Below are positions 1 to 64,000 of a stretch of 64,000 nt of DNA, piece by piece. Within the stretch, counting starts at the first letter, position 1, and each line of letters starts with the position of its first letter. The notes beneath the pieces are model-generated. The model made no database searches. It was not told the DNA's origin and was given only the letters and a program-made list of their open reading frames with translations. Origin of the DNA: Candidatus Bathyarchaeota archaeon (GTDB lineage: Archaea; Thermoproteota; Bathyarchaeia; 40CM-2-53-6). The position numbers were made by a program, and so were the translations under genes. Location of the stretch: positions 128,001-192,000 of the forward strand of contig CAVTBR010000003.1 of the NCBI GenBank assembly GCA_963733055.1. Reading direction: 5' to 3'.

Positions 1-200
1 AGGTTCTGCGATACCGCGAATCTATCAAGTTCAATGAAGCTTCCTTCGTCCAAAAGTAGGGCGAGCCTTTCGTGCGCGGTCAGTTTTCCTTTCTTATGTT
101 GCTCATCTATGCGCTCTTTTCCGCCCCCAAGTAGTGCTTTCTTAGAAAGTTCACGGAGCAGGTCAACGTTTTTCCCGTTGCTTGAATCCGATGCGTTCAA
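1..200 (-). CDS. Acyl-CoA carboxylase carboxyltransferase (beta) subunit, N-terminal part, runs off window start
   Basis: Manual translation from TTG at 200: [59 protein letters not shown]; GGG..RI..QH.KGKLTA.ER is the PccB/AccD N-terminal motif; adjacent to birA. Confidence 0.85.
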
Positions 201-290
201 ATCCTCTCAGCCAAACCCGTGCGCTTGTGAAATCTCGTCTCCATTCGTCATGGCTTATTAGGCTGTGGCAAGGTGGGAGACACTCGCCTT

Positions 291-1091
291 TTAGTTGCTT
301 TGATATTCAACGGAAAGGAGGACATTAGTGTCAACGGATTCTGGTCCCTGCGGTGTAAGTATTCGTACACGCCCAAGAGTCTCGTAGTCAACCACCATTC
401 CCCGGAGTTCGCGATTCTGCACTTTCAATCTAACACTCTTGCCCCGAGAGCACTCTAGCTTTCTGACCAGCGCGACAATTTTCTCTTCCTTGCCCGCACA
501 CAGCATCTCGTACAGGTTCTCGACCTCAAATAGGATGCGGCCAATTAAGGCCGCCCGGTCGATCGGCGTCCCAAGAAGTGACTGAAGAGTAGTTGCACTA
601 TCGAACGCGCCAATTGCGTCTGCGCTAAAGTTCGCATTTATGCCTAATCCTAGTATTGCATAATCTAACTCGCTTCCCTTTGATTTCGCTTCAACCAACA
701 CCCCAGCAATCTTTCGGTCTTCGACCACGACGTCGTTCGGCCATCGAACGCGCGCCTTGACTCTTAACTGCGAACTTACTGCTTCCACGATCGCGAGAGC
801 ACCTAACAAGGGAAGCGCATCTAGGAAGGCTTGACCACTACGTGGTCTAAGCAGAATGCTTAACCAAATTCCTCCGATTGGAGAAACCCAGCGTCTGCCC
901 AACCGTCCTCGACCAGCTGATTGCGTCTCTGTTATTGATACGTAACCATGACGTGCTCCCCGCTCTGCCGAGCGTTTGACCTCGTCGTTCGTTGAACCGC
1001 ATTCACTTGTGATTGAAATCTCTCTTCCCAGGTAGCGAGTTCTCAGGTTCCGTATTATGTCACGTTTCTCGAGTGGGTATGGGCTGCTCAA
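291..1091 (-). CDS. birA: Biotin--[acetyl-CoA-carboxylase] ligase
   Basis: STND, Q..GRGRLGRRWVSP, RWPNDV..RKIAGVL motifs. Confidence 0.95.
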   Translation of the reverse strand: MSSPYPLEKRDIIRNLRTRYLGREISITSECGSTNDEVKRSAERGARHGYVSITETQSAGRGRLGRRWVSPIGGIWLSILLRPRSGQAFLDALPLLGALAIVEAVSSQLRVKARVRWPNDVVVEDRKIAGVLVEAKSKGSELDYAILGLGINANFSADAIGAFDSATTLQSLLGTPIDRAALIGRILFEVENLYEMLCAGKEEKIVALVRKLECSRGKSVRLKVQNRELRGMVVDYETLGRVRILTPQGPESVDTNVLLSVEYQSN

Positions 1092-1291
1092 GTTGGCGTA
1101 TCCCTCAATTCTCGGCCCTATGTGGGTAGGAGGTCGTAATCGTTGCTTTCGATTGCCATCGCAAGCGCCCAGATTCGTTAAGGTAAACCCTGAGCACCTG
1201 TAGGATGGATATTGGCATGGTTCTGCACATCCGCATGCTTGCGACTCAAAATGCTTTATTTTACCTGAGTTGGTTTGGTTTCTGAGTTAAA

Positions 1292-2041
1292 ATGCAGAAA
1301 TCCGGTGGTCGCACTCCTACAGGCATATCTGGACTTGATGAAATTCTTGGGGGCGGGTTCCCTCAGGGTAGGGTTCTGTTGGTATTGGGAGAACCTGGGG
1401 CGGGAAAAACAATCTTCTGCTCTCAGTATCTCTATAATGGAATAACGAAGTTCGGAGAGAATGGCCTGCTCGTTAGTATGGAAGAGAATAGAACTCATTA
1501 CGATTGGGAAATGAACCAGTTCGGCTGGAACTTTGGATCCGTCGAGAAACAGGGCAAGTTCTCTTTCGTGGATGCTTCCCCAATACGAGCGATTCCCGGA
1601 GAAGTAAAAATTGGGAAGTTAACGATTGGTCGGCAAGATTTCTCATTGCTGAGCCTACTCAAGCTAATTCGAAACAATGCGAAATCCATAGGTGCGAAGA
1701 GAATCGTTGTGGACCCAGTATCCTTGCTGATATTTCAGTACCCAGACGAAACGCAACGCCGGAAGGCTCTCCTGGATCTTGTCGAGGCTATGACGGAAAC
1801 TGGCGCTACGTGCCTCTTATCCTCTGAGCTGCGGAGGGTTGGTTTGAAGGGCCGGACGCTGCAAACGGAGGAGTACCTAGTACACGGTGTGGTCCTGATG
1901 CAAACCATTGCGGCAGGAAGAACGATGGAACGCACGATCCAAGTCGAGAAAATGCGTGGGACTCAGATCGATCGACAGCCAAGACCTTATCGGATCACCG
2001 AGAAAGGAATTGAGGTCTACCCGAGAGAAAGCGTGATCTAA
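1292..2041 (+). CDS. KaiC-like/RAD55 family RecA-superfamily ATPase (single domain)
   Basis: TGISGLDEILGGG, Walker A GEPGAGKT, EKMRG motif. Confidence 0.9.
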   Translation: MQKSGGRTPTGISGLDEILGGGFPQGRVLLVLGEPGAGKTIFCSQYLYNGITKFGENGLLVSMEENRTHYDWEMNQFGWNFGSVEKQGKFSFVDASPIRAIPGEVKIGKLTIGRQDFSLLSLLKLIRNNAKSIGAKRIVVDPVSLLIFQYPDETQRRKALLDLVEAMTETGATCLLSSELRRVGLKGRTLQTEEYLVHGVVLMQTIAAGRTMERTIQVEKMRGTQIDRQPRPYRITEKGIEVYPRESVI

Positions 2042-2060
2042 GAACAGTTCCCTGAAAACT

Positions 2061-2378
2061 TTACTTTCTTGTTCTTCTTCGACTAGGGGTTCGGCTTCTG
2101 CGCGAACTAACGGAAGCGCTTGATGTGTCAGGAGTCGAATTCTGAACGGGCTCAGGTTCGAGAGGTGCTGGTGGAGGCGTCGTAAGCATGGTCCAACCGA
2201 TCCACCCGGATATCACAAGCACCAGAAGGACAAAGAGGAGAACAGGAATGCCAACCGCCCAGTCATGCCAGTACTGTGGCAGATTCATGACAGGAGCGAA
2301 AAAGGCTACCAAGTAGACGATAGCGACGACGATGGAGATCAGGAATATTACAAAACCGTAGCTTTGGTCTTTGCTCAT
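2061..2378 (-). CDS. Small two-TM membrane protein with basic tail, function unknown
   Basis: ORF track; two hydrophobic helices, WIGWTM.TTPPP motif. Confidence 0.7.
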   Translation of the reverse strand: MSKDQSYGFVIFLISIVVAIVYLVAFFAPVMNLPQYWHDWAVGIPVLLFVLLVLVISGWIGWTMLTTPPPAPLEPEPVQNSTPDTSSASVSSRRSRTPSRRRTRK

Positions 2379-2456
2379 TGGACGTCAGGTTCCCATCGCG
2401 AATACTTGCCGAAGCGAATATAAGCTTTGAGAAAAAGTGGGAGGTTTTTCGAAGCC

Positions 2457-4316
2457 TTACCCGATCTGTTTGTAGCCCGGTCTCTGGCTGATTAGCACGG
2501 GTAATTTCAAAGGCATTGAAGGGTACCCTTTCGTCGCCGCGGCTACCTCTTGGGCCAGAACAGCCACTGTCGAGGGATATTGTTTTCCGTCCATCCGCCT
2601 CCGAACCGCGACAACTTTTCCTTCTACCTCTCGCTTACCGACCACCGCAACGTAAGGTACCCAGTTCAACTCGGCGTCCCTCACGCGTTTATCGACGCTT
2701 TCGTCACGGTCGTCAATGTCGGCTCTAACATTGTACGCCGCTAATTGACTCGCGGTATCAGTTGCAATCGGCACGAATTCCGGTCTTAAGGGGAGGATTC
2801 GCACTTGGGTAGGAGACAACCATAATGGAAGGCTGGGTTTCTCATGTTTAGCTTCCGTCCTTGCGCACTGGTCAAGTATTGTGAATAGGTAGCGTTCCAC
2901 GGAACCTATAACTGCGGTGTGGATGATCGGGGGAAATTCTTTCTCGCTTCGTTCGTTGACGTATGATATCCCGAAACGTTTGGCGTTGCCGATGTCAATT
3001 TGAAATGTAGCGATCTCCCTCGGGCGCTCAAGCTCATCTATGATGTGGTATTCGATATTCAATACCCAGTAGTAGATTCCTTCTGGCACGAAGTTGAGTA
3101 GCGCGGGTTTACCTTCTCGTTTCACAAGTTTCATAACGTACTCTTTGTTCGCCTCAAGAAAACTCGACGTTATGTTGTATATGGACACGTAGTCTCTCCC
3201 AAGTTTCCCTATCTCTTGGTAGATTACTTCGTGGAGTTTGAGCGTAACTTCCATGGCTTCGTTCATGTTCTTGCAGTAGATGTGGCAGTCGGGCATGTGC
3301 AATTTTCTTAGGCGGAAGGACAGAAGGAGTTCCCCGCTTTGCTCGAGTCGGTAGGCGTCAGCAACTTCAAAAGTGCCAAAGGGAAGGTGGCGGTAACTTA
3401 GAGACCAATTTCGTACGGCCGAGAACTGCTGATGACACGCCGCATAGCGCATGACTAGGCTCTTGTTTTCTGCCTCAAGCCTGTAGAGCCTAGATCCAAA
3501 GAGGTCTGCGTGCTCCTTTACCGCGGGGACGGATAGGTCGAACATGTTAGTGCCTTTGACCTGTAGGATTGGGAGCCCGACTGCGTTTACTGCGTCCCAT
3601 GAGTATTGGCTGATCAGGTCGAAAATCATGACGCCCTCTGGGCTATAGCGCATGTGACCGTGGTCTGAGAAGTTCTCCCATTCGATGCCAAATTTCTTGC
3701 AGTATTCAAGATACTTGGGTGTTCCACCAGGCAGAGCCTTCTTCAACGCCTCTTTCTCGACCAAAGTTTTGAACGCCTCTTCTCCGGGCTTGAAGGAGTA
3801 TTCGCCGGGTTCGTACAAGCGTCCGTCGAGGTCCAGCACTTTGTAGTAGGTTTTGATGGGAGGGGCTTCGGCCTTTGCAGCTTCAGGTCTTATGGTTCGG
3901 GATAATTCTGAGAGAGGGTGTCCGATGCAGCTGAGGCTGAAACTCTTGTAGTATCCGAAGGGGCTCCGGTACACGGGCAACTCTTGGTTCTTGAGATTCT
4001 CTAATGACTCTTGGAGAAGTCGCACAGCGAGTGCGGGTGATGCTAGGCTACTGGACAGGTGCGCGTAAGGATACAGCAGTAGCTGACTTGCCTTTACCGA
4101 GCGCGCTACGTCGACGATAGATTGACAAGCTTTCTGAACGACCTCGCCTGGATTTGCTTCGTCTTCCTTCTCGACCGTGCAGAACGCGACTAAGACGTTC
4201 TTGAATTTCCCCGTTCGGTTATCCCCGATTGGTTCAGGGTTTTTGATAGCTTCTTTCCGTACCTCGTACTCAAAATTGTCACAGTGCAGAAGTAATAATC
4301 GCATACTGTCAATCAT
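2457..4316 (-). CDS. thrS: Threonine--tRNA ligase, archaeal type with N-terminal editing domain
   Basis: MRLLLLHCD N-terminus, YPYAHLS, PFGYYK, RYAAC, ATFQID, IIHTA..GSVER. Confidence 0.95.
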   Translation of the reverse strand: MIDSMRLLLLHCDNFEYEVRKEAIKNPEPIGDNRTGKFKNVLVAFCTVEKEDEANPGEVVQKACQSIVDVARSVKASQLLLYPYAHLSSSLASPALAVRLLQESLENLKNQELPVYRSPFGYYKSFSLSCIGHPLSELSRTIRPEAAKAEAPPIKTYYKVLDLDGRLYEPGEYSFKPGEEAFKTLVEKEALKKALPGGTPKYLEYCKKFGIEWENFSDHGHMRYSPEGVMIFDLISQYSWDAVNAVGLPILQVKGTNMFDLSVPAVKEHADLFGSRLYRLEAENKSLVMRYAACHQQFSAVRNWSLSYRHLPFGTFEVADAYRLEQSGELLLSFRLRKLHMPDCHIYCKNMNEAMEVTLKLHEVIYQEIGKLGRDYVSIYNITSSFLEANKEYVMKLVKREGKPALLNFVPEGIYYWVLNIEYHIIDELERPREIATFQIDIGNAKRFGISYVNERSEKEFPPIIHTAVIGSVERYLFTILDQCARTEAKHEKPSLPLWLSPTQVRILPLRPEFVPIATDTASQLAAYNVRADIDDRDESVDKRVRDAELNWVPYVAVVGKREVEGKVVAVRRRMDGKQYPSTVAVLAQEVAAATKGYPSMPLKLPVLISQRPGYKQIG

Positions 4317-4359
4317 TCCATTCTTGATTCTATCCTATCAGCCGAACAGTCCCTGGCCA

Positions 4360-4566
4360 TTAGGCTGAGAATCTCCATTTGTCAAGCTGTCTGTCTTTGC
4401 GGGTTAACTTCTTGAATTCGCGGTAATGTGGTTTGCAGAGGTACGCCCGGCGGGCGTTACCGATATTGATTCCGCTGTGAGCTACCTTATCCGTAGAGAT
4501 CGAACGAATCGCCGCAGCGCTGCAACCTACAACACTGCAATGCTGGCCCTTTGCGACTTTACCCAT
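4360..4566 (-). CDS. Small putative Zn-binding protein (C-x4-C...C-x2-H)
   Basis: ATG at 4566: MGKVAKGQHCSVVGC...YLCKPHYREFKK; directly upstream of thrS. Confidence 0.7.
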   Translation of the reverse strand: MGKVAKGQHCSVVGCSAAAIRSISTDKVAHSGINIGNARRAYLCKPHYREFKKLTRKDRQLDKWRFSA

Positions 4567-4640
4567 GGAAACCGCGTCTAGAAGACCGGAGGTGCTTGAA
4601 AAACTTCGTTTCGAATCATTTGGTGCGAGTAAAGGGAATA

Positions 4641-5201
4641 TCAGGCCCTCTTGTGGGCTCTCGGCCGCCGGCGTCGGTCGATGACGAGAACGCTCGAACA
4701 CAACGCAGTGACGATCCCAGCAACTAATCCGGAAGGGAATTCAGGGATAGCAGCAGGAGGGCCCAATTGGATCGTGGCATTGCCAACAGCCTTGTAGTCC
4801 AGTAAGTATGAACCTCCGGTGCCGCCCGCCCGGATCACGTAGACATCAATCCCGACATGCCACGTGCCATTGTTCCCTGGAGTCGTGGGCATGTTGTCTG
4901 TCGTAACTGTGAAATTTGTTGCGTTATATCCGATAGGAGTACTGTTTGATGACACGATCGATCCTGAAGGAGTGTCAACAATATCTACCCTGACTGAATA
5001 GTAGTCCTCGCCATTAGACACGCATGACCCGGCTAGGGTTGAGGTTATGAGAATACGCTGGCTGGGCGCTGCCTGTTGAGGGTATCCGTACGATACATTG
5101 CTGATCTGGCAACGAACCGCGAATACGCTAGGGTTTGATAGAAAGAGCGTGAAAGTTACAAGCAGTACTAAAACCGCATATGAAACGTGCCATGTACGCA
5201 T
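4641..5201 (-). CDS. Secreted protein with PEF-CTERM-like C-terminal anchor
   Basis: Signal peptide; C-terminal IPEFP + hydrophobic helix + RRRR. Confidence 0.75.
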   Translation of the reverse strand: MRTWHVSYAVLVLLVTFTLFLSNPSVFAVRCQISNVSYGYPQQAAPSQRILITSTLAGSCVSNGEDYYSVRVDIVDTPSGSIVSSNSTPIGYNATNFTVTTDNMPTTPGNNGTWHVGIDVYVIRAGGTGGSYLLDYKAVGNATIQLGPPAAIPEFPSGLVAGIVTALCSSVLVIDRRRRPRAHKRA

Positions 5202-5360
5202 TATAGACGCCTATCGTCATTTTCGTATCTTCGCGTATATGTATTACGTTCTGAAACAACGAATTTGCATCCTGCGAGCGACTTGTTCGCATGGTTTGGG
5301 AATAATGCGACTTCGAAATGTCCTTAAACGGTGTAGGTCATTCAACGCTTCCTGGTCAAA

Positions 5361-5957
5361 TTGTTAGGTAGGCTCCGAGCTAGGTACGAAGCAGCGATGC
5401 TCCCTATCGGGAAAAAGCTAGGAAAGATGGGAGTAACTCCGAACGCGATATCGACCGTTAGTCTACTCATAGCCATTCTAGCCGCAATTGCGTATGCGTC
5501 GAAGGCGCCGGTGTTAGGAGCCGTAGGCCTGTTGGGTTCAGGTTTCGTCGACATGCTGGACGGATCGGTCGCTAGAGCCACCGGGCTGGTTACTAGGTTT
5601 GGAGCGGTCTATGACCCGGTGCTGGATAGGTATGCGGAATTCGCCGTTCTGTTTGGCATGGGTTATGGTGGGTTGGTGAGTTGGGTTTGGGTAATTTTCA
5701 GTTTGTTTGGCATGGTTATGGCCAGTTACGTTAGGGCTAGGGCCGAGTCAGCGGGAGGCCTGGCGAGTTGCAGCGTTGGAATAGCTGAACGGCAGGAGAA
5801 GATTGTTCTGCTGTTGATCGGCTCTTTAGTTCAACCATTCTTCAATCTGGGATTATCGATATCAGTAATCGTGGTTGGAGTCTTATCCCACGTAACGGCT
5901 GCACAGAGGCTCCATTATACGTTGAAGCAAACCGCGGGGAGAAATGTGAATGTTTGA
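5361..5957 (+). CDS. CDP-alcohol phosphatidyltransferase (archaetidylinositol-phosphate synthase-like)
   Basis: TPN..S, D.LDG.VAR...G...D...DR motif. Confidence 0.9.
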   Translation: MLGRLRARYEAAMLPIGKKLGKMGVTPNAISTVSLLIAILAAIAYASKAPVLGAVGLLGSGFVDMLDGSVARATGLVTRFGAVYDPVLDRYAEFAVLFGMGYGGLVSWVWVIFSLFGMVMASYVRARAESAGGLASCSVGIAERQEKIVLLLIGSLVQPFFNLGLSISVIVVGVLSHVTAAQRLHYTLKQTAGRNVNV

Positions 5958-6877
5958 TTTGGTAGGGGTCGGAAATCCGGTTTACGACAGTATCATTACT
6001 CCGCTCTCCAAGACTAACGGCAGAGTTCTTTCCGGATGCAGCACGAATGCATGCCTCGCCTCGAAGAGGCTAGGTTTGGATAGGGTGGGCTTGGTCGGAT
6101 GTGTTGGCAATGATTATGGGGATAGATTCCGAGAGGACTTGAGAAAATATGGCATTGAGTCCAGAGTAGACTCGAGTGGTAAGGAAACCGGAGGATTCCA
6201 TCTCGTTTACGACTCACGTGGAGACAGAACCCTCGACGTGTTGGGTGTCGCCGCACCCATCAGCAGAAAGAACTTCAACGATGAATTTCTTCAAAGCAAG
6301 TTCACTCTCATCGGACCAATACTGGGCGAAGTTGACCTTCCATTAATCCAGTTCCTTCGATCGTCAACCTCGGGACGACTCTTCCTAGACCCTCAGGGCC
6401 TAGTGCGACGTATAGGATCGGATAAGCGAGTAATCCACGAATGCAATGTCGAGGATTTCAGGAAGATAGCAAGCCTAGTTGACGTCGTCAAACCCAACGA
6501 AACCGAGAGTGAAACGATAACCAAAGAGGTCGATCCCGTTATTGCCATTCGGCGACTCTCTCAGATGGGTGTGCGAGTTCCGATAGTTACCCTTGCGGAC
6601 CGAGGTTCGCTTTTGCTTGAGGGTAATAAATTGCATCATATTCCCCCATATCCCACAGAGGCTGTGGACCCAACGGGTGCGGGCGACGTCTACGGAGGGT
6701 CCTTCATAACAGAGTATCAGCGGCGGGGAGATTTGGTTGAAGCGGCGCTATTCGCGTCCGCTGGCGGCTTCAATGATGGTAGAGCAGGTAGGGCCGGATT
6801 TTCGCTTACCGAGGAAGGAGGTCGAAGATCGGAGAGACGCGATCCGTGACCGGTTAATCACGGAGACGTTGACTTAG
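5950..6877 (+). CDS. PfkB family carbohydrate kinase; apparent +1 frameshift near 6763
   Basis: DPQG, VKPNE.E, DPTGAGD motifs; removing one G at 6763-6764 restores FASAAASMMVEQVGP...TLT* ending at 6877. Confidence 0.85.
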
Positions 6878-7152
6878 TAGGAATAGTGTCGCTCTTCCTC
6901 GGACCTTACCTTGGAAAGCCCAAAGTGAACTGCGCAAGAGACGCAGTAAAATTTGATGACCTTCTGGCGCTGTATGTAGGTCCCGTGTGCTCTGAGTTTG
7001 CGTGCTAAGGACGGTTCGACCAATGACACCCATTGCGTGGCGCGCTTTGCCTTATCTCGTGGTACGGGCCTGCCACAGTTAGTGCACTGTATCATTACGC
7101 CTCGTCCTTTGCCGCCTTTGCTACGGCCCCGGGATTTCCGCTTCTTAGTCAA
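6874..7152 (-). CDS. rps26e: 30S ribosomal protein S26e
   Basis: MTKKRKSRGR, C..CGR.VPRDKA, YCVSCAVH. Confidence 0.95.
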   Translation of the reverse strand: MTKKRKSRGRSKGGKGRGVMIQCTNCGRPVPRDKAKRATQWVSLVEPSLARKLRAHGTYIQRQKVIKFYCVSCAVHFGLSKVRSEEERHYSY

Positions 7153-7215
7153 TCGTCATCTAATCGTGATAGGTCGATGGGGCGTGCTTAAACGTTGTTG
7201 TGGGACCCGAGGTTT

Positions 7216-8661
7216 CTAGTAGGAACGGGCGAAGTATGCAACTTTTGTAGCCGGTTTGCCGCAACGTACGCAGGTTGAGAATACTTCTTCGTCTTTCAAT
7301 GGGAGTGTTCGTATCGTTGCGCCAGTGTCATTCTTGATCGTTTCCTCGCATTCAGTTGACCCACACCAACATGCACGAACGAAGCCTCCCCGATTCTCCA
7401 CAGTCTTCTTGAATTCGTCGTAAGTGGTAACGGTGGTCACCGATTCTTGAAGGGCCTTTTTCGCTTTGGCGAAGAGATTGTTTTGTATTTCCAACAGACT
7501 CTTCTTGACCTCGTTAACCAAGTCGGTGTCTTTGACGCTCAATTTCTGCGAATTATCGCGCCTGACCAGTACTGACTGTTGATTCTGTACGTCGCGAGGT
7601 CCAATTTCGACGCGAAGCGGCACGCCTTTCATTTCCCAGTCATGGAACTTCCACCCTGGTGTATATTGATCACGGAAGTCCGCGTGAACTTCGATGCCTT
7701 CTTTCTTCAGCGCTTCAGCAATCGTCCGAACCTTCGTGGTAATCGCATCGGTTTGTTCCTGTTTGAAGTAGATCGGCACAATAACCACCTGAATAGGCGC
7801 GATTTGAGGAGGTATTACCAGTCCCTTGTCGTCGCCATGGAGCATTATCATAGCGCTAATCAGTCTCCAAGAGACTCCCCAGGATGCCGTCCACGCGTAG
7901 TGCATCTGCTCATCTTTACCGAGGTATTTGATTTCGAAGGGTTTTGAGAAATTCTGTCCCAGGTTGTGTGAGGTGCCCATTTGGATGGCCTTGCCGTCCG
8001 GCATCATTGCTTCCAGGGTGGTCGTGTACAGTGCGCCCCGGAACTTTTCCTTCTCGCTCTTGTAGCCTAACAGAACAGGTATCGCCATCTCGTCTTCAAT
8101 GATTTGCCGGTAGAATTCGAGGATCATCAATACCTCCTTGTCCGCGTCCTCTTTCGTTGCATGAACCGTGTGACCTTCCTGCCATAGAAACTCCGAGGTT
8201 CTGAGAAAGGGTCGAGTTGCAGTAATCTCCGAACGCAAAACCGAGTTCCAAAGGTTGATGAGTACGGGTAAATCACGCCAGCTCCGTACCCATTTGGAAT
8301 AAGCTTCGTTAACTATGGTTTCGGATGTGGGTCGAACAGCGAGTCTCTCTGCTAGCGGGTTCTCCCCGGATTGGGTGACCCAGAACACTTCGGGAGTGAA
8401 CCCTTTGAAATGAGTTGCTTCCTTCTGTAGATAACTTTCCGGTACTAGCAACGGGAAGTAGGCGTTCGAATGGCCGGTTTCTTTCAGTCTTCGGTCGAGG
8501 TGCTCCTTGATTTTGTCCCAGATAGAATATCCGTAGGGGCGAAGAATTATGAATCCTTTAACAGGCGCATAATCTGCCAGTTCGGCCTTGGTCACTATTT
8601 GCGTATACCACTCGGATAGGTCGGCCGCTTTCTTTGCAGTAATGCCAATTTCCTTACTCAA
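7216..8661 (-). CDS. proS: Proline--tRNA ligase (archaeal/eukaryotic type)
   Basis: RPTSET, FLRTSEFLWQEGHT, GTSHNLGQNF, C-terminal ARSY. Confidence 0.97.
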   Translation of the reverse strand: MSKEIGITAKKAADLSEWYTQIVTKAELADYAPVKGFIILRPYGYSIWDKIKEHLDRRLKETGHSNAYFPLLVPESYLQKEATHFKGFTPEVFWVTQSGENPLAERLAVRPTSETIVNEAYSKWVRSWRDLPVLINLWNSVLRSEITATRPFLRTSEFLWQEGHTVHATKEDADKEVLMILEFYRQIIEDEMAIPVLLGYKSEKEKFRGALYTTTLEAMMPDGKAIQMGTSHNLGQNFSKPFEIKYLGKDEQMHYAWTASWGVSWRLISAMIMLHGDDKGLVIPPQIAPIQVVIVPIYFKQEQTDAITTKVRTIAEALKKEGIEVHADFRDQYTPGWKFHDWEMKGVPLRVEIGPRDVQNQQSVLVRRDNSQKLSVKDTDLVNEVKKSLLEIQNNLFAKAKKALQESVTTVTTYDEFKKTVENRGGFVRACWCGSTECEETIKNDTGATIRTLPLKDEEVFSTCVRCGKPATKVAYFARSY

Positions 8662-8904
8662 AAGACAAACTTCCCCGAAAATTTGCGCAATTGTAAGACT
8701 AGTTGATCAGTGCTGTGGAACTAAAACACCGGAGACTTCCATATCAGCCAACTCAGCAATCCTGGCAAGGGGCTGTGTTGATATTTAGTGTTTGCCCGAA
8801 GCCACGACATATTGGACTCTGGCTTCGGGGGATGGGCGCTCAACGCTTCATGTGTTAGAACTAAGCCCTTTATTGTTCAACTGGCAAGTTCATTCCGGCA
8901 TTCT

Positions 8905-10326
8905 ATGTCGAAGAATATTCGAATCGAAAATGATTCACTCGGCCCGGTAGAAGTCCCACTCGAGGCATACTATGGGCCAGAGACCGCCAGAGCCATTCAG
9001 AACTTCCCCATCAGCGGTTTGAGATTGCATCCGGAATTCATCCGAGCCACAGTTCTCGTGAAGAAGGCTGCCGTCGAGGCACACGTTTCACTTGGACTAT
9101 TGGACGGCAAGATTGGAAAGGCAATCGTTACAGCGGCTGACGAAATTTTACAAGGAAAATTCATGGACCAGTTTGTTCTCGACGCCTTCCAAGCAGGAGC
9201 TGGCACATCACATAACATGAACGCGAACGAAGTTTTGGCCAATCGTGCAATCGAAATTCTAGGAGGTCACAAGGGAGAGTACAAGCTAGTGAGCCCGCAC
9301 GACCATGTGAATATCTCTCAGTCGACAAACGACGCGTACCCGACTTTTATCCGGGTGGCAAGCATGCTGCTGGCTACGCCGATGATCACGGCGATAAAGT
9401 CGCTAAGAGACTCCCTTGCAGAGAAGGCGAAGCGATTCGATTATGTGGTCAAGTCGGGTCGAACCCATCTTCAGGATGCGTCTGCCATTCGCCTCGCCCA
9501 GGAGTTCGAGGCGTGGGCGATCATAGTTGGTGACGACCTCAAAACTATCGAAGCATCCTTGGACAAGATATTAGAGCTCAATTTAGGTGGAACCGCTGTT
9601 GGGACTGGCCTAAACGCCGACCCTCGCTATGTACGGTTAGCGGTTGAGAACCTTGCGAGGTATACCGGCTTCAAATTCAGAGTTGCGCGTAATTTCGCGG
9701 CGTTAATGCAATCGATGGCTGACTTCGTCAACTTATCTGGTGCGCTGCGGACGCTGAGCTTGGATCTCACGAAAATAGCGAACGATATTCGCTTGTTGAG
9801 TTCAGGCCCGGCGACGGGTGTCGGCGAAATCATTTTGCCAGCAGTTCAACCAGGTTCATCAATTATGCCAGGGAAAGTCAATCCGTCTATCGCGGAGATG
9901 CTGAACATGGTATGCTTCGAGGTTATCGGAAACGACTTCACAACAATGATGGCGGCTCAGGCTGGGCAACTCGAACTCAACGTAATGATGCCCGTGATCG
10001 CCCACGACCTGACCCAATCACTCCTCATACTAACAAACGGAATCACCGTATTCACTAACCGCCTTGTCAGAGGAATTGAAGCAAACGAGAAGCGATGCGC
10101 AGAATTGTTCGAAAAGAGCGCAGGCATTGCTTTGGCGCTAAACCCTTTCATAGGTTACGAGAAGGCGGCCGAAGTGGCAAAGGAGGCCCTTAAGCGAGGG
10201 GTTTCTTTGCGGCAGGTGGTGTTGGAGAAAGGCCTCCTTTCGGAAGCACAGTTAGCAGAAATCCTAGATCCTTACGCTATGACAACGCCAGGAGTTCACG
10301 GTAAAGGAAAGGAAAAGGGAAAGTAG
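8905..10326 (+). CDS. Aspartate ammonia-lyase / class II fumarate hydratase family
   Basis: GAGTS.NMN.NE, SQSTND, GRTHLQDA, GSSIMPGKVN signature; ATG 8905 preferred over GTG 8788. Confidence 0.92.
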   Translation: MSKNIRIENDSLGPVEVPLEAYYGPETARAIQNFPISGLRLHPEFIRATVLVKKAAVEAHVSLGLLDGKIGKAIVTAADEILQGKFMDQFVLDAFQAGAGTSHNMNANEVLANRAIEILGGHKGEYKLVSPHDHVNISQSTNDAYPTFIRVASMLLATPMITAIKSLRDSLAEKAKRFDYVVKSGRTHLQDASAIRLAQEFEAWAIIVGDDLKTIEASLDKILELNLGGTAVGTGLNADPRYVRLAVENLARYTGFKFRVARNFAALMQSMADFVNLSGALRTLSLDLTKIANDIRLLSSGPATGVGEIILPAVQPGSSIMPGKVNPSIAEMLNMVCFEVIGNDFTTMMAAQAGQLELNVMMPVIAHDLTQSLLILTNGITVFTNRLVRGIEANEKRCAELFEKSAGIALALNPFIGYEKAAEVAKEALKRGVSLRQVVLEKGLLSEAQLAEILDPYAMTTPGVHGKGKEKGK

Positions 10327-10333
10327 GGGGCTC

Positions 10334-11263
10334 TCAGCTCAGTTCTTGGAAGAGGCCGGTTACGTCACGGTTGTACAGGTCTTGCTTGGTGAGTGGCACT
10401 TCTTTGTATGCGGGCATTCGTGTCGCAATCATGTCTTCGAAAGTTGGTTCTTGAATTCTGTAGAACACTCCGATCGGAATCTTGTCGCCCCATTCGAATG
10501 ATCGTGCAATGCCTTGTACTTTCTTCTGGGTAACTTCGTTGGCGTCGGTCGGGTCCTTAACCATGCCATCGTAACCTGTGTCTTCGAGCTTGTATAGCCT
10601 AGGCGATTTCGTAGCTAGGTCGGCTCCGGCATACCATTCCTTTGTGTTGATGTCGTTGTACGTCGGGCAGGTTTGGAGTACGTCAACCAAGGCGCTGCCC
10701 CTGTGTAGAACCGCCGCCTTTAGCACCTCTTTCAGGTGCCTTACGTCTAGTGAGTAGCTTCTTGCAACGAATGTGTAGCCCGCAGTGATTGCGGTGGCGA
10801 TTGGATTGATTCCTTCAATTATGGCGGGAGCGGGCATCGATTTTGTTCGCAGCCCTTTCGGGAGAGTTGGTGACGATTGGCCCTTAGTCAGACCGTAGAC
10901 TTGGTTATCGTGTACTACGTATGTGAAGTCGAGATTTCGCCTTCCTGTGTGTAAGAAGTGGCCTGCTCCGATTCCGTACCCGTCGCCGTCTCCGCCGACA
11001 GCCACGACAGTCAGCGCGGTGTTGGAGAGTTTAGCTCCCGTTGCGATCGGTAGAGACCGTCCATGCAGCGTGTGGAAGCCGTAGGTGCCCACGAAGTGTG
11101 GTGTCTTGCCTGAGCATCCTATTCCTGAGAATATGGCGACGTTGTGTGGTTCCAGTTTCATCTCAAATAGAGCCATTTGGATTGCGTTGAGAATGCCGAA
11201 GTCTCCGCATCCAGGGCACCAGTCGTTGTGTACTTTCGTTCTGTAGTCTTTGAGTTCAAGCAT
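10334..11263 (-). CDS. 2-oxoacid:ferredoxin oxidoreductase beta subunit
   Basis: WCPGCGDF, GIGCS, HGR, GGDGD TPP motif, YGLTKGQ.SPT. Confidence 0.95.
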   Translation of the reverse strand: MLELKDYRTKVHNDWCPGCGDFGILNAIQMALFEMKLEPHNVAIFSGIGCSGKTPHFVGTYGFHTLHGRSLPIATGAKLSNTALTVVAVGGDGDGYGIGAGHFLHTGRRNLDFTYVVHDNQVYGLTKGQSSPTLPKGLRTKSMPAPAIIEGINPIATAITAGYTFVARSYSLDVRHLKEVLKAAVLHRGSALVDVLQTCPTYNDINTKEWYAGADLATKSPRLYKLEDTGYDGMVKDPTDANEVTQKKVQGIARSFEWGDKIPIGVFYRIQEPTFEDMIATRMPAYKEVPLTKQDLYNRDVTGLFQELS

Positions 11264-13109
11264 GAGCCATTACAACCTCCTTTGAACCATTCTTAATCGC
11301 ATCTTTAACGCCTTCGTACACTTCGTTCTGTGACATTGCTCGCCCGTTGAATTTCAGAACCTTGTGGTCTATGGCAATCCCTGTTTGTTCACGTATTATA
11401 GCTCCGAGTTGACCCGAATAGTTGCCTTCGACGAGCACCTTCCGAGTTGAGGTGGACAAGTATTTCGTGACAAGCTCGGTGGGGAATGGGCTCATGTATC
11501 TGACCTGTAGGAAGTTGCATCTGATCGCGTCGGCTTCAAGGTCTTCCATCCCATCAAGGATGGCTCCTTTGGTTGAGCCCCAACCAACTATCGTAACGTC
11601 CGCTTTCGGAGGGCCGAAGAAGTTAACCTTCTTTTCGTCCGGGATGAGCTCTGCCGCCAGTTGGATTTTGTGCATTCGTTTCTGCATCATCTTGATTCGA
11701 TTTTCAGAGTTCTCTGAAATGCCGCCCATCTCGTCGTGTTCGTCTCCGGTGGTGTGGAAGATCCCGCCCTTTGTTCCGGGTAGGCTTCGTGGCGAAATGC
11801 CTAGGGGAGTGAACTCGTACCGTTTGTACGGATTCTTAGTCGCAAGATCAGTTTCGCTTTCGATTGCTCCGCGGTCTATTTTCAGGTTATTTGAATCTGG
11901 AAGTGGGACGGTTCTATAGCTTGATGCGAGAAACTTGTCCGCGATGACTACGACGGGCATTTGGAATTTCTCGGCATAGTTGAATGCGTCAAACGTGTCG
12001 TAGAAGCATTCCATAACATCGCCTGGGGCGACAGCAATTCGAGGAAATTCGCCGTGGCCCGCGTGCAAAACAAATTGCAAGTCTCCTTGCTCAGTTCGCG
12101 TAGGGAGACCGGTAGAGGGTCCCGTCCTTTGCCAGAGAATTACAACAGGCCCGGGAGCTTCCGTGAGACCAGCCCAACCCAGCCCTTCAGCCATTAATGA
12201 GAACCCTGGTCCCGACGTGGAGGTGGAGGCACGAACGCCCGCGTGTGCCGCCCCGGTCGCCATGAGGACGGCGGAGATTTCATCCTCCGTCTGAACTACC
12301 ACGATATTGTAGTCTTTCTGGTGGTTTTCCAGGTATTCGCTCTCATCGGTAGCTGGCGTGATGGGATAGTAGGTCTGGAATGCGCATCCGGCTTTGAATT
12401 TTCCGATACCAATCGCCTGAACTCCTCTGATCACCATTCGTTTTTCGTTTGACGGCACAGGGTGAAGCTTGTACGCGAAACCGTCGTGAAAGTTGTTCTT
12501 GATGTAATCGTAGCCCTTCCGTGCCGCACTTACGTTAAGATCACCCAGAGCCGCTTTTCGGCCCTTGAAGCCATCCTTAATCGCTTCCGAGACTAAGGTG
12601 AAGTCGTAATCGATCAAGGCTGTCGAGGCACCGAACGCCACGGTGTTTGTCATTACCTGGTATTTGCTCAGTTCATGTTCGTGGCCTGTCTCCTTCAGAG
12701 AGCTGATCAGAACATCGAGGTATGGGACTGGATAGAGGTTTACGTCCGGCCTTCCGATATCCTCAGGTTTCAACCTTAAGGCTGCGTCGTAAACTATTGC
12801 CCCGCCTGGACTCACTTCGTTCTTATGTCCGCTATGGGTAGGGAATTCCTTGTGGATGTCACCGAACAAAGTTTCCTTATCCAGTGCTACCAGAAGGTCA
12901 ATCCAATCAACGTGAGACCGAATATCTCGCTCGGACGCACGCACCCGATAGTAGCTGTGTTCTCCCTTAATGTTTGAATGGTACTCGATGTTGGCGAATA
13001 TGTGCAGTCCGCCGCGTGCGCAGGATTTCGCGAACGTCTCCGCAACTGAATTGATGCCGCCACCCTGCGGTCCCCCTATAACCCAAGTTAGATTGTTTTC
13101 TTCAGGCAG
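11256..13109 (-). CDS. 2-oxoacid:ferredoxin oxidoreductase alpha subunit (gamma-alpha fusion), probable CTG start
   Basis: Frame extends upstream of ORF-track start to CTG at 13109 (LPEENNLTWVIGGPQGGG); YYPITPA, TSGPG motifs. Confidence 0.93.
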   Translation of the reverse strand: MPEENNLTWVIGGPQGGGINSVAETFAKSCARGGLHIFANIEYHSNIKGEHSYYRVRASERDIRSHVDWIDLLVALDKETLFGDIHKEFPTHSGHKNEVSPGGAIVYDAALRLKPEDIGRPDVNLYPVPYLDVLISSLKETGHEHELSKYQVMTNTVAFGASTALIDYDFTLVSEAIKDGFKGRKAALGDLNVSAARKGYDYIKNNFHDGFAYKLHPVPSNEKRMVIRGVQAIGIGKFKAGCAFQTYYPITPATDESEYLENHQKDYNIVVVQTEDEISAVLMATGAAHAGVRASTSTSGPGFSLMAEGLGWAGLTEAPGPVVILWQRTGPSTGLPTRTEQGDLQFVLHAGHGEFPRIAVAPGDVMECFYDTFDAFNYAEKFQMPVVVIADKFLASSYRTVPLPDSNNLKIDRGAIESETDLATKNPYKRYEFTPLGISPRSLPGTKGGIFHTTGDEHDEMGGISENSENRIKMMQKRMHKIQLAAELIPDEKKVNFFGPPKADVTIVGWGSTKGAILDGMEDLEADAIRCNFLQVRYMSPFPTELVTKYLSTSTRKVLVEGNYSGQLGAIIREQTGIAIDHKVLKFNGRAMSQNEVYEGVKDAIKNGSKEVVMAHA

Positions 13110-13238
13110 TCTTCATACCTTCCGATGGCTTTGCTGCATTCGACCGCGCTATTAGGTTTACGAGCCCTAAAACTCCTACCTCGAATACTCACGGCTAGGG
13201 GGGCGTTTGGCGCTGAAACGACATACATCGAGGCCCCC

Positions 13239-13655
13239 CTAGGCCTCGCCTATCGCCTGCAAAATAACATCTCGCCGTGACCTTGGTCCATCCAACTCGA
13301 CGAAGAAAATATTTTGCCAAGTCCCTCGCACAATCTTGTGGTTCATGATCGGAAACGTCCTCGCGTGACCCAAGAACGCAGATGCAAGATGCGAATCCGC
13401 ATTATCATCTATTTGATCATGCGAGTAGCCCGCAGATTCCGGGAACAGTGCCTCAATCTTGCTAAGCAAATCACTGAGCAAACCGGTCTCATGCTCGTTC
13501 GCCATAACCGCTGCTGTTGCATGGGGCACGCTTACCATGCAAATTCCATCTTTTACCCCCGACTCGCGCACAAACAATTCGACGTCAGATGTCAGATCGA
13601 TCAGTTGTCGCCTTCCCGAAGATTTCAGCGTCAAAACTTTGCTTGCAACAGCCAA
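13239..13655 (-). CDS. YjbQ family (secondary thiamine-phosphate synthase-like)
   Basis: H.TAA...NE, DNADSHL, GTWQ.IFFVELDGPR motifs. Confidence 0.9.
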   Translation of the reverse strand: MAVASKVLTLKSSGRRQLIDLTSDVELFVRESGVKDGICMVSVPHATAAVMANEHETGLLSDLLSKIEALFPESAGYSHDQIDDNADSHLASAFLGHARTFPIMNHKIVRGTWQNIFFVELDGPRSRRDVILQAIGEA

Positions 13656-13807
13656 ACAGTCACACCTGCTTATCACTAGAAGAAAGTCCGTTAGCGATAA
13701 TCATACCGAAATCGAGAAATACACAGTTTGAGAAGGGAAGGGTTAGGCAGCGCATTAGAAACGCAATTCAACGAGGAAACATTGCTCGACTAGGAGGTGA
13801 CAGATGC

Positions 13808-14140
13808 TTGGCACAAAGTGAGAGCTCTTCCGGCCCGAAGGAACAGGTACGCGCTAGAGAACCAATCCCGCCTGATACGATTCTGATAGGCAAGAAGCCG
13901 ATTATGGCATACGCGACGGCAATAATGATGCATTTGCAGTCCGGAGCGAAGATATTAACCGTCAAAGCGAGAGGACGATCCATAAGCACCGCAGTCGATG
14001 TCGTAGAAGTCACCCGCCGAAGATTCTTCGCGGGCAAACTAGCCATCAAAGAAATCAGCATCGGCACTCAGGTGATAGGCGACGCCGGAGACACAAGGAA
14101 CGTCTCTACAATCGAAATCAAACTTGAAAAGACGGCCTAA
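13808..14140 (+). CDS. albA: DNA/RNA-binding protein Alba
   Basis: ILIGKKP.M.Y, KARGR.IS.AVDV, RNVSTIEI; TTG start after GGAGGTG RBS. Confidence 0.92.
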   Translation: MAQSESSSGPKEQVRAREPIPPDTILIGKKPIMAYATAIMMHLQSGAKILTVKARGRSISTAVDVVEVTRRRFFAGKLAIKEISIGTQVIGDAGDTRNVSTIEIKLEKTA

Positions 14141-14482
14141 ACCGTCCGCGCGGCACTCAGATTGCCTCAATTCCCCAGTTTTGTTTATTCCTGGGCTATT
14201 CCACGTTCAATTGCGAAGGTTCGTCGGTTCGCTGAAGGCCTTCGGGTAATCAACGAACTCAAGGGTCCACAACTTTGTTTCCGACGAAGCGTTCCTTCCC
14301 TATTCTGTGTGAAGTCAGAATAGGGCGCTCATCGAGATCGTCAACGATGATTATGAGAAACAAGTTTCGATGACTCATCGATTCTTGACAGTTTTCTTTA
14401 ATGAAATTTGAATAGTATTCGTTCGAGTACGCAGAACAAACACCGGGAATTGTTGCAAGCACAAAAGTGGAGAAAAGAACGA

Positions 14483-15124
14483 ATGGACCATGGTTTCATG
14501 AAAGATTGGGATACCGAGTCAAGAGAGCCAGTGATGTCGAAGGTTGGAGCGCATTTCCACCATAAAACATCGACAAAAGAACAGGTATCTTCAGCCCTCT
14601 ATCGGCTCAAAACTCAACAAAACAAACTCGAATCGGCAGCCACTAGAATGCAGCAGCACGACAAGGAAATTTTCAATAAATGTGTCAGTTCTCAACTCGC
14701 GCACGATACTGCGCGAGCAGCGATGTACGCAAATGAGTGCGCAGAAGTGCGCAAAATGGCGAAGGTGACGTTACAATGCCAGATGGCACTAGAACAGGTA
14801 TCTCTTCGCCTAGAAACAATCGAGGAGTTTGGCGACGTCGCTCGAATGATGCTCCCCGTGGCTAATGTCGTACACTCGATCAAGAACCAGATCTCTGGGG
14901 TGATGCCCGAGGTAGGTTTCGAACTCGGCCAAATTGGTGAGGTACTCAGTGGTGTCGTGGATGACACTGGTGAAGTCTCAGGGGCCGCGTATGATACCAC
15001 CGCCCCAAGCGAAGAAGCCAACAGAATCCTGGGAGAGGCCAACACGATCGCCGACCAACACATCAGGGACAAATTCCCGGAACTCCCGAGCCAGAGAATC
15101 GGAGAACACGGAATATCACAATAG
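14483..15124 (+). CDS. ESCRT-III/Snf7 family cell division protein (CdvB paralog)
   Basis: A.MYANECAEVRKMAK, LEQV.LRLET..EFG, EA..IL.EA, FPELP. Confidence 0.9.
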   Translation: MDHGFMKDWDTESREPVMSKVGAHFHHKTSTKEQVSSALYRLKTQQNKLESAATRMQQHDKEIFNKCVSSQLAHDTARAAMYANECAEVRKMAKVTLQCQMALEQVSLRLETIEEFGDVARMMLPVANVVHSIKNQISGVMPEVGFELGQIGEVLSGVVDDTGEVSGAAYDTTAPSEEANRILGEANTIADQHIRDKFPELPSQRIGEHGISQ

Positions 15125-15127
15125 GAG

Positions 15128-15832
15128 ATGCTCAGAATGACCATTACCATCGAAGATATTGGCAGGTATCTCGGGCAACCAATTCAAGACTTGATGGGTC
15201 GACCGGCAGGGAAACTGGTCGGTCTTTCCGCCGGCGCGAAGTCCGAGGTTCAATCCATCCAAATCGCTCGACCTGAAGGAGACGTCAGCGAACAACCGAT
15301 CACATCCATCAGAATCATCGACGGACATCCCATTCTCCTACAGGCGTGGCGCGTCGAGGCCGAGGATCTGAAAAGAGAAAATGAGGTCATAAAACGCAGA
15401 CGACAAGCAATTGACTTGCTACTCAAGGACGGAGACATCGACCAATCCGAGTACAACCAACTAAGCAGCGGCTACGAAGACATCCATAAGGACATCATGA
15501 CCAAACGGGACAACCTTGTAGAGACAATGAAAAACGTTGAAGTCAAACTCGAGCAACAGATCAGAGACCTACAAACCGCACTAACGAATGACAAAATACT
15601 CTACACAGCTGCCGAAATCGATGCAATCACATACCAGACAGTAACTGAATCTTTGCGAACAGACTTAGAAATTTCAAGAAAGGAAAGGAAAGACATTGAG
15701 AACACACGCGAATCCCTGCATGACATCGACTCGCTAGAGATTCCGAAAGAAATTCCGAAGATAACTAATCAATCCTCGGCCCCGAACTACATCCCCGACG
15801 TCGTCGTAATCAAGATGCGCGAATCGGCCTAG
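15128..15832 (+). CDS. cdvA: CdvA-like cell division protein
   Basis: N-terminal PRC-barrel-like (YLGQPIQDLMGR..GKLVG), long coiled coil, C-terminal VVVIK strand; precedes cdvB-cdvC. Confidence 0.85.
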   Translation: MLRMTITIEDIGRYLGQPIQDLMGRPAGKLVGLSAGAKSEVQSIQIARPEGDVSEQPITSIRIIDGHPILLQAWRVEAEDLKRENEVIKRRRQAIDLLLKDGDIDQSEYNQLSSGYEDIHKDIMTKRDNLVETMKNVEVKLEQQIRDLQTALTNDKILYTAAEIDAITYQTVTESLRTDLEISRKERKDIENTRESLHDIDSLEIPKEIPKITNQSSAPNYIPDVVVIKMRESA

Positions 15833-15842
15833 ACATAGGGAT

Positions 15843-16649
15843 GTGTCCGCCTTCTTCCCTATCTTCAGGAGAGTCGAAGACAAACTGCACCCTGTTCCGT
15901 TGAAAGAGCGAATCGTACACGCTTCTTTTAGACTTCACTCTCAACTAGAAAAACTAGATCACATGTACACTAAACTACACCAGCGCGACACTGACCTATT
16001 TCAACGGTGTGTTGGAGCCCAGGCGTCAAACGACCCGGGGCATGCCAAAATCTTCGCTAACGAGTGCGCCGAGATCCGCAAAATCGCAAAAGTCGTACTC
16101 GCGAGTCAACTTGCGCTTGAGAGGGTAATCCTACGATTAGAAACGGTAGAAGAATTCAGCGAGGTCATGGTGGAAATAAGCCCACTCATGTCCATCGTAA
16201 AGGAAACAAAATCCAAGATCTCCGGCATAGTTCCACAAGTCGCGACCGAGCTAGACGAAGTAAACAACCTACTCGGAGACCTAACGGATGAAGCCGGCGA
16301 CGTCACTTCGAACACTTTCACCATTGAGACCAACGACGACGAGGCGAAGAAGGTTCTCGAGGAAACTGGCATCATAGCTGAGCAGAAAGTCCGCGACCAT
16401 TTCCCCGATCTATCAGCGGTCGAATCAAAACCACAGGCAAAGTCAGAGCCCATACCGGAATTCGCGACTCTGATGCCCGATATCCCCGATATGGAGGCTG
16501 GAATCGAAGAAAGGGTCGTCGATTATGCGAAGAAACACAACGGGGAACTCAATATAACATCATGCGCACAAGATATTGGCAAATCACCTGAAGAAGTGAA
16601 AGTCGCAATCCTAAGGCTAAGAGACACTGGGAAGGTTGCCATCGAGTAA
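15843..16649 (+). CDS. cdvB: CdvB (ESCRT-III core with C-terminal winged-helix)
   Basis: FANECAEIRK, LERV.LRLET core; C-terminal wH-like VVDYAKKHNGELNI..CA..IG.S.EEV...I.RL...GKV. Confidence 0.9.
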   Translation: MSAFFPIFRRVEDKLHPVPLKERIVHASFRLHSQLEKLDHMYTKLHQRDTDLFQRCVGAQASNDPGHAKIFANECAEIRKIAKVVLASQLALERVILRLETVEEFSEVMVEISPLMSIVKETKSKISGIVPQVATELDEVNNLLGDLTDEAGDVTSNTFTIETNDDEAKKVLEETGIIAEQKVRDHFPDLSAVESKPQAKSEPIPEFATLMPDIPDMEAGIEERVVDYAKKHNGELNITSCAQDIGKSPEEVKVAILRLRDTGKVAIE

Positions 16650-16669
16650 CCGAGCAGATGTGATCGTCC

Positions 16670-17818
16670 ATGCAGGTCTCGGCATCCCAGGAACTTGAAC
16701 AAATGGCGGCTCGGTTCGCAAACGAAGCCGTACAGTTTGACAAACAAGGCGTGCGATCGAATGCAATCTCACGTTACGAACGCACAACCGAGATCCTTCT
16801 GAAATTGTGCAGCCTATACCCAGAGGCCCCCCAGAATCGACTCTACATGCAGCAAATTGAAAACTGCAAACGTAGAGTGAAAGAACTCAAGAACGGCACC
16901 GTTCAGCTTGACGACACCGACAGTTCGCAAATTAGGCGTCAACCTAAACTGGACCAATTGATTCTGACCGAGAAACCAGATGTAAAATGGAACGAGATAG
17001 CCAACTTACATGATGCTAAGAAAGCGATAGAAGAATCAATAGTCTTTCCACTTCGAAGAGCTGACCTTTTTCCACTCGGCTGGCCAAGAGGAATTTTATT
17101 CTTCGGACCGCCGGGGTGCGGCAAGACACTCCTCGCCGCAGCCATAGCGACCGAGATTGAAGCCGTGTTCTACAGGGTGGATGCACCAGCGATAATGTCA
17201 AAGTGGTTGGGTGAATCTGAAAAGAACGTGGCGGAACTCTTCACGTCCGCCCACAAGGCCTCCACTGATGGGCATCCCGTAATCATATTCATTGACGAAG
17301 TAGACTCGCTCGTCGGAATCAGGGGCGACGAGGTCGGTGGTGAGGTTAGAACCCGAAACCAGTTCCTTCAAGAAATGGACAGCATCCTCGACAAAAAGAA
17401 CCCGAGTCACGTCTACATCATAGGAGCCACAAACAAACCGTGGGCGCTAGACGAACCATTCATCCGCAGATTCCAAAAGCGGATCTACATTCCCCTTCCT
17501 GGCCCAGAAGCCAGGCGGGAAATGTTTGACATTTATGCAAAGAATCTGAGGCTTGCCAAAGACGTTGACCGGGACGCCCTGGTACAGAAGACGGGCGGGT
17601 ATTCAGGGAGCGACTTTCGTGACATATTCCAAGGCGCTCAGACGCGGGTCGTGCGAGAGTTCTTTGAAAAAGACGTTCACATTCACGATTCCAAAGGTCA
17701 AGCACGCTACATCACAATGGACGACTTTAGTGCGATACTGATGAGACGTAAGCCAAGCGTCTCGCCGCAAATGCTCGGATTGTACGATAAGTGGTTTGAA
17801 ACTTACAAGGCACTTTGA
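16670..17818 (+). CDS. cdvC: Vps4/CdvC AAA+ ATPase with N-terminal MIT domain
   Basis: MIT-like N-terminus, WPRGILFFGPPGCGKT, SKWLGESEK, IDEVD, RRFQKRIY. Confidence 0.93.
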   Translation: MQVSASQELEQMAARFANEAVQFDKQGVRSNAISRYERTTEILLKLCSLYPEAPQNRLYMQQIENCKRRVKELKNGTVQLDDTDSSQIRRQPKLDQLILTEKPDVKWNEIANLHDAKKAIEESIVFPLRRADLFPLGWPRGILFFGPPGCGKTLLAAAIATEIEAVFYRVDAPAIMSKWLGESEKNVAELFTSAHKASTDGHPVIIFIDEVDSLVGIRGDEVGGEVRTRNQFLQEMDSILDKKNPSHVYIIGATNKPWALDEPFIRRFQKRIYIPLPGPEARREMFDIYAKNLRLAKDVDRDALVQKTGGYSGSDFRDIFQGAQTRVVREFFEKDVHIHDSKGQARYITMDDFSAILMRRKPSVSPQMLGLYDKWFETYKAL

Positions 17819-17832
17819 GGAGAAAATAAAGA

Positions 17833-18330
17833 ATGTTAGACGCAATAGACTACAAGATCTTGGCGGAACTGGTGGACAACGCGAAATCTTCCTTCGCCGA
17901 GATCGGACGAAAATTGAGCCTTCACCCGAACGTAGTAGCCTACAGAGTGAACAAGCTCGAAAGGAGTGGGGTAATCAAGGATTACACTGCTGGACTGGAC
18001 CTTGAGAAGCTTGGAGTCGCCGAACAGATACTAGTAGGCGCAAGTTTTCCACGCGACGCCGGCCGCGACGACATAATAGACAAGATCGCAGCCATCCCAC
18101 AAACAGTCAAGGTTGTGAGTTCGCTCGGCGAACCTGAAAGTCTCGTTTTCCTAGTTGGAAAGAACAAGACCGAGATAGAGAAGTTAATGACTAAACTCAG
18201 ATCGTTAGACATCAAAATTCAGTACACGGGTTCCATAATCCGAACCTTTGAGGAAGGCAGACTAGGGAACTTCCTCAAAATTCTCGCTCGTGAACACGAG
18301 ACTGCGGAAATTCAGAACGGAACATTATGA
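17833..18330 (+). CDS. Lrp/AsnC family transcriptional regulator
   Basis: LD.IDYKIL.EL..NAK.SF.EI...L....V.YRV.KLE..GVI. Confidence 0.9.
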   Translation: MLDAIDYKILAELVDNAKSSFAEIGRKLSLHPNVVAYRVNKLERSGVIKDYTAGLDLEKLGVAEQILVGASFPRDAGRDDIIDKIAAIPQTVKVVSSLGEPESLVFLVGKNKTEIEKLMTKLRSLDIKIQYTGSIIRTFEEGRLGNFLKILAREHETAEIQNGTL

Positions 18331-18346
18331 AGGGGGGATAGATAGA

Positions 18347-18952
18347 ATGTTCAAGGAAAGAACACCGTTATCCAAGAAGATTAAGGAAGCCATACGACCC
18401 ACACCCATGAGAAAACGGATAAGCGAATGCCTCTTCAAACTAAAGCTGCAAGGACGAAAACTTGAGAGAACTTCATACCACATGCAACAACGCGACCAAG
18501 CACTGTACGGCAAATGCGTCTTAGCGGTTCAGGGCAAGAATACCGAATTAGCATCCATGTACGCAAACGAATGCGCTGAACTCAGAAAGATGGCGAAGGT
18601 AGTGTTACACAGCGAACTCGCACTGGAACAAGTAACCCTGAGACTAGAGACGGTCAACGAATTCGGCCAGGTCGCATACACAATGCTACCAGTCGTCGGG
18701 GTCGTGAGAACATTGAAATCACAGTTGGAAGGCGTCCTGCCCGAAGTTTCAATGGAACTATCGCAGGTTAACGAAACCCTCGAAGGGCTAACCATGGAGG
18801 TCGGTGAGGCTACGGAAAACAGCTTCGACCTATCAGCTTCAAGCGGAGAATCGCAGAAAATACTGACCGAAGCGAACTTCGTCGCAGAGCAGAAGATGAA
18901 GGAACGATTCCCGGAGCTCCCGCCAATACCCACAAGCGAAGCACGCGTGTAA
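18347..18952 (+). CDS. ESCRT-III/Snf7 family cell division protein (CdvB paralog)
   Basis: MYANECAELRKMAK, LEQVTLRLET, FPELP; ATG 18347 after GGGGG RBS-like run. Confidence 0.9.
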   Translation: MFKERTPLSKKIKEAIRPTPMRKRISECLFKLKLQGRKLERTSYHMQQRDQALYGKCVLAVQGKNTELASMYANECAELRKMAKVVLHSELALEQVTLRLETVNEFGQVAYTMLPVVGVVRTLKSQLEGVLPEVSMELSQVNETLEGLTMEVGEATENSFDLSASSGESQKILTEANFVAEQKMKERFPELPPIPTSEARV

Positions 18953-19002
18953 GGCAAAACCCAAAACCCCCTCTCTTCTCTTATTTTCTTTAGGGACCGA
19001 AC

Positions 19003-20277
19003 CTAGGACGGTATTCTCTGAAACGGAAACATGAAGACGAAAATGTAGACCACCACAGCCAGGTAGAAAATTATCACCCACTTGGGTAGCTTCGTGTCGG
19101 CTATCATGTACGCGATTGCGGCGCATACGGCGGGTACGGCACCGAGAAAGTAGAATAGGTATGTGACCCGTTGTCCAAAGATGACGGCCGGGTAGAAGGG
19201 CAGGTAGGTTACGGAGAACAAGGCCAGTGAGACTAGGCTAAGATCGTCACGTCTCTGGTAGTAGTTGTATGAGCAGTATAGTAGAGCAGGAATTGTCAAG
19301 AACGAAATTGCGGGGTTCATAGCGCCGAGGAAGCTTACTGAAACGTAATTGCTGGGCGTTGCCCCGGTGGTTTGTACGCTAACTCTCAGGTACGGAATCG
19401 TAATTTGATTCAACAGCCACTGCCACGGGCAACTTATGATCCCACTCGGGCAGGCGGAAGTGAGTGCGGATGAGTAGTTCAGTATGTATTTGATGTGTTC
19501 CCAGGGGTAAGAGAACCCGACGAAGAGTCTATCCATAACAGTGAGCAGAAGGAAGAAGACGACAAGGTAGGTAATTGTGTATTTCTCAAACCAGGAGAAG
19601 AATTTGTCCCACATCTTTCTCTTCGTCGGATCGTTGATGAATTTGACTAGGTGCACACCGACAATCAACGCGAACCCCGCTATCCCCGTTATCTTGGTTA
19701 GGGCACTTAGGGCCATTCCCATTGCGCTTAGGTATGAATGGCCGGAAAAATACCAGTAGATTCCCAGCAACATGAACCCGAGGGCAAAGATATCCAAGGT
19801 GGCAATTCTGCTGTGAACGAATACTAGGTTATCAAAGGAGAAGAGGAATACGGATATTATTGGAATAGCTTCTTGCTTTGATATTTTCTTCATGAGAAGG
19901 TAGAATGCAAGAATCGAGATCGAGCCGAAGATTACACTGGGAATCCGCCAGCCGTATCCATTGTTTCCTAGCGTATACATCGAGAAAGCGATGAGCAGCT
20001 TGGCTAGGGGAGGATGTTCGTGGTTAGGATCTAGCCCGAGGGGAACATTGACGTAGGGTGGTTGGCCGTTTGCTCCCACACTTTGAGGAAGGTGTAAGAT
20101 TACTCTTGCTACGTTTACGTAGTACCACTCATCGAAGATCAATGAACCTGGAGGTTGCTCTAACCAGATCAAGCGCAGGATTATGTCGACTACGAAGAGA
20201 ATCAGGAAGATCTGATCGTACCGGTTGGTTAGGCTCAGGTCTAGGTGCAAGTAACTTCTGATGTCGGGCCAGGTCAT
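19003..20277 (-). CDS. GT-C/GT39 (PMT-like) glycosyltransferase
   Basis: FDEWYY, EHPPLAK, GWR, SRIATLD motifs, multiple TM helices. Confidence 0.88.
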   Translation of the reverse strand: MTWPDIRSYLHLDLSLTNRYDQIFLILFVVDIILRLIWLEQPPGSLIFDEWYYVNVARVILHLPQSVGANGQPPYVNVPLGLDPNHEHPPLAKLLIAFSMYTLGNNGYGWRIPSVIFGSISILAFYLLMKKISKQEAIPIISVFLFSFDNLVFVHSRIATLDIFALGFMLLGIYWYFSGHSYLSAMGMALSALTKITGIAGFALIVGVHLVKFINDPTKRKMWDKFFSWFEKYTITYLVVFFLLLTVMDRLFVGFSYPWEHIKYILNYSSALTSACPSGIISCPWQWLLNQITIPYLRVSVQTTGATPSNYVSVSFLGAMNPAISFLTIPALLYCSYNYYQRRDDLSLVSLALFSVTYLPFYPAVIFGQRVTYLFYFLGAVPAVCAAIAYMIADTKLPKWVIIFYLAVVVYIFVFMFPFQRIPS

Positions 20278-20305
20278 TTTTGACGATAATTTGCTAGACA
20301 ATCGT

Positions 20306-22240
20306 CTACATCCTTTCACTTAGGTTGATTCCGAGTAGTTCCATGGAGTTACGGAGCACGACTTGCACGGATGCGACCAAAGCGGCTCTCGCGTTCTTAA
20401 CTTGCTCGTCTGCATGTATAACGTCCACCTTTTCGTAGTATTCGTGAAACTTCTCAGCTAACGCGCTGGCGTAGGTAGCTAAATCTTCAGGCTTTAACTG
20501 GTCCGCTGCTTCGCAGAACACATCCGGCAGTTGGCCTATTTTGAATAGTAGAATGTGTTCCAAGGGATGGTTGAGAAGGGAACAATCGGGTTTCTTTGGC
20601 GCCATCCCTAGCTTTCGTAGGATGCTCCCTGCTCTCGTGTAGGCGTAGTTTATGAATGGTGCACTATTCCGCTCTAGGCTGAGGACCCGATCCCAAGTAA
20701 ACATCAGGTTCTTCGCACTGTTCACGCTTAGCATTGCAAACTTGATCGCGCCGTAGGCGATGTTGAGTATTATCTGCTGAGACTCAGCTGAACCGGTTTC
20801 CTGTTTCCTTTCTGCGAGAGTTTGAACCACTCTGGCCTTAGCCTGCTCGACCACCTCGTCTAGTGTGATGAAGTGCGCTCTTCGCTTGGACATTTTAACG
20901 CCGGGCAGCTCAACGAGGCCATACGAGTAATGGACCATGTTCAATGCGGCATCATTCTCCCCGAGGGCGTAGAGTGCGAGGCGAATCTGCAATTGGGGTA
21001 GGGTCTGCTCGCTAGCAATCACGTTGATTACTCGGTCAGAGTCCCTGAACTTGACCAAGGAGTATGCTACATCGCGGGTGGAGTAGAGCGTTGTTCCGTC
21101 GCTTCGTACAAGAGTCAGGGGTGGAACCTCGTAGTTGGAGGACAGCCCAAACGTCTCCCTGAGGTTATAGGCGTCCACGATCGCGTTAGCATCTAACACG
21201 AAGGAAGCGCCCTTTGGTTTGGTGAAGGGCAACTGCGTCAGTTTGTCCAATGTCTTCTTCACGAAACCGTCCCAAAGCAGCTGGCTCTCCCAATCCCATC
21301 TGTCGAAGTCTATTCCGATCTCGTGCAAAGAGACCTTGATTCCTTCGAGGCATCGCTCGACCATTGTGCGGATTAGGCGGGTGGTTGCTTCGTCATTGGC
21401 TTCATATCTCCGACCCAACTCCTGAATCGCCCGCTCCGGGTCGGTCTCAAGTTGAACTATCTTTACCACCTTTCCGAGCAGTTCTTTGTCGAGGGTTTCT
21501 AGCTCGGCTGCTATTCCGACCCACTCGTCGAGATTAGCCTGAAGTTTCGTTCTCTCTTCTGCCTGCCCTTCGCCAATCGATGCCAGTTTGCGTTTGGTAG
21601 TTTCGATCTGGACGGCGCAGTTTGTGCACGCGTAGAGGCGTCCGAAATAATGGTCCGCTTTTCCTTCTGGTGCGGGTCTGGTTAGTAGGTTGTAGCCATA
21701 GGCTAGAATCGAGACCTGCCTTCCCACGTCGTCAACGTAGAACCTCCGAATTACAGAATGGCCGCGAGCGTTGGATAGTCGGGCCAGTGCGTCGCCGAGG
21801 ATGGAGTTGCGTGCCGTAGCCATCGTTACCGGCCCAGCAGGATTCGAGCTTGTGTGTTCAACGCAGACTCTTGTCGGATTAGCAATCCGAACCAACCCAT
21901 AGTTCTGGTTCTCTGTAGCGACAGTATCTAGGATCAGAGGGCCGGCGATTGCGTAATTCAACCTGAAGTTAATGTAACCAGCAGCCTCCTCCACATTCGC
22001 GATGAGAGTCCTGTCGTCTAGTTTTATCGCGCTAGTAATCTTGTGAGCGACGTCCTGAGGTTGCAGCCCCTTTTGCCGCGCGATCTCGTGCGCCACCGAT
22101 GAGGCGAGTTCGCCGAATTGCAAGGACCCCGGGACCGAGAGGCGGTACTGCCCTCTAGATGAGTCCGGATAAGTAATCGATAGCGCGACGTTCAGCGTTT
22201 CGATGCACTCTGCTTTGAATTGCTGGAGGACGGTGGGCAA
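20306..22240 (-). CDS. argS: Arginine--tRNA ligase
   Basis: VEHTSSNP, RN..LGD, DD.GRQ, RSDGT.LY.TRD, KMSKR, C-terminal ERM. Confidence 0.95.
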   Translation of the reverse strand: MPTVLQQFKAECIETLNVALSITYPDSSRGQYRLSVPGSLQFGELASSVAHEIARQKGLQPQDVAHKITSAIKLDDRTLIANVEEAAGYINFRLNYAIAGPLILDTVATENQNYGLVRIANPTRVCVEHTSSNPAGPVTMATARNSILGDALARLSNARGHSVIRRFYVDDVGRQVSILAYGYNLLTRPAPEGKADHYFGRLYACTNCAVQIETTKRKLASIGEGQAEERTKLQANLDEWVGIAAELETLDKELLGKVVKIVQLETDPERAIQELGRRYEANDEATTRLIRTMVERCLEGIKVSLHEIGIDFDRWDWESQLLWDGFVKKTLDKLTQLPFTKPKGASFVLDANAIVDAYNLRETFGLSSNYEVPPLTLVRSDGTTLYSTRDVAYSLVKFRDSDRVINVIASEQTLPQLQIRLALYALGENDAALNMVHYSYGLVELPGVKMSKRRAHFITLDEVVEQAKARVVQTLAERKQETGSAESQQIILNIAYGAIKFAMLSVNSAKNLMFTWDRVLSLERNSAPFINYAYTRAGSILRKLGMAPKKPDCSLLNHPLEHILLFKIGQLPDVFCEAADQLKPEDLATYASALAEKFHEYYEKVDVIHADEQVKNARAALVASVQVVLRNSMELLGINLSERM

Positions 22241-22415
22241 AGCAACCAGTTTTCCGATCTAATCTGCTGGCCCAACAGCGTATGTTCATTTGCTTAAAAT
22301 TGGTTCGCTGACGCGAGTTCAGCGACGACTAAGAACCCTGTTTACTGAGATGTTATTCGGTTCAAGACGGGTCCAAATCCCCAATCTTATACGGCTTGAA
22401 ACCGTCCCACATCAG

Positions 22416-22493
22416 GGGCGGGTAGCCTAGCCTGGATAGGGCACAGGCCTCCGGAGCCTGAGGTCGGGGGTTCGAATCCCTCCCCGCCCGCCA
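22416..22493 (+). tRNA. tRNA-Arg(CCG), intronless, CCA encoded
   Basis: Acceptor GGGCGGG/CCCGCCC, anticodon arm CAGGC-CTCCGGA-GCCTG, GGTTCGAATCC T-loop. Confidence 0.95.
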
Positions 22494-22495
22494 CA
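22467..22495 (+). repeat. attL core (tRNA 3' end)
   Basis: GGGGTTCGAATCCCTCCCCGCCCGCCACA, identical to 26824-26852. Confidence 0.93.
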
Positions 22496-22524
22496 CGTTC
22501 AATCAGAATAAACCCCCGCCCCGT

Positions 22525-23409
22525 TTGAATGAGATAATCAGTTATGGGCTGTGGATGCGCAGGGAAGGTTATCGTGAATCCACCTGCTATTTCTCTGTCC
22601 GAACTCTCAAACGGCTGGACCGTAAGGTCAACTTGTTAGAGCCTGAAGCAGTCAAACGATTCCTAGCCAACTCAGCTTGGAGTGAGGGCGGCAAGGAACG
22701 GGTAGCAGAAGACCTAGACCGATTCTACAAGTTCAAAGGTATCCAGTGGGAGCGGCCAAGATATGAGGCCGTAGATACTCTACCGTACATACCGAAAGAG
22801 GCTGACATTAACGAACTAATCTCAGGCCTCTCCGCTACCGTTGGCACTTTCTGTTTGCTTCTCAAGGAAACAGGCTGCAGGCCATGTGAGGGCTGGGCGG
22901 CTGAATGGACGCATATCGATATGGATAGGCACGCCGTAGTAATTCGAGCCGGTAAGAAATCTAGGAGTAGGGAACTCAGAATTAGTAATGTGGTTGTGAG
23001 CCGACTAAACCAATTACCAAAGAGCGGGAAGTATGTCTTCCATGATGGGAAGAAGCCGCCCATTGACGGCCTAAAGGATTTCACTCGCTCATTTCAGAAA
23101 CAACGTCAACGGGTAAGTGTCAAGTGCGCTAACCCGAAGCTGCAACTAATCAGCCTACGAACCCTACGCCATTACAAGGGAACCATGGAGTATCATCGAA
23201 CCCGTGATATCGTCCACGTCCAACGCTTGCTAGGGCATAGGTCAATCCAGAATACGCTGAGATACGTTCGGCTCGTAAACTTCCCAGATGAAGATGAGTT
23301 CACTTCGAAAGTTGCAACAAGTCAGAAAGAAATTACAGAGTTGATTGAGGCAGGGTTCGAGTTCATTCTGCAAAAAGATGGGCTAGTCTACTTCAGAAAG
23401 AGAAAATGA
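22525..23409 (+). CDS. Tyrosine recombinase/integrase (C-terminal portion; frame open upstream through att core to 22462)
   Basis: TGCR, K, RTLRH, LLGH....T.RY catalytic motifs; C-terminal LIEAGFEF......YFRKRK. Confidence 0.92.
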   Translation: MNEIISYGLWMRREGYRESTCYFSVRTLKRLDRKVNLLEPEAVKRFLANSAWSEGGKERVAEDLDRFYKFKGIQWERPRYEAVDTLPYIPKEADINELISGLSATVGTFCLLLKETGCRPCEGWAAEWTHIDMDRHAVVIRAGKKSRSRELRISNVVVSRLNQLPKSGKYVFHDGKKPPIDGLKDFTRSFQKQRQRVSVKCANPKLQLISLRTLRHYKGTMEYHRTRDIVHVQRLLGHRSIQNTLRYVRLVNFPDEDEFTSKVATSQKEITELIEAGFEFILQKDGLVYFRKRK

Positions 23410-23477
23410 ACTGAGCAAAAGATACTAAAGCCGAATGAGGCTTCTATAGCGACGGAGAAGGAGATAGCGGTTCCACC

Positions 23478-23974
23478 GTGTCAACAGTCCCACAAGCTGT
23501 CAAGGAGAACTTTTGGAAACACGTCCACAAACAACCTAATGGTTGTTGGATTTGGACGGCTTCCAAGAACCAATATGGACATGGCCGATTCCATTATCGT
23601 GGACGTTTCACTACTGCTCACCGAACTGCTTACGAGATTAAATTTGGCCTATAGCCAAAGGAAAGCAGGTTTTGCATCATTGCAATAATCGTGCTTGTGT
23701 AAATCCAGAACACTTGTCCGTCGGAACTGCCAAGGACAACGCCGAACAAAGGGTGAAGGAAGGCCGTTCCAACCCACGCACAGGAGAAGACCATCTCCAT
23801 AAGGTAACTGCGAATCAAGTTTACGAAATTCGGGCGAAGTATGCGAGAGGCGGTGTCGGCTATAGGACTCTCGCCAAGGAATACAAAGTCAGTCCAAGTA
23901 CGATTCTTGCCATAGTTCGCTATCAGTCTTGGAGAAACCCAACGAATATACCGAATAAACAAAACAGAACCTAA
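23478..23974 (+). CDS. HNH endonuclease (HNH_3-like) with C-terminal HTH; frameshift near 23648
   Basis: GTG 23478: FW..V....GCW.W.....GHG.F......AHR.AYE; adding one C joins to VLHHCNNRACVNPEHL..GT..DN. Confidence 0.8.
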
Positions 23975-24134
23975 TACGCAATAAAGTGTACGGGTTATAG
24001 CCTACTTTCGAAAACGCAAATAGCCATCATCGCACGGACTCATATTCTGGAATGCCCAATGAATCGGAAGTGGACCGACCCGCCTGTTATTGTAGCAATG
24101 GTTGCTATCATCGTCTCTGGGTGTTTCTCAGGCC

Positions 24135-24174
24135 TTGGGCCGATTCGCCTGAGTTAACCCTGCGAGGCCCAATC
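24135..24174 (+). repeat. Inter-cassette hairpin site 1
   Basis: TTGGGCC-ga-TTCGC-ctgagttaaccct-GCGA-GGCCCAATC. Confidence 0.75.
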
Positions 24175-24232
24175 CTACTACTTGGTAGAAATGGAGTAAT
24201 ATTACCCTTTTCGACTGTCTCTACAAGCCACC

Positions 24233-24282
24233 TTAAATACCTAGTCGGTATATATAATCATTCTAGATGAGTTCTGGAGGTG
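24233..24282 (+). promoter_or_regulatory. Archaeal promoter and RBS of the 26-aa peptide gene (copy 1)
   Basis: TTAAATA at 24233, TTCTAG at +28, GGAGGTG at +43; same spacing in copy 2. Confidence 0.7.
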
Positions 24283-24290
24283 TTTGAGAG

Positions 24291-24371
24291 ATGGCGAAGA
24301 AACGTAAGGTTAAGATGAGTTTGGGTAAGGAGCACGACAAGAACATTAGACAAGAAGAGCAAGTAGCTTAA
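24291..24371 (+). CDS. 26-aa peptide MAKKRKVKMSLGKEHDKNIRQEEQVA (copy 1)
   Basis: ATG with GGAGGTG RBS; paralog at 27015-27095. Confidence 0.75.
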   Translation: MAKKRKVKMSLGKEHDKNIRQEEQVA

Positions 24372-24384
24372 AGCTACTAACCTT

Positions 24385-24415
24385 GGGCGGATATCGCCCT
24401 CATTTTCTTTCTTTG
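24385..24415 (+). terminator. Hairpin plus T-rich tract after peptide copy 1
   Basis: GGGCG-gatat-CGCCC followed by TTTTCTTTCTTT. Confidence 0.55.
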
Positions 24416-24441
24416 TTATCCCTGATTAGAGCGACCGAACG

Positions 24442-24459
24442 TGGCCTGAAAGGCCAATC
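24442..24459 (+). repeat. Inter-cassette hairpin site 2
   Basis: TGGCC-tgaaa-GGCCAATC. Confidence 0.7.
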
Positions 24460-24586
24460 TGTTTTTAATAGAATATTCCTAGACTAGTGATAACTTCGTG
24501 CCGCCTACGGTTTCGAGTTGTAATTTGATATCGAGAGTCAAACGAGGTCTTATTAACTTCAGAAACCCCCGTCTGCGTTAGGGTTT

Positions 24587-25417
24587 GTGTTCTTGAAACG
24601 TGGAGCAGTTGGGCTTGGCCTAATAGTAGTCATGTTCATGCTTCTGTTCGTTTTGGAGCCGTTGCCTGTTCATGCCGTATCAAGCCTCAGCCTAGACGGA
24701 GCGGCATCAAGCGGGGTATGCACCAGCACTACGTGTTCAGCGACGTTGACGACCTCAAACCCCAACGACATCATCATTGCCTTCGTGGGCGGTGGTCAGA
24801 TAAGTTTTGGAACGCCGCCAACGGCCAGCGGTCTAACCTTCAATACACGATTAACAACAGTGGGTCTCGCCAATGCTGGTGAATGGTGGGCGGTAGCTTC
24901 CTCGCCGCTCTCCAGCGTTACCATAACCGTAACGCTGTCACATAGTACGTCTCCGGAGTATTCGTTGATTGTTTTTGGAATTTCGGGAGCGAATACCGCT
25001 ACCCCCTTCGACCCTTCTTTGCCCTTGCCGGCAACAGCCAACAGCGGCGGCTCCCCAACCAGCTCTTCCAGCGTACAAGTCTCAACCTCCAATCCCAACG
25101 ACATGATTCTAGGACTCGTAGCTGGGGGAACGAATGTTGGCGGTGGGTCTGCGGGTTCAGGCTTGACCATAATAGAATCTCTAGCGAACCATAACAACGC
25201 TGCCGAGTATGAGGTTGTGAGCAACACTCAATCAGGACTCTCTGTCAGCATTAACTTCGGCGGCGGACCCTCTAATTGGCTTATGTTTGGGGACGCCGTA
25301 CAAGCCGCAACTGCTCCACCAATCCCAGAGTATCCGCTTGGATTACCAATTCTAGCAATCCTCACGATAATCGGGTACGGTTTAGTTAGACGACGAACAA
25401 GAAACGATAACGCCTAA
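24587..25417 (+). CDS. Ser/Thr-rich secreted surface protein with PIPEYP-TM-RRR anchor (PEF-CTERM-like); internal duplication
   Basis: Signal peptide, two TSNPND(I/M)I repeats, C-terminal PIPEYPLGLPILAIL..IGYGLVRRR. Confidence 0.8.
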   Translation: MFLKRGAVGLGLIVVMFMLLFVLEPLPVHAVSSLSLDGAASSGVCTSTTCSATLTTSNPNDIIIAFVGGGQISFGTPPTASGLTFNTRLTTVGLANAGEWWAVASSPLSSVTITVTLSHSTSPEYSLIVFGISGANTATPFDPSLPLPATANSGGSPTSSSSVQVSTSNPNDMILGLVAGGTNVGGGSAGSGLTIIESLANHNNAAEYEVVSNTQSGLSVSINFGGGPSNWLMFGDAVQAATAPPIPEYPLGLPILAILTIIGYGLVRRRTRNDNA

Positions 25418-25431
25418 CTTCGGTAAGCGGC

Positions 25432-25460
25432 TGGGCCGAAGCGTGAGCGCAGGCCCAATC
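25432..25460 (+). repeat. Inter-cassette hairpin site 3
   Basis: TGGGCC-gaa-GCG-tgag-CGC-a-GGCCCAATC. Confidence 0.78.
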
Positions 25461-25526
25461 GTTCCAGTACATTCACGATAATGCTTCTCGACATGTTACG
25501 TTAAATAGTCTTAACTTCGTCACAAC

Positions 25527-26054
25527 ATGCAGTGGTTTGTGGAGTCTACGGTTCAAAGATTCAGGTTCATTGCCCTTACGGTCCTTTCGATACTAGCCCT
25601 CACAATTATCGGGGGCGCCTCACTCTCACCAGCATACGCAGATGGATGCATCTTCTCCACTAATGGGAGCCCCTTCACCATAACTCAGGGAACCAGCTTA
25701 ACGGTCACTGGAACTGATAGCTGCAATCCTGCCGGCACAGTTACCGTCGTAGCTCCAATCTATAGCTCATGTATCGGCTCATTCATAGGCTTGCAAGGTT
25801 CGGCTACACCCGTTTCGGGTAGTTTCTCTGTGAATGTTCCTACTTCCTCGCTCGCTCCAGGTTCATATTGTATCGAATTTGCTTCTCAGTGTGCAGGGAC
25901 ATGTCCTGACTCTCCTCTCAATGTCAATGACCCTCTCACTGTTACTCCTGCTACACCCATCCCAGAATATCCACTCGGCCTACCCATACTAGCAATCCTC
26001 GTGCTAATCGGGTTCGGTTTAGTTAGACGCCGAACTCGAAACGATAAAACCTAA
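25527..26054 (+). CDS. Cys-containing secreted surface protein with PIPEYP-TM-RRR anchor
   Basis: Signal peptide, Ig-like beta-rich body, anchor nearly identical to previous gene; TTAAATA at 25501. Confidence 0.8.
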   Translation: MQWFVESTVQRFRFIALTVLSILALTIIGGASLSPAYADGCIFSTNGSPFTITQGTSLTVTGTDSCNPAGTVTVVAPIYSSCIGSFIGLQGSATPVSGSFSVNVPTSSLAPGSYCIEFASQCAGTCPDSPLNVNDPLTVTPATPIPEYPLGLPILAILVLIGFGLVRRRTRNDKT

Positions 26055-26067
26055 GCTCCATAATCCG

Positions 26068-26087
26068 TTGGGCCGAAAGGCCCAATC
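26068..26087 (+). repeat. Inter-cassette hairpin site 4
   Basis: TTGGGCC-gaaa-GGCCCAATC. Confidence 0.78.
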
Positions 26088-26099
26088 ATAATTTAGTAA

Positions 26100-26567
26100 T
26101 TAATTCTTACGCCTAACTACTCCATATCCCATAACCAATAAGATTGCCAGCAACGTGAGGCCGTATGGGTATTCAGGTATTGGAGCTGGAGTTTGAATGA
26201 CTACTTGAGCATCTAGCGGAGGAAGAGTGCCGATTTGTGCCGCCACACAATAGGTACCCACTCCTAGGACGCCGACAAATAGGGTCACGGAAAAGCCTCC
26301 AGTCGGGTCCGTAGTGATTCCTTTATCGCTAGATGAGCCAGCGCATGTCCCCGTAGGGTCAAGGTACAAAATGAGCCCACCCGCCGTGTTAGCAGGCCAT
26401 CCGCTTCCTATAGCTTGCACATTGTTGCCCTGCGTGACAGGGTTCGGCATAAAGGTAAGCGTCGGCGGCGGCAAAGCGTATACGCTTCTAAGATTCAACG
26501 TGACCGCAACTGAAACGATAGCGATTATAGCCAAGACTAATGCTGCTTTCTTCCGCAACCCAACCAA
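26100..26567 (-). CDS. Secreted surface protein with PIPEYP-TM-RRK anchor (inverted orientation)
   Basis: Signal peptide, PNPV.QG..V...GSGW, C-terminal PIPEYPYGLTLLAILLVMGYGVVRRK. Confidence 0.8.
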   Translation of the reverse strand: MVGLRKKAALVLAIIAIVSVAVTLNLRSVYALPPPTLTFMPNPVTQGNNVQAIGSGWPANTAGGLILYLDPTGTCAGSSSDKGITTDPTGGFSVTLFVGVLGVGTYCVAAQIGTLPPLDAQVVIQTPAPIPEYPYGLTLLAILLVMGYGVVRRKN

Positions 26568-26631
26568 ACCACAGAGATAATCGGCTCATCGATTCTTAAG
26601 GTGTTCGTAAGATGCCCAGACTTAACTCCGT

Positions 26632-26648
26632 CGGGTCGACGACCCAAC
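26632..26648 (+). repeat. Inter-cassette hairpin site 5 (compensatory variant)
   Basis: CGGGTC-gac-GACCCAAC; GGGCC/GGCCC replaced by GGGTC/GACCC with pairing kept. Confidence 0.6.
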
Positions 26649-26697
26649 TATAACCTATAACTTTCCGTTAAAATTTCTTAGAAACCTTACCTAACCC

Positions 26698-26857
26698 ATG
26701 ACAACCTCTACAATTTTTTAACCCAAGACAATCTCTACCGAGCGGTGAACCTGCTCTGACCAACGATAATCAGGCTCCTACCTCGCCCGAATCCGGTGTT
26801 AACAAGTCAAGCGGATTGGGGCTGGGGTTCGAATCCCTCCCCGCCCGCCACAATTAG
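26698..26857 (+). pseudogene. Putative int(N) fragment reading into attR
   Basis: Frame 26702-26854 is open and reads ...LGLGFESLPARH, the same frame through the att core as the integrase; ATG 26698 joins it if the T6 run at 26714-26719 is T5; alternative TTG at 26816. Confidence 0.55.
26824..26852 (+). repeat. attR core (duplicate of tRNA-Arg 3' end)
   Basis: Identical 29-mer to 22467-22495. Confidence 0.93.
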
Positions 26858-26958
26858 ACCCCTTATTCATAGAAAGCAGGGAATCAGTTCTAGGCGAAGA
26901 TTCCACCGAGTAGAAATGCGGCGCAATTACTCTTTACGACTTACTCCTTCAAGCTACG

Positions 26959-27008
26959 TTAAATAGCTGAATGACACACAGCGTCGTTCTAGTAGTTTTG
27001 TGGAGGTG
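26959..27008 (+). promoter_or_regulatory. Promoter and RBS of peptide copy 2
   Basis: TTAAATA at 26959, TTCTAG at +28, GGAGGTG at +43. Confidence 0.7.
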
Positions 27009-27014
27009 TTTGGG

Positions 27015-27095
27015 GTGGGGTTGAAACAAAAAGTTAAGATGAAATTAGGTCTTGAGCACGACAAGAACATTAAGCAAGAGGAACAAGTAGCTTAA
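27015..27095 (+). CDS. 26-aa peptide MGLKQKVKMKLGLEHDKNIKQEEQVA (copy 2)
   Basis: GTG start after GGAGGTG; 20/26 identical to copy 1; followed by hairpin + TTTTCTTTCT. Confidence 0.75.
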   Translation: MGLKQKVKMKLGLEHDKNIKQEEQVA

Positions 27096-27166
27096 GCTCG
27101 TAATCTCGGGCGGTTAACTCCGCACCTGATTTTCTTTCTCGGTCATCTAAACGAATCCCGTTTCTC

Positions 27167-27757
27167 TCACCATAATTTCGGAATGAATCTCGGGGTTCGT
27201 TTCTTGTATTCGCGATATTCATCTCCGAATCGATCAATCAATATGGTCTCTTCTTCGTTTATTGATGCGTACAGTACGACGAGTAATGCGATTGTGGGCA
27301 AAAGAACGATCAGATTAGCTACCATAAGCGCCAAGGCGGATAGAGAAACGAATATTCCCAAGTAAATTGGGTGCCTGACGAAACCATAGACACCAGTAGT
27401 TACGAGCGCAGTGTCTTTCCTGACTCCACTTACGGAGGGAGACCAATTTTTGCCAAGCCCCCAATATGCGCACAATACAAACGAGAGACCTAGAATGGCC
27501 ACTCCGAACATGATTAGTCGGAACGAATCAGGCAACGGAATCGAGAGAAACACGACCCAGCTAGGAAGGAACAGGTAGAGTAAAGCTCCTCCGAAATAGA
27601 CGGCGGCCAATACAAGAGCCGTGGAACGTAACCCACCCTCGTGTGAAGTTGTCTGCTTAGTCGCACACCCTTTTGCCGAATAGTATAACACGGTGACACT
27701 TACGAAGAAGATTAACCATAGAATTGAGAAGATAGCGCTGAAAAACAATTCTTCCAA
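27167..27757 (-). CDS. Isoprenylcysteine carboxyl methyltransferase (ICMT/Ste14) family
   Basis: LG.NWS, LVT.G.Y..VRHPIY, EE..L...FG.EY.EY...TPRFIP. Confidence 0.9.
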   Translation of the reverse strand: MEELFFSAIFSILWLIFFVSVTVLYYSAKGCATKQTTSHEGGLRSTALVLAAVYFGGALLYLFLPSWVVFLSIPLPDSFRLIMFGVAILGLSFVLCAYWGLGKNWSPSVSGVRKDTALVTTGVYGFVRHPIYLGIFVSLSALALMVANLIVLLPTIALLVVLYASINEEETILIDRFGDEYREYKKRTPRFIPKLW

Positions 27758-27803
27758 AATCTAATCCCCTTGCAGTAGCGGTGGACCAACTCGGTTACAT
27801 TAT

Positions 27804-28724
27804 TCATGTCGTCCCTTTTCCAATGATTCGTGTTTTTTTCGCATTCAGGTCTAGAAGAAGGAGCGGCTCTTGGGGGGCGTGAACGATCGGATTAGGTGAG
27901 TCGATTACAATGAAGTCGTTGCTGATCTCGGAGATTGTTACGGGCGTTGTTTGCATGCCAATAGTTGCGTGGAAGCTACCCTCTTTGACCTCCTCAGCGT
28001 AGAAGTTGCTTTTGTGAAAGCTGACTTTCAATTTTGAATCGGCCTTGATTTCGGTTGAGGTAGTGAGGACGGAGCCCCGTCCCAGCTCTTCTACGGTTGC
28101 CCCTTTAATGGCTAACCCAACCCTTGTCCCTGCATCTGCGGTTTCCCAGTCTTCATCCTGAATCTGTATGGATCGCACGATGACCTCTTTGCCTGCGGGG
28201 AGTAGGTTTAGTTTGTCATACTTTCTAACGGTTCCCTGTTTCACGAAGCCCAGTACGACTTCTCCGACACCTTTTACGCTGAAAGAGTGGTCGACGACGA
28301 CCACTGGCGCGGAGGCGTTATCCCTTTTGGGGTTGATACTTTTCAGGAGTTCAAGGATCATGCCGGGGTTGTTCGGTTCTACGTTGAACGAGTTGATCGC
28401 AGTATTTTTTATGATGGACCGGATTTGGTCAGGAGTCGCGTAGGATGTCGTGATGGCGATTCCCGCCTTAACCCCCATAAGGTCAAGCATTAGAATCGTT
28501 TCGCCCAGCTCTCGTGTCATTTGTGAGAACGCGACTATGGCGGTGTCGATGGTTGAGATTATTTCGCTTTTGGCTGAGAGTTTGTCGGCGACTGGGGACA
28601 TGAAGCTGAAGATGTAATCATCCATTTTCCTGTTGGTCATGAGAATGTCGCTCTCTGTTCCCTTCTTCCCTAATTCTCGGGTCAGGGCGTCATCGTGAAA
28701 CACTCCGACAGTGAGATGTTGCAT
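27804..28724 (-). CDS. Archaeal SelB-like/EF-Tu domain II translation-factor-related protein
   Basis: LGKKGT.SDI, VDHSF.VKGVG.V.LG, VRSIQ..D......G.RVGLA.KG; degenerate G domain. Confidence 0.82.
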   Translation of the reverse strand: MQHLTVGVFHDDALTRELGKKGTESDILMTNRKMDDYIFSFMSPVADKLSAKSEIISTIDTAIVAFSQMTRELGETILMLDLMGVKAGIAITTSYATPDQIRSIIKNTAINSFNVEPNNPGMILELLKSINPKRDNASAPVVVVDHSFSVKGVGEVVLGFVKQGTVRKYDKLNLLPAGKEVIVRSIQIQDEDWETADAGTRVGLAIKGATVEELGRGSVLTTSTEIKADSKLKVSFHKSNFYAEEVKEGSFHATIGMQTTPVTISEISNDFIVIDSPNPIVHAPQEPLLLLDLNAKKTRIIGKGTT

Positions 28725-28835
28725 ACTTGCTAGCAACTCGTTTGTGCCATATCAACTTCAGGCCAGTGACGGCGTCGCTGCGGATTCGGGAAATGGAATG
28801 CTAATACCTGAGCCGAGAATAGTCGCCTGAAGCTT

Positions 28836-29762
28836 GTGCGTGGCTTGGATCCAGCGGTAATCGGAGAAAGTGCGGCGGTAGCTACCTCGTTCCTCTGGGC
28901 CGTGAGCTCGATCTTCTTCACTTCAGCTGGCAAAAAGATAGGTTGGCTGAACGTTAACGCATATCGCACCGTAATCGCGATCGCATTACTAGCCCTAACT
29001 CACGTCATCCTACTTGGAACGTTGGTCCCGTCTTTGAATGGCGGCCAATGGTTTTGGATGGGATTGAGTGGAATTGTAGGTTTGGGGATTGGGGACTCCG
29101 GATTGTTCGCGGCCTACCTCGCAATCGGCCCCAGGCGCTCGTTGTTGCTGATGGCTCTGGCCCCAATCTTCGCATCGGTGGGAGCATTCGTTCTGCTAAA
29201 TGAAACGATCAGAGAATTGGCCGTATTCGGGATAGCGCTCACCCTGATCGGCGTTGTGCTCGTCATTTTGGAGTCTGAGGAACGATCAGGTGAGGAAAGG
29301 ATCTCAAGAAGGCGAAGAGCGTCCGGAGTCTTCTGTGGCGTGGTTGCGGCCATGGGACAAGGCTTTGGTTTGGTGCTCTCTAAGAAGGGAATCGATCTGA
29401 ACCCGGGAGCTACACTAAATCCGTTGTCGGCAACACTTATGCGCTTAATATTTGCCGCGGTGTTCATTTGGCTCGTCGTTCTCGTAGCAGGCAAATTGCC
29501 ACAACTCGTGAGTGCGGCAAGAGACAGAGATGCCCTCCTGAACACGACGGCAGCCTCTTTCGTAGGCCCGTACTTGGGCATAACCCTCTCAATGGTTGCG
29601 GTTACTCTCACCGCCACGGGAGTGGCGCAGACACTACTATCCCTAATGCCCATCATGATAATCCCCATAGTTTGGATACTGCATCGGCAACGAACAAGCT
29701 GGCGCGGAATAGCGGGGGCGGCAGTGGCGGTCCTGGGAGTCGCAATCATCTTCCTAAGCTGA
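28836..29762 (+). CDS. DMT/EamA family transporter
   Basis: Ten TM helices in two EamA repeats. Confidence 0.88.
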   Translation: MRGLDPAVIGESAAVATSFLWAVSSIFFTSAGKKIGWLNVNAYRTVIAIALLALTHVILLGTLVPSLNGGQWFWMGLSGIVGLGIGDSGLFAAYLAIGPRRSLLLMALAPIFASVGAFVLLNETIRELAVFGIALTLIGVVLVILESEERSGEERISRRRRASGVFCGVVAAMGQGFGLVLSKKGIDLNPGATLNPLSATLMRLIFAAVFIWLVVLVAGKLPQLVSAARDRDALLNTTAASFVGPYLGITLSMVAVTLTATGVAQTLLSLMPIMIIPIVWILHRQRTSWRGIAGAAVAVLGVAIIFLS

Positions 29763-29829
29763 AGAGACTGTTCTTTCGACGAAAAAGAATCCTTAACTAT
29801 CCTTTTGCTTGCTTGCGGCTCGATATGTT

Positions 29830-30855
29830 TTGGCACGAAGCGTCGCTCTAATCCGCGGAGATGGGACGGGGCCGGAGCTTACCGAAGCAACTCTCAAGGT
29901 CCTGAAGGCCGTGGGTACGAAGATCAATTTCGTAGAATGCGAAGCGGGTTTCGAGTGGTGGCAAGCACACGGAGGACCCAAGCTCATTCCCGACTCAAGC
30001 TGGAAGATAATTGAATCCGCGGACGCATGCTTGAAAGGCCCTACGACTACGCCCGCCGGTCCGAACACTCCACGTAGCGTTGCAGTAACTATTCGACAAG
30101 GAATGAACCTCTACGCAAACATCAGGCCCGTCAAAACCTTCGAGGGAACCAAGCGCCCCCTCGGCGACGTAGAGTTAGTATGCGTTCGTGAAGCAACTGA
30201 GGGCCTCTATTCAGGGATTGAGCACAGGTTGTCGAATGATGTAGCGATCGCCTTTCGCAAAATTACCCGTACACCAAGCGAGAAGCTGTGCAGGACCGCG
30301 TTTGAAGAAGCCAAGCGCCGAGGATGGAAACGTACCTACGCCATCACTAAGCAAAACATTCTGAAGGAAACCGATGGGCTATTCATGGATGCTGCTAACG
30401 TTGTTCACGCGAACTACCCCGACATAAGCATGGAGGAATACTTCATCGACAACTTTGCGCAACAGCTAATCAAGAACCCTCAACGCTTCAATCAGAGCAT
30501 CATTTTTGGAACCAATCTTTTCATGGACATAATCTCAGAAGAGGTCTCTGCCCTAGTTGCTAGCATAGGGTGCATATACTCCGCGAACTTCGGGGATGAT
30601 TACGCCATGTTCGAACCCGCACACGGAAGCGCTCCACGGTACAAAGGGCAGGACAAGGTAAACCCAACAGCCACCGTCCTAGCAGGAGCCTGGATGCTGG
30701 ATTATCTGGGAGAGAAGAAGCAATCCGAGGCCATATTCAAAGCAACCCGAGAAGTAATAGCGGAAGGAAAGAAGGTCACATACGACATGGGCGGCAACGC
30801 CAGCTTATCACAAATGTCAGACGCCATTGCAGAGAGAGCACGAAAGTACTTATGA
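29830..30855 (+). CDS. Isocitrate/isopropylmalate dehydrogenase family protein
   Basis: GDG.GPE, LKGP.TTP, REATEGLY, FEPAHGSAP, VNPTA. Confidence 0.92.
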   Translation: MARSVALIRGDGTGPELTEATLKVLKAVGTKINFVECEAGFEWWQAHGGPKLIPDSSWKIIESADACLKGPTTTPAGPNTPRSVAVTIRQGMNLYANIRPVKTFEGTKRPLGDVELVCVREATEGLYSGIEHRLSNDVAIAFRKITRTPSEKLCRTAFEEAKRRGWKRTYAITKQNILKETDGLFMDAANVVHANYPDISMEEYFIDNFAQQLIKNPQRFNQSIIFGTNLFMDIISEEVSALVASIGCIYSANFGDDYAMFEPAHGSAPRYKGQDKVNPTATVLAGAWMLDYLGEKKQSEAIFKATREVIAEGKKVTYDMGGNASLSQMSDAIAERARKYL

Positions 30856-31085
30856 GCACACTTCCGCCAGAACCGCAGGCGATCGCCGATTTCCATTCGT
30901 AGTTTGAATGGAAAAAATATAGCCTGAAAGGCATGCGACCGGCGCTCGAATGGGCACTGACACGCCCGATTACCACTTTCAGCATCGAACTCGACCGCAA
31001 TTAACAGTACTACAGTGTCGATTGAATGGGTGGAGTGTACAAAAACGCATATCTGTTGGTGTGGTTGATTATCGAACGAGCCCAT

Positions 31086-31283
31086 ATGTCAACCACCCAA
31101 ACCGAAGAGAAGGAATTCTCAGACGAAGAACTTGAAGAAATAATCGACATGAAAGCCCCCACGGAGCTGGTTAAGGAATTCGAGGCGATGGTGAAAGAGA
31201 GCCCCCTACTCGTTACGGGTCTGGTATTCGCCTTTGGAATTCTCATAGGCGTTTCACTCTCATCTGGACGAAGAAGACGCTGA
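31086..31283 (+). CDS. DUF883/ElaB-YqjD-like tail-anchored small protein
   Basis: VKESPLLVTGLVFAFGILIG...RRRR C-terminal pattern. Confidence 0.6.
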   Translation: MSTTQTEEKEFSDEELEEIIDMKAPTELVKEFEAMVKESPLLVTGLVFAFGILIGVSLSSGRRRR

Positions 31284-31332
31284 AAGGTATTCTTTTATTG
31301 GTTGAACGTTGAGCTTACGCGTGGCGTAGATT

Positions 31333-31548
31333 TTGCCGAAAAAGAAAGACGCACCCAGCGACATTCCGCGGTACATGAAGAGTCTTCGGAAAGATGTGGA
31401 CGGTCGCCTGACCGATCTGAAGTCAGAAATGGACGATGTTCAAAAGCGAGCGATGAAAACGATGAAGGAACGGCCGATGCTTGCGCTAGGAATAGCGTTC
31501 GTTGTTGGGATGGCATTCGGCATCGCACTCGCAAACGCTGGAGACTAG
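31333..31548 (+). CDS. DUF883/ElaB-YqjD-like tail-anchored small protein
   Basis: Coiled coil then MKERPMLALGIAFVVGMAFG. Confidence 0.65.
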   Translation: MPKKKDAPSDIPRYMKSLRKDVDGRLTDLKSEMDDVQKRAMKTMKERPMLALGIAFVVGMAFGIALANAGD

Positions 31549-31557
31549 GCGTTCGCA

Positions 31558-31857
31558 TTGCCCGAACCCGAAAAACCAGCTCTCGCCGAGAAACTCGTGA
31601 AACTAATCCTCCGCGAAGCCCTCGGAGGCGTCGCCAAGCCGGTAGAACACTTTGTCAAACGCCTCGTCAGATCCGTGGCCTTGATCATGGGCGGCATAGT
31701 GGTCGCTGTGATTGGAATTGCCTTTGTCGCGGTCGGGGCCGTGAAGTGGCTTAGTGCCCTTATGCCAACTTGGCTAGCTTGGGCGCTTGTGGGAATTATA
31801 CTGCTCCTTCTCGGAGTAGTCGTAACCACAACGGCATACGCGAGCGGTCGGAGCTAG
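31558..31857 (+). CDS. YqjE/phage-holin-family-like two-TM protein
   Basis: Amphipathic N-terminus, two TM helices with P.WLA..LVG. Confidence 0.6.
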   Translation: MPEPEKPALAEKLVKLILREALGGVAKPVEHFVKRLVRSVALIMGGIVVAVIGIAFVAVGAVKWLSALMPTWLAWALVGIILLLLGVVVTTTAYASGRS

Positions 31858-31902
31858 ACACATCCGACGAGTTAGCCTTCGATTTATCGACTTAATCGCC
31901 GG

Positions 31903-32196
31903 TTATGGTGCGGCGTTCTGAGTCGACAGGAACCGAATAATCTTTCCTGCACCCAGCTTCTCTGTAACGATCTTCTGCTCTTCAGAGTTCAGTGCTTTGT
32001 ATTTTAGATGAGTCTCAGTGACGCCCGCGTAGCGGCCTGCGACAAGGTACGCGTTTGCACCCTTTTCTTTGTATATGGTTATGGGCTTGTGTACGGCCGC
32101 TGTGTCTGTGCCGGCGTATAGGTAGGTGATTGCGTCGTCGTACTTCGCTTTGTCTTCGATCTTGAGCAGAACCACGTTAGTCTCGTCGGGTTTCAT
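31903..32196 (-). CDS. Hypothetical protein
   Basis: ATG with GTGAGG-like RBS; no recognised motif. Confidence 0.6.
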   Translation of the reverse strand: MKPDETNVVLLKIEDKAKYDDAITYLYAGTDTAAVHKPITIYKEKGANAYLVAGRYAGVTETHLKYKALNSEEQKIVTEKLGAGKIIRFLSTQNAAP

Positions 32197-32228
32197 GTGG
32201 CCCTCACGTATCTACACTCGTAAAACTG

Positions 32229-32768
32229 TTACGCTGTCGCAGCGTAATTCTGTTGGAAGTTAGCTTCGTAGAGGGATGCGATCGCAGTACTGTCAATAAC
32301 GATTAGATTTTCTCGATTTTCCTTGTTGGCTTGGTTTGTCCAATTGAACGATCCGGTAAGCAGGATGTGGCCGTCAATTATGGCGAGTTTGTCGTGCATA
32401 AGTCCCGATCGTGTGTCTAGATGAATAGCGATGCCGTCAGCTGTCAGTTTGCTGTATTGGCTCCCAGTTTCGTTAACGGTGCTATGGTCCCATATGACCT
32501 CGATGTTCAAGTTCGGTTTCGCCTGATGGGCGATGACCAGCGCGTCGCTAATCTGCGGTAAAGTGAACTCGTAGATTTCTATGTGGATTGTACTATTGGC
32601 GCGGCCGATCCAATAGGCGACGGTTGTCCCGCAATTTCCATCAGGGGAGAAACAGACGGAGATAACTGTCACATTCTGAGCCTTGACGAAACCAGTCGAC
32701 AAGGATACTGAGATCACGCCGATGAGAAGAAGAGGAAGGAGTCGGCGAATCGTAATCAGCCTATACAC
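32229..32768 (-). CDS. Secreted phospholipase D family (Nuc-like) protein
   Basis: FSP, single HKD motif MHDKLAIID....TGSFNWT..A...N.EN. Confidence 0.9.
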   Translation of the reverse strand: MYRLITIRRLLPLLLIGVISVSLSTGFVKAQNVTVISVCFSPDGNCGTTVAYWIGRANSTIHIEIYEFTLPQISDALVIAHQAKPNLNIEVIWDHSTVNETGSQYSKLTADGIAIHLDTRSGLMHDKLAIIDGHILLTGSFNWTNQANKENRENLIVIDSTAIASLYEANFQQNYAATA

Positions 32769-32854
32769 CCCAAGTAAGAACTACGTTGAATCACGGTTTA
32801 AGGGTTCACGACAATTCTTACTTCGAATAGCTTCTGCTAGAAAACGTGTACAAG

Positions 32855-33220
32855 TTAGGATTCCGATTTGACGGTGCTTTCCTTTTCATTGGGAACCTCG
32901 CGAGAATCTCCGGTAGCTTGATTGTGGGCGTCCATGCTCGCTTTCAGGAAGCGTTTGTAGCTGGAGAGGTAACAAAACAACCCATTCTGCAGGAAGAGGC
33001 TTAACACATCGTTACGGCTGCGCCCATGGTCTTGAGCCCACGTGTCGACCTTTCTCAGAAAACCGGCCGGCAAATGAACGGTAACCCATCCCCGCGGGAT
33101 CCACGCGGACTGTACCCACGCCGAACGGTCCACACAAGTCAACGGTTGCTGACATAGCTGAAGCAGATCTTCAGACCGTTTCGTCCTCACAAAACTTGCT
33201 GTCGTGCCGAATCTTAGCAC
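32855..33220 (-). CDS. Hypothetical protein with ribbon-helix-helix-like segment
   Basis: VTVHLP......VD.WA...GRSRNDV pattern. Confidence 0.45.
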   Translation of the reverse strand: MLRFGTTASFVRTKRSEDLLQLCQQPLTCVDRSAWVQSAWIPRGWVTVHLPAGFLRKVDTWAQDHGRSRNDVLSLFLQNGLFCYLSSYKRFLKASMDAHNQATGDSREVPNEKESTVKSES

Positions 33221-33271
33221 CGCATTCGCGTCAGGACTTCTTGCCTGGAAGTCGGTGACTTGGGCGGAGTC

Positions 33272-34415
33272 TTACGGAGTTTCATGCTCTCTGCCGCGTT
33301 TCATGACCATTATTCCGGTCACTGCCGCGACGACGATGATTGCGACAAGCATGCCATAGAATGCCATGGAGAAGTCATGGTTCCATTTGGCTGTCGCAGT
33401 CTTCGGACCGTCCATGGTTATCGGATTCGACTTGAGGTTCATGCCAGATGAGCCGTTGGTCCATACTGCGAAATCCCAATTGTAGAAAATCCCATCACTT
33501 GTTGTACCAGTCTCCAAGGCGGCGTACGCTTTGGAGCCTTCATCGTACCATCCCGCTCCCGTGGCATTTCCGTGATCCGAGTTGACGGTCAATCGGTATT
33601 GGATCTTATACTGTGCAGTGTACACCGCAGTTGCTCGTTACCGTTATCGCTCTCGAGGCATCAGTTACGCCGTCACTCCAACCCGTGAATACGTATTGAG
33701 TACCCGGTTCATTCCCGGCAACAATCTTCTGAACGCTCAGAGAATGCTGGGTTCCTTGACGCCAACTGACTTGCATGCCCGAGCTTACAACTTCACCATC
33801 AACCGTTAAATCCGCGATAGCTGCAGCGCCTCCAGGCGAAACCGTGAAAGAGACAGTATAGATCCCAACCGCAGTGCCTAATGTCGCATCCAAGGTGGCA
33901 TACGGTTGCTCTCCTACGTAGCTTACTACGATTTGTCCTCGCTGATCAACGAGGAAAAAGTACGGGACCTCGTTGACGCCGTATATGTCGAAAATGGTAC
34001 CAGAAGAATCGTAAAGGTAAGTCCAAGACTCGCCATAGCTTCTGATGAACAGGGCAACATCGTTGGCAGTGGCTCCATTCCAAGGACCGGCTATGGAAAT
34101 GAATACTACCCCTCCGCTTCCGTACTTCGCGTGCAACTCAACAAGAACAGGCGCCATATTCTGACAGTGAGAGCACCAAGGCTCCATGAAGTCAAGAAGT
34201 ACAACTTTCCCACGAAAAGACGATAAGGAAACAGATTCGCCAGTCAGACCGTTTGACCCAACCACAGGAAGAGTGAAGTCTGGTGCTGTCCCGCTTTGGG
34301 CTCTGACTGTAGCAACTACGCTGAACGCATACAGTGTGAGAAGAACTACAACTAACCATCTAGACCGCTCAGATCTGCAATAACTAATGCTCTTCATTTT
34401 ATCACGGTATGCCAC
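33272..34415 (-). CDS. TlpA/redoxin family protein with C-terminal surface beta-repeats and TM anchor; frameshift near 33630
   Basis: APDFTL, WCSHC, F.GWSDG repeat; ORFs 33606-34415 and 33272-33625 join if one base is removed (..VTSTAVYTAQYKIQY..). Confidence 0.8.
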
Positions 34416-34491
34416 ATCGTTTTTGCAAAAATAACGGTTGTTATGTCATATGTCATCAGGTCAGGTGGACAATAGATGGAGCGTCTCAGAT

Positions 34492-34637
34492 TGGAGCCGG
34501 GGATGGGATTCGAACCCACCTCAGCGATACTACGCTTCTATACTGCGGGTTGCGGCAAGCGTATTCTTCTGCAGCCCGCCGCCTGAACCGTTCGGCATTC
34601 AGTGACCCCTAGACGGAGTCCTAAGGTCAACCCCGGC
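34492..34637 (-). tRNA. tRNA-Cys(GCA) with about three introns
   Basis: Acceptor GCCGGGG/CCCCGGC, U73, CCA; GCGGG-CT-GCA-G[intron]A-CCCGC; GTGGGTTCGAATCCCAT; 146 nt total. Confidence 0.85.
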
Positions 34638-34707
34638 GTTCGCCCCGGCGAGCGAATCGTTGCGGCTGTAGCTCTAATAAACCTGCACATAACCTAGCAA
34701 CTGAGAG

Positions 34708-35019
34708 GTGGCGTCGGTGACGACGGAGGATCGACCAGAGAATATGTTCTTCAAACTTTGCTCTGACCACCTCTCCATTGAAGCCATCCCAAGGAGGACC
34801 ATTCGAGTCGACATTGCTGAATTGAAGCAGCGAGCACTATCGGGACTCGAGCTCATGCTCTGGACGCCGCACTTTGTCGTCCTAAGAAACCGCGAGGGAC
34901 AGGAGATAACGTTGAGAAAGGATGGGAGAATGATAATAAGAAAGGTCGCATCGGAGCCGGTTGCCAAGCGAGCGGCCGCAGAAGTTATGGATGCAGTCCG
35001 CGGGCTGTCCCAGAATTAG
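34708..35019 (+). CDS. Stand-alone homolog of the MoeB/ThiF C-terminal domain
   Basis: LC...TP..V......G.E..L.K.GRMII pattern shared with the C-terminus of 35723-36756. Confidence 0.65.
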   Translation: MASVTTEDRPENMFFKLCSDHLSIEAIPRRTIRVDIAELKQRALSGLELMLWTPHFVVLRNREGQEITLRKDGRMIIRKVASEPVAKRAAAEVMDAVRGLSQN

Positions 35020-35726
35020 AGTCGAACGTTGAGAATTCGGGCTTCTTCTAGATCCCTCTTCACCATGGCATCCACATCTAGGGCCGTTTCAACTTCCGTT
35101 AAACGGTCCCGCCTTGCCGACGTACTCGGGTTGTCCGTTGGCACACCGCAAGTCGCGACGCCTGGGCGAATCGAAATCGGATAGGTTCCTATCTTCTTCG
35201 CATATTCCTCGATCTTCAGCTTATTCATTCCAACCAATGGCCTCAGCACCCGGACCTTGTTCAGCACGCTGTCTGCCGCCACAATATTCTGCAGTGTTTG
35301 GCTTGCCTTCTGACCGAGAGCGTCACCGGTCACAATCGCTTGGCATCCATGCCGCAGAGCAATCTCTTCCGCAACTCTAAACATGATCCGCCTTGAGAGT
35401 ATACACGCATATTTCGTTGGGCATTTTGACAGAATGGCCTGCAGGTCAGGGGAATGCGCCACGACATAAATTCGGGCATCCTCGATTCCAGCAACGCGGC
35501 AGACGGCTCTTATCGAATCCAAGGCAATGCCCTCGGCCGCTTGGTCGCAGAGCGGATAATTATCGAAGTAGGAGAAGATCGGCTCAACACCCTTCCGAAT
35601 CAGCAGCCACGCCGCAACGGGAGAATCGATTCCCCCCGAGACGAGGAAGAGCGCCTTACCAGCTAGTCGCGGTCGGGGTTGCTCGGCAGATATCGTGGTG
35701 GTTTCAAGCGCCATCCTTTGCATCAA
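35016..35726 (-). CDS. ThiI-like tRNA sulfurtransferase, PP-loop domain only
   Basis: SGGIDSPVA, TGDALGQKASQT, RPL.G..K..I...A..IGT; no THUMP domain. Confidence 0.85.
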   Translation of the reverse strand: MMQRMALETTTISAEQPRPRLAGKALFLVSGGIDSPVAAWLLIRKGVEPIFSYFDNYPLCDQAAEGIALDSIRAVCRVAGIEDARIYVVAHSPDLQAILSKCPTKYACILSRRIMFRVAEEIALRHGCQAIVTGDALGQKASQTLQNIVAADSVLNKVRVLRPLVGMNKLKIEEYAKKIGTYPISIRPGVATCGVPTDNPSTSARRDRLTEVETALDVDAMVKRDLEEARILNVRL

Positions 35727-36756
35727 CTTTTGGTGATTATCTCGAAGATTCCTCGTGAGACCTCAAGTGCTTCCGCCTCGTCTTTCACGTTTTTGATGAG
35801 CATTCTACCTTTCCTAAATAGGCTTACTTCATGACCCTGGTAATCGAAGACTATCACCATTGGTGTGGTCAAGAGAAGTGTGTGTTTTCCACCGATTGTC
35901 TTTGCTATCGACTGCAGATCCAGGGACTGCGGTGATTCTGGGTTTACGTTCGCAGTGCTTGAGCCGCAGAGCCAAGCCAATTTTGACGGATACGCAACCA
36001 CGCTGGGTGCTTTGATTTGGCAAACATTGCAGTCCTTCCGTATCGCCAAAGGGATCGTTCGAAATTCTGATTGTGCAAAATCGAACACCATTAACTTCCC
36101 TTTCGATGCTGGCTCGATTTCCGCAAGGACCTTTATCGCTTCCATCGCTTGAAGCGCTCCAATTATCCCCGTCGTAGCACCCAAAACACCTCTCGTGTCG
36201 CACGTTGGTAAGTCGGCGTCGATAAGGTCGGGGAGGAAACACTCCAGGCAGGGAGTTTCAGGTACTTTCAACGTGGCCACGTTCCCCTCCATTCCAATCG
36301 CGCCACCGAAAATTAGCGGGACCTGCTTTTCCGTACAAAACCTGTTTATCACATATCGGGTTTGCATATTGTCAAGGCCGTCGACGACGCAGTCCGCGCC
36401 GGTGAGGGCAGACGAGACGTTTTCTGCGCTAATATTATCGGGAATCGGGTCAACTTTTACTGTTGGGTTGATTTGTTGTATCCTGCGGGCCGCAGCCTCA
36501 ACTTTCGGATATCGGAGGTCCGAGACCGAGTAGAGAATCTGTCTGTGAAGATTATTAATTTCCACAGTATCCTGGTCCACAAGAGTTAGTCTCCCCACAC
36601 CCGCGAGTGCTAGGTAAAGAGCAGACACGCTTCCCAAACCCCCCAAACCAACAACAGCCACTTCCGCGGTCCTCAACTTCTCCTGCCCCGAGGTCCAAGC
36701 TCAGAGAGTATAGTTTGTCGACTATAGTACCCCGCCGTGTCAAATGCGGCTGACAT
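35723..36756 (-). CDS. HesA/MoeB/ThiF family E1-like adenylyltransferase; frameshift near 36687
   Basis: YSRQ N-terminus from ATG 36756 joins by one extra G; GLGGLG, NLHRQ, C..C, TCDT.GV. Confidence 0.88.
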
Positions 36757-36808
36757 AGAGCCTTCGAACCTAGAATATGTGAAGCAAGCTTTCAGGGTAT
36801 GGGCTTCG

Positions 36809-38013
36809 TTAGGAGTAGAAGGGGAATCCGAGCTTGGCTATTTGGTACTTCAAGAACGGCCACGCCAACTTGCCCTGAACATCCCTGTACCGCAATGTTC
36901 CTTCCATCAAACCAACCATGCATTCCTGCACCTTCTTCTCCGAGAAGAAGTATCGCGCAACCCGATCCATATCGTACTGTTCTAGGTAACTGAAGCATGC
37001 GACTCGGTAGGCAACATCGAAATCCTTCCCAAATTCCTTGTAACACCTACGAGCATAAGTTGCAAGAAATTCCTCATCAAACTTCCCGGCACTGCACGCC
37101 TCCTCTGCAACATCCGCAGCTATCTGCCCACCCAAGATGGCAAAGTATATGCCCTCACCCAACAACGGCTCCGCAAAGCCTGCAGAATCACCCGCAAGTA
37201 GGATCCTGTCCGCCGCAAGAGGAACCTTGGCGATGCCACCGAGAGGGATCAAGTGTGCTTTTGGCTTAGGTATGTCCCGCCCTTCCAGTTCGGAAATTCC
37301 TTTCACAAACTGTCGGAAGAGTTCTTGCGCGTCTCGAAGTTTGCTTAGCCTGCACCCGACTCCGACGGTTAAGTGGTCGTCTTTAGGGAATACCCAGCCG
37401 TAACCGGCTTGGGACACTCCGAAGTAAATGTCAAAACATTCTTGTTCTCCGATAAAGTCGAGAACGGCCTCCCTTCCAATTCGGACTTCTGCTTCGATTG
37501 CGTAAGCAACCTGGTACGGGTTCCAACTCTGGTACAGGTGTCCGCTCCTCGCGGTCGGACCACCCATCCCATCGGCGCCTATGACCATCTTTGATTGGAT
37601 GGAGTCATTCGGAGTTCTGACCTCAATGTTCTCGGGATGTGCCTCGATACTTCGAACGGGAGTTCCATCCCTCACCTCCGCTCCGGCCTCGGCTGCTTTC
37701 CGGTATAGAAGATTGTCAAATTTGGTTCTGGAGGTCATGTAGACGAGTGGTTGTGATGTTTGGAACGTGAAGCAGTTTTGGCCGACATGAATTCTGGTGG
37801 ATTTGGGAGCACATTCGATGATATCCTCGGGGAGAGGAAAGCCCAACAACTTCAACACCTTTGGCGTGACACCCCCACCACAAAGCTTGTCCCGGGGCAT
37901 CCTCTCTTTCTCCAGCAGAAGGGTATTCAAACCAAGCTGGGCTGCCTTTCGGGCGGCCGCCGACCCCGCTGGACCTGCACCAACAACAATCAGGTCGTAC
38001 GTTTAGATCTCAA
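36809..38013 (-). CDS. Geranylgeranyl reductase family FAD oxidoreductase; frameshift near 38003
   Basis: YDLIVVGAGPAGS upstream of ORF-track start, PRDKLCGG, GYGWVFPK, GDSAG...P..GEGI. Confidence 0.88.
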
Positions 38014-38121
38014 CTGCCGAATTCTACGATTGTGGCCTCGCAATCGAGGTTGATGAATCTCATCAACGAATGTTCAGTAGTGTCCCACTGTGTCACAGTC
38101 GGATAACACTGTGGCACAGTC

Positions 38122-39114
38122 CTATGGGAACTTGAGGCTGAGTGAGCCGTGTGGGCATGCATCGATGCATTCCATGCACATGATGCATTCTGGGTCGTTG
38201 AACTTCTCCCATGGTAGGTCGAGTATGTTGATCTGCATGGGGCATTTGATCTCGCAGTGCGGGCACTTGGTACATTTCACGGGGTCCCGTTTGATGCCCG
38301 TGAAGCTGTACTTCTGGAAGACCGCCATCATTGCCCCAGTTGGGCAGACATATCGGCACCAGAATCTGGGAACCTTCCAGGCCGCACCGAAGAAACCAAC
38401 CAGAATCAATATTCGCAAAGCGAGCAGAGGGGGAGTAGTAAGCAGATCGCCCCAAACCTCTTGGATTGTCGGCGGTTTGTTTAGAAACGCCGCAATGTTC
38501 TGGCTGGCCATTCCGATCAGAGTGGGAATAGTGCCAAACAACGTTCCGTCAGGTGAAATTGCAATGAATGGACCCGAGGCTAGGACGCCCAGCGCAGTCT
38601 TGTAGGCTGAACCTCCCCCCAACGCAAGCGCCAAAGCCAACGTCCCACTGATCAGTAACGTCCCGCATAGAAGGAAGTACTTCACTCTCGTTGAACTCTT
38701 GTGCGTTCTAGGGGAAACAAAGTCCAATTTTCCCTTTAGAGTCGTGATAATGTCTTGAATGAATCCGATAGGGCATATCCAACCGCAAAACGCTCGACCG
38801 ACCACCGCTCCGATAAGCAGTACCGTCCCTAGAACAATCCATGGAAATTCAGGCTGGGATAGCTCCAGCTGAATCAAATCTAGAGAGCTATAGACAGCCG
38901 AGAAATGAGAATTCACGCTAACAAGGATAGGAAGACCAAACGGGATCGGCTGTATCCTCAAATTTGGAAAGATCGTGGTCAACGCAAGAGCGTTTACCGC
39001 CACTAAGGCGATTAATTGAACTATCATACGGGGCAGAGTCCATTTGAACTTGAACCGCCTCAGATCCTCTTCCGGTTTTGCCGGTGGTTGCGTTACTGGT
39101 TGCGTCTCTGCCAT
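38122..39114 (-). CDS. Membrane 4Fe-4S binding protein (NapH/MauN-like)
   Basis: GRAFCGWICP.G, RFWCRYVCP.GA, two CxxCxxCxxxCP motifs. Confidence 0.9.
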   Translation of the reverse strand: MAETQPVTQPPAKPEEDLRRFKFKWTLPRMIVQLIALVAVNALALTTIFPNLRIQPIPFGLPILVSVNSHFSAVYSSLDLIQLELSQPEFPWIVLGTVLLIGAVVGRAFCGWICPIGFIQDIITTLKGKLDFVSPRTHKSSTRVKYFLLCGTLLISGTLALALALGGGSAYKTALGVLASGPFIAISPDGTLFGTIPTLIGMASQNIAAFLNKPPTIQEVWGDLLTTPPLLALRILILVGFFGAAWKVPRFWCRYVCPTGAMMAVFQKYSFTGIKRDPVKCTKCPHCEIKCPMQINILDLPWEKFNDPECIMCMECIDACPHGSLSLKFP

Positions 39115-39124
39115 TCCAGACCAC

Positions 39125-39250
39125 TCATGGAAGTAGAATCACATATGCGCGAAGTATGTCAACGAGCGTTTTGAATTCATTTAGGTAGAGACCGATCATG
39201 AATGCCGTCAGCCCCAAGAATATCGTGAATGCGGCTGATGTGCGTTTCAA
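39125..39250 (-). CDS. 41-aa single-TM protein upstream of the 4Fe-4S protein
   Basis: TTG start: MKRTSAAFTIFLGLTAFMIGLYLNEFKTLVDILRAYVILLP; stop 10 nt before next ATG. Confidence 0.55.
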   Translation of the reverse strand: MKRTSAAFTIFLGLTAFMIGLYLNEFKTLVDILRAYVILLP

Positions 39251-39424
39251 GGAGTCACTTCTCGTACCTTTGGTAGGATTTTCGGTAGCGTTGAACCCAG
39301 CTCGTAATTATACCTTTCCAACAGCCAACACAAAAAACGAACTCAAGAAAGAACGATCATACCACTGTCGGATCCGTACGGTTCCGTGAATCTCTCGTCA
39401 GAACCGTGTTTCTGAAACAGCTTT

Positions 39425-39589
39425 TCATTTGTTTTCTTTCCAACGTTCCTTCAGTTCCTTATAGGAGATACCTGTCGGGTCGCTAAGCCACTTTCCCACC
39501 GCATGACAGAAAATCTTCTCTTCCTCGATTAGGTGTTGGTGGGGTTCGTTGTACTCCGGACAGTTTGCTACTTGTTTGTAAACTCTCAT
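39425..39589 (-). CDS. 54-aa hypothetical protein with possible metal ligands
   Basis: MRVYKQVANCPEYNEPHQHLIEEEKIFCHAVGKWLSDPTGISYKELKERWKENK; GAGG upstream. Confidence 0.55.
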   Translation of the reverse strand: MRVYKQVANCPEYNEPHQHLIEEEKIFCHAVGKWLSDPTGISYKELKERWKENK

Positions 39590-39763
39590 TTTGCTCTGCC
39601 TCGCAGAAAACCATCAGAAAGACCCGTGAAAACGTGCGGCACAACCACACCCATAGCATAGCACCAAGCCTTACGTTTCATCTTCAACTATAAGAAGTGG
39701 CATATCCGACGGAAGACCATTATTATTCCGCCCTAAAGCAATCAAACGAGAGTTTGTTCAAGG

Positions 39764-41101
39764 TTGTTTCCGAGGGATAACGCACTCGCGACGGACCTCT
39801 ATGAGTTGACGATGGCGGCTGCTTATTTTGAGAACAAGGAAGATGCCGAAGCAACGTTCGAACTCTTCGTTAGGAACCTACCGAAGAATCGCTCATACCT
39901 GATAGCGGCCGGACTGGAACAAGCCGTAGAGTATCTTACAAATCTACGTTTCGAGAAAGAACATGTTGAATTTCTCCGGAAGCACCCCGCATTCAAGGAC
40001 ATAAGTGACGACTTCTTCGCTTACCTCCTCAAACTCCGGTTCACTGGCGAAGTCTGGGCGCTTCCCGAAGGGACCGTGTTCTTCGCTAACGAACCCGTAA
40101 TGAAAGTGACAGCCCCGATTATTGAGGCTCAGATAGCCGAAACCTTCCTTCTATCCACAATCAACTTTCAAACGTTAATCGCGACCAAGGCGTCGAGAGT
40201 TGTTCAGAGTGCGAGGGGGCGTGAGGTTGTGGAATTTGGCGGGAGGCGAGCACACGGCCCGGAGGCTGCACTTCTCGCGGCTAGGGCGAGTTTTATCGGT
40301 GGCTGTGTCGGGACATCAAACGTGTTGGCAGGATACAGGTTTGGCATTCCTATCTATGGAACATTGGCTCATTCATTCGTGATGAATTACGAAACAGAGG
40401 AGGAGGCGTTCGAGAGGTTTTGTAAGTCGTTTCCTTCGAACCCGGCGCTACTTCTAGACACCTATGACACTCTTCAAGCCGCGAAGAAAGCTGTTCCGCT
40501 AAAGCCCTCCCTGGTGAGGCTTGACAGCGGCGACCGGTACGATTTGAGCATGAAAGTTAGGAAGATTTTGGACGATGCGGGATTGAAGCAGACGAAGATA
40601 TTCGTGAGTGGGGATCTCAACGAACTCATAATCGACGACCTCACCGCGAAGGGTGCACCAATCGATGCTTTCGGAGTTGGAACGGAACTTGTCACTTCCC
40701 GAGACGACCCGGCATTGCAGGCGATCTACAAGATCGTCGCAACTTGCCGCGGCGGCGAAGTAGGTTTCCGCGTTAAGACGAGCGAGGGCAAACGAACAAT
40801 CCCAGGAGCTAAGCAAGTCTATAGGAGATACACTGCGAGTGGGGAGATTGAGGGAGATACTCTCGCATTGCAAGACGAAAATGATGTCGAAGGTGAGCCT
40901 TTGTTGGTTAGAGTATTCAACAATGGAAAAGTTGCCTACACCATGCCTCAGCTCGTCCAAATCAGGGAAAAAGCGCGAAAAGGTCTTGCCACATTGCCAG
41001 CAAAGTTTAGGACTTTGACCGACCCCCAACCTGCGCCAGTCAAGCTGAGCCCAAAACTTCAAGGGTTGAGCGAGTCTCTTTGGAGGAACCCAGAACAGTG
41101 A
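39764..41101 (+). CDS. pncB: Nicotinate phosphoribosyltransferase
   Basis: TDLYELTM, EFG.RRAHG, GT.AHS, LLDTYD, RLDSGD, FGVGT. Confidence 0.95.
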   Translation: MFPRDNALATDLYELTMAAAYFENKEDAEATFELFVRNLPKNRSYLIAAGLEQAVEYLTNLRFEKEHVEFLRKHPAFKDISDDFFAYLLKLRFTGEVWALPEGTVFFANEPVMKVTAPIIEAQIAETFLLSTINFQTLIATKASRVVQSARGREVVEFGGRRAHGPEAALLAARASFIGGCVGTSNVLAGYRFGIPIYGTLAHSFVMNYETEEEAFERFCKSFPSNPALLLDTYDTLQAAKKAVPLKPSLVRLDSGDRYDLSMKVRKILDDAGLKQTKIFVSGDLNELIIDDLTAKGAPIDAFGVGTELVTSRDDPALQAIYKIVATCRGGEVGFRVKTSEGKRTIPGAKQVYRRYTASGEIEGDTLALQDENDVEGEPLLVRVFNNGKVAYTMPQLVQIREKARKGLATLPAKFRTLTDPQPAPVKLSPKLQGLSESLWRNPEQ

Positions 41102-41400
41102 GGAGAAAGCTCGCAGCTATAGTTTTTCGTTGACGGTTTGATAAGCGACAAACTATTCGAATCTTCAAACCAATGCGATTTGCATCGTTAGCAATCGCGA
41201 GTTCTCTCCCTGAAAACTTTAATTGCACGCATTTTTGTTACACGAACAAAATCCCTCGAACGCTGCATGAAACGGTGTATGAATTGAAGATGCTAATCAG
41301 CAAATCCAGTTCACCTCGACGTGGGATCAGGTATCGAGGGCAAAGCTTCTCGAGCGCTTGCTTGTCGTGTGAGGATTTTGCTAGTTGCTGTGGAAGTTCT

Positions 41401-41976
41401 ATGAGCACTCAATTCGACGGCGCCGCTCCGGCTAAGAAGCCGAAGCTATCGCGCAGGGATTTCCTGAAAATTATGGGCGGCGTCTCCGCTGTTCTTGCGG
41501 CGGCTCCATTCGCGGGCGCGGGCGGGTTTCTGATACCTCAAGTTCCTTCAAAGTTCAATGACGTATTGATCGCCAAGAAGGGCGATGTTCCCGTTAATGC
41601 GTCGATGGTTTACTGGTTCCCATTCACAACAGATCCTACATACACTAACGTATTGATTCACTTACCACCGGATCTTGCAAGTACCGCCGGTAACGAATTC
41701 GTATCCTACAACCGGACTTGCATCCACCTCCAATGCTTAGTATCTTACTTAGGTACGTCCGGCCAGGCAGGGGCAAGTACTTCCGACATCATAGGATGCC
41801 CTTGTCATGGAAGCATTTACCGCCCAACTGACGGTTGGCCAATCGGCGGGCCCGCCGCACAGATCGGGCGTTACCTACCTAACGTTCAACTCCGATTTGA
41901 TGGCGACAATATTTACGCACATAACATAGATTTGAATGCGATCGGATATGGCAGCACAACGCCCCCAAGCAAGTAA
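41401..41976 (+). CDS. Rieske 2Fe-2S protein with Tat signal
   Basis: SRRDFLK, CIHLQC, CPCHGS. Confidence 0.92.
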   Translation: MSTQFDGAAPAKKPKLSRRDFLKIMGGVSAVLAAAPFAGAGGFLIPQVPSKFNDVLIAKKGDVPVNASMVYWFPFTTDPTYTNVLIHLPPDLASTAGNEFVSYNRTCIHLQCLVSYLGTSGQAGASTSDIIGCPCHGSIYRPTDGWPIGGPAAQIGRYLPNVQLRFDGDNIYAHNIDLNAIGYGSTTPPSK

Positions 41977-43348
41977 AGAGAAAGGCCCCGTTCAGCTCCT
42001 GATCGACTGGCTGAACCAGCGCCTTGAACGAACCATTTTCTTGGGGTTGAAGTTCACTCTCCCCAAAAGGTTCGTGAGCCCTCTCGGGTTTCTGGGATTC
42101 TTAACCTTTACGACCTTTGCACTGCTCGGAATATCCGGCGCGCTCTTGATGCTCTATTACAGTCCAACCGTCATCTTCAACACTGCGACTGGGGCGGTAA
42201 CTTCACCATTCGACAGCGTACAGAACATCGATCAGGTAATTCCGTTCGGGTCAGCGTTACGTAACATCCACTACTACGCCTCAAACGCTATGGTACTCCT
42301 GGCTGTCGCACACATGTTCTATCAATACTTCTCAGGCCGGTACAAACTAAGGTATGAAGTCCTTTGGGTAACTGGAATCATCATAGGCATTCTCACAATT
42401 ATCGAAGCCTATACTGGTTACGATCTATTGCTCAACGTGCGCGGGATGTTGGCGATTAACATCGGGAGAGCTTTAGCGAGAAGTACTCCGTTTATGGGTC
42501 CAACGGCTTTTCGTTTGATGGCTGGGACGGGGCTGGGAGACCTCATACTTCGATTCTATAGTGTTCACGTGTTCATCTTCCCGATGATTATGATCCTCAT
42601 AATGCTAGTGCACTTTCCGAGGTACATGGTCCTCGACATACCCGTCGTGTCGATGGTTACGGGCGCGATCATGGTTGTAGGCGGCCTCTTTCCTGTTGAG
42701 TTAGGGACGAAGTTCATTCCAACTGCTGAGGCGGGCATTACGATGCCTGAATGGTACCTGACTGGAATGTACGCGATCATACGAACTGGGATCGACAAGT
42801 TCACGGCGGGCGTGGTGATACCTATGATCTTTGTAGTAGTGTTTCTAGTCGTCCCATTCATAGATACAAGCAGGAAGCTGTCGGTACGTGATCGACCGTT
42901 CTATACCGCCATGGGAGTCGCCGGCTTGGCACAACTCGCCCTAACGACGGTTTGGGGGTTCAGAGCGGCCGACATATTCCAAGGTCTCAACGACATCCCT
43001 CAACTTCTGATCGACCCGTTGATCTTTTTCGGATCGGTGGTTTTCATAGGCGCCGTGGCGTATGCGGGCATCTACGTTTGGTTCAGAGCCACCGCACCCG
43101 CTCCACTTGCTCCAGGGGCTCGCCCAACACACGCTGCCCGTAAGCAGTTTCCAGTTTACAAGATGACATCGAATGAGTGGCGAGCGATCGTTCTCTCACT
43201 CCTCGGCTTCCAAGTAGTGTTCGACATCTACTCATCGCAAGCGTTCCTGGCCGGGTTCAAGAACATCGTTCTACTCCAGATCGGCGTTGGGCTGATCGCG
43301 TTCGGAATACTGGTGCATCTTTACCGAATCGGAGCGGATTCCAAATAG
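41948..43348 (+). CDS. Cytochrome b of a bc-type complex
   Basis: SG.LL...Y.P, R.IH...SNAM....H, RFY..H, PEWY motif. Confidence 0.92.
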   Translation: MAAQRPQASKEKGPVQLLIDWLNQRLERTIFLGLKFTLPKRFVSPLGFLGFLTFTTFALLGISGALLMLYYSPTVIFNTATGAVTSPFDSVQNIDQVIPFGSALRNIHYYASNAMVLLAVAHMFYQYFSGRYKLRYEVLWVTGIIIGILTIIEAYTGYDLLLNVRGMLAINIGRALARSTPFMGPTAFRLMAGTGLGDLILRFYSVHVFIFPMIMILIMLVHFPRYMVLDIPVVSMVTGAIMVVGGLFPVELGTKFIPTAEAGITMPEWYLTGMYAIIRTGIDKFTAGVVIPMIFVVVFLVVPFIDTSRKLSVRDRPFYTAMGVAGLAQLALTTVWGFRAADIFQGLNDIPQLLIDPLIFFGSVVFIGAVAYAGIYVWFRATAPAPLAPGARPTHAARKQFPVYKMTSNEWRAIVLSLLGFQVVFDIYSSQAFLAGFKNIVLLQIGVGLIAFGILVHLYRIGADSK

Positions 43349-43358
43349 AGAGTGCCAT

Positions 43359-43820
43359 GTGATGTCGCAACCAAAGGTAATTCAGGGTCCGTGGGTGGGG
43401 GCAGCGGCGGTCCTGCTGCTTGTGTTGATGGGGACTGGAATGTTCTATTACCAGTTCTACATTCTGCCCGCTGAAATTGGGCCCCCGCATGTCCCGCAAA
43501 ATATCACAATCAACATCGTGGCCCAGCAATGGGCATTCATGGTAAATGGAACCATTGACACACGCAACACTCCCATTGTTGTGCATGTAGGGGATAACGT
43601 CACCTTCCACGTGCACGGAATCTGGCAACAAGACCCGTCATTCAGCGAGCACGGTTTCTTCATAGAAGGAATAATGGATACGCCTGCTACCGTGCAAAAA
43701 GGACATGACCTCACGATTACGATTGTGCCAACTCAGCCGGGCGAATACACAATCATCTGCACGATCTTCTGTGGCGCAGGCCATGCGGACATGCACGGGA
43801 TACTGGAAGTACTTCCTTAG
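43359..43820 (+). CDS. Membrane-anchored CuA cupredoxin (cytochrome c oxidase subunit II-like domain)
   Basis: A.QW.F, HGF, CTIFCGAGHADM CuA ligand set; one N-terminal TM. Confidence 0.85.
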   Translation: MMSQPKVIQGPWVGAAAVLLLVLMGTGMFYYQFYILPAEIGPPHVPQNITINIVAQQWAFMVNGTIDTRNTPIVVHVGDNVTFHVHGIWQQDPSFSEHGFFIEGIMDTPATVQKGHDLTITIVPTQPGEYTIICTIFCGAGHADMHGILEVLP

Positions 43821-43831
43821 GTGAACTTTGG

Positions 43832-44722
43832 TTGCAAGTCACTGCGACTCAAACTGTAAAGAACTACGTCGAAGTCACGAAGCCCCCCATCGTGTTCCTC
43901 CTCGTGTTTACTTCGTTCGCGACGATGATTATCGCTTGGAGCCAAACCCTGATACCACTCACCCCAACCCTGATAATTGCAGCACTTGTGGCCATTACCG
44001 CCTCCAGCGCGGGATGTGATACCCTCACATCGTACGTAGACAGGGATATCGACGCAGTAATGCACCGTACGAAGAACCGTCCGATACCTAGTGGGCGCAT
44101 AACTCCGACAAGAGCCCTTGTTTGGGGTTTGTTCCTAGCTGGCTTAGGCTTAGGGCTCGCCTATTGGATCAACCCGTTATCCTTCCTGTGGATTGCGTTT
44201 GGCGTTATCGACAACGTAGTCGTTTACAGTCTCCTGCTAAAGCGCCGCCACCCGCTCAACATTATCCTCGGAGGAGTTAGCGGCGGCTTACCGGTTATGT
44301 TCGGCTGGAGCGCAGTAACAAACGGAATCTCGCTGCTGCCGGTTCTCCTGGCTGCATTGGTTGTATTGTGGATCCCGGGGCACATATGGAGCTTGGCAAT
44401 ATTCACGAAGGATGATTACACACGGGCAAAGGTGCCAATGCTGCCGGTTGTTACAGAACTCAAGACTGCACTGCGATGCATCGTATCTACCGTCGTTTTG
44501 ATGATACCCTTCTCGCTCTGGATTTACTTCGCCGGCCACTTCGGACCAGTTTACCTTGCGGTTGCAATATTCTTCGGCGCTTGGGTTCTCTACATTAACC
44601 TGAAACTGTTCTTCAACCCTAACAATGACATGGCTTACAAGGCGTTTAAGGTATCAAGCCCCTACCTATTCGCCCTCTTCTTCGCGATGATAATCGACAG
44701 CCTCGTTCGGGCGGCCATTTAG
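43832..44722 (+). CDS. ctaB: Protoheme IX farnesyltransferase (heme O synthase)
   Basis: TKP, DRDID..M.RT..RP.PSG, Y...LKRR, W.P.H...L....DDY..A..PMLP. Confidence 0.93.
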   Translation: MQVTATQTVKNYVEVTKPPIVFLLVFTSFATMIIAWSQTLIPLTPTLIIAALVAITASSAGCDTLTSYVDRDIDAVMHRTKNRPIPSGRITPTRALVWGLFLAGLGLGLAYWINPLSFLWIAFGVIDNVVVYSLLLKRRHPLNIILGGVSGGLPVMFGWSAVTNGISLLPVLLAALVVLWIPGHIWSLAIFTKDDYTRAKVPMLPVVTELKTALRCIVSTVVLMIPFSLWIYFAGHFGPVYLAVAIFFGAWVLYINLKLFFNPNNDMAYKAFKVSSPYLFALFFAMIIDSLVRAAI

Positions 44723-44795
44723 AATTTTCATTAGGATTAGAGCGATCCGAATTATTGCGTAAGGCATATTAGCGATCAAGTGAAGATGTTGCGTC

Positions 44796-45134
44796 ATGAA
44801 AACATTTTGCGGAGCATTTCCACTCCTTCCAGGTAAGACTGAAGCTGGAAAAGAGTTTGCCAAGGCATGTATGGGTCCGAGACGCGCGGAATTTGCGGAA
44901 TCACTGAAAAGAGGAGGCGTAACGAAGGAATCATGGTTCCTGCAGAAGACGCCCCACGGCGACATGGTGATCGTTCACTTTGAAGCCGAGGACGTGGAGA
45001 CGGCTTTCGAAAACTTAGCCACGTCAAAAGACCCGTTCATGGTATGGTTCAAACAGCAAGTGAAAGCAACTACGGGAGTCGACCTAGAACAGCCCAGCGA
45101 TGAGCCACCGCCAGAAGAAATCGTGCACATGTAA
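44796..45134 (+). CDS. Hypothetical protein
   Basis: ORF track; P.LPGK.E, WFKQQV...TGVDL pattern. Confidence 0.65.
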   Translation: MKTFCGAFPLLPGKTEAGKEFAKACMGPRRAEFAESLKRGGVTKESWFLQKTPHGDMVIVHFEAEDVETAFENLATSKDPFMVWFKQQVKATTGVDLEQPSDEPPPEEIVHM

Positions 45135-45141
45135 GCAATAG

Positions 45142-46308
45142 TCAGGAGACGAACGGGCTCAGCCCTTTTGGCGCTCGGCACGTAATTACGTCCTTTATTC
45201 CCTGAGTACCGAGGGTTCTCAGGAGTAAGTGGAAGAGGTAGTCGTTGCCCATGAAATGGTCCGCCATCCTTCTCAGCTGAGTCGAAACCCGCATCTCCTT
45301 TCCCATCACCTCCTTCCATTTAGTCTCGTAACGAGAAAGCGGAACCCCATTCTGAACATAATCGGCCGCAGCTTGCCCCGCAATTTCTCCACTAATCATG
45401 GCGGTTGAGATTCCTCCGCCGTTTGTTGGCATTACCATGCCCGCAGCGTCCCCGACAGCCATCACTTTGCCAGAATACGTCTTCCGAAGCGGTCCATCGA
45501 CTGGGAGTACGTCGGCAATCATTGGCCCAGGTTTTCCGCCTTCAAGCTTCCCTTTGGAAAGCGGGCACTCGTCAAGGAAGAACTTGAGATAACTTCTACC
45601 GTCATTTCTCTTCGAATAGGACGTTCTGATCCCGATGCCTACGTTGGCGGAGCTTCCGCCTTTGGGAATAATCCAACCATATCCGCCCGGCGCAACTTCC
45701 GTACCCATATACATCTCAGTAACGCTTTGGTCAACGGAAAGGTCGGTCATCAAATATTCGTAGTTAATCGCGACATTATTGGCGGTCATGTAATCGTCGG
45801 TCAAGATACCGGCAGACTTCGCAACTTTCGAAGGGAAGCCATCAGCGGCAACTACGACTTTTGCTCTGACCCCCTCATCTTTATTCGGGCCGACGGAGAC
45901 GACTCCGTTCTCTGTGAACAGATCTACCACCGTCCGAAGCTGTATCGTGCCTCCTAACTTTTCAACCTCCTTGGCCACGTGCTGTTCCAGGGTCGTTCGG
46001 TCCAGTATGTACGCTTCAAAAGGAAATTCGTACTCGCGTCCCTTTGGGGAGATCATTCGCAGGATTTTGCAGGTGTTGTTGACGGAGGTTTGAGGAACGT
46101 CGAATACGTGCATGTACTCTCCAGCGCTGGGTAGCAGGCTCTCCATCTCCCTCCGGACGGGGAAGTATTCTCCGCACTTGACTGGCGTTCCCACGACGGT
46201 TTTCTTGTCGAAGACGTAGACGCTCAACCCTCGTTTCAGGGCCTCTAATGCTGTATAGAGTCCGCCCGGCCCGGCTCCGGCCACTGCGAGATCTACGTCC
46301 TTCATCAA
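45142..46308 (-). CDS. Digeranylgeranylglycerophospholipid reductase family
   Basis: GAGPGG, P.KCGE, PGGYGWI.PKG, GDAAG...P..GGGI. Confidence 0.9.
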   Translation of the reverse strand: MMKDVDLAVAGAGPGGLYTALEALKRGLSVYVFDKKTVVGTPVKCGEYFPVRREMESLLPSAGEYMHVFDVPQTSVNNTCKILRMISPKGREYEFPFEAYILDRTTLEQHVAKEVEKLGGTIQLRTVVDLFTENGVVSVGPNKDEGVRAKVVVAADGFPSKVAKSAGILTDDYMTANNVAINYEYLMTDLSVDQSVTEMYMGTEVAPGGYGWIIPKGGSSANVGIGIRTSYSKRNDGRSYLKFFLDECPLSKGKLEGGKPGPMIADVLPVDGPLRKTYSGKVMAVGDAAGMVMPTNGGGISTAMISGEIAGQAAADYVQNGVPLSRYETKWKEVMGKEMRVSTQLRRMADHFMGNDYLFHLLLRTLGTQGIKDVITCRAPKGLSPFVS

Positions 46309-46370
46309 ACTACAAGACTCTCATGCAACGATTACGTAGTCGCACAACGCTCGAATCTTAATTCGGCTGC

Positions 46371-47837
46371 CTAATGGCTAAAGCTTGCGCCTGCGGGCAC
46401 CAAGGAGTTGGCTACTTGGAGTAGGTAGCTAATGATTGGCCCAGGGTATAGGCCTACGACGATTATTATTGCGGTACAAGCTACGAGGACCACAACCAGA
46501 GCGGTTGGCTCCTGTAGTCTTTCTAATACAGGGGATTCGTCGAAGTACATGCGCTTCACCACCCACCCGTAGTATGCCATGGAGAAGGCGCTATTCAGTA
46601 CACCCGCGAGCGCCAGCCACCAGAGGCCACCGTCGACCGCAGCCGTGAATAACATTAGTTTGCTCATGAACCCACTCAAAGGCGGAACTCCGGCGAGGGC
46701 AAAGAGGGCGATTGTGAGCGTGAATGCGGTTATGGGCATACGTTTCCCTAACCCGGAATACGAGTCAAGTGAAGTGGTTGAAAGTCTGCTGAAGACAGCA
46801 GCGGCCGCCATGAAAGCCGCCGTTTTCATGACTCCATGGTTCAGAATATGGAATAACGCCCCAGCTATCCCAAGAGGATTCGGAGCCGCGAAACCGATCA
46901 AAATGTAACCTGCCTGCGCAATGCTAGAGTATGCAAGCATTCGAGTGAAGCTCTTCTGCATCAACGCCGCAACGTTACCCAAAGTCATCGTCAGAATCGC
47001 TATAACAGCAAATGTCCCGGACCAGTCTAGGCGAAGGGCGATCAAGGCTATGGCGAACACTCGGAACAGAGCCGCGAATCCGCCGTTCTTGGTTCCCGCA
47101 GCCAGAAAGGCACCAATCGTTATCGGCGCACCTTCGTACGCATCGGGTATCCACATGTGAAATGGCACTGCAGCAACCTTCATGCCGAAACCTGCGATGA
47201 ACAGCACCATCGCGAGCAAGGCCAGAGGGTTTAGCTTAGGGAGCACGGTTTGCAGGCCCTGTGCGACGCCATACATGTTTGTTGTGCCGGTAATTCCAAA
47301 CACGATTGAAATTGCATAGATAATTAGCGCAGAAGAAAGGGCGCTCAGAATGAAGAATTTTATTGCCGCTTCGTTCGAACTCGGGTCATCCTTCTGAATT
47401 CCAGTCAGAATGTAGGAGGGGACGTTCATCAACTCCCATGCAAGGAAGAGTGCGACGAGGTCGACGGAGAATGCAATCAACATCATCCCGAACGTCCCAA
47501 GAAGCAGCAGGCCAAAGTAAGTGTCAAAATTCTTGTTCTCACGCATGTAATACATCGAACCGATAGCAATCAACAGAGTGACCCCGACAAAGACAGCGGC
47601 GAAATAAACGGAGAAACCGTCTATCGATAGGACTCCCAACACAAGTTGAGGAGTTGCGACGCCTTGAAAGAGGATGAGCGCGATCGCTCCAAGAACGATG
47701 AAGAGTCCGAAGATAGACCAGTAGGCGACCATCATACGAGAAAGAATACGATTTCCGAACCCTTGAATTAACGGAACGAGAATGCTGAAAAGGGGCAGAG
47801 TGACCAGCAATACAGCAGTCGTCAGCGGCATCTGCAT
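46371..47837 (-). CDS. nuoN: NADH-quinone oxidoreductase subunit N
   Basis: EAAIKFF, K.AAVPFH.W.PD.YEGAP, RMLAYSSIAQAGY, G.PP..GF..K. Confidence 0.92.
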   Translation of the reverse strand: MQMPLTTAVLLVTLPLFSILVPLIQGFGNRILSRMMVAYWSIFGLFIVLGAIALILFQGVATPQLVLGVLSIDGFSVYFAAVFVGVTLLIAIGSMYYMRENKNFDTYFGLLLLGTFGMMLIAFSVDLVALFLAWELMNVPSYILTGIQKDDPSSNEAAIKFFILSALSSALIIYAISIVFGITGTTNMYGVAQGLQTVLPKLNPLALLAMVLFIAGFGMKVAAVPFHMWIPDAYEGAPITIGAFLAAGTKNGGFAALFRVFAIALIALRLDWSGTFAVIAILTMTLGNVAALMQKSFTRMLAYSSIAQAGYILIGFAAPNPLGIAGALFHILNHGVMKTAAFMAAAAVFSRLSTTSLDSYSGLGKRMPITAFTLTIALFALAGVPPLSGFMSKLMLFTAAVDGGLWWLALAGVLNSAFSMAYYGWVVKRMYFDESPVLERLQEPTALVVVLVACTAIIIVVGLYPGPIISYLLQVANSLVPAGASFSH

Positions 47838-47962
47838 TGGCTTCGCCTATTCAAGAACGCCCTACTCCAATTAGCTGACATAAATAACGTTTCGCAGACC
47901 AAACCTTTTTCTTGCCGACACTCTCGGTGTCAGGCTGAACCTCGTAATCTCGTGAGTGAGCA

Positions 47963-48286
47963 ATGTCCGGAATAGAAACTGTCAAAATCATAGTCAACGC
48001 GGAGAAGCAAGCCGCGAAGATGATTCAGGATGCAGAAACTACGGCTGCTGATATACGAAAGAAAATTGACTCCTTAATCCGGGAACAACGAACAGAAATG
48101 CTTGCGACGGCAAAGAAAGAAGCATTGGCACTAGTTCAACAAGCCGAAGACGAAGGGAAACGCGAAGCTCAACGCTACGAAAAAGAATCTGAGGCGGGGA
48201 CGCGGGAATTAATCACACGGGCATCCTCGAAGAAAAGCACTACCGTTGACAAACTTGTAGCCTTGGTGATGCAAGGTGAGAAATGA
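47963..48286 (+). CDS. A/V-type ATP synthase subunit H/G
   Basis: I..AE..A...I..A coiled coil; first gene of ATPase cluster. Confidence 0.75.
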   Translation: MSGIETVKIIVNAEKQAAKMIQDAETTAADIRKKIDSLIREQRTEMLATAKKEALALVQQAEDEGKREAQRYEKESEAGTRELITRASSKKSTTVDKLVALVMQGEK

Positions 48287-48903
48287 TGTCTGAAACTCGC
48301 AAGTTTACCGAGGATATATTGAAGGCGGCTGCGGAAAGAGCCGACAAGATCATCCGGGAAGCTGAAGCCGAGACTCAGCGAGCCTCGGACGAGGCTAAAG
48401 CGTCAATATCGAGGGAAGCCGACGCGATTATTCGGAGCGCCCATGCAGATGCCGAAGCGGTAAAACGCCGAGAGACTAGCGAAGCCCGGCACAAATCCAA
48501 ACTTCGAGAGGAGCGGGAGAAGGACGTGGTCATGACCGAAGTACTCGGCCAAGCGAAGAAACGCGTAATGGATATGACGAGAGACGAAAACACATACCTG
48601 CCCTATCTGACAAACCTCGTCGAAAGCGCCATCCGCCAGCTAGGAGATCAAACCCCCCTAATCCACCTCAACAAAGCGGACATGGCGAGGATTAACAGAG
48701 CTAGCCTAGAACGGGAATTAGCTACCGGTCTAAAGAAACCCGTCAAGATCGAATGGTCAAAGGAACCTATTGTCGCGGCAGGCGGGGCGATTGTTTCAAG
48801 CCCCGACGGCAAGACGAGGATCGTGAACACCCTAGATGATAGATTCGACGCCCTAGAATCAAAATTATTGGTTGAAGCAGGCAAATCACTCTTCGGCGAA
48901 TAG
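48283..48903 (+). CDS. atpE: A/V-type ATP synthase subunit E
   Basis: Coiled-coil N-terminus, GG.IV.S.DG.....NT.D.R, LF C-terminus. Confidence 0.88.
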   Translation: MMSETRKFTEDILKAAAERADKIIREAEAETQRASDEAKASISREADAIIRSAHADAEAVKRRETSEARHKSKLREEREKDVVMTEVLGQAKKRVMDMTRDENTYLPYLTNLVESAIRQLGDQTPLIHLNKADMARINRASLERELATGLKKPVKIEWSKEPIVAAGGAIVSSPDGKTRIVNTLDDRFDALESKLLVEAGKSLFGE

Positions 48904-48929
48904 GATCAAACTCTGCGAGATTTAGTAAA

Positions 48930-49949
48930 ATGACCTCCGCAGGACGGTACGCCGAATTAGCGGCCGCGGTCCGTTCGTTCAAAGCGGAACTCGTCCAACC
49001 CTCGCAACTAGAGCGATTCCTCGAAACCGGATCTCTCGCCGAAATCGTAAGCATGATAACAGGAGGCCGAATCACTTCAGTCGACCCATCCGACCTGAGC
49101 CCCGTAGAGTCACTTCTCGTGCAAAGATCCATGGAACTTGCGAAGAGATTAGCTTCCTACGCCCCTCAAGACTCTAGGCCCTTGGTGAACCATTTTTCCA
49201 GAGGATTCGAATACGCCTGTGTTAAGGAGATTCTGAAAGCAAGCTCAGACCAAGTCGACCCGGAAGAGGCTATGAGGCACATTGTTCCGGCCGGCAAGTT
49301 CACGGCGGATCGCTGCAAAGACCTAATTGAATCTCACAATCCAAATCGAGTAATCGAAAGCATTGACGACGAAGCATTAAGACGGTTTGTCGCGCCGAAG
49401 CTTACTGGCGAGAGGGCGAGCTTCCAAACTGTTGCGGCTATAGACCAATACTACTTCATCAAGATGTGGTCCGCATCGAACCTACCCGACCCTCTAGACG
49501 CGCAATCTGCGAAAGGCTTGATCGGGGAAGCAATAGACCACCTGAACATACTACTAGCCCTGCGAGCACGACAGATGGGGTTGGACGCCAGAACCGCTTC
49601 GGAAACAATGATTCCCATCAACTACAGTCTCGGCCAAGCATTCAACGAACTCCCAGAAGCAAACAACATTCAGAACTTGGAGCGCATCCTTGAGAAGACA
49701 CGCTACGCGAATTCATTTCAGGCGGGGACGACGCTCGACGGGGGGCGAGTTGAATGCGAACTTAACCGAAGACACGCTGAGGCGTGTTTGAATACTTTTG
49801 CGGGGTCGCCGTTCAATGTTGGGCTTGCGCTCGCGTTTCTTTTTCTCAAGAGCTATGAGTTGAGAGACCTTTTCAGTTTGGTCAACGCTAAGGCGAACAA
49901 TCTCCCTGCTGACCGAGTCCTGGAATCTCTTATCCTGCGCGCCTCGTGA
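48930..49949 (+). CDS. atpC: A/V-type ATP synthase subunit C
   Basis: Y.......R......L, ID..N....LRA, K.YE...L......K motifs. Confidence 0.82.
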   Translation: MTSAGRYAELAAAVRSFKAELVQPSQLERFLETGSLAEIVSMITGGRITSVDPSDLSPVESLLVQRSMELAKRLASYAPQDSRPLVNHFSRGFEYACVKEILKASSDQVDPEEAMRHIVPAGKFTADRCKDLIESHNPNRVIESIDDEALRRFVAPKLTGERASFQTVAAIDQYYFIKMWSASNLPDPLDAQSAKGLIGEAIDHLNILLALRARQMGLDARTASETMIPINYSLGQAFNELPEANNIQNLERILEKTRYANSFQAGTTLDGGRVECELNRRHAEACLNTFAGSPFNVGLALAFLFLKSYELRDLFSLVNAKANNLPADRVLESLILRAS

Positions 49950-50006
49950 GCCTAGTAAGGGTTATAACGGATTGGTAGCTTTCAGCGCAACAGGTGCTGA
50001 CGAGTA

Positions 50007-50345
50007 ATGAAGCGCAGTCGACAACTAACGTTGAGCGTACTCCTGATGGCTGTTGGAGTCATTACGATTTCCTCAATGGTCGCAGTTGCATTCTCATGGA
50101 GCCCTTCGCAAGCCACAGCGGCTGCTGCCAGCGATAGAGGACTTTTGATCGTTGGGGCAGGAATCGCTGCGGGCCTAGCCTCTTGTGGCGCCGGCATCGG
50201 TCTCGGAACAGCTAGTGCGGCCGCGATAGGAGCGATCGCAGAGAAACCTGAAATGTTGGGCAGAACGTTGCTCTTCGTAGTGCTGATCGAGGCAATCGCG
50301 ATATACGGACTCGCGATGTTCTTCATCATCTACTCCAGAATCTAA
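50007..50345 (+). CDS. atpK: A/V-type ATP synthase proteolipid subunit K/c
   Basis: GAGIG.G...AAAIGAIAEKPE, EAIAIYG. Confidence 0.92.
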   Translation: MKRSRQLTLSVLLMAVGVITISSMVAVAFSWSPSQATAAAASDRGLLIVGAGIAAGLASCGAGIGLGTASAAAIGAIAEKPEMLGRTLLFVVLIEAIAIYGLAMFFIIYSRI

Positions 50346-50755
50346 GGGCAGAGATGCCTCGATCAATTTAGTCAACTCGCGTCGTACGCTCGTGCTCAGA
50401 AATCAAACTTCATAGTCGTCGCACAGAATGCCCTTGGTATATGCACATCAATTCTTATTCTTCACAACTATATACGACCACGTATGGCCTCCGAAGGCGA
50501 AACATCCGCGGAAAGGCGGGGATAGCCGTAGAGGCTACAATAGGTGGCTTGCAATTATCTAAAGCGCGAGTTTACAACAAAGAAAGCCACAAGACGAGAT
50601 AATTATCCTAGGGCTGAACAGCAGTAATTACTTGCAGCATTTGTTCGAGTGTCTGCTTCCTACATTGGTGCTGATTGATACAGTGACCAAAGTAGTGTCG
50701 GAACTTGTATAATCAGAGCGAGTCTATCAATGCTGTGACAATGGGATGATGCTCC

Positions 50756-50938
50756 ATGATATTAACGGGAGTTGCTTTATCTATTTTCAATTTGTTGGCC
50801 GTTGGGATGATTGCGGTACTTCTTTATTCTCTGTGGGGTCTCGGCCGGGGTCTTCCGACCTTCGAAGAGGAAACGAGACCGATCCTCTACGCTATGGATG
50901 GTCGTCAAGAAAGAATTAGCATAGTCGACGAAAAGTAG
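50756..50938 (+). CDS. Small single-TM hypothetical protein
   Basis: ORF track; hydrophobic N-terminal helix. Confidence 0.45.
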   Translation: MILTGVALSIFNLLAVGMIAVLLYSLWGLGRGLPTFEEETRPILYAMDGRQERISIVDEK

Positions 50939-51027
50939 CACGGCAAAAGCACGGCAAGCTAGCTGACTTTAGGGTACCGTTACCATTCGAAGACTATACG
51001 GCCTGAGAGATAGTTTGCTGCAAGAAT

Positions 51028-52497
51028 CTAGGTTTCAGTCCGCGAGATCCTCGTAATCTTAGCCTTGTATATGATACCCGTTGTAGCTAGCGCTGAAATC
51101 CCCAGGAGCAGTATACCTAGAATGTAAAGCCAGTAAAACAACCCGCCTATCGAAGGGTCGACAAAAATCCATAAAGACGTACCCACCATTGCGACGATGA
51201 GACCAACACCGGCTAACCAACCAGTGGTACGTTTCAGCGTTCCTGCAACACCATAGTAGTCAGCGGCTAAAAGGACTAAAGCTACAGCGGCTAGTGTCAT
51301 AATACCGAACATTGGATTAACATTGCTGAACACGGCGTGGTTCGCGGACAAGGTCGAACCAAAGAGGTCCTCATGGAACTCTATGTAAAACCCTTCAATT
51401 ACGCTGTTTACAACCGCGGCAACCCAGACACCAAGCAAAGTCAACCTAATGCTGTCTTTCCATGAACTCTTTCCGTCTAGCTTGGTCAACGCTAAAGGAA
51501 TCAGCACGATCATTGCTCCAAGAGCAGTAATCGTCATGACAGTATCGTCAGCCGCCATTCCATTCACACCCTGAGACCCGCTTTGGAAAAGTAATGGGGG
51601 AGCGAAATTGACGGCAGCCTCGAAGATCATGACGATTGTAATCGCGACTAGGCCGATTGACGTTATCCACAATCCGACATTGGCGAAGCTCCTCTTCAGC
51701 CCTTTCAAATCTAGAACCTTGAAATGCTGTGCTACTAAAGCAACAACTCCGGTCATAATTGCAATTCCCATGTCATGAGAGTGAGGGCCCGCTAGTGCAG
51801 AAATAAAGGTCCCCGCGTCGCCGAAGAACGGGACAAGAAAAGAAAAGACGCCTACACCAAAAATCATCATCCAAAGATTTAGGAATCCAATCATCCCTGC
51901 GACAAATGCAGACCCCACGGAGAACAGTGCCAGCCAGTAACCTGCGCCAGCCTTTGAATACACTGAAAACTCTTTCCTACTCGGAGCCATCCTGAGCACG
52001 TATTGTGGCCACATACGAGGTGGGAACGCATTCATTTCAGGATGGTAAGTTCCGGCCTGCTTTCTTGGTAAGAGCAGGAGTTGAACGAAGAGGGCGCCAC
52101 CTACGTCGCCTATGAGTATGAACGCTACGACATACAAACCTAAAGGTATGTCAGGAAAAGTCGCGTCAAGAGTAGGGCTCAGGTAAAAAATGCCGCCGAC
52201 TGCAGCAAAGACAACAGCCGCATAAGCTCTGTAGGATATGGGAAAATCAATTGGGGGCTCATATTTCTGAAGGTTGAAAATTGAAAGCACCAAATACGTG
52301 GCTAGGGCCGCAATTCCTATGCCTATTGAATGGAAATACAATACGCCATAGTACGTATCCAACCCTGGAGGTAAACCGAGAAGGGCGTAAAGGCCTGCCA
52401 TGACAACGATGATTAGGGTCGTCGCCCACGTGAGCGTTTTGATCGACAACAAGTAGTTGTGCGTATAGGTAACCGACTGTACTTCTTGAATAGTCAA
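51028..52497 (-). CDS. Polytopic membrane protein of unknown function
   Basis: About 12 TM helices; His in FHS, HSH, FHE. Confidence 0.75.
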   Translation of the reverse strand: MTIQEVQSVTYTHNYLLSIKTLTWATTLIIVVMAGLYALLGLPPGLDTYYGVLYFHSIGIGIAALATYLVLSIFNLQKYEPPIDFPISYRAYAAVVFAAVGGIFYLSPTLDATFPDIPLGLYVVAFILIGDVGGALFVQLLLLPRKQAGTYHPEMNAFPPRMWPQYVLRMAPSRKEFSVYSKAGAGYWLALFSVGSAFVAGMIGFLNLWMMIFGVGVFSFLVPFFGDAGTFISALAGPHSHDMGIAIMTGVVALVAQHFKVLDLKGLKRSFANVGLWITSIGLVAITIVMIFEAAVNFAPPLLFQSGSQGVNGMAADDTVMTITALGAMIVLIPLALTKLDGKSSWKDSIRLTLLGVWVAAVVNSVIEGFYIEFHEDLFGSTLSANHAVFSNVNPMFGIMTLAAVALVLLAADYYGVAGTLKRTTGWLAGVGLIVAMVGTSLWIFVDPSIGGLFYWLYILGILLLGISALATTGIIYKAKITRISRTET

Positions 52498-52691
52498 CGG
52501 AATCTCAGCAGCCGCTTCCTCGATAAATACTTAAGATCTTCGTATGTTTAGTAAGTATGAACATAGTTTGTGCTGACGGGAAGTAGAGAGAGCCTGCTCT
52601 AGTCTAACGTGAGCCTCCGCACCATTCCAAAGCGCTCTTCAGACCTCACTCGCCAGCCTTCAGAATCATGAAGGCGGTGCAACAAATCCCG

Positions 52692-54137
52692 TCAGTGCGG
52701 CATGGTTTGAACTGCAGGTATGATCACCTGCTGCAAGAGGGGGGCAGGGTAGAGGCCGAAGATTATGAGTGGTACGAGGAACAGAGCCAGGGTTAGGAGG
52801 GTGTACCAAGGCGCATCACTGAGCGTCATGCGCGTCGTAATAGGAGCCAGGAGCACTCTTCGCAGCATCCAGACAAAGTAACCGGCCGTTATACCTGGAA
52901 CTAGAACCGCTACCGCGTAAAGCGTGTTGACGGATATGCCGGCTAGTAGTATGTAATATTCGCTGATGAAATTACTGAATCCCGGAAAGCCCATAGCCGC
53001 GAGTGAAGCGAGCACTAGAAGGAAGCTGAGTTTGGGCATAGCACTTCCCAAGCCCGAAAGCTCGCGGATGTTTCTCGTGCCCATGTGCTCGTGGATTACG
53101 CCCGACATTAGGAAGAGGGCGCCTATGGCTAGGGCGTGGTTGAACATTTGGAAAACCGCGTTACTGACACCGACCGTGGTCAGCGTGAATGCGCCTAGGA
53201 GAACGTAACCCATGTGGTTGATACTTGTGAACGCGACCATGCGTTTGAAGTCTTGTGCTCTCATAGCTACGATCGCAGCGTAGAACATGGTGAAAATTCC
53301 AACGCCTATGAATGCCGGAGCCAGAAACTTAGATGCCTCCGGCATCAGAAACAGGTTCATCCTGATGAAACCATAACCACCCATCTTCAGCAGCAACCCA
53401 GCTAGTAGTACACTAATCGGGGCTGGTGCCTCAACATGAGCGTCCGGCAACCAGGTATGGAAGGGGAAGATTGGGAGCTTCACTCCGAACCCTATGAAGA
53501 AGCCGAGGGAGATCAGGATCTGGATTACAAATGGAAAATGCATGCTTGTGAGGTCGGTGAAGTTGAAGGTATGTGGGGTCGAGAAGACGTATAGTGCGAT
53601 GAAGCTGAGGAGAAGGAGTATGCTGCCGACGTGGGTCATGATGAGGAATTTCATTGCTGCATACCTCTTGCGTGGACCTCCCCAGACACCAATCAAGAAG
53701 AACATTGGAATGAGCACGAGTTCCCAGAAAACGTAGAACGCGATCAGGTTAAGTGAGGTGAAGACGCCGATGATCGCTCCTTCGAAGAGCAGTAGGAGAG
53801 CATTGTACTCCTTCACCCTGCTTGTGATCTGTTCCCACGAACCCGCGGCAGATAGAGTCGTAAGCAGCGTAGAGATGATTAGCAGCGGCAGGCTGATTCC
53901 GTCAATTCCGACAACATACGTGAGACCGAAATCCTTCGCCCAAGGGTAGCTCTCGACCAATTGAAAGCCAGGAGTGCTCCAGTTGAAGCCTACGAGAATG
54001 AATACGGTTACGGCTACGGTCATCGCGGAAATAATGATGGTTAGCGCCTTCGATACTTTATCGCCCGCAAACCCTGCGAGGTAGACCACGAATGCCCCGA
54101 CGATTGGGCCGAAGATTAGAAAGGATAGGAGCTGCAC
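52692..54137 (-). CDS. nuoM: NADH-quinone oxidoreductase subunit M (copy downstream of nuoL)
   Basis: GIDGIS, FYVFWE..LIPM, K.P.FPFHTWLPDAHVEAP, LLKMGGYG. Confidence 0.93.
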   Translation of the reverse strand: MQLLSFLIFGPIVGAFVVYLAGFAGDKVSKALTIIISAMTVAVTVFILVGFNWSTPGFQLVESYPWAKDFGLTYVVGIDGISLPLLIISTLLTTLSAAGSWEQITSRVKEYNALLLLFEGAIIGVFTSLNLIAFYVFWELVLIPMFFLIGVWGGPRKRYAAMKFLIMTHVGSILLLLSFIALYVFSTPHTFNFTDLTSMHFPFVIQILISLGFFIGFGVKLPIFPFHTWLPDAHVEAPAPISVLLAGLLLKMGGYGFIRMNLFLMPEASKFLAPAFIGVGIFTMFYAAIVAMRAQDFKRMVAFTSINHMGYVLLGAFTLTTVGVSNAVFQMFNHALAIGALFLMSGVIHEHMGTRNIRELSGLGSAMPKLSFLLVLASLAAMGFPGFSNFISEYYILLAGISVNTLYAVAVLVPGITAGYFVWMLRRVLLAPITTRMTLSDAPWYTLLTLALFLVPLIIFGLYPAPLLQQVIIPAVQTMPH

Positions 54138-54147
54138 TCTGGTTACC

Positions 54148-56244
54148 TCAAGTCAGGAAGAAGAGCACGACGACGATTAGAGCGAATAGACCTAAGGCGA
54201 AGACTGTAACGTATTCCTGTGGAACGCCCGTCTGAATTCGTTTGACGGTTGACGAAAACCTCTTTCCCAAGTTCGCAGTGCCGTTAATCCACCCGTCGAC
54301 AATCCCCAAGTCGAGGCCCTCGCCCTCTCTTGACAGGCCAATTGAGGCTTGTGCGACTGCGCCACTTATCCTATCGAAGAATCCGGTTTCCACCGTATTC
54401 TTCAACGCCCCTGCCATCGAGAGGGTTCCGTAGACGAAGGTTCGGTAATAGACGGGGTTAATGTACCATCTGTGCCAGAGGAAATTGTAGACCACCCGCC
54501 CCAAACCCTGATCTCCAACAATAGAGGTGGGTTTCAATTTGCCTGAAATGTAAAGCATGTAGCCGAAGAAACCGCCGACCCCAAGCATGATCAACGAACC
54601 GACGGTGGCAATGAGGCTCGCGTTCTGTTCGACACCCGGGCTAAGCTCCGGAGCCGCGGCGGCAAGTGGAGTTGCGGTAACGAATGCGTTTCGGATGAAT
54701 GATTCGATGAATGGGCCAGTGAACCCGATGGCGACGGTCGCTACAGCCAGGATGACGTATGGAACCCACATTAGTGCTGGCGCTTCGTGAATGTGATGTC
54801 CTTCCTCCTCTAATTTCTTAACATGATCGCTCTTCGGAGAATAGAACACCAAGCCGATTACTTTGAGGCTGTATAGGAACGTCAGGGCCACTGTTCCCCA
54901 CGCGAGCAACATGAGCGGCAATTGTCCTGTGAGGACTGTCGCTGTGATGACGGCGTCCTTGCTCCAGAAACCGCTCAGGGGAGGCACACCCGAAAGTGCG
55001 AGTAATGCAACGACCATAGCAATGAAGGTGATCTTCATCGAATGGCGAAGTCCGCCCATATCACCCATGTACCTCGACTCCACAGCGTGGAGTATGGCTC
55101 CAGCCGCGAGGAATGCCGCCGCCTTGAACAGTGCATGCGTCACCAGATGAAAGATACCGGCGGTAAGCCCCAGAACGAACTGTGAGGCCAACCCACCCGC
55201 GCCGATTCCAAGCATCATGTAGCCAATTTGGGAGATGGTGGAATAGGCGAGGAGTTTCTTGAGTTCCTTTGAAACAACCGCCTGCGTCGCGGCCATGAAA
55301 CAAGTGAACGCCCCGACCCAAGCGATTGCTTCGAAGAAAAAGGTCGGCTGGGCGTACTGGATTACAATGTTGTAGAACATTGGTCCAGCCCTACCTGCAA
55401 GATAGACCCCCGCAGTCACCATGGTCGCCGCATGAATGAGCGCGGAAACCGATGTGGGGCCGGCCATCGCGTCCGGAAGCCATTCGTGGAGTGGGAACTG
55501 GGCGGATTTACCAATTGGTCCCCAGAAGAATAGCAATGCGAGTGGAACCAATAGTCCTGCTTGGGCTAAGGGTAAAGCCCATGAGACGTTCTGCGTGAGT
55601 TGCATAAAGTTCAAAGTGCCTGAATAGGCGTAGATCATGAAGATCGCGATCAGTAGCCCGATATCGCCAATTCTCGTTACGATGAGTGCCTTCATTCCGG
55701 CATGGCTAGGGGAATAGGCCATCGGGACATCTAGTGACTTATCGCCGATTGTTCCGACCCATTTGTCTAAGGGGTCCTTGTACCAATGCCCGATGAGAGC
55801 GTATGAGCAGAGGCCTACGCCTTCCCAACCGAAGAAGAGTTGGAGCAGGTTATCTGACATGACCAGAAGTAGCATGCTTCCTATGAAGAAATTCATGAAA
55901 AACCAGTAGCGGGACAAACCCTCTTCGCCATGCATGTAGGCGATGCTGTAAACCATTATCAGAAAACTGACCCAAGCAACGACATTGGCCATAATGATGC
56001 TCAACGGGTCCAGCAACACGCCCGCGTTGATTCCCACGCTCGCAATCCAGCTTACCTGTAGATCCTGCGTCGAGCCCGAGGCAACCAGGGGCAGCAAGAG
56101 ACCCGCGGAAACTGCGCCGAGAAATGAAAACGCGACCGCGCAATAATCTCTCAGTTTCGGATGAACCATGTCAAAGAGCGGGGTTAGAACTGAACCAATG
56201 AACGGAAAACCGAATGTCAACCAGCCGAAGATTTCGAACAGCAG
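54148..56244 (-). CDS. nuoL: NADH-quinone oxidoreductase subunit L, probable CTG start
   Basis: GWEGVGLCSY.LI, GKSAQFPLH.WLPDAMAGPT.VSALIHAATMV, LAYSTISQ; frame extends to CTG 56244. Confidence 0.93.
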   Translation of the reverse strand: MLFEIFGWLTFGFPFIGSVLTPLFDMVHPKLRDYCAVAFSFLGAVSAGLLLPLVASGSTQDLQVSWIASVGINAGVLLDPLSIIMANVVAWVSFLIMVYSIAYMHGEEGLSRYWFFMNFFIGSMLLLVMSDNLLQLFFGWEGVGLCSYALIGHWYKDPLDKWVGTIGDKSLDVPMAYSPSHAGMKALIVTRIGDIGLLIAIFMIYAYSGTLNFMQLTQNVSWALPLAQAGLLVPLALLFFWGPIGKSAQFPLHEWLPDAMAGPTSVSALIHAATMVTAGVYLAGRAGPMFYNIVIQYAQPTFFFEAIAWVGAFTCFMAATQAVVSKELKKLLAYSTISQIGYMMLGIGAGGLASQFVLGLTAGIFHLVTHALFKAAAFLAAGAILHAVESRYMGDMGGLRHSMKITFIAMVVALLALSGVPPLSGFWSKDAVITATVLTGQLPLMLLAWGTVALTFLYSLKVIGLVFYSPKSDHVKKLEEEGHHIHEAPALMWVPYVILAVATVAIGFTGPFIESFIRNAFVTATPLAAAAPELSPGVEQNASLIATVGSLIMLGVGGFFGYMLYISGKLKPTSIVGDQGLGRVVYNFLWHRWYINPVYYRTFVYGTLSMAGALKNTVETGFFDRISGAVAQASIGLSREGEGLDLGIVDGWINGTANLGKRFSSTVKRIQTGVPQEYVTVFALGLFALIVVVLFFLT

Positions 56245-56245
56245 T

Positions 56246-57715
56246 CTAACCTCCTACTATCGTCTTCACGGCGGGGAGTAGCAGTCGTTCCACCAAATCA
56301 GGGTAAATACCCAATATGAGAGATATCGCGGCGAGAACAATCATCGGTCCAATTACAGTTGCGGGAGCCTCGGTCACGCTGCTGAGCTCATCCGGGAGTT
56401 TACCGAAAAAGATCCGCTTAACGGCCCAAAGGCAATAGCCCGCGGTGATGGCGGTGGAGACGACGCCTAGAAACGACAAGACGAGTCTAGGCATCGAACT
56501 GATGGCGAACGCCTCCTTGAATGCTCCTGCGAAGATCAGGAATTCGGAGAAGAAACCGGTCGTAGGTGGGATGCCCATGATTGTTAGAAATCCGAGGAGG
56601 GCTGCCGTTGCGGTAATTGGCATCTTGGACGCCAACCCTCCCATCTTGCTTATGCTGCGAAGTCCATGGGCCTGGAGTATTATGGCTCCGGCCATCATGA
56701 AGAGAATTCCCTTCCCGAGTCCGTGAGTAACGTACTGGAACATTGCTCCGGAAACTCCGAGTACCTGAACTGAGGATATGCCGAGAAGGATGTAACCCAT
56801 CTGGCTTACACTCGAATAGGCTAGGAGTCTTTTGATGTCGTCTTGCACTAGCGCCATTGCCCCGCCGTAGAACATTGTAACCACCGCCCAGACGGTGAGG
56901 GCAGTTGAAATCGCAAAGAACGCCGTTGGTAGGATGGACATTACGAGGCGAACGATGGCGTAGCCTCCTATGCCGATCATTGCGGGTGATAGTAGGGCGC
57001 TGATGGGTGTGGGCGCTTCTGCGTGAGCGTGTGGCAGCCATATGTGTAGGCCAAATGCTGCCATCTTCACGAGCAATCCGACAACCATTACGATTACGAT
57101 TAGGGCTCGCAGGTTAGCTGGGATGGTTTGAGTGATGATAGTAGCCAAGTCGAAGCTTCCAGTGAGGTAACCGATGGATAGAATTCCAACCAAGAAAGCT
57201 AAGGCGCCGATGTGAGTCCACATGAAATACATGAAGGAAATTCTGTCTCTCTCACCATATCCCCATTTGGCGATGAGAAAGTAAGATGGAATTAACATGA
57301 GTTCGAAGAAGAGGTAGAATTCGATTAGGTTCGTGGCTAGGACGGCGCCCATCATTCCAACGGAATAGAGCAGGAGGAGGGCATAGTACAATCCGAACTG
57401 CCGCTTATCCTCTCCAATGATATGGTTCATGTAAGGCATAGAGTAAATCGACATGAGAGTGCAGAGCAGCGCGATCGTGAACAGGATTGGGACGCTGAGC
57501 CCATCCGCATTCAGGCCAAAGTGGCCGATAGGTTGCCAATTGTAAAACTCTTGAACGCCGCCCTCAGATCCCGCCAACAAAGTTAGAAACGTAGAGTAGG
57601 CCAGAGCAGCGAAAGATAGCCAGCCGGCTTTAGCTCCCCAACGACTCCCCGCGAAGTATGTAATGAAAACGAAGACCAACGGTACTAGCAATATCTGAAG
57701 AAGCTGCATGAGCAA
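56246..57715 (-). CDS. nuoM: NADH-quinone oxidoreductase subunit M (additional copy upstream of nuoL)
   Basis: FYLFFE.MLIP, H.WLP.AH.EAP, KRLLAYSSVSQMG, G.P...GF.SE. Confidence 0.88.
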   Translation of the reverse strand: MLMQLLQILLVPLVFVFITYFAGSRWGAKAGWLSFAALAYSTFLTLLAGSEGGVQEFYNWQPIGHFGLNADGLSVPILFTIALLCTLMSIYSMPYMNHIIGEDKRQFGLYYALLLLYSVGMMGAVLATNLIEFYLFFELMLIPSYFLIAKWGYGERDRISFMYFMWTHIGALAFLVGILSIGYLTGSFDLATIITQTIPANLRALIVIVMVVGLLVKMAAFGLHIWLPHAHAEAPTPISALLSPAMIGIGGYAIVRLVMSILPTAFFAISTALTVWAVVTMFYGGAMALVQDDIKRLLAYSSVSQMGYILLGISSVQVLGVSGAMFQYVTHGLGKGILFMMAGAIILQAHGLRSISKMGGLASKMPITATAALLGFLTIMGIPPTTGFFSEFLIFAGAFKEAFAISSMPRLVLSFLGVVSTAITAGYCLWAVKRIFFGKLPDELSSVTEAPATVIGPMIVLAAISLILGIYPDLVERLLLPAVKTIVGG

Positions 57716-57721
57716 TGGAGT

Positions 57722-58030
57722 CTACCCCTTCAACTTGTCGAGTTTCCTTACATCGATTGATGAGTGGAGTCTGAATGCCACGAGTATGAGAGCTAACCCT
57801 ACCGCTGCCTCCATTGCCGCGGCAGCGATGGAATAGAAGACGATCACCTGTCCTGAAACCTGAGGAGGACTCAGGTACCGGGTGAAAGCAACAAAGTTGA
57901 GGTTTGCCGCATTAACGATCAGTTCAACCGCAAATAGAATGCGGATAGCGTTTCGCTTCACGGTGAGACCGTAGATTCCGATACCGAGGAGGGCGGCGGA
58001 GACAATTATGAAACTAACGAGAGTCGGCAT
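57722..58030 (-). CDS. nuoK: NADH-quinone oxidoreductase subunit K
   Basis: GIYG...RN, EL..NA.N, EAAVGLA. Confidence 0.92.
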   Translation of the reverse strand: MPTLVSFIIVSAALLGIGIYGLTVKRNAIRILFAVELIVNAANLNFVAFTRYLSPPQVSGQVIVFYSIAAAAMEAAVGLALILVAFRLHSSIDVRKLDKLKG

Positions 58031-58032
58031 GT

Positions 58033-58551
58033 CTACCTCTCCACCTTCGCGAGGACAAGGGCGCCGAGTAGGGCCGCGGATAGCAGTAATGCGAGTATGA
58101 TGAGTGGGACCGGGTATTCGCCCGCCAGCACTGGGCCTAATTGTGATATGGGAAGATTTGCGGGCTGAATTGAGGATGGGAGATTCGGTCCGGCCAGCGC
58201 CGCGACCCCTGCAATTGAAACCGCGAGTAGGCCAGCAATCCAGAGTCCCGCGGCTCCTTCTCCTCCCTCCGGCCGCTCGATGGGTTCCACGTTTTCTCGA
58301 CGAACTAACATGATGGTAAAGAGGATTAGAACTACTACGGCGCCTACGTACACAGCTATTTGCAGCATCGCTAGGTAGGGCGCGTCGAGAAAGACGAAAA
58401 ATCCCGCGACGCCTATGAAACTAATCGCGAGCGCAACAGCTCCATAAATGAGTTCCTTGGCCTGTAGCGCGAGAATGGCCGCGAGCAAGGTGACCGTCGT
58501 TAGTACAATGAACGTTATGTCGGGAGGGATTTCTAGAGTGATTCCTACCAA
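58033..58551 (-). CDS. nuoJ: NADH-quinone oxidoreductase subunit J
   Basis: Q..VY.GAV.VL.LF.IML. Confidence 0.92.
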   Translation of the reverse strand: MVGITLEIPPDITFIVLTTVTLLAAILALQAKELIYGAVALAISFIGVAGFFVFLDAPYLAMLQIAVYVGAVVVLILFTIMLVRRENVEPIERPEGGEGAAGLWIAGLLAVSIAGVAALAGPNLPSSIQPANLPISQLGPVLAGEYPVPLIILALLLSAALLGALVLAKVER

Positions 58552-58552
58552 T

Positions 58553-59584
58553 TCAGATTCCCCACGCTGAAAGGACTCCCGTGTTGAGGAGTATGACAGT
58601 TAAGAACACGTTAGCGATCGCAATAACTAGCAACCTCGTCCAGCCTATCTTGATCAGAAGATCAACTCGAAGCCGCGGATAAACTCCACGCGGTATGATG
58701 ATGAAGGTTGCAACGACCAACGTCTTCAATATGAACCAAATCGGTTGGGGCAGAAACGCAGGGCCCCACCACCCGCCCAAGAACAGGACGGTCACTAGAG
58801 AAGACATCAGGTACACTTTCATGTACAGCGCCAGAAAGATTACCATGAAGATTGCACCGCTTGATTCTGTGAACCACCCAGCCACAAGCTCAGGCTCGGC
58901 CTCGGGGAGGTCGAATGGTAACCTCTCAAGCTCCGCCATCGTTGCAATGAAGAAGACGACGAAGGAAAGGAAGGCCGGAATTATGAACCAGATCTTATGC
59001 TGAGCGGTGACGATATCGCTCAGATTTAGGGACCCAGCAAGCATCACAACGCTCAACGCAGAGATCCACATGGGGATCTCATACGCAACTTGCTGAAACA
59101 GCGAACGAAGTCCTCCCAAGAACGGGTATTTGCTATTGCTCGCCCAAGCGAAGATCAATATCATGCTCGGAAAGAGCGAAGTCATCGCGAAGACGAAGAC
59201 CAAACCAACATCCAAATTCGCGATCACCCAGTGCTGACCGAAGGGAATCACGGCAAAAGGCAACGCTCCCAAAAAGACGAGCATCAGGGGGATGCTGAGA
59301 AAGAGCGGTTTATCGGCCTTGTACGGAATCATGACTTCTTTGAAAATTAACTTAATGCCGTCGGCTATGGGTTGCAATATACCTCCAGGACCACCCGCGT
59401 ACAAAGGCCCGATTCGTAATTGTATTCTGGCCAGAAGCTTCCGTTCGTACCAGGTCAGAAACATGACGACGAGCATTAGATGTATGAACCCTGGGAAAAT
59501 CACTATCGTGATGAATGTGTGCGAGGTTATGACCGCGATAATGAAGGGGAGAATGTCGGCGGGAGTTGTCGGAAGGTTTACCAT
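58553..59584 (-). CDS. nuoH: NADH-quinone oxidoreductase subunit H
   Basis: ERK..AR.Q.R.GP, G.LQP.ADG.KL..KE, R.PFDLPEAE.ELV.G, PRLR.D. Confidence 0.95.
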   Translation of the reverse strand: MVNLPTTPADILPFIIAVITSHTFITIVIFPGFIHLMLVVMFLTWYERKLLARIQLRIGPLYAGGPGGILQPIADGIKLIFKEVMIPYKADKPLFLSIPLMLVFLGALPFAVIPFGQHWVIANLDVGLVFVFAMTSLFPSMILIFAWASNSKYPFLGGLRSLFQQVAYEIPMWISALSVVMLAGSLNLSDIVTAQHKIWFIIPAFLSFVVFFIATMAELERLPFDLPEAEPELVAGWFTESSGAIFMVIFLALYMKVYLMSSLVTVLFLGGWWGPAFLPQPIWFILKTLVVATFIIIPRGVYPRLRVDLLIKIGWTRLLVIAIANVFLTVILLNTGVLSAWGI

Positions 59585-59585
59585 A

Positions 59586-59948
59586 TTACCAATTCTCCCG
59601 ACGCAGAGCCATCTTCAACGCATAACCTAACGGGGCTCCTAAGAGCACTAGAAAGAGCACCACCAGCATAGAATCGTTGAAGGATATTCGAGTGAAGCTC
59701 ATTCCCCAAGCGAAGAGGAACATCCCAACCACGTCGAAAACCACGAACATAAGGAGGTAGGGGTAGTATTGCATTACGAGCCGCTTCCTAGCTTCCCCTT
59801 GCGGCACCTGACCGGATTCAAATGGCATATCCCGAAATGGATCCGGTTTTCGCCTAGACCAAAACATCGGTAACGTGAGAAGGGGTCCTGTGAGAATGAG
59901 TATGAGAACAGCCCAGATTGTGATCAGCAACCATGGGTTGAGAGCCAA
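59586..59948 (-). CDS. nuoA: NADH-quinone oxidoreductase subunit A
   Basis: PFESG..P.G, YY....F.VFDV...FLF.W. Confidence 0.92.
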   Translation of the reverse strand: MALNPWLLITIWAVLILILTGPLLTLPMFWSRRKPDPFRDMPFESGQVPQGEARKRLVMQYYPYLLMFVVFDVVGMFLFAWGMSFTRISFNDSMLVVLFLVLLGAPLGYALKMALRRENW

Positions 59949-60303
59949 GACCAGTCACTGTAATGGACTCAGACGAATCTCCGTGTGACTAAAATCAACC
60001 GAATATAAATCATGCGAATCAAAAGCACGTCCGCTAACGGGAGTTACCTGATCGTAGCTATTCTATTAAGCAGCAAGAAATATTAGCGCTCGTTGCAGAG
60101 CCTGAACAGGAAAGTCTGCAAGGTTCGGTTTAAGGCGAACGAATTTGGCTTGGCACTCTGCTGGAACAACTCATTTCTGGTGTGCAAAATGCAAGAAACA
60201 GGTCCCTGCCGAATCGGAACTCGTGTTCAAAGAGGGAAAGGTTCTTTGGAAATGGAAGTGTGGGACGTGCGGAACCGATTACGCAGACTGAAGCCTAGGG
60301 ATG

Positions 60304-61224
60304 TTAGAATCCTCGTTCCAATGAGTAGTCGGCAAAGTCTTCAAGAAGCTTGCTCTTGCTCGGATCCTGCAAACTCCTCAGCTCTGCCTTTGCCTTCTCC
60401 ACGTGCTCTCGGGATTTCTTCAGGGCAAACTGAAGGGCTTGCTCATAGAGTTCTGCAATCTGCGGCTTATCTGACTTCTCATGGTTTTCAAGAAGATTGC
60501 TGATGCGCTCCCTCTTTGTGGCTTCGTCGAGGTAGTGCATAACTACCAGATTCACACGCTCCTGCCTCACTGGATCCGCTGATTGATCCAGGATGTCATC
60601 CTTGATCTGAAACGCAATTCCCACGGCTCTGCCGTAATTGTAGAGGCAGTTTACGTCGTGGGCGTTAGCTCCGCCGAGGACCGCACCGATGCCAGCTGCG
60701 GCGCTAAAAAGAGAAGCCGTCTTCAAGTCTGCTATGTTCAAGTAATGTTCTATGTCGATCGCGAGTTCGGTTAAGGTATCCAATATCTCACCCTTGCTTA
60801 GATCCACTAGCCCCCAACCAACAAGTCTTGTTATCCTAGGATCCTTATACTCGGAAAGAATCTGAACCCCTTTTGAAGCCAAGAAAAGGCCCGCGCTGAT
60901 TGCCTTGTCGTCTGCAAACGCGTGCTGGGTGGTGGGCAGGCTTCGCCGCAAACGATGCTTATCGATTAGGTCGTCGAAGATCAAGGATGCCGCGTGTACA
61001 AATTCCATGGCGGCCGCCGCATCCAGAGCATGTTCTGACTTACCGCTAACACTCTCGCAGGCGAGGAGCACTAGGATTGGGCGGAGGCGTTTGCCGCCAG
61101 TTCTGAACGTGTATTTGACTAGCTCATTCGCTTCGCTCTGTTCAAAGCCGGTAGAGAGTAAATCGTCGATGCGCTTGTTGACCAACGCACGCTTCTCTTC
61201 GAGTAGTTTCTGGAATGAGCTCAT
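60304..61224 (-). CDS. Polyprenyl diphosphate synthase (GGPP synthase family)
   Basis: GGKRLRP, DDLID...RR, KTA.LF, FQI.DD.LD. Confidence 0.9.
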   Translation of the reverse strand: MSSFQKLLEEKRALVNKRIDDLLSTGFEQSEANELVKYTFRTGGKRLRPILVLLACESVSGKSEHALDAAAAMEFVHAASLIFDDLIDKHRLRRSLPTTQHAFADDKAISAGLFLASKGVQILSEYKDPRITRLVGWGLVDLSKGEILDTLTELAIDIEHYLNIADLKTASLFSAAAGIGAVLGGANAHDVNCLYNYGRAVGIAFQIKDDILDQSADPVRQERVNLVVMHYLDEATKRERISNLLENHEKSDKPQIAELYEQALQFALKKSREHVEKAKAELRSLQDPSKSKLLEDFADYSLERGF

Positions 61225-61299
61225 CAGTGGTCACTCGTCTATTTTCGTGCGGATGAAACGTTTCACCTGTTATAAATTGTATCTTAGGAGCATCACAAT

Positions 61300-61989
61300 C
61301 TAAGTAAACCTGCGTACGGCGTTACAAAAGTCCAAGAGTACTTCTTCTGGTTTGGGTGCCTTCACGACTCCGCTCGCGACGAGTATTCCATTTGTTCCAA
61401 GCTTCAGGGCGGAGTAGACATCCTCACCCGTACTGATGCCCGCTCCACATAGGATGGTTACCGTTGAGTTCACTCTGCGAATTCTCTTGACCGAGTCGGT
61501 TAATATTTCAGGGTTCTCTTTCGAAACGGCTCGTCCAGTGCCGATTAAGTCTGGAGGTTCGATCGCGACTGTATCTGGCTCCGATAAAGCAACCGCAGCA
61601 CCCAATCGTGCTGTCCCAGCACACACAACGGTCGTCAATCCTACTTCACGAGCATGTAGAACGGCCTTCTCGATTTCAGGAAGCTTCAAGTTTCTTTCAG
61701 AATGATTGATGAGTGTTCCGATAGCTCCTGCCGCACTGACGGATTCTGCCAGAACGTGACCGGTGAAGGCGCCTGGGGTAATTGCATCTATGTGTTGGGC
61801 GAATACGGGGATCTCCACGTGAGCTGCCACTTGTTCTATGTCACAGAATTGAGGTGCGACTCCGACTCTCACGCCTGTCTCTTTACTGACTTTATCCATC
61901 TTAAGCGCAAGTTCAACTGCTTTCTTCCCAGTCGCCTCGAGGTACGTCTTGAAGTTAATCAGCAAGAATGGTTCGGAATGAGACATCAT
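61300..61989 (-). CDS. tpiA: Triosephosphate isomerase (archaeal type)
   Basis: NFKTY, AQH, NHSE, EPP.LIG.G, GAGI, LVASG. Confidence 0.95.
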   Translation of the reverse strand: MMSHSEPFLLINFKTYLEATGKKAVELALKMDKVSKETGVRVGVAPQFCDIEQVAAHVEIPVFAQHIDAITPGAFTGHVLAESVSAAGAIGTLINHSERNLKLPEIEKAVLHAREVGLTTVVCAGTARLGAAVALSEPDTVAIEPPDLIGTGRAVSKENPEILTDSVKRIRRVNSTVTILCGAGISTGEDVYSALKLGTNGILVASGVVKAPKPEEVLLDFCNAVRRFT

Positions 61990-62011
61990 CTTTCCTCACA
62001 GTTTCTTTGAC

Positions 62012-63034
62012 TCATACAGAGAAATCTCTCGCCAAGGATATGGTTTCCTTATCGAGTTGTTTCGTCTTGCCTAATATTTCGGTTAACGGTACTTGCGCGA
62101 TTGTACTACCACGAAGGCAGACCATGAAACCAGATCCTCCGTCCCTTATCGCCTGGATCGCGGCGACAGCGAGTCGGGTGGCGAGTATGCGGTCGTAGGC
62201 AGAGGGCGCTCCTCCTCTAACTACATGTCCTAAGACCACTGCGCGCGATTCAATTCCTGTACGTTTCTCAATCTCTTTAGCTAGCAAGTCTCCAATCCCC
62301 CCTAGACGTGGGTGTCCAAATTCATCCACTTTTGTAGAATCGCCTGTCGGTACGTCTTTGAGGCTGCAGCCTTCGCCTACGACTACGACTGAGGCGTTTG
62401 CTCCAGATGCATGTCGTTTCTTGAGAAAGGTCGCGACTTCGTCTAGATCGAATGGTTCCTCAGGTACTAGTATGAGGTTCGCTGCACCAGCCACACCAGC
62501 GTAAGCCGCAATCCATCCAGCGTGCCGCCCCATCACCTCAACAACCATTATCCTATCGTGTGAAGATCCGGTTGTCTGAATCCTGTCAATCGCCTCGACC
62601 GTCACGTTCACCGCGGAATCGAATCCGAACGTCATATCAGTCCCCACGATATCGTTGTCAATTGTTTTCGGGATGCCCACCACCTTCAACCCCATTGCAG
62701 CGAACTTCGCAGCGACGCTTAGAGTGTCCTCCCCGCCGACAGCGACGAGGACGTCCATCCCAAGTTTCTTCACATTGGCAAGAACCGTTTCCGGTCCATC
62801 TTTTCTGCTGAAGGGGTTAGTCCTAGTTGTGTGGAGAATTGTTCCTCCAAGGTTGATCATATGAGAGACGTCGCTCCACTCTAGCGGAACGGTATCAATC
62901 TCTAAAAGGCCAGCCCATCCGTGCCGTATTCCGATCACATCGTATCCAAACTGCTCGCTCTTCCTTACCACAGCCCTCGTAACGGCGTTCAAGCCTGCGC
63001 AGTCTCCACCACCGTTCAATATTCCTAATTTCAT
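62012..63034 (-). CDS. pfkA: 6-phosphofructokinase, PfkA family
   Basis: GGD..GLN, GGT.L.T.R, GGEDT, PKTIDND, EVMGR.AG, LGH..RGG. Confidence 0.93.
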   Translation of the reverse strand: MKLGILNGGGDCAGLNAVTRAVVRKSEQFGYDVIGIRHGWAGLLEIDTVPLEWSDVSHMINLGGTILHTTRTNPFSRKDGPETVLANVKKLGMDVLVAVGGEDTLSVAAKFAAMGLKVVGIPKTIDNDIVGTDMTFGFDSAVNVTVEAIDRIQTTGSSHDRIMVVEVMGRHAGWIAAYAGVAGAANLILVPEEPFDLDEVATFLKKRHASGANASVVVVGEGCSLKDVPTGDSTKVDEFGHPRLGGIGDLLAKEIEKRTGIESRAVVLGHVVRGGAPSAYDRILATRLAVAAIQAIRDGGSGFMVCLRGSTIAQVPLTEILGKTKQLDKETISLARDFSV

Positions 63035-63143
63035 AGCCTAGTCTTCCCTGAATGCTAAGGTGTCGGATATTGTAATCCATGCAATTTGCAGTTTACTATT
63101 CGCTGGTTATCTGGTGTGAATCGATGGATTGGTATATGGCGAT

Positions 63144-64000
63144 CTACTTTACGGGTGGATTGGTCAGCGTTAATGATCGGGTAATGTCTTCTACGAGTGG
63201 CTTTGAACCTACGTAAAGGGCCGACCGTTGATGTGGACTCTTAGGCTGCACTTCAAGGATGGACTTTCCGGTCTCATCCACAGCAGCTCCGCCTGCCTCA
63301 GAGCAAATGAAAGCAACGACAGCTGTTTCGTACATCAGGCGAAGTTTGCCCTGGGGGCGGTTCTTTTTTGGATTTGGATGATTGACTATGGCAGGATACA
63401 TGAACATGCCACCATTCGAGATGGTGCGGTGGAAGTCCGGGGCTAAAGCTCCAATGTATCTGAAGGCGTACTTTGCCTCATTTTTCGCGATCCATTCCTG
63501 AACCGGTTTGGAGTAAGTGCCCCGGTTTGATGAGTTGAATGACAATTCCCAACCCGTTTTGTCTTCGGGTAGAACGATTCTGGTTGGCCTGACGAATTCC
63601 ATCGTCTCGTCGATATGGAAGCGCCAAGCGCCGGCGTCTTTGAGCGCGAGGGTGAAGGTACCTGTAGGGATTACGAACATACCGGCAGCAATGTAGTTTC
63701 TTCCGGCCCGTAGATGGTTGTCTTCGGGACCATCCAAGTTCTTTTTGGCAACGCCGAACATGAAACCAACAGGTAACCCGTGAGGGACGTTCGAGGAACC
63801 ATCCAGAGGGTCGAAATAGACGAAGTAGCGTCCGTCAGGATTCATCTGAACAATATCCTCTGATTCTTCGCTGATTGCATGAATCACGCGTCTCGATGCT
63901 CGTAGATGGTGGAGCGTAATCTCCTGGGCGATTTGATCCATACGGAGAACATCGTCGCCATGGACGTTCACGTTACCTGCTAATCCAACGTTCCCTTTCA
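63144..64000 (-). CDS. fbp: Class I fructose-1,6-bisphosphatase, start beyond window end
   Basis: N..GD....D, SEE, DPLDGSSN, RY.G....D.HR....GG.F.YP, GKLRL.YE. Confidence 0.9.
   Translation of the reverse strand, partial: KGNVGLAGNVNVHGDDVLRMDQIAQEITLHHLRASRRVIHAISEESEDIVQMNPDGRYFVYFDPLDGSSNVPHGLPVGFMFGVAKKNLDGPEDNHLRAGRNYIAAGMFVIPTGTFTLALKDAGAWRFHIDETMEFVRPTRIVLPEDKTGWELSFNSSNRGTYSKPVQEWIAKNEAKYAFRYIGALAPDFHRTISNGGMFMYPAIVNHPNPKKNRPQGKLRLMYETAVVAFICSEAGGAAVDETGKSILEVQPKSPHQRSALYVGSKPLVEDITRSLTLTNPPVK

What the first reader, a model, noticed from the sequence alone, without database searches (positions are those of the whole stretch)
24135..26648. Integron-like gene-cassette array delimited by a novel hairpin repeat inside a tRNA-integrated element
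Seen: five related imperfect palindromes, all with the asymmetric CAAT/CAAC tail on the + strand: TTGGGCC..GGCCCAATC (24135), TGGCC-tgaaa-GGCCAATC (24442), TGGGCC..GGCCCAATC (25432), TTGGGCC-gaaa-GGCCCAATC (26068), CGGGTC-gac-GACCCAAC (26632). Stems are conserved, with a compensatory change in site 5; loops vary from 3 to ~24 nt; sites 1 and 3 have bulged bases. Each of the four intervals holds exactly one gene with its own TATA-like box, in either orientation. Site 5 lies between divergent transcription units and site 2 follows a separate hairpin/T-tract, so they are hard to explain as terminators. RYYYAAC-like words precede sites 3 (GCCTAAC), 4 (ACCTAAG) and 5 (ACTTAAC), but no consistent GTTRRRY follows. 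Established: integron attC sites are structure-defined ssDNA hairpins with variable loops and extrahelical bases, recombined by IntI. Inference: this could be an independent archaeal cassette capture/shuffling system served by a non-IntI tyrosine recombinase (22525-23409).
Basis: partly seen in the sequence, partly recalled or inferred. Interest (0 to 1): 0.9.

Follow-up and report, generated by a model that had tools for sequence, protein, structure and literature searches.

The report
Gene-end hairpin repeat in archaeal islands
A short conserved DNA palindrome sits just behind the stop codons of surface-protein genes carried on small tRNA-integrated islands of a soil archaeon; it most likely marks gene ends, and nothing found here shows that it works like an integron recombination site.

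Summary
The five palindromes are real and not chance. They belong to a family with consensus TAA-N5-TTGGGCC-G..A-GGCCCAA-TC. In this genome it occurs only in three small gene arrays. It was found in 6 of 23 genomes of the genus and in 0 of 36 genomes of sister genera.

- **Position:** 26 of 38 copies begin 5 nt after the ancestral stop codon of a surface-protein gene with a PEYP...RRRTRN anchor tail, and the hairpin tracks that tail subfamily.
- **Setting:** the arrays lie in or beside tRNA-integrated integrase islands.
- **Shuffling:** related loci, including the same tRNA-Arg locus in two other species, combine the gene modules differently. Homology blocks start or stop at the hairpin, and several deletion scars lie at hairpins.
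- **Against site-specific recombination:** there is one 5-7 bp stem, no second binding box and no IntI. The genes have their own promoters, and some neighbouring genes have no hairpin between them. Three of five homologous integrases in this genome have no hairpins. Duplicate metagenome contigs show no variants.
- **Not available:** RNA or circle data.

Best reading (0.5): a gene-end stem-loop inherited with the 3' module (terminator or insulator-like) that also serves as a passive homology or fragile point. Integron-like capture remains possible (about 0.12).

The parts
22416..22493 (+). tRNA-Arg(CCG), integration target. Its last 34 nt (22462-22495) form attL.
   Evidence: ARAGORN; Rfam tRNA 64 bits; direct repeat D7.
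22525..23409 (+). Tyrosine recombinase (integrase) of the element. It is not an integron integrase.
   Evidence: PF00589 E 6.7e-13. NCBIfam XerA 51 bits (cut-off 220) and integron integrase 39 bits (cut-off 265). The frame stays open across att in a simulated circle.
23478..23974 (+). Broken HNH/His-Me endonuclease plus HTH gene, in two ORFs (23478-23654 and 23672-23974).
   Evidence: Sub-threshold Pfam matches to zf-His_Me_endon, HNH_3 and HTH_38; ORF list.
24135..24174 (+). H1: long-loop copy of the palindrome (TTGGGCC, 24 nt, GGCCCAA-TC), upstream of the small gene's promoter.
   Evidence: Sequence. Model hit 17.7 bits. Homologous long-loop copies in L001, L004, L006 and L002. Fold z -1.2.
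24291..24371 (+). 26-aa lysine-rich ORF with a conserved promoter. Its own hairpin plus T-tract lies at 24385-24408. It is one of about 10 paralogs in the genome.
   Evidence: terminator-like site.
24442..24459 (+). H2: shortened copy (TGGCC-tgaaa-GGCCA-ATC) followed by a T-run.
   Evidence: 24 bits; terminator-like. An orthologous copy is in L002.
24587..25417 (+). Gene 1: secreted protein of 276 aa with a PEYPLGL-TM-RRRTRN C-terminal anchor-like tail.
   Evidence: No Pfam or NCBIfam family matched. Homologs in L001, L005, L024 and L028.
25432..25460 (+). H3: copy with a 14-nt loop, 14 nt after the stop of gene 1 and about 42 nt before the TATA-like box of gene 2.
   Evidence: 34 bits; z -3.1. 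L004 has an identical loop behind a different gene.
25527..26054 (+). Gene 2: secreted protein of 175 aa with the same tail.
   Evidence: 41-50% identity to homologs in L004, L001 and L012.
26068..26087 (+). H4: canonical copy (TTGGGCC-gaaa-GGCCCAA-TC), shared by the convergent genes 2 and 3. It lies 13 nt from each stop.
   Evidence: 41.3 bits forward, 14.2 reverse; z -4.1.
26100..26567 (-). Gene 3: convergent secreted protein of 155 aa with a PEYPYGL...RRKN tail.
   Evidence: Homologous 3' ends in L002, L005 and L010.
26632..26648 (+). H5: diverged copy (CGGGTC-gac-GACCC-AAC). It looks like a relic gene end: its left flank TAACTCCGT matches the stop-plus-spacer of other copies, and a fragment of the small gene's start lies just before it.
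   Evidence: 28.7 bits. (left flank like L5b_H4). repeat D6 (26593-26614 is 77% like 24272-24293). Fold z -1.65.
26651..26710 (+). Conserved 'tail' next to attR, shared with sister elements. It is possibly the integrase's upstream region in the excised circle (inference).
   Evidence: 88% to C1 1424625-1424560; 93.5% to L005 2822-2911.
26819..26852 (+). attR: repeat of the tRNA 3' end.
   Evidence: repeat D7 (94%).
27015..27095 (+). Host-side paralog of the 26-aa ORF, just outside attR. It shows that the tRNA-downstream flank and the element cargo are paralogous.
   Evidence: repeats D2, D8, D12, D16, D19.

Best explanation
The repeat is a gene-end palindrome. It belongs to the 3' module (anchor-tail coding sequence, stop codon, 5-nt spacer, hairpin) of one subfamily of secreted, C-terminally anchored surface-protein genes. 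These genes ride on small integrase islands at tRNA genes.

**Shown.**
- Its position relative to stop codons and its orientation.
- Its restriction to these arrays.
- Its co-inheritance with the tail subfamily.
- Block boundaries and scars of rearrangement lie at it.

**Inferred.**
- In the transcript it forms a stem-loop that ends or insulates each independently promoted gene. For convergent pairs it would do so in both directions, and it may protect the 3' end.
- As a conserved palindrome of about 35 nt repeated every 0.3-1 kb, it also acts passively. It is a patch of homology and a fragile point where modules are duplicated, deleted and recombined.

This would produce the cassette-like look without a dedicated hairpin recombinase. 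On this reading H1, H2 and H5 are boundary or relic copies left by such rearrangements.
For: **Position.**
- 26 of 38 forward copies have an anchor-tail coding sequence on the left and a conserved TAA exactly 5 nt before TTGGGCC.
- Where the real stop lies 9-10 nt further upstream, it is mostly in frame with that TAA. This is my reading of the sequences.

**Orientation and spacing.**
- The model scores forward far above reverse (41 against 14 bits at H4), and all copies in an array point the way of the forward genes.
- H4-type copies are shared by convergent genes at 13-14 nt from each stop.
- The hairpin lies between a stop and the next gene's TTAAATA-like box.

**Co-inheritance with the tail.**
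- Among 35 anchor-tail genes in the non-redundant metagenome loci, 10 have the hairpin, counting degenerate copies. Nine of the 10 have R-R-(R/K)-T-R tails.
- 0 of 8 genes with ...TKQK-type tails have it.
- In the window's genome, 7 of 20 xEYPxGL-tail genes have it, all in the three arrays (my count).

**Terminator-like features in part.**
- H2 is followed by a T-run.
- Several other copies are followed by T-rich runs.

**Passive recombination.**
- 130 nt of tail plus hairpin are 81% identical between genes 1 and 2 (repeat D1).
- Blocks of 90-93% identity between species begin at the hairpin: right arm, promoter and signal peptide, about 125 nt. The H5-plus-tail block does the same.
- L001 has the array without gene 3, with H4 joined straight to the tail.
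- Scars at hairpins:
  - In L001, H1 is fused to the 3' half of the small gene.
  - In L026, a left arm and loop are fused to attR, and there is a TTGGGCC-gag-TTGGGCC junction.
  - The H2 right arm is lost in L005.
  - The left arm is lost in L026.
  - A truncated promoter lies after the last hairpin in L004.
Against: - Hairpins are not the usual gene-end signal in this genome. Only 38 of 1273 long ORFs have a perfect GC-rich hairpin within 45 nt of the stop, against 22 inside genes and 21 upstream.
- Most copies lack a T-tract directly after the stem, for example GGCCCAATCGTTCCAG. Archaeal termination is known to rely on oligo-T (recalled).
- The stem mismatches carry no RNA signature: 5 G-T against 10 A-C.
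- The loops are mostly G-N-A or G-NN-A closed by C-G (34 of 38 are G...A). I recall this motif as typical of very stable DNA mini-hairpins.
- 12 of 38 copies do not follow an anchor-tail gene: 5 H1-type, 2 H2, H5, 2 behind other genes in G008, and 2 singletons. One of the singletons lies between divergent ORFs.
- No RNA data exist to show 3' ends.
Confidence: 0.5

Rival explanations
1. **Integron-like site-specific recombination.** The hairpins are recombination sites, in single-stranded or cruciform DNA. The island's tyrosine recombinase, or another enzyme, cuts and joins them to capture, delete and reorder one-gene cassettes.
For: - Hairpins occur only in arrays in or beside tRNA-integrated islands.
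- All copies in an array share one orientation, also across a reversed gene.
- They are co-oriented with the integrase in 5 of 5 arrays that have one: window, L001, L005, L026 and L039.
- Gene 3 plus H5 is an indel flanked by CCCAA on both sides, relative to L001.
- Homology blocks begin at the loop or right arm.
- The same H3 loop and downstream promoter sit behind different genes in two species.
- In L026 a hairpin left arm and loop abut attR.
- The arms read GTTGGGC / GCCCAAY, the words of integron core sites (sequence; core-site consensus recalled).
- The G-N(N)-A loops resemble stable DNA mini-hairpins (recalled).
- The same mini-hairpin sits inside 235-nt attC-like repeats of a Spirochaetales MAG.
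Against: - One stem of 5-7 bp offers at most one recombinase binding box. There is no second box, no central unpaired spacer and no extrahelical bases. The arm order is the reverse of attC (recalled).
- There is no IntI.
- 3 of 5 homologous integrases in the genome have no hairpins. The arrays in L002, L004 and L012 have no such integrase beside them.
- Hairpins are missing between some neighbouring genes.
- The left flank of H5 is a relic stop-plus-spacer, not cassette-specific sequence.
- The hairpin tracks a gene-tail subfamily.
- In the Spirochaetales repeat the mini-hairpin lies in the variable middle, not in the terminal boxes.
- 9 pairs or groups of duplicate metagenome contigs are collinear.
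Confidence: 0.13
2. **A small mobile palindromic element (REP/MITE-like).** It inserts by itself behind genes.
For: - It is an extragenic palindrome, mostly at gene 3' ends.
- Copies lie behind unrelated genes in G008, and there are singletons in G003 and G015.
- Homologs of the G008 gene in other genomes lack it.
Against: - There are only about 12 copies in three arrays in a 2.88-Mb genome.
- No Y1/RAYT-type transposase is found in the genome, which is 96% complete.
- Where H2 is present or absent, the difference is an indel of about 100 nt, not a clean insertion of the palindrome (by eye).
- No target duplications were seen.
- In G008 the paralogs' 3' flanks are wholly unrelated, so no empty site could be defined.
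Confidence: 0.08
3. **Duplex-DNA operator.** A dimeric regulator binds TTGGGCC/GGCCCAA as an inverted repeat and co-regulates the island's surface-protein genes.
For: - The half-sites are sequence-conserved with little covariation.
- The site lies upstream of the next gene's promoter.
Against: - Spacing between the half-sites ranges from 3 to 24 nt.
- Distance to the downstream TATA-like box is not constant: about 42 nt at H3 and about 60 nt at H1.
- H4-type copies have no downstream promoter, because they lie between convergent genes.
- The flank and the loop closure are strongly asymmetric.
Confidence: 0.07

Closest known systems
Integron attC sites and cassette arrays (IntI/attI/attC), including the archaeal integrons of Ghaly et al. 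2022 (PMC9668308, passages read)
   Same: - Same-orientation imperfect palindromes with variable loops separate mostly single genes.
- The site starts right after the stop codon.
- The array lies next to a tyrosine recombinase.
- Content differs between relatives.
   Different: - No IntI with its additional domain.
- The sites are 17-40 nt with one short stem, against the two-box, bulged sites of about 57-141 nt in attC (recalled).
- The arm words are in reverse order.
- The genes have their own promoters.
- No attI was identified.
- Hairpins are absent between some genes.
- Hairpin presence follows a gene-tail subfamily.
REP/BIME extragenic palindromes of bacteria (recalled)
   Same: - Short GC-rich imperfect palindromes in extragenic space.
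- They lie at the 3' ends of genes and between convergent genes.
- They are thought to stabilise mRNA or end transcription, and they promote rearrangements.
   Different: - REPs occur in hundreds of copies genome-wide and have RAYT transposases.
- Here there are about 12 copies in three arrays and no Y1 transposase.
- The repeat is limited to one archaeal genus.
Intrinsic and bidirectional hairpin terminators (recalled)
   Same: - A GC-rich stem-loop just behind the stop codon.
- It is shared by convergent genes.
- H2 and some other copies are followed by T-rich runs.
   Different: - Most copies have no T-tract right after the stem.
- Archaeal RNA polymerase is not known to need hairpins (recalled).
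- Hairpins are not general at gene ends in this genome.
- The sequence, not only the structure, is conserved.
Small cryptic integrated elements at archaeal tRNA genes (Krupovic et al. 2019, PMC6563490, passages read)
   Same: - An element of a few kb with a tyrosine integrase, direct repeats made from a tRNA end, and cargo of unknown function.
   Different: - That paper's text has no occurrence of 'hairpin'.
- It covers Thaumarchaeota.
- The internal palindrome array and the modular surface-protein cargo are not described there.

Membership tests
Integron (IntI/attC) | An integron integrase with the IntI-specific additional domain. | tested here: not met
   - TIGR02249 scores 39.3 bits against a cut-off of 265, and PRK15417 scores 30.8 against 435, for 22525-23409.
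- None of the 9 matches in the whole genome passes the cut-off.
Integron (IntI/attC) | attC architecture: R''-L''...L'-R' boxes (two binding boxes per folded site), extrahelical bases, about 57-141 nt (recalled definition). | tested here: not met
   - By inspection of the 38 aligned copies there is a single 5-7 bp stem and no bulges.
- Total length is 17-40 nt in the window.
- The arms are in the order GTTRRRY...RYYYAAY.
- IntegronFinder's attC model could not be run.
Integron (IntI/attC) | Sites strictly alternate with cassettes, which are mostly promoterless. | tested here: not met
   - There is no hairpin between the small gene and gene 1 in L001 and L004, nor between PEF170 and PEF163 in L024.
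- TTAAATA-like boxes lie upstream of the genes.
Integron (IntI/attC) | Cassette content and order vary between related genomes, with boundaries at the sites. | tested here: inconclusive
   - Modules are combined differently in the window, L001, L002, L004, L005, L006 and L010, and block edges lie at hairpins.
- Homology also runs across hairpins: 25322-25639 against C1 at 75%.
- Duplicate metagenome contigs show no variants.
REP/REPIN elements | High copy number dispersed over the genome. | tested here: not met
   There are 12 model hits at E<=1, all the strong ones in three arrays.
REP/REPIN elements | A cognate RAYT (Y1 transposase). | tested here: not met
   PF01797 has 0 matches in the genome, which is 96% complete. 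The control genomes gave matches in 6 of 14.
Hairpin (intrinsic-type) transcription terminator | A GC-rich stem-loop directly followed by a U/T tract. | tested here: inconclusive
   - H2 meets the scan's rule, but H1, H3, H4 and H5 do not.
- T-rich runs follow several copies after a 3-4 nt AATC spacer.
Hairpin (intrinsic-type) transcription terminator | Transcript 3' ends map to the site. | not testable with these tools
   No RNA run is listed for this stretch. Read laying returned only low-depth DNA contigs.
PEF-CTERM / PEFG-CTERM sorting-signal proteins (the cargo) | A match to the curated C-terminal sorting-domain models. | tested here: not met
   - There were no Pfam or NCBIfam hits at E<=0.1 for genes 1-3.
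- The P-E-Y-P, hydrophobic helix and RRR layout is seen by eye only.

The most novel reading that the evidence does not exclude
The hairpins are the crossover sites of an archaeal gene-module exchange system unrelated to IntI. A short DNA mini-hairpin (a C-G-closed G-N(N)-A loop on a GTTGGGC/GCCCAAC stem) extruded behind each surface-protein gene would be cut and rejoined by the island's tyrosine recombinase or a host enzyme. One-gene modules could then be inserted, deleted and swapped between tRNA-integrated islands. That would make it an independent, miniature analogue of the integron that diversifies the cell surface.
Probability: 0.12. Interest if true: 0.85.

Novelty: new variant of a known kind. 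Interest (0 to 1): 0.4.

Why it matters
**If the ordinary reading holds.**
- This is a lineage-specific gene-end element of an uncultured soil or peat archaeon.
- It shows how conserved gene-end modules let surface-protein genes on small integrative islands be duplicated and recombined.
- It would also be a rare candidate for hairpin-dependent transcript ends in archaea, where termination signals are poorly known.

**If the minority reading holds.**
- It would be a second, independently evolved cassette-exchange platform, found in Archaea and using a far smaller site than attC.
- That would bear on how integron-like systems arise.

**In either case.**
- The arrays give a compact, testable system: about 20-nt sites, 4-5 kb elements, and a known tRNA target.

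Tried and rejected
**Readings and leads rejected**
- **Chance:** rejected.
- **Genome-wide REP-like repeat:** rejected.
- **General use of hairpins at gene ends in this genome:** rejected.
- **Known RNA family:** Rfam finds only the tRNA in 22000-27500.
- **Origin of the H1 long loop from a tRNA or another genomic sequence:** blastn-short gave only chance-level words.
- **Free viral or plasmid form:** one IMG/VR match, inside an ORF of a 59% GC contig, taken as chance.
- **Diversity-generating retroelement:** considered because of the hairpin behind variable proteins. Rejected on anatomy: the constant anchor, not a variable region, abuts the hairpin, and the element has no reverse transcriptase gene. 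No search was run for this.
- **Shufflon-type inversion:** considered and not pursued. The sites lie outside coding sequence.
- **L003 sites (C3 668901, 674624) and L007-L009:** these are regex hits inside long ORFs, taken as chance.

**Searches that gave nothing usable**
- **Whole-collection pattern scan:** it returned 86 stretches, about my rough chance expectation for 18 fixed bases. The exceptions are one Spirochaetales MAG, a Leptospirales MAG and some Oscillospiraceae MAGs, which carry the motif inside their own repeats. The 80 rows listed held no record of the window's genus. The tool says near records may be left out, and 6 stretches were not listed.
- **Expression:** no RNA holder is listed.
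- **Read laying:** only 2-6x soil-metagenome contigs. It reported one joint, 25417 to 26065, with 21 letters on its shorter side. By the tool's own warning that could come from a paralog, so I do not use it.
- **Parts of the stretch without cover:** no conclusion drawn.
- **Duplicate metagenome contigs:** no structural variants.
- **G008 paralogs:** they gave no empty site.
- **Supplementary files of the two papers:** not opened. They may list small elements or attC sites of related archaea.

Full report
**1. What is there**

The window is G000:C3:128001-192000 of a 2.88-Mb, three-contig genome with 50.5% GC. I did not test that.

The element is bounded by a tRNA gene and a repeat of its end.
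- tRNA-Arg(CCG) lies at 22416-22493.
- Its last 34 nt recur at 26819-26852 with 94% identity (repeat D7).
- So about 22494-26852 is an integrated element.

The element holds the following.
- A tyrosine recombinase at 22525-23409 (PF00589, E 6.7e-13).
- A broken HNH/His-Me endonuclease gene at 23478-23974.
- A 26-aa lysine-rich ORF at 24291-24371.
- Three genes for secreted proteins at 24587-25417 (+), 25527-26054 (+) and 26100-26567 (-). Each ends in P-E-Y-P, a hydrophobic helix and an RRR cluster. No Pfam or NCBIfam model matches these three proteins.

**2. The observation**

They are not chance.
- GGCCCAAT occurs 6 times in the window against 2.1 expected.
- The strict pattern TTGGGCC-N3-30-GGCCCAA occurs at 6 places in the genome. 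The pattern read backwards occurs at none.
- A covariance model built from 15 copies gives only 12 hits at E<=1 in the whole genome. Nine are seeds lying in three arrays, one is H1, and two are weak.

The refined consensus from 38 forward copies is TAA-N3-CG-TTGGGCC-G...A-GGCCCAA-TC.
- The loop has 3 nt in 13 copies, 4 nt in 9, 5 nt in 8, and 12-24 nt in 8.
- It opens with G and closes with A in 34 of 38 copies.
- The element is asymmetric: 41 bits forward against 14 reverse at H4.

Covariation is slight: 89% of cells are paired, with only 5 double changes. Only H3 and H4 fold clearly better than shuffles.

**3. Distribution**

In this genome there are two further arrays.
- One is on contig 1 (L001), beside a degraded homologous integrase and a tRNA-like gene with a direct repeat of its end.
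- One is on contig 3 (L002), beside a tRNA-end fragment and an unrelated large recombinase.

In other genomes:
- The model finds copies at E<=0.01 in 6 of 23 genomes of the genus (G000, G013, G019, G008, G003, G015).
- It finds none in 36 genomes of four sister genera.
- Among 42 metagenome loci fetched with a profile of gene 2, 12 loci carry hits at E<=1. That is 10 after removing duplicates.

**4. Where the copies sit**

- 26 of 38 copies have an anchor-tail coding sequence on their left and a conserved TAA 5 nt before the stem. Where the actual stop lies 9-10 nt further upstream, it is mostly in frame with that TAA.
- H4-type copies are shared by a forward gene and a convergent gene.
- To the right there usually follows, within about 45 nt, the TTAAATA-like box of the next gene.
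- The hairpin follows one tail subfamily. Of 35 anchor-tail genes in the non-redundant metagenome loci, 10 have it, counting degenerate copies. Nine of those ten have R-R-(R/K)-T-R tails, and 0 of 8 genes with ...TKQK-type tails have it.
- In G000, 7 of 20 xEYPxGL-tail genes have it, all in the three arrays (my count).
- Twelve copies are elsewhere: five long-loop H1-type copies upstream of the small ORF, two H2 copies, H5, two behind unrelated genes in G008, and two singletons. One singleton lies between divergent ORFs.
- Hairpins are not the common gene-end signal here: 38 of 1273 long ORFs have one, against 22 and 21 in the controls.

**5. Are the modules shuffled, and where?**

Yes, they are shuffled.
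- **L001** has a gene 1 homolog, H3, a gene 2 homolog and H4. H4 is joined directly to the 'tail' that in the window follows H5. Gene 3 plus H5 is therefore an indel flanked by CCCAA on both sides.
- **G013, syntenic tRNA-Arg locus (L005).** A homologous integrase is integrated in the 5' half of the same tRNA. It carries a broken gene 1 homolog, a compensated hairpin (TTGGGCT...AGCCCAA), a convergent gene 3 homolog, a degenerate H1 and a degenerate H5 plus tail. Downstream of the tRNA lies a different forward gene, then H4, then a gene 3 homolog.
- **G013, L004** has H1, the small ORF, three forward genes and three hairpins right behind another tRNA-like gene, with no integrase.
- **G019** (L006, L010) shows further combinations.

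Blocks of 90-93% identity between species begin at the hairpin.
- One runs from the right arm through the promoter to the signal peptide of gene 2, about 125 nt.
- The other is H5 plus the tail.
- The same 14-nt H3 loop and downstream promoter stand behind different genes in G000 and G013.

Scars lie at hairpins.
- In L001, H1 is fused to the 3' half of the small ORF.
- In L026, a left arm and loop are fused to attR, and there is an arm-arm junction.
- Arms are lost in L005 and L026.

Against a site-specific process:
- Homology also runs through hairpins (25322-25639 against contig 1, 75%).
- The left flank of H5 is a relic stop-plus-spacer, preceded by a fragment of the small ORF's start.
- Some neighbouring genes have no hairpin between them.
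- Nine pairs or groups of duplicate metagenome contigs are collinear.

**6. The integrase**

- It scores far below the integron-integrase cut-offs. No gene in the genome passes them.
- G000 has five homologs at 40-100% identity. Only two of them stand next to hairpin arrays.
- Three arrays (L002, L004, L012) have no such integrase beside them.
- There is no Y1/RAYT transposase.

**7. Reading**

The data fit best a gene-end module: tail, stop, spacer and palindrome, inherited and duplicated together. As RNA the palindrome would end or insulate independently promoted, closely packed genes. As repeated DNA it would be a homology patch and fragile point that yields cassette-like reshuffling.

I give this 0.5. 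The points against it are:
- T-tracts are mostly missing.
- Stem mismatches show no G-U bias: 5 G-T against 10 A-C.
- Hairpins are unusual at gene ends in this genome.
- No RNA data could be had.

Site-specific, integron-like exchange stays possible at about 0.12-0.13. It gains from the uniform orientation, the indel bounded by hairpins, the block edges, the att-adjacent half hairpin and the DNA-type loops. It loses on site architecture, the lack of strict alternation, the loose link to the integrase and the tie to a gene-tail subfamily.

A self-mobile palindrome (0.08) and a duplex operator (0.07) are less likely, for the reasons listed under the rivals.

**8. Comparison with what is known**

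- **Archaeal integrons.** As described so far, they are canonical IntI/attC systems (PMC9668308, passages read).
- **Integrated elements.** The survey of integrated elements in Thaumarchaeota does not mention hairpins (PMC6563490, word search and passages).
- **Searches of the literature.** The two searches I ran used 'integrated mobile genetic elements' + 'Thaumarchaeota' + 'integrase' and 'integrons in Archaea' + 'attC'. I ran no search for the palindrome itself, so I do not claim that it is unpublished.
- **A curiosity.** The same 18-20-nt mini-hairpin occurs in every copy of a 235-nt repeat of a Spirochaetales MAG. That repeat has attC-like ends: TAAC-GAC-GCGGCTTAGCG ... CGCTAAGCCGC-AAA-GTTAT. 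The copies are spaced 0.7-3 kb apart in one orientation over many loci. There the mini-hairpin lies in the variable middle part, so it does not show that the archaeal hairpin is a recombination box.

**9. Verdict**

- Observation: confirmed.
- Interpretation: partly supported. The anatomy and the variability hold; the mechanism is not shown.
- Novelty: a new variant of a known kind, namely extragenic gene-end palindromes.
- Interest: 0.4.

Noticed in passing
window 24185-24420 and 26910-27147; also C1 748548, 761884, 1165554, 566882, 259280; C2 485230; C3 502762 (genome coordinates): A 26-aa lysine-rich ORF (MAKKRKVKM...EHDKNIRQEEQVA type) has about 10 paralogs. Each has a conserved upstream region of about 110 nt, a TTAAATA box and its own hairpin plus T-tract. 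Several copies lie directly downstream of tRNA genes or att sites, for example after tRNA-Met on contig 2. No family matched.
   Followed up: partly
window 26700-26852 joined to 22496-23409 (simulated circle): The integrase reading frame stays open for about 58 codons upstream across the att core when the element is circularised, as in integrases split by their own att site. No ATG lies in the extension. The conserved 'tail' at 26651-26710 would then lie just upstream of the integrase.
   Followed up: partly
L005 2687-2720 and 5983-6060 (G013:C28), compared with window 22416-22495: Homologous integrases (about 45% identity) target the same tRNA-Arg(CCG) gene in two species, but in different halves. 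The G013 element duplicates the 5' 34 nt of the tRNA. The window's element duplicates the 3' 34 nt.
   Followed up: partly
L060, L062, L071, L074, L083, L087, L107, L119 and others (one Spirochaetales MAG); L118 and L135 (a Leptospirales MAG): Very large same-orientation arrays of a 235-nt repeat with attC-like terminal inverted boxes, spaced 0.7-3 kb apart. This is probably a giant sedentary chromosomal integron with unusually long attC sites. Each repeat contains the same GTTGGGCCG-NN-AGGCCCAAT mini-hairpin as the archaeal element.
   Followed up: partly
L086 2468-2592 (an Oscillospiraceae MAG) and single hits in about 12 other Oscillospiraceae or Clostridia contigs: The same mini-hairpin sits within a 53-nt tandem repeat, and as dispersed copies, in unrelated Firmicutes MAGs.
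   Followed up: no
L026 about 6560-6610 and 3360-3385: A hairpin left arm and loop are fused directly to the attR copy of a tRNA 3' end. There is also a TTGGGCC-gag-TTGGGCC junction (two left arms) behind a relic reversed anchor tail.
   Followed up: partly
window 22607-22641: A weak model hit (20 bits), TGGACC-gtaa-GGTCAA, lies inside the 5' part of the integrase ORF. It is probably chance.
   Followed up: no
L011 7236-7622 (G008) and its copies in G008:C8, G002:C35, G002:C20 and G019:C38: A 128-aa ORF is present in several copies that are 91-97% identical across species. Homology stops exactly at the stop codon, and each copy has a different 3' flank.
   Followed up: partly
contig 2, about 482-527 kb (genome coordinates): A dense cluster of xEYPxGL-tail genes lies interleaved with intron-containing tRNA genes (Thr, Met, Gly), without the hairpin. 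It is a further island-rich region.
   Followed up: no
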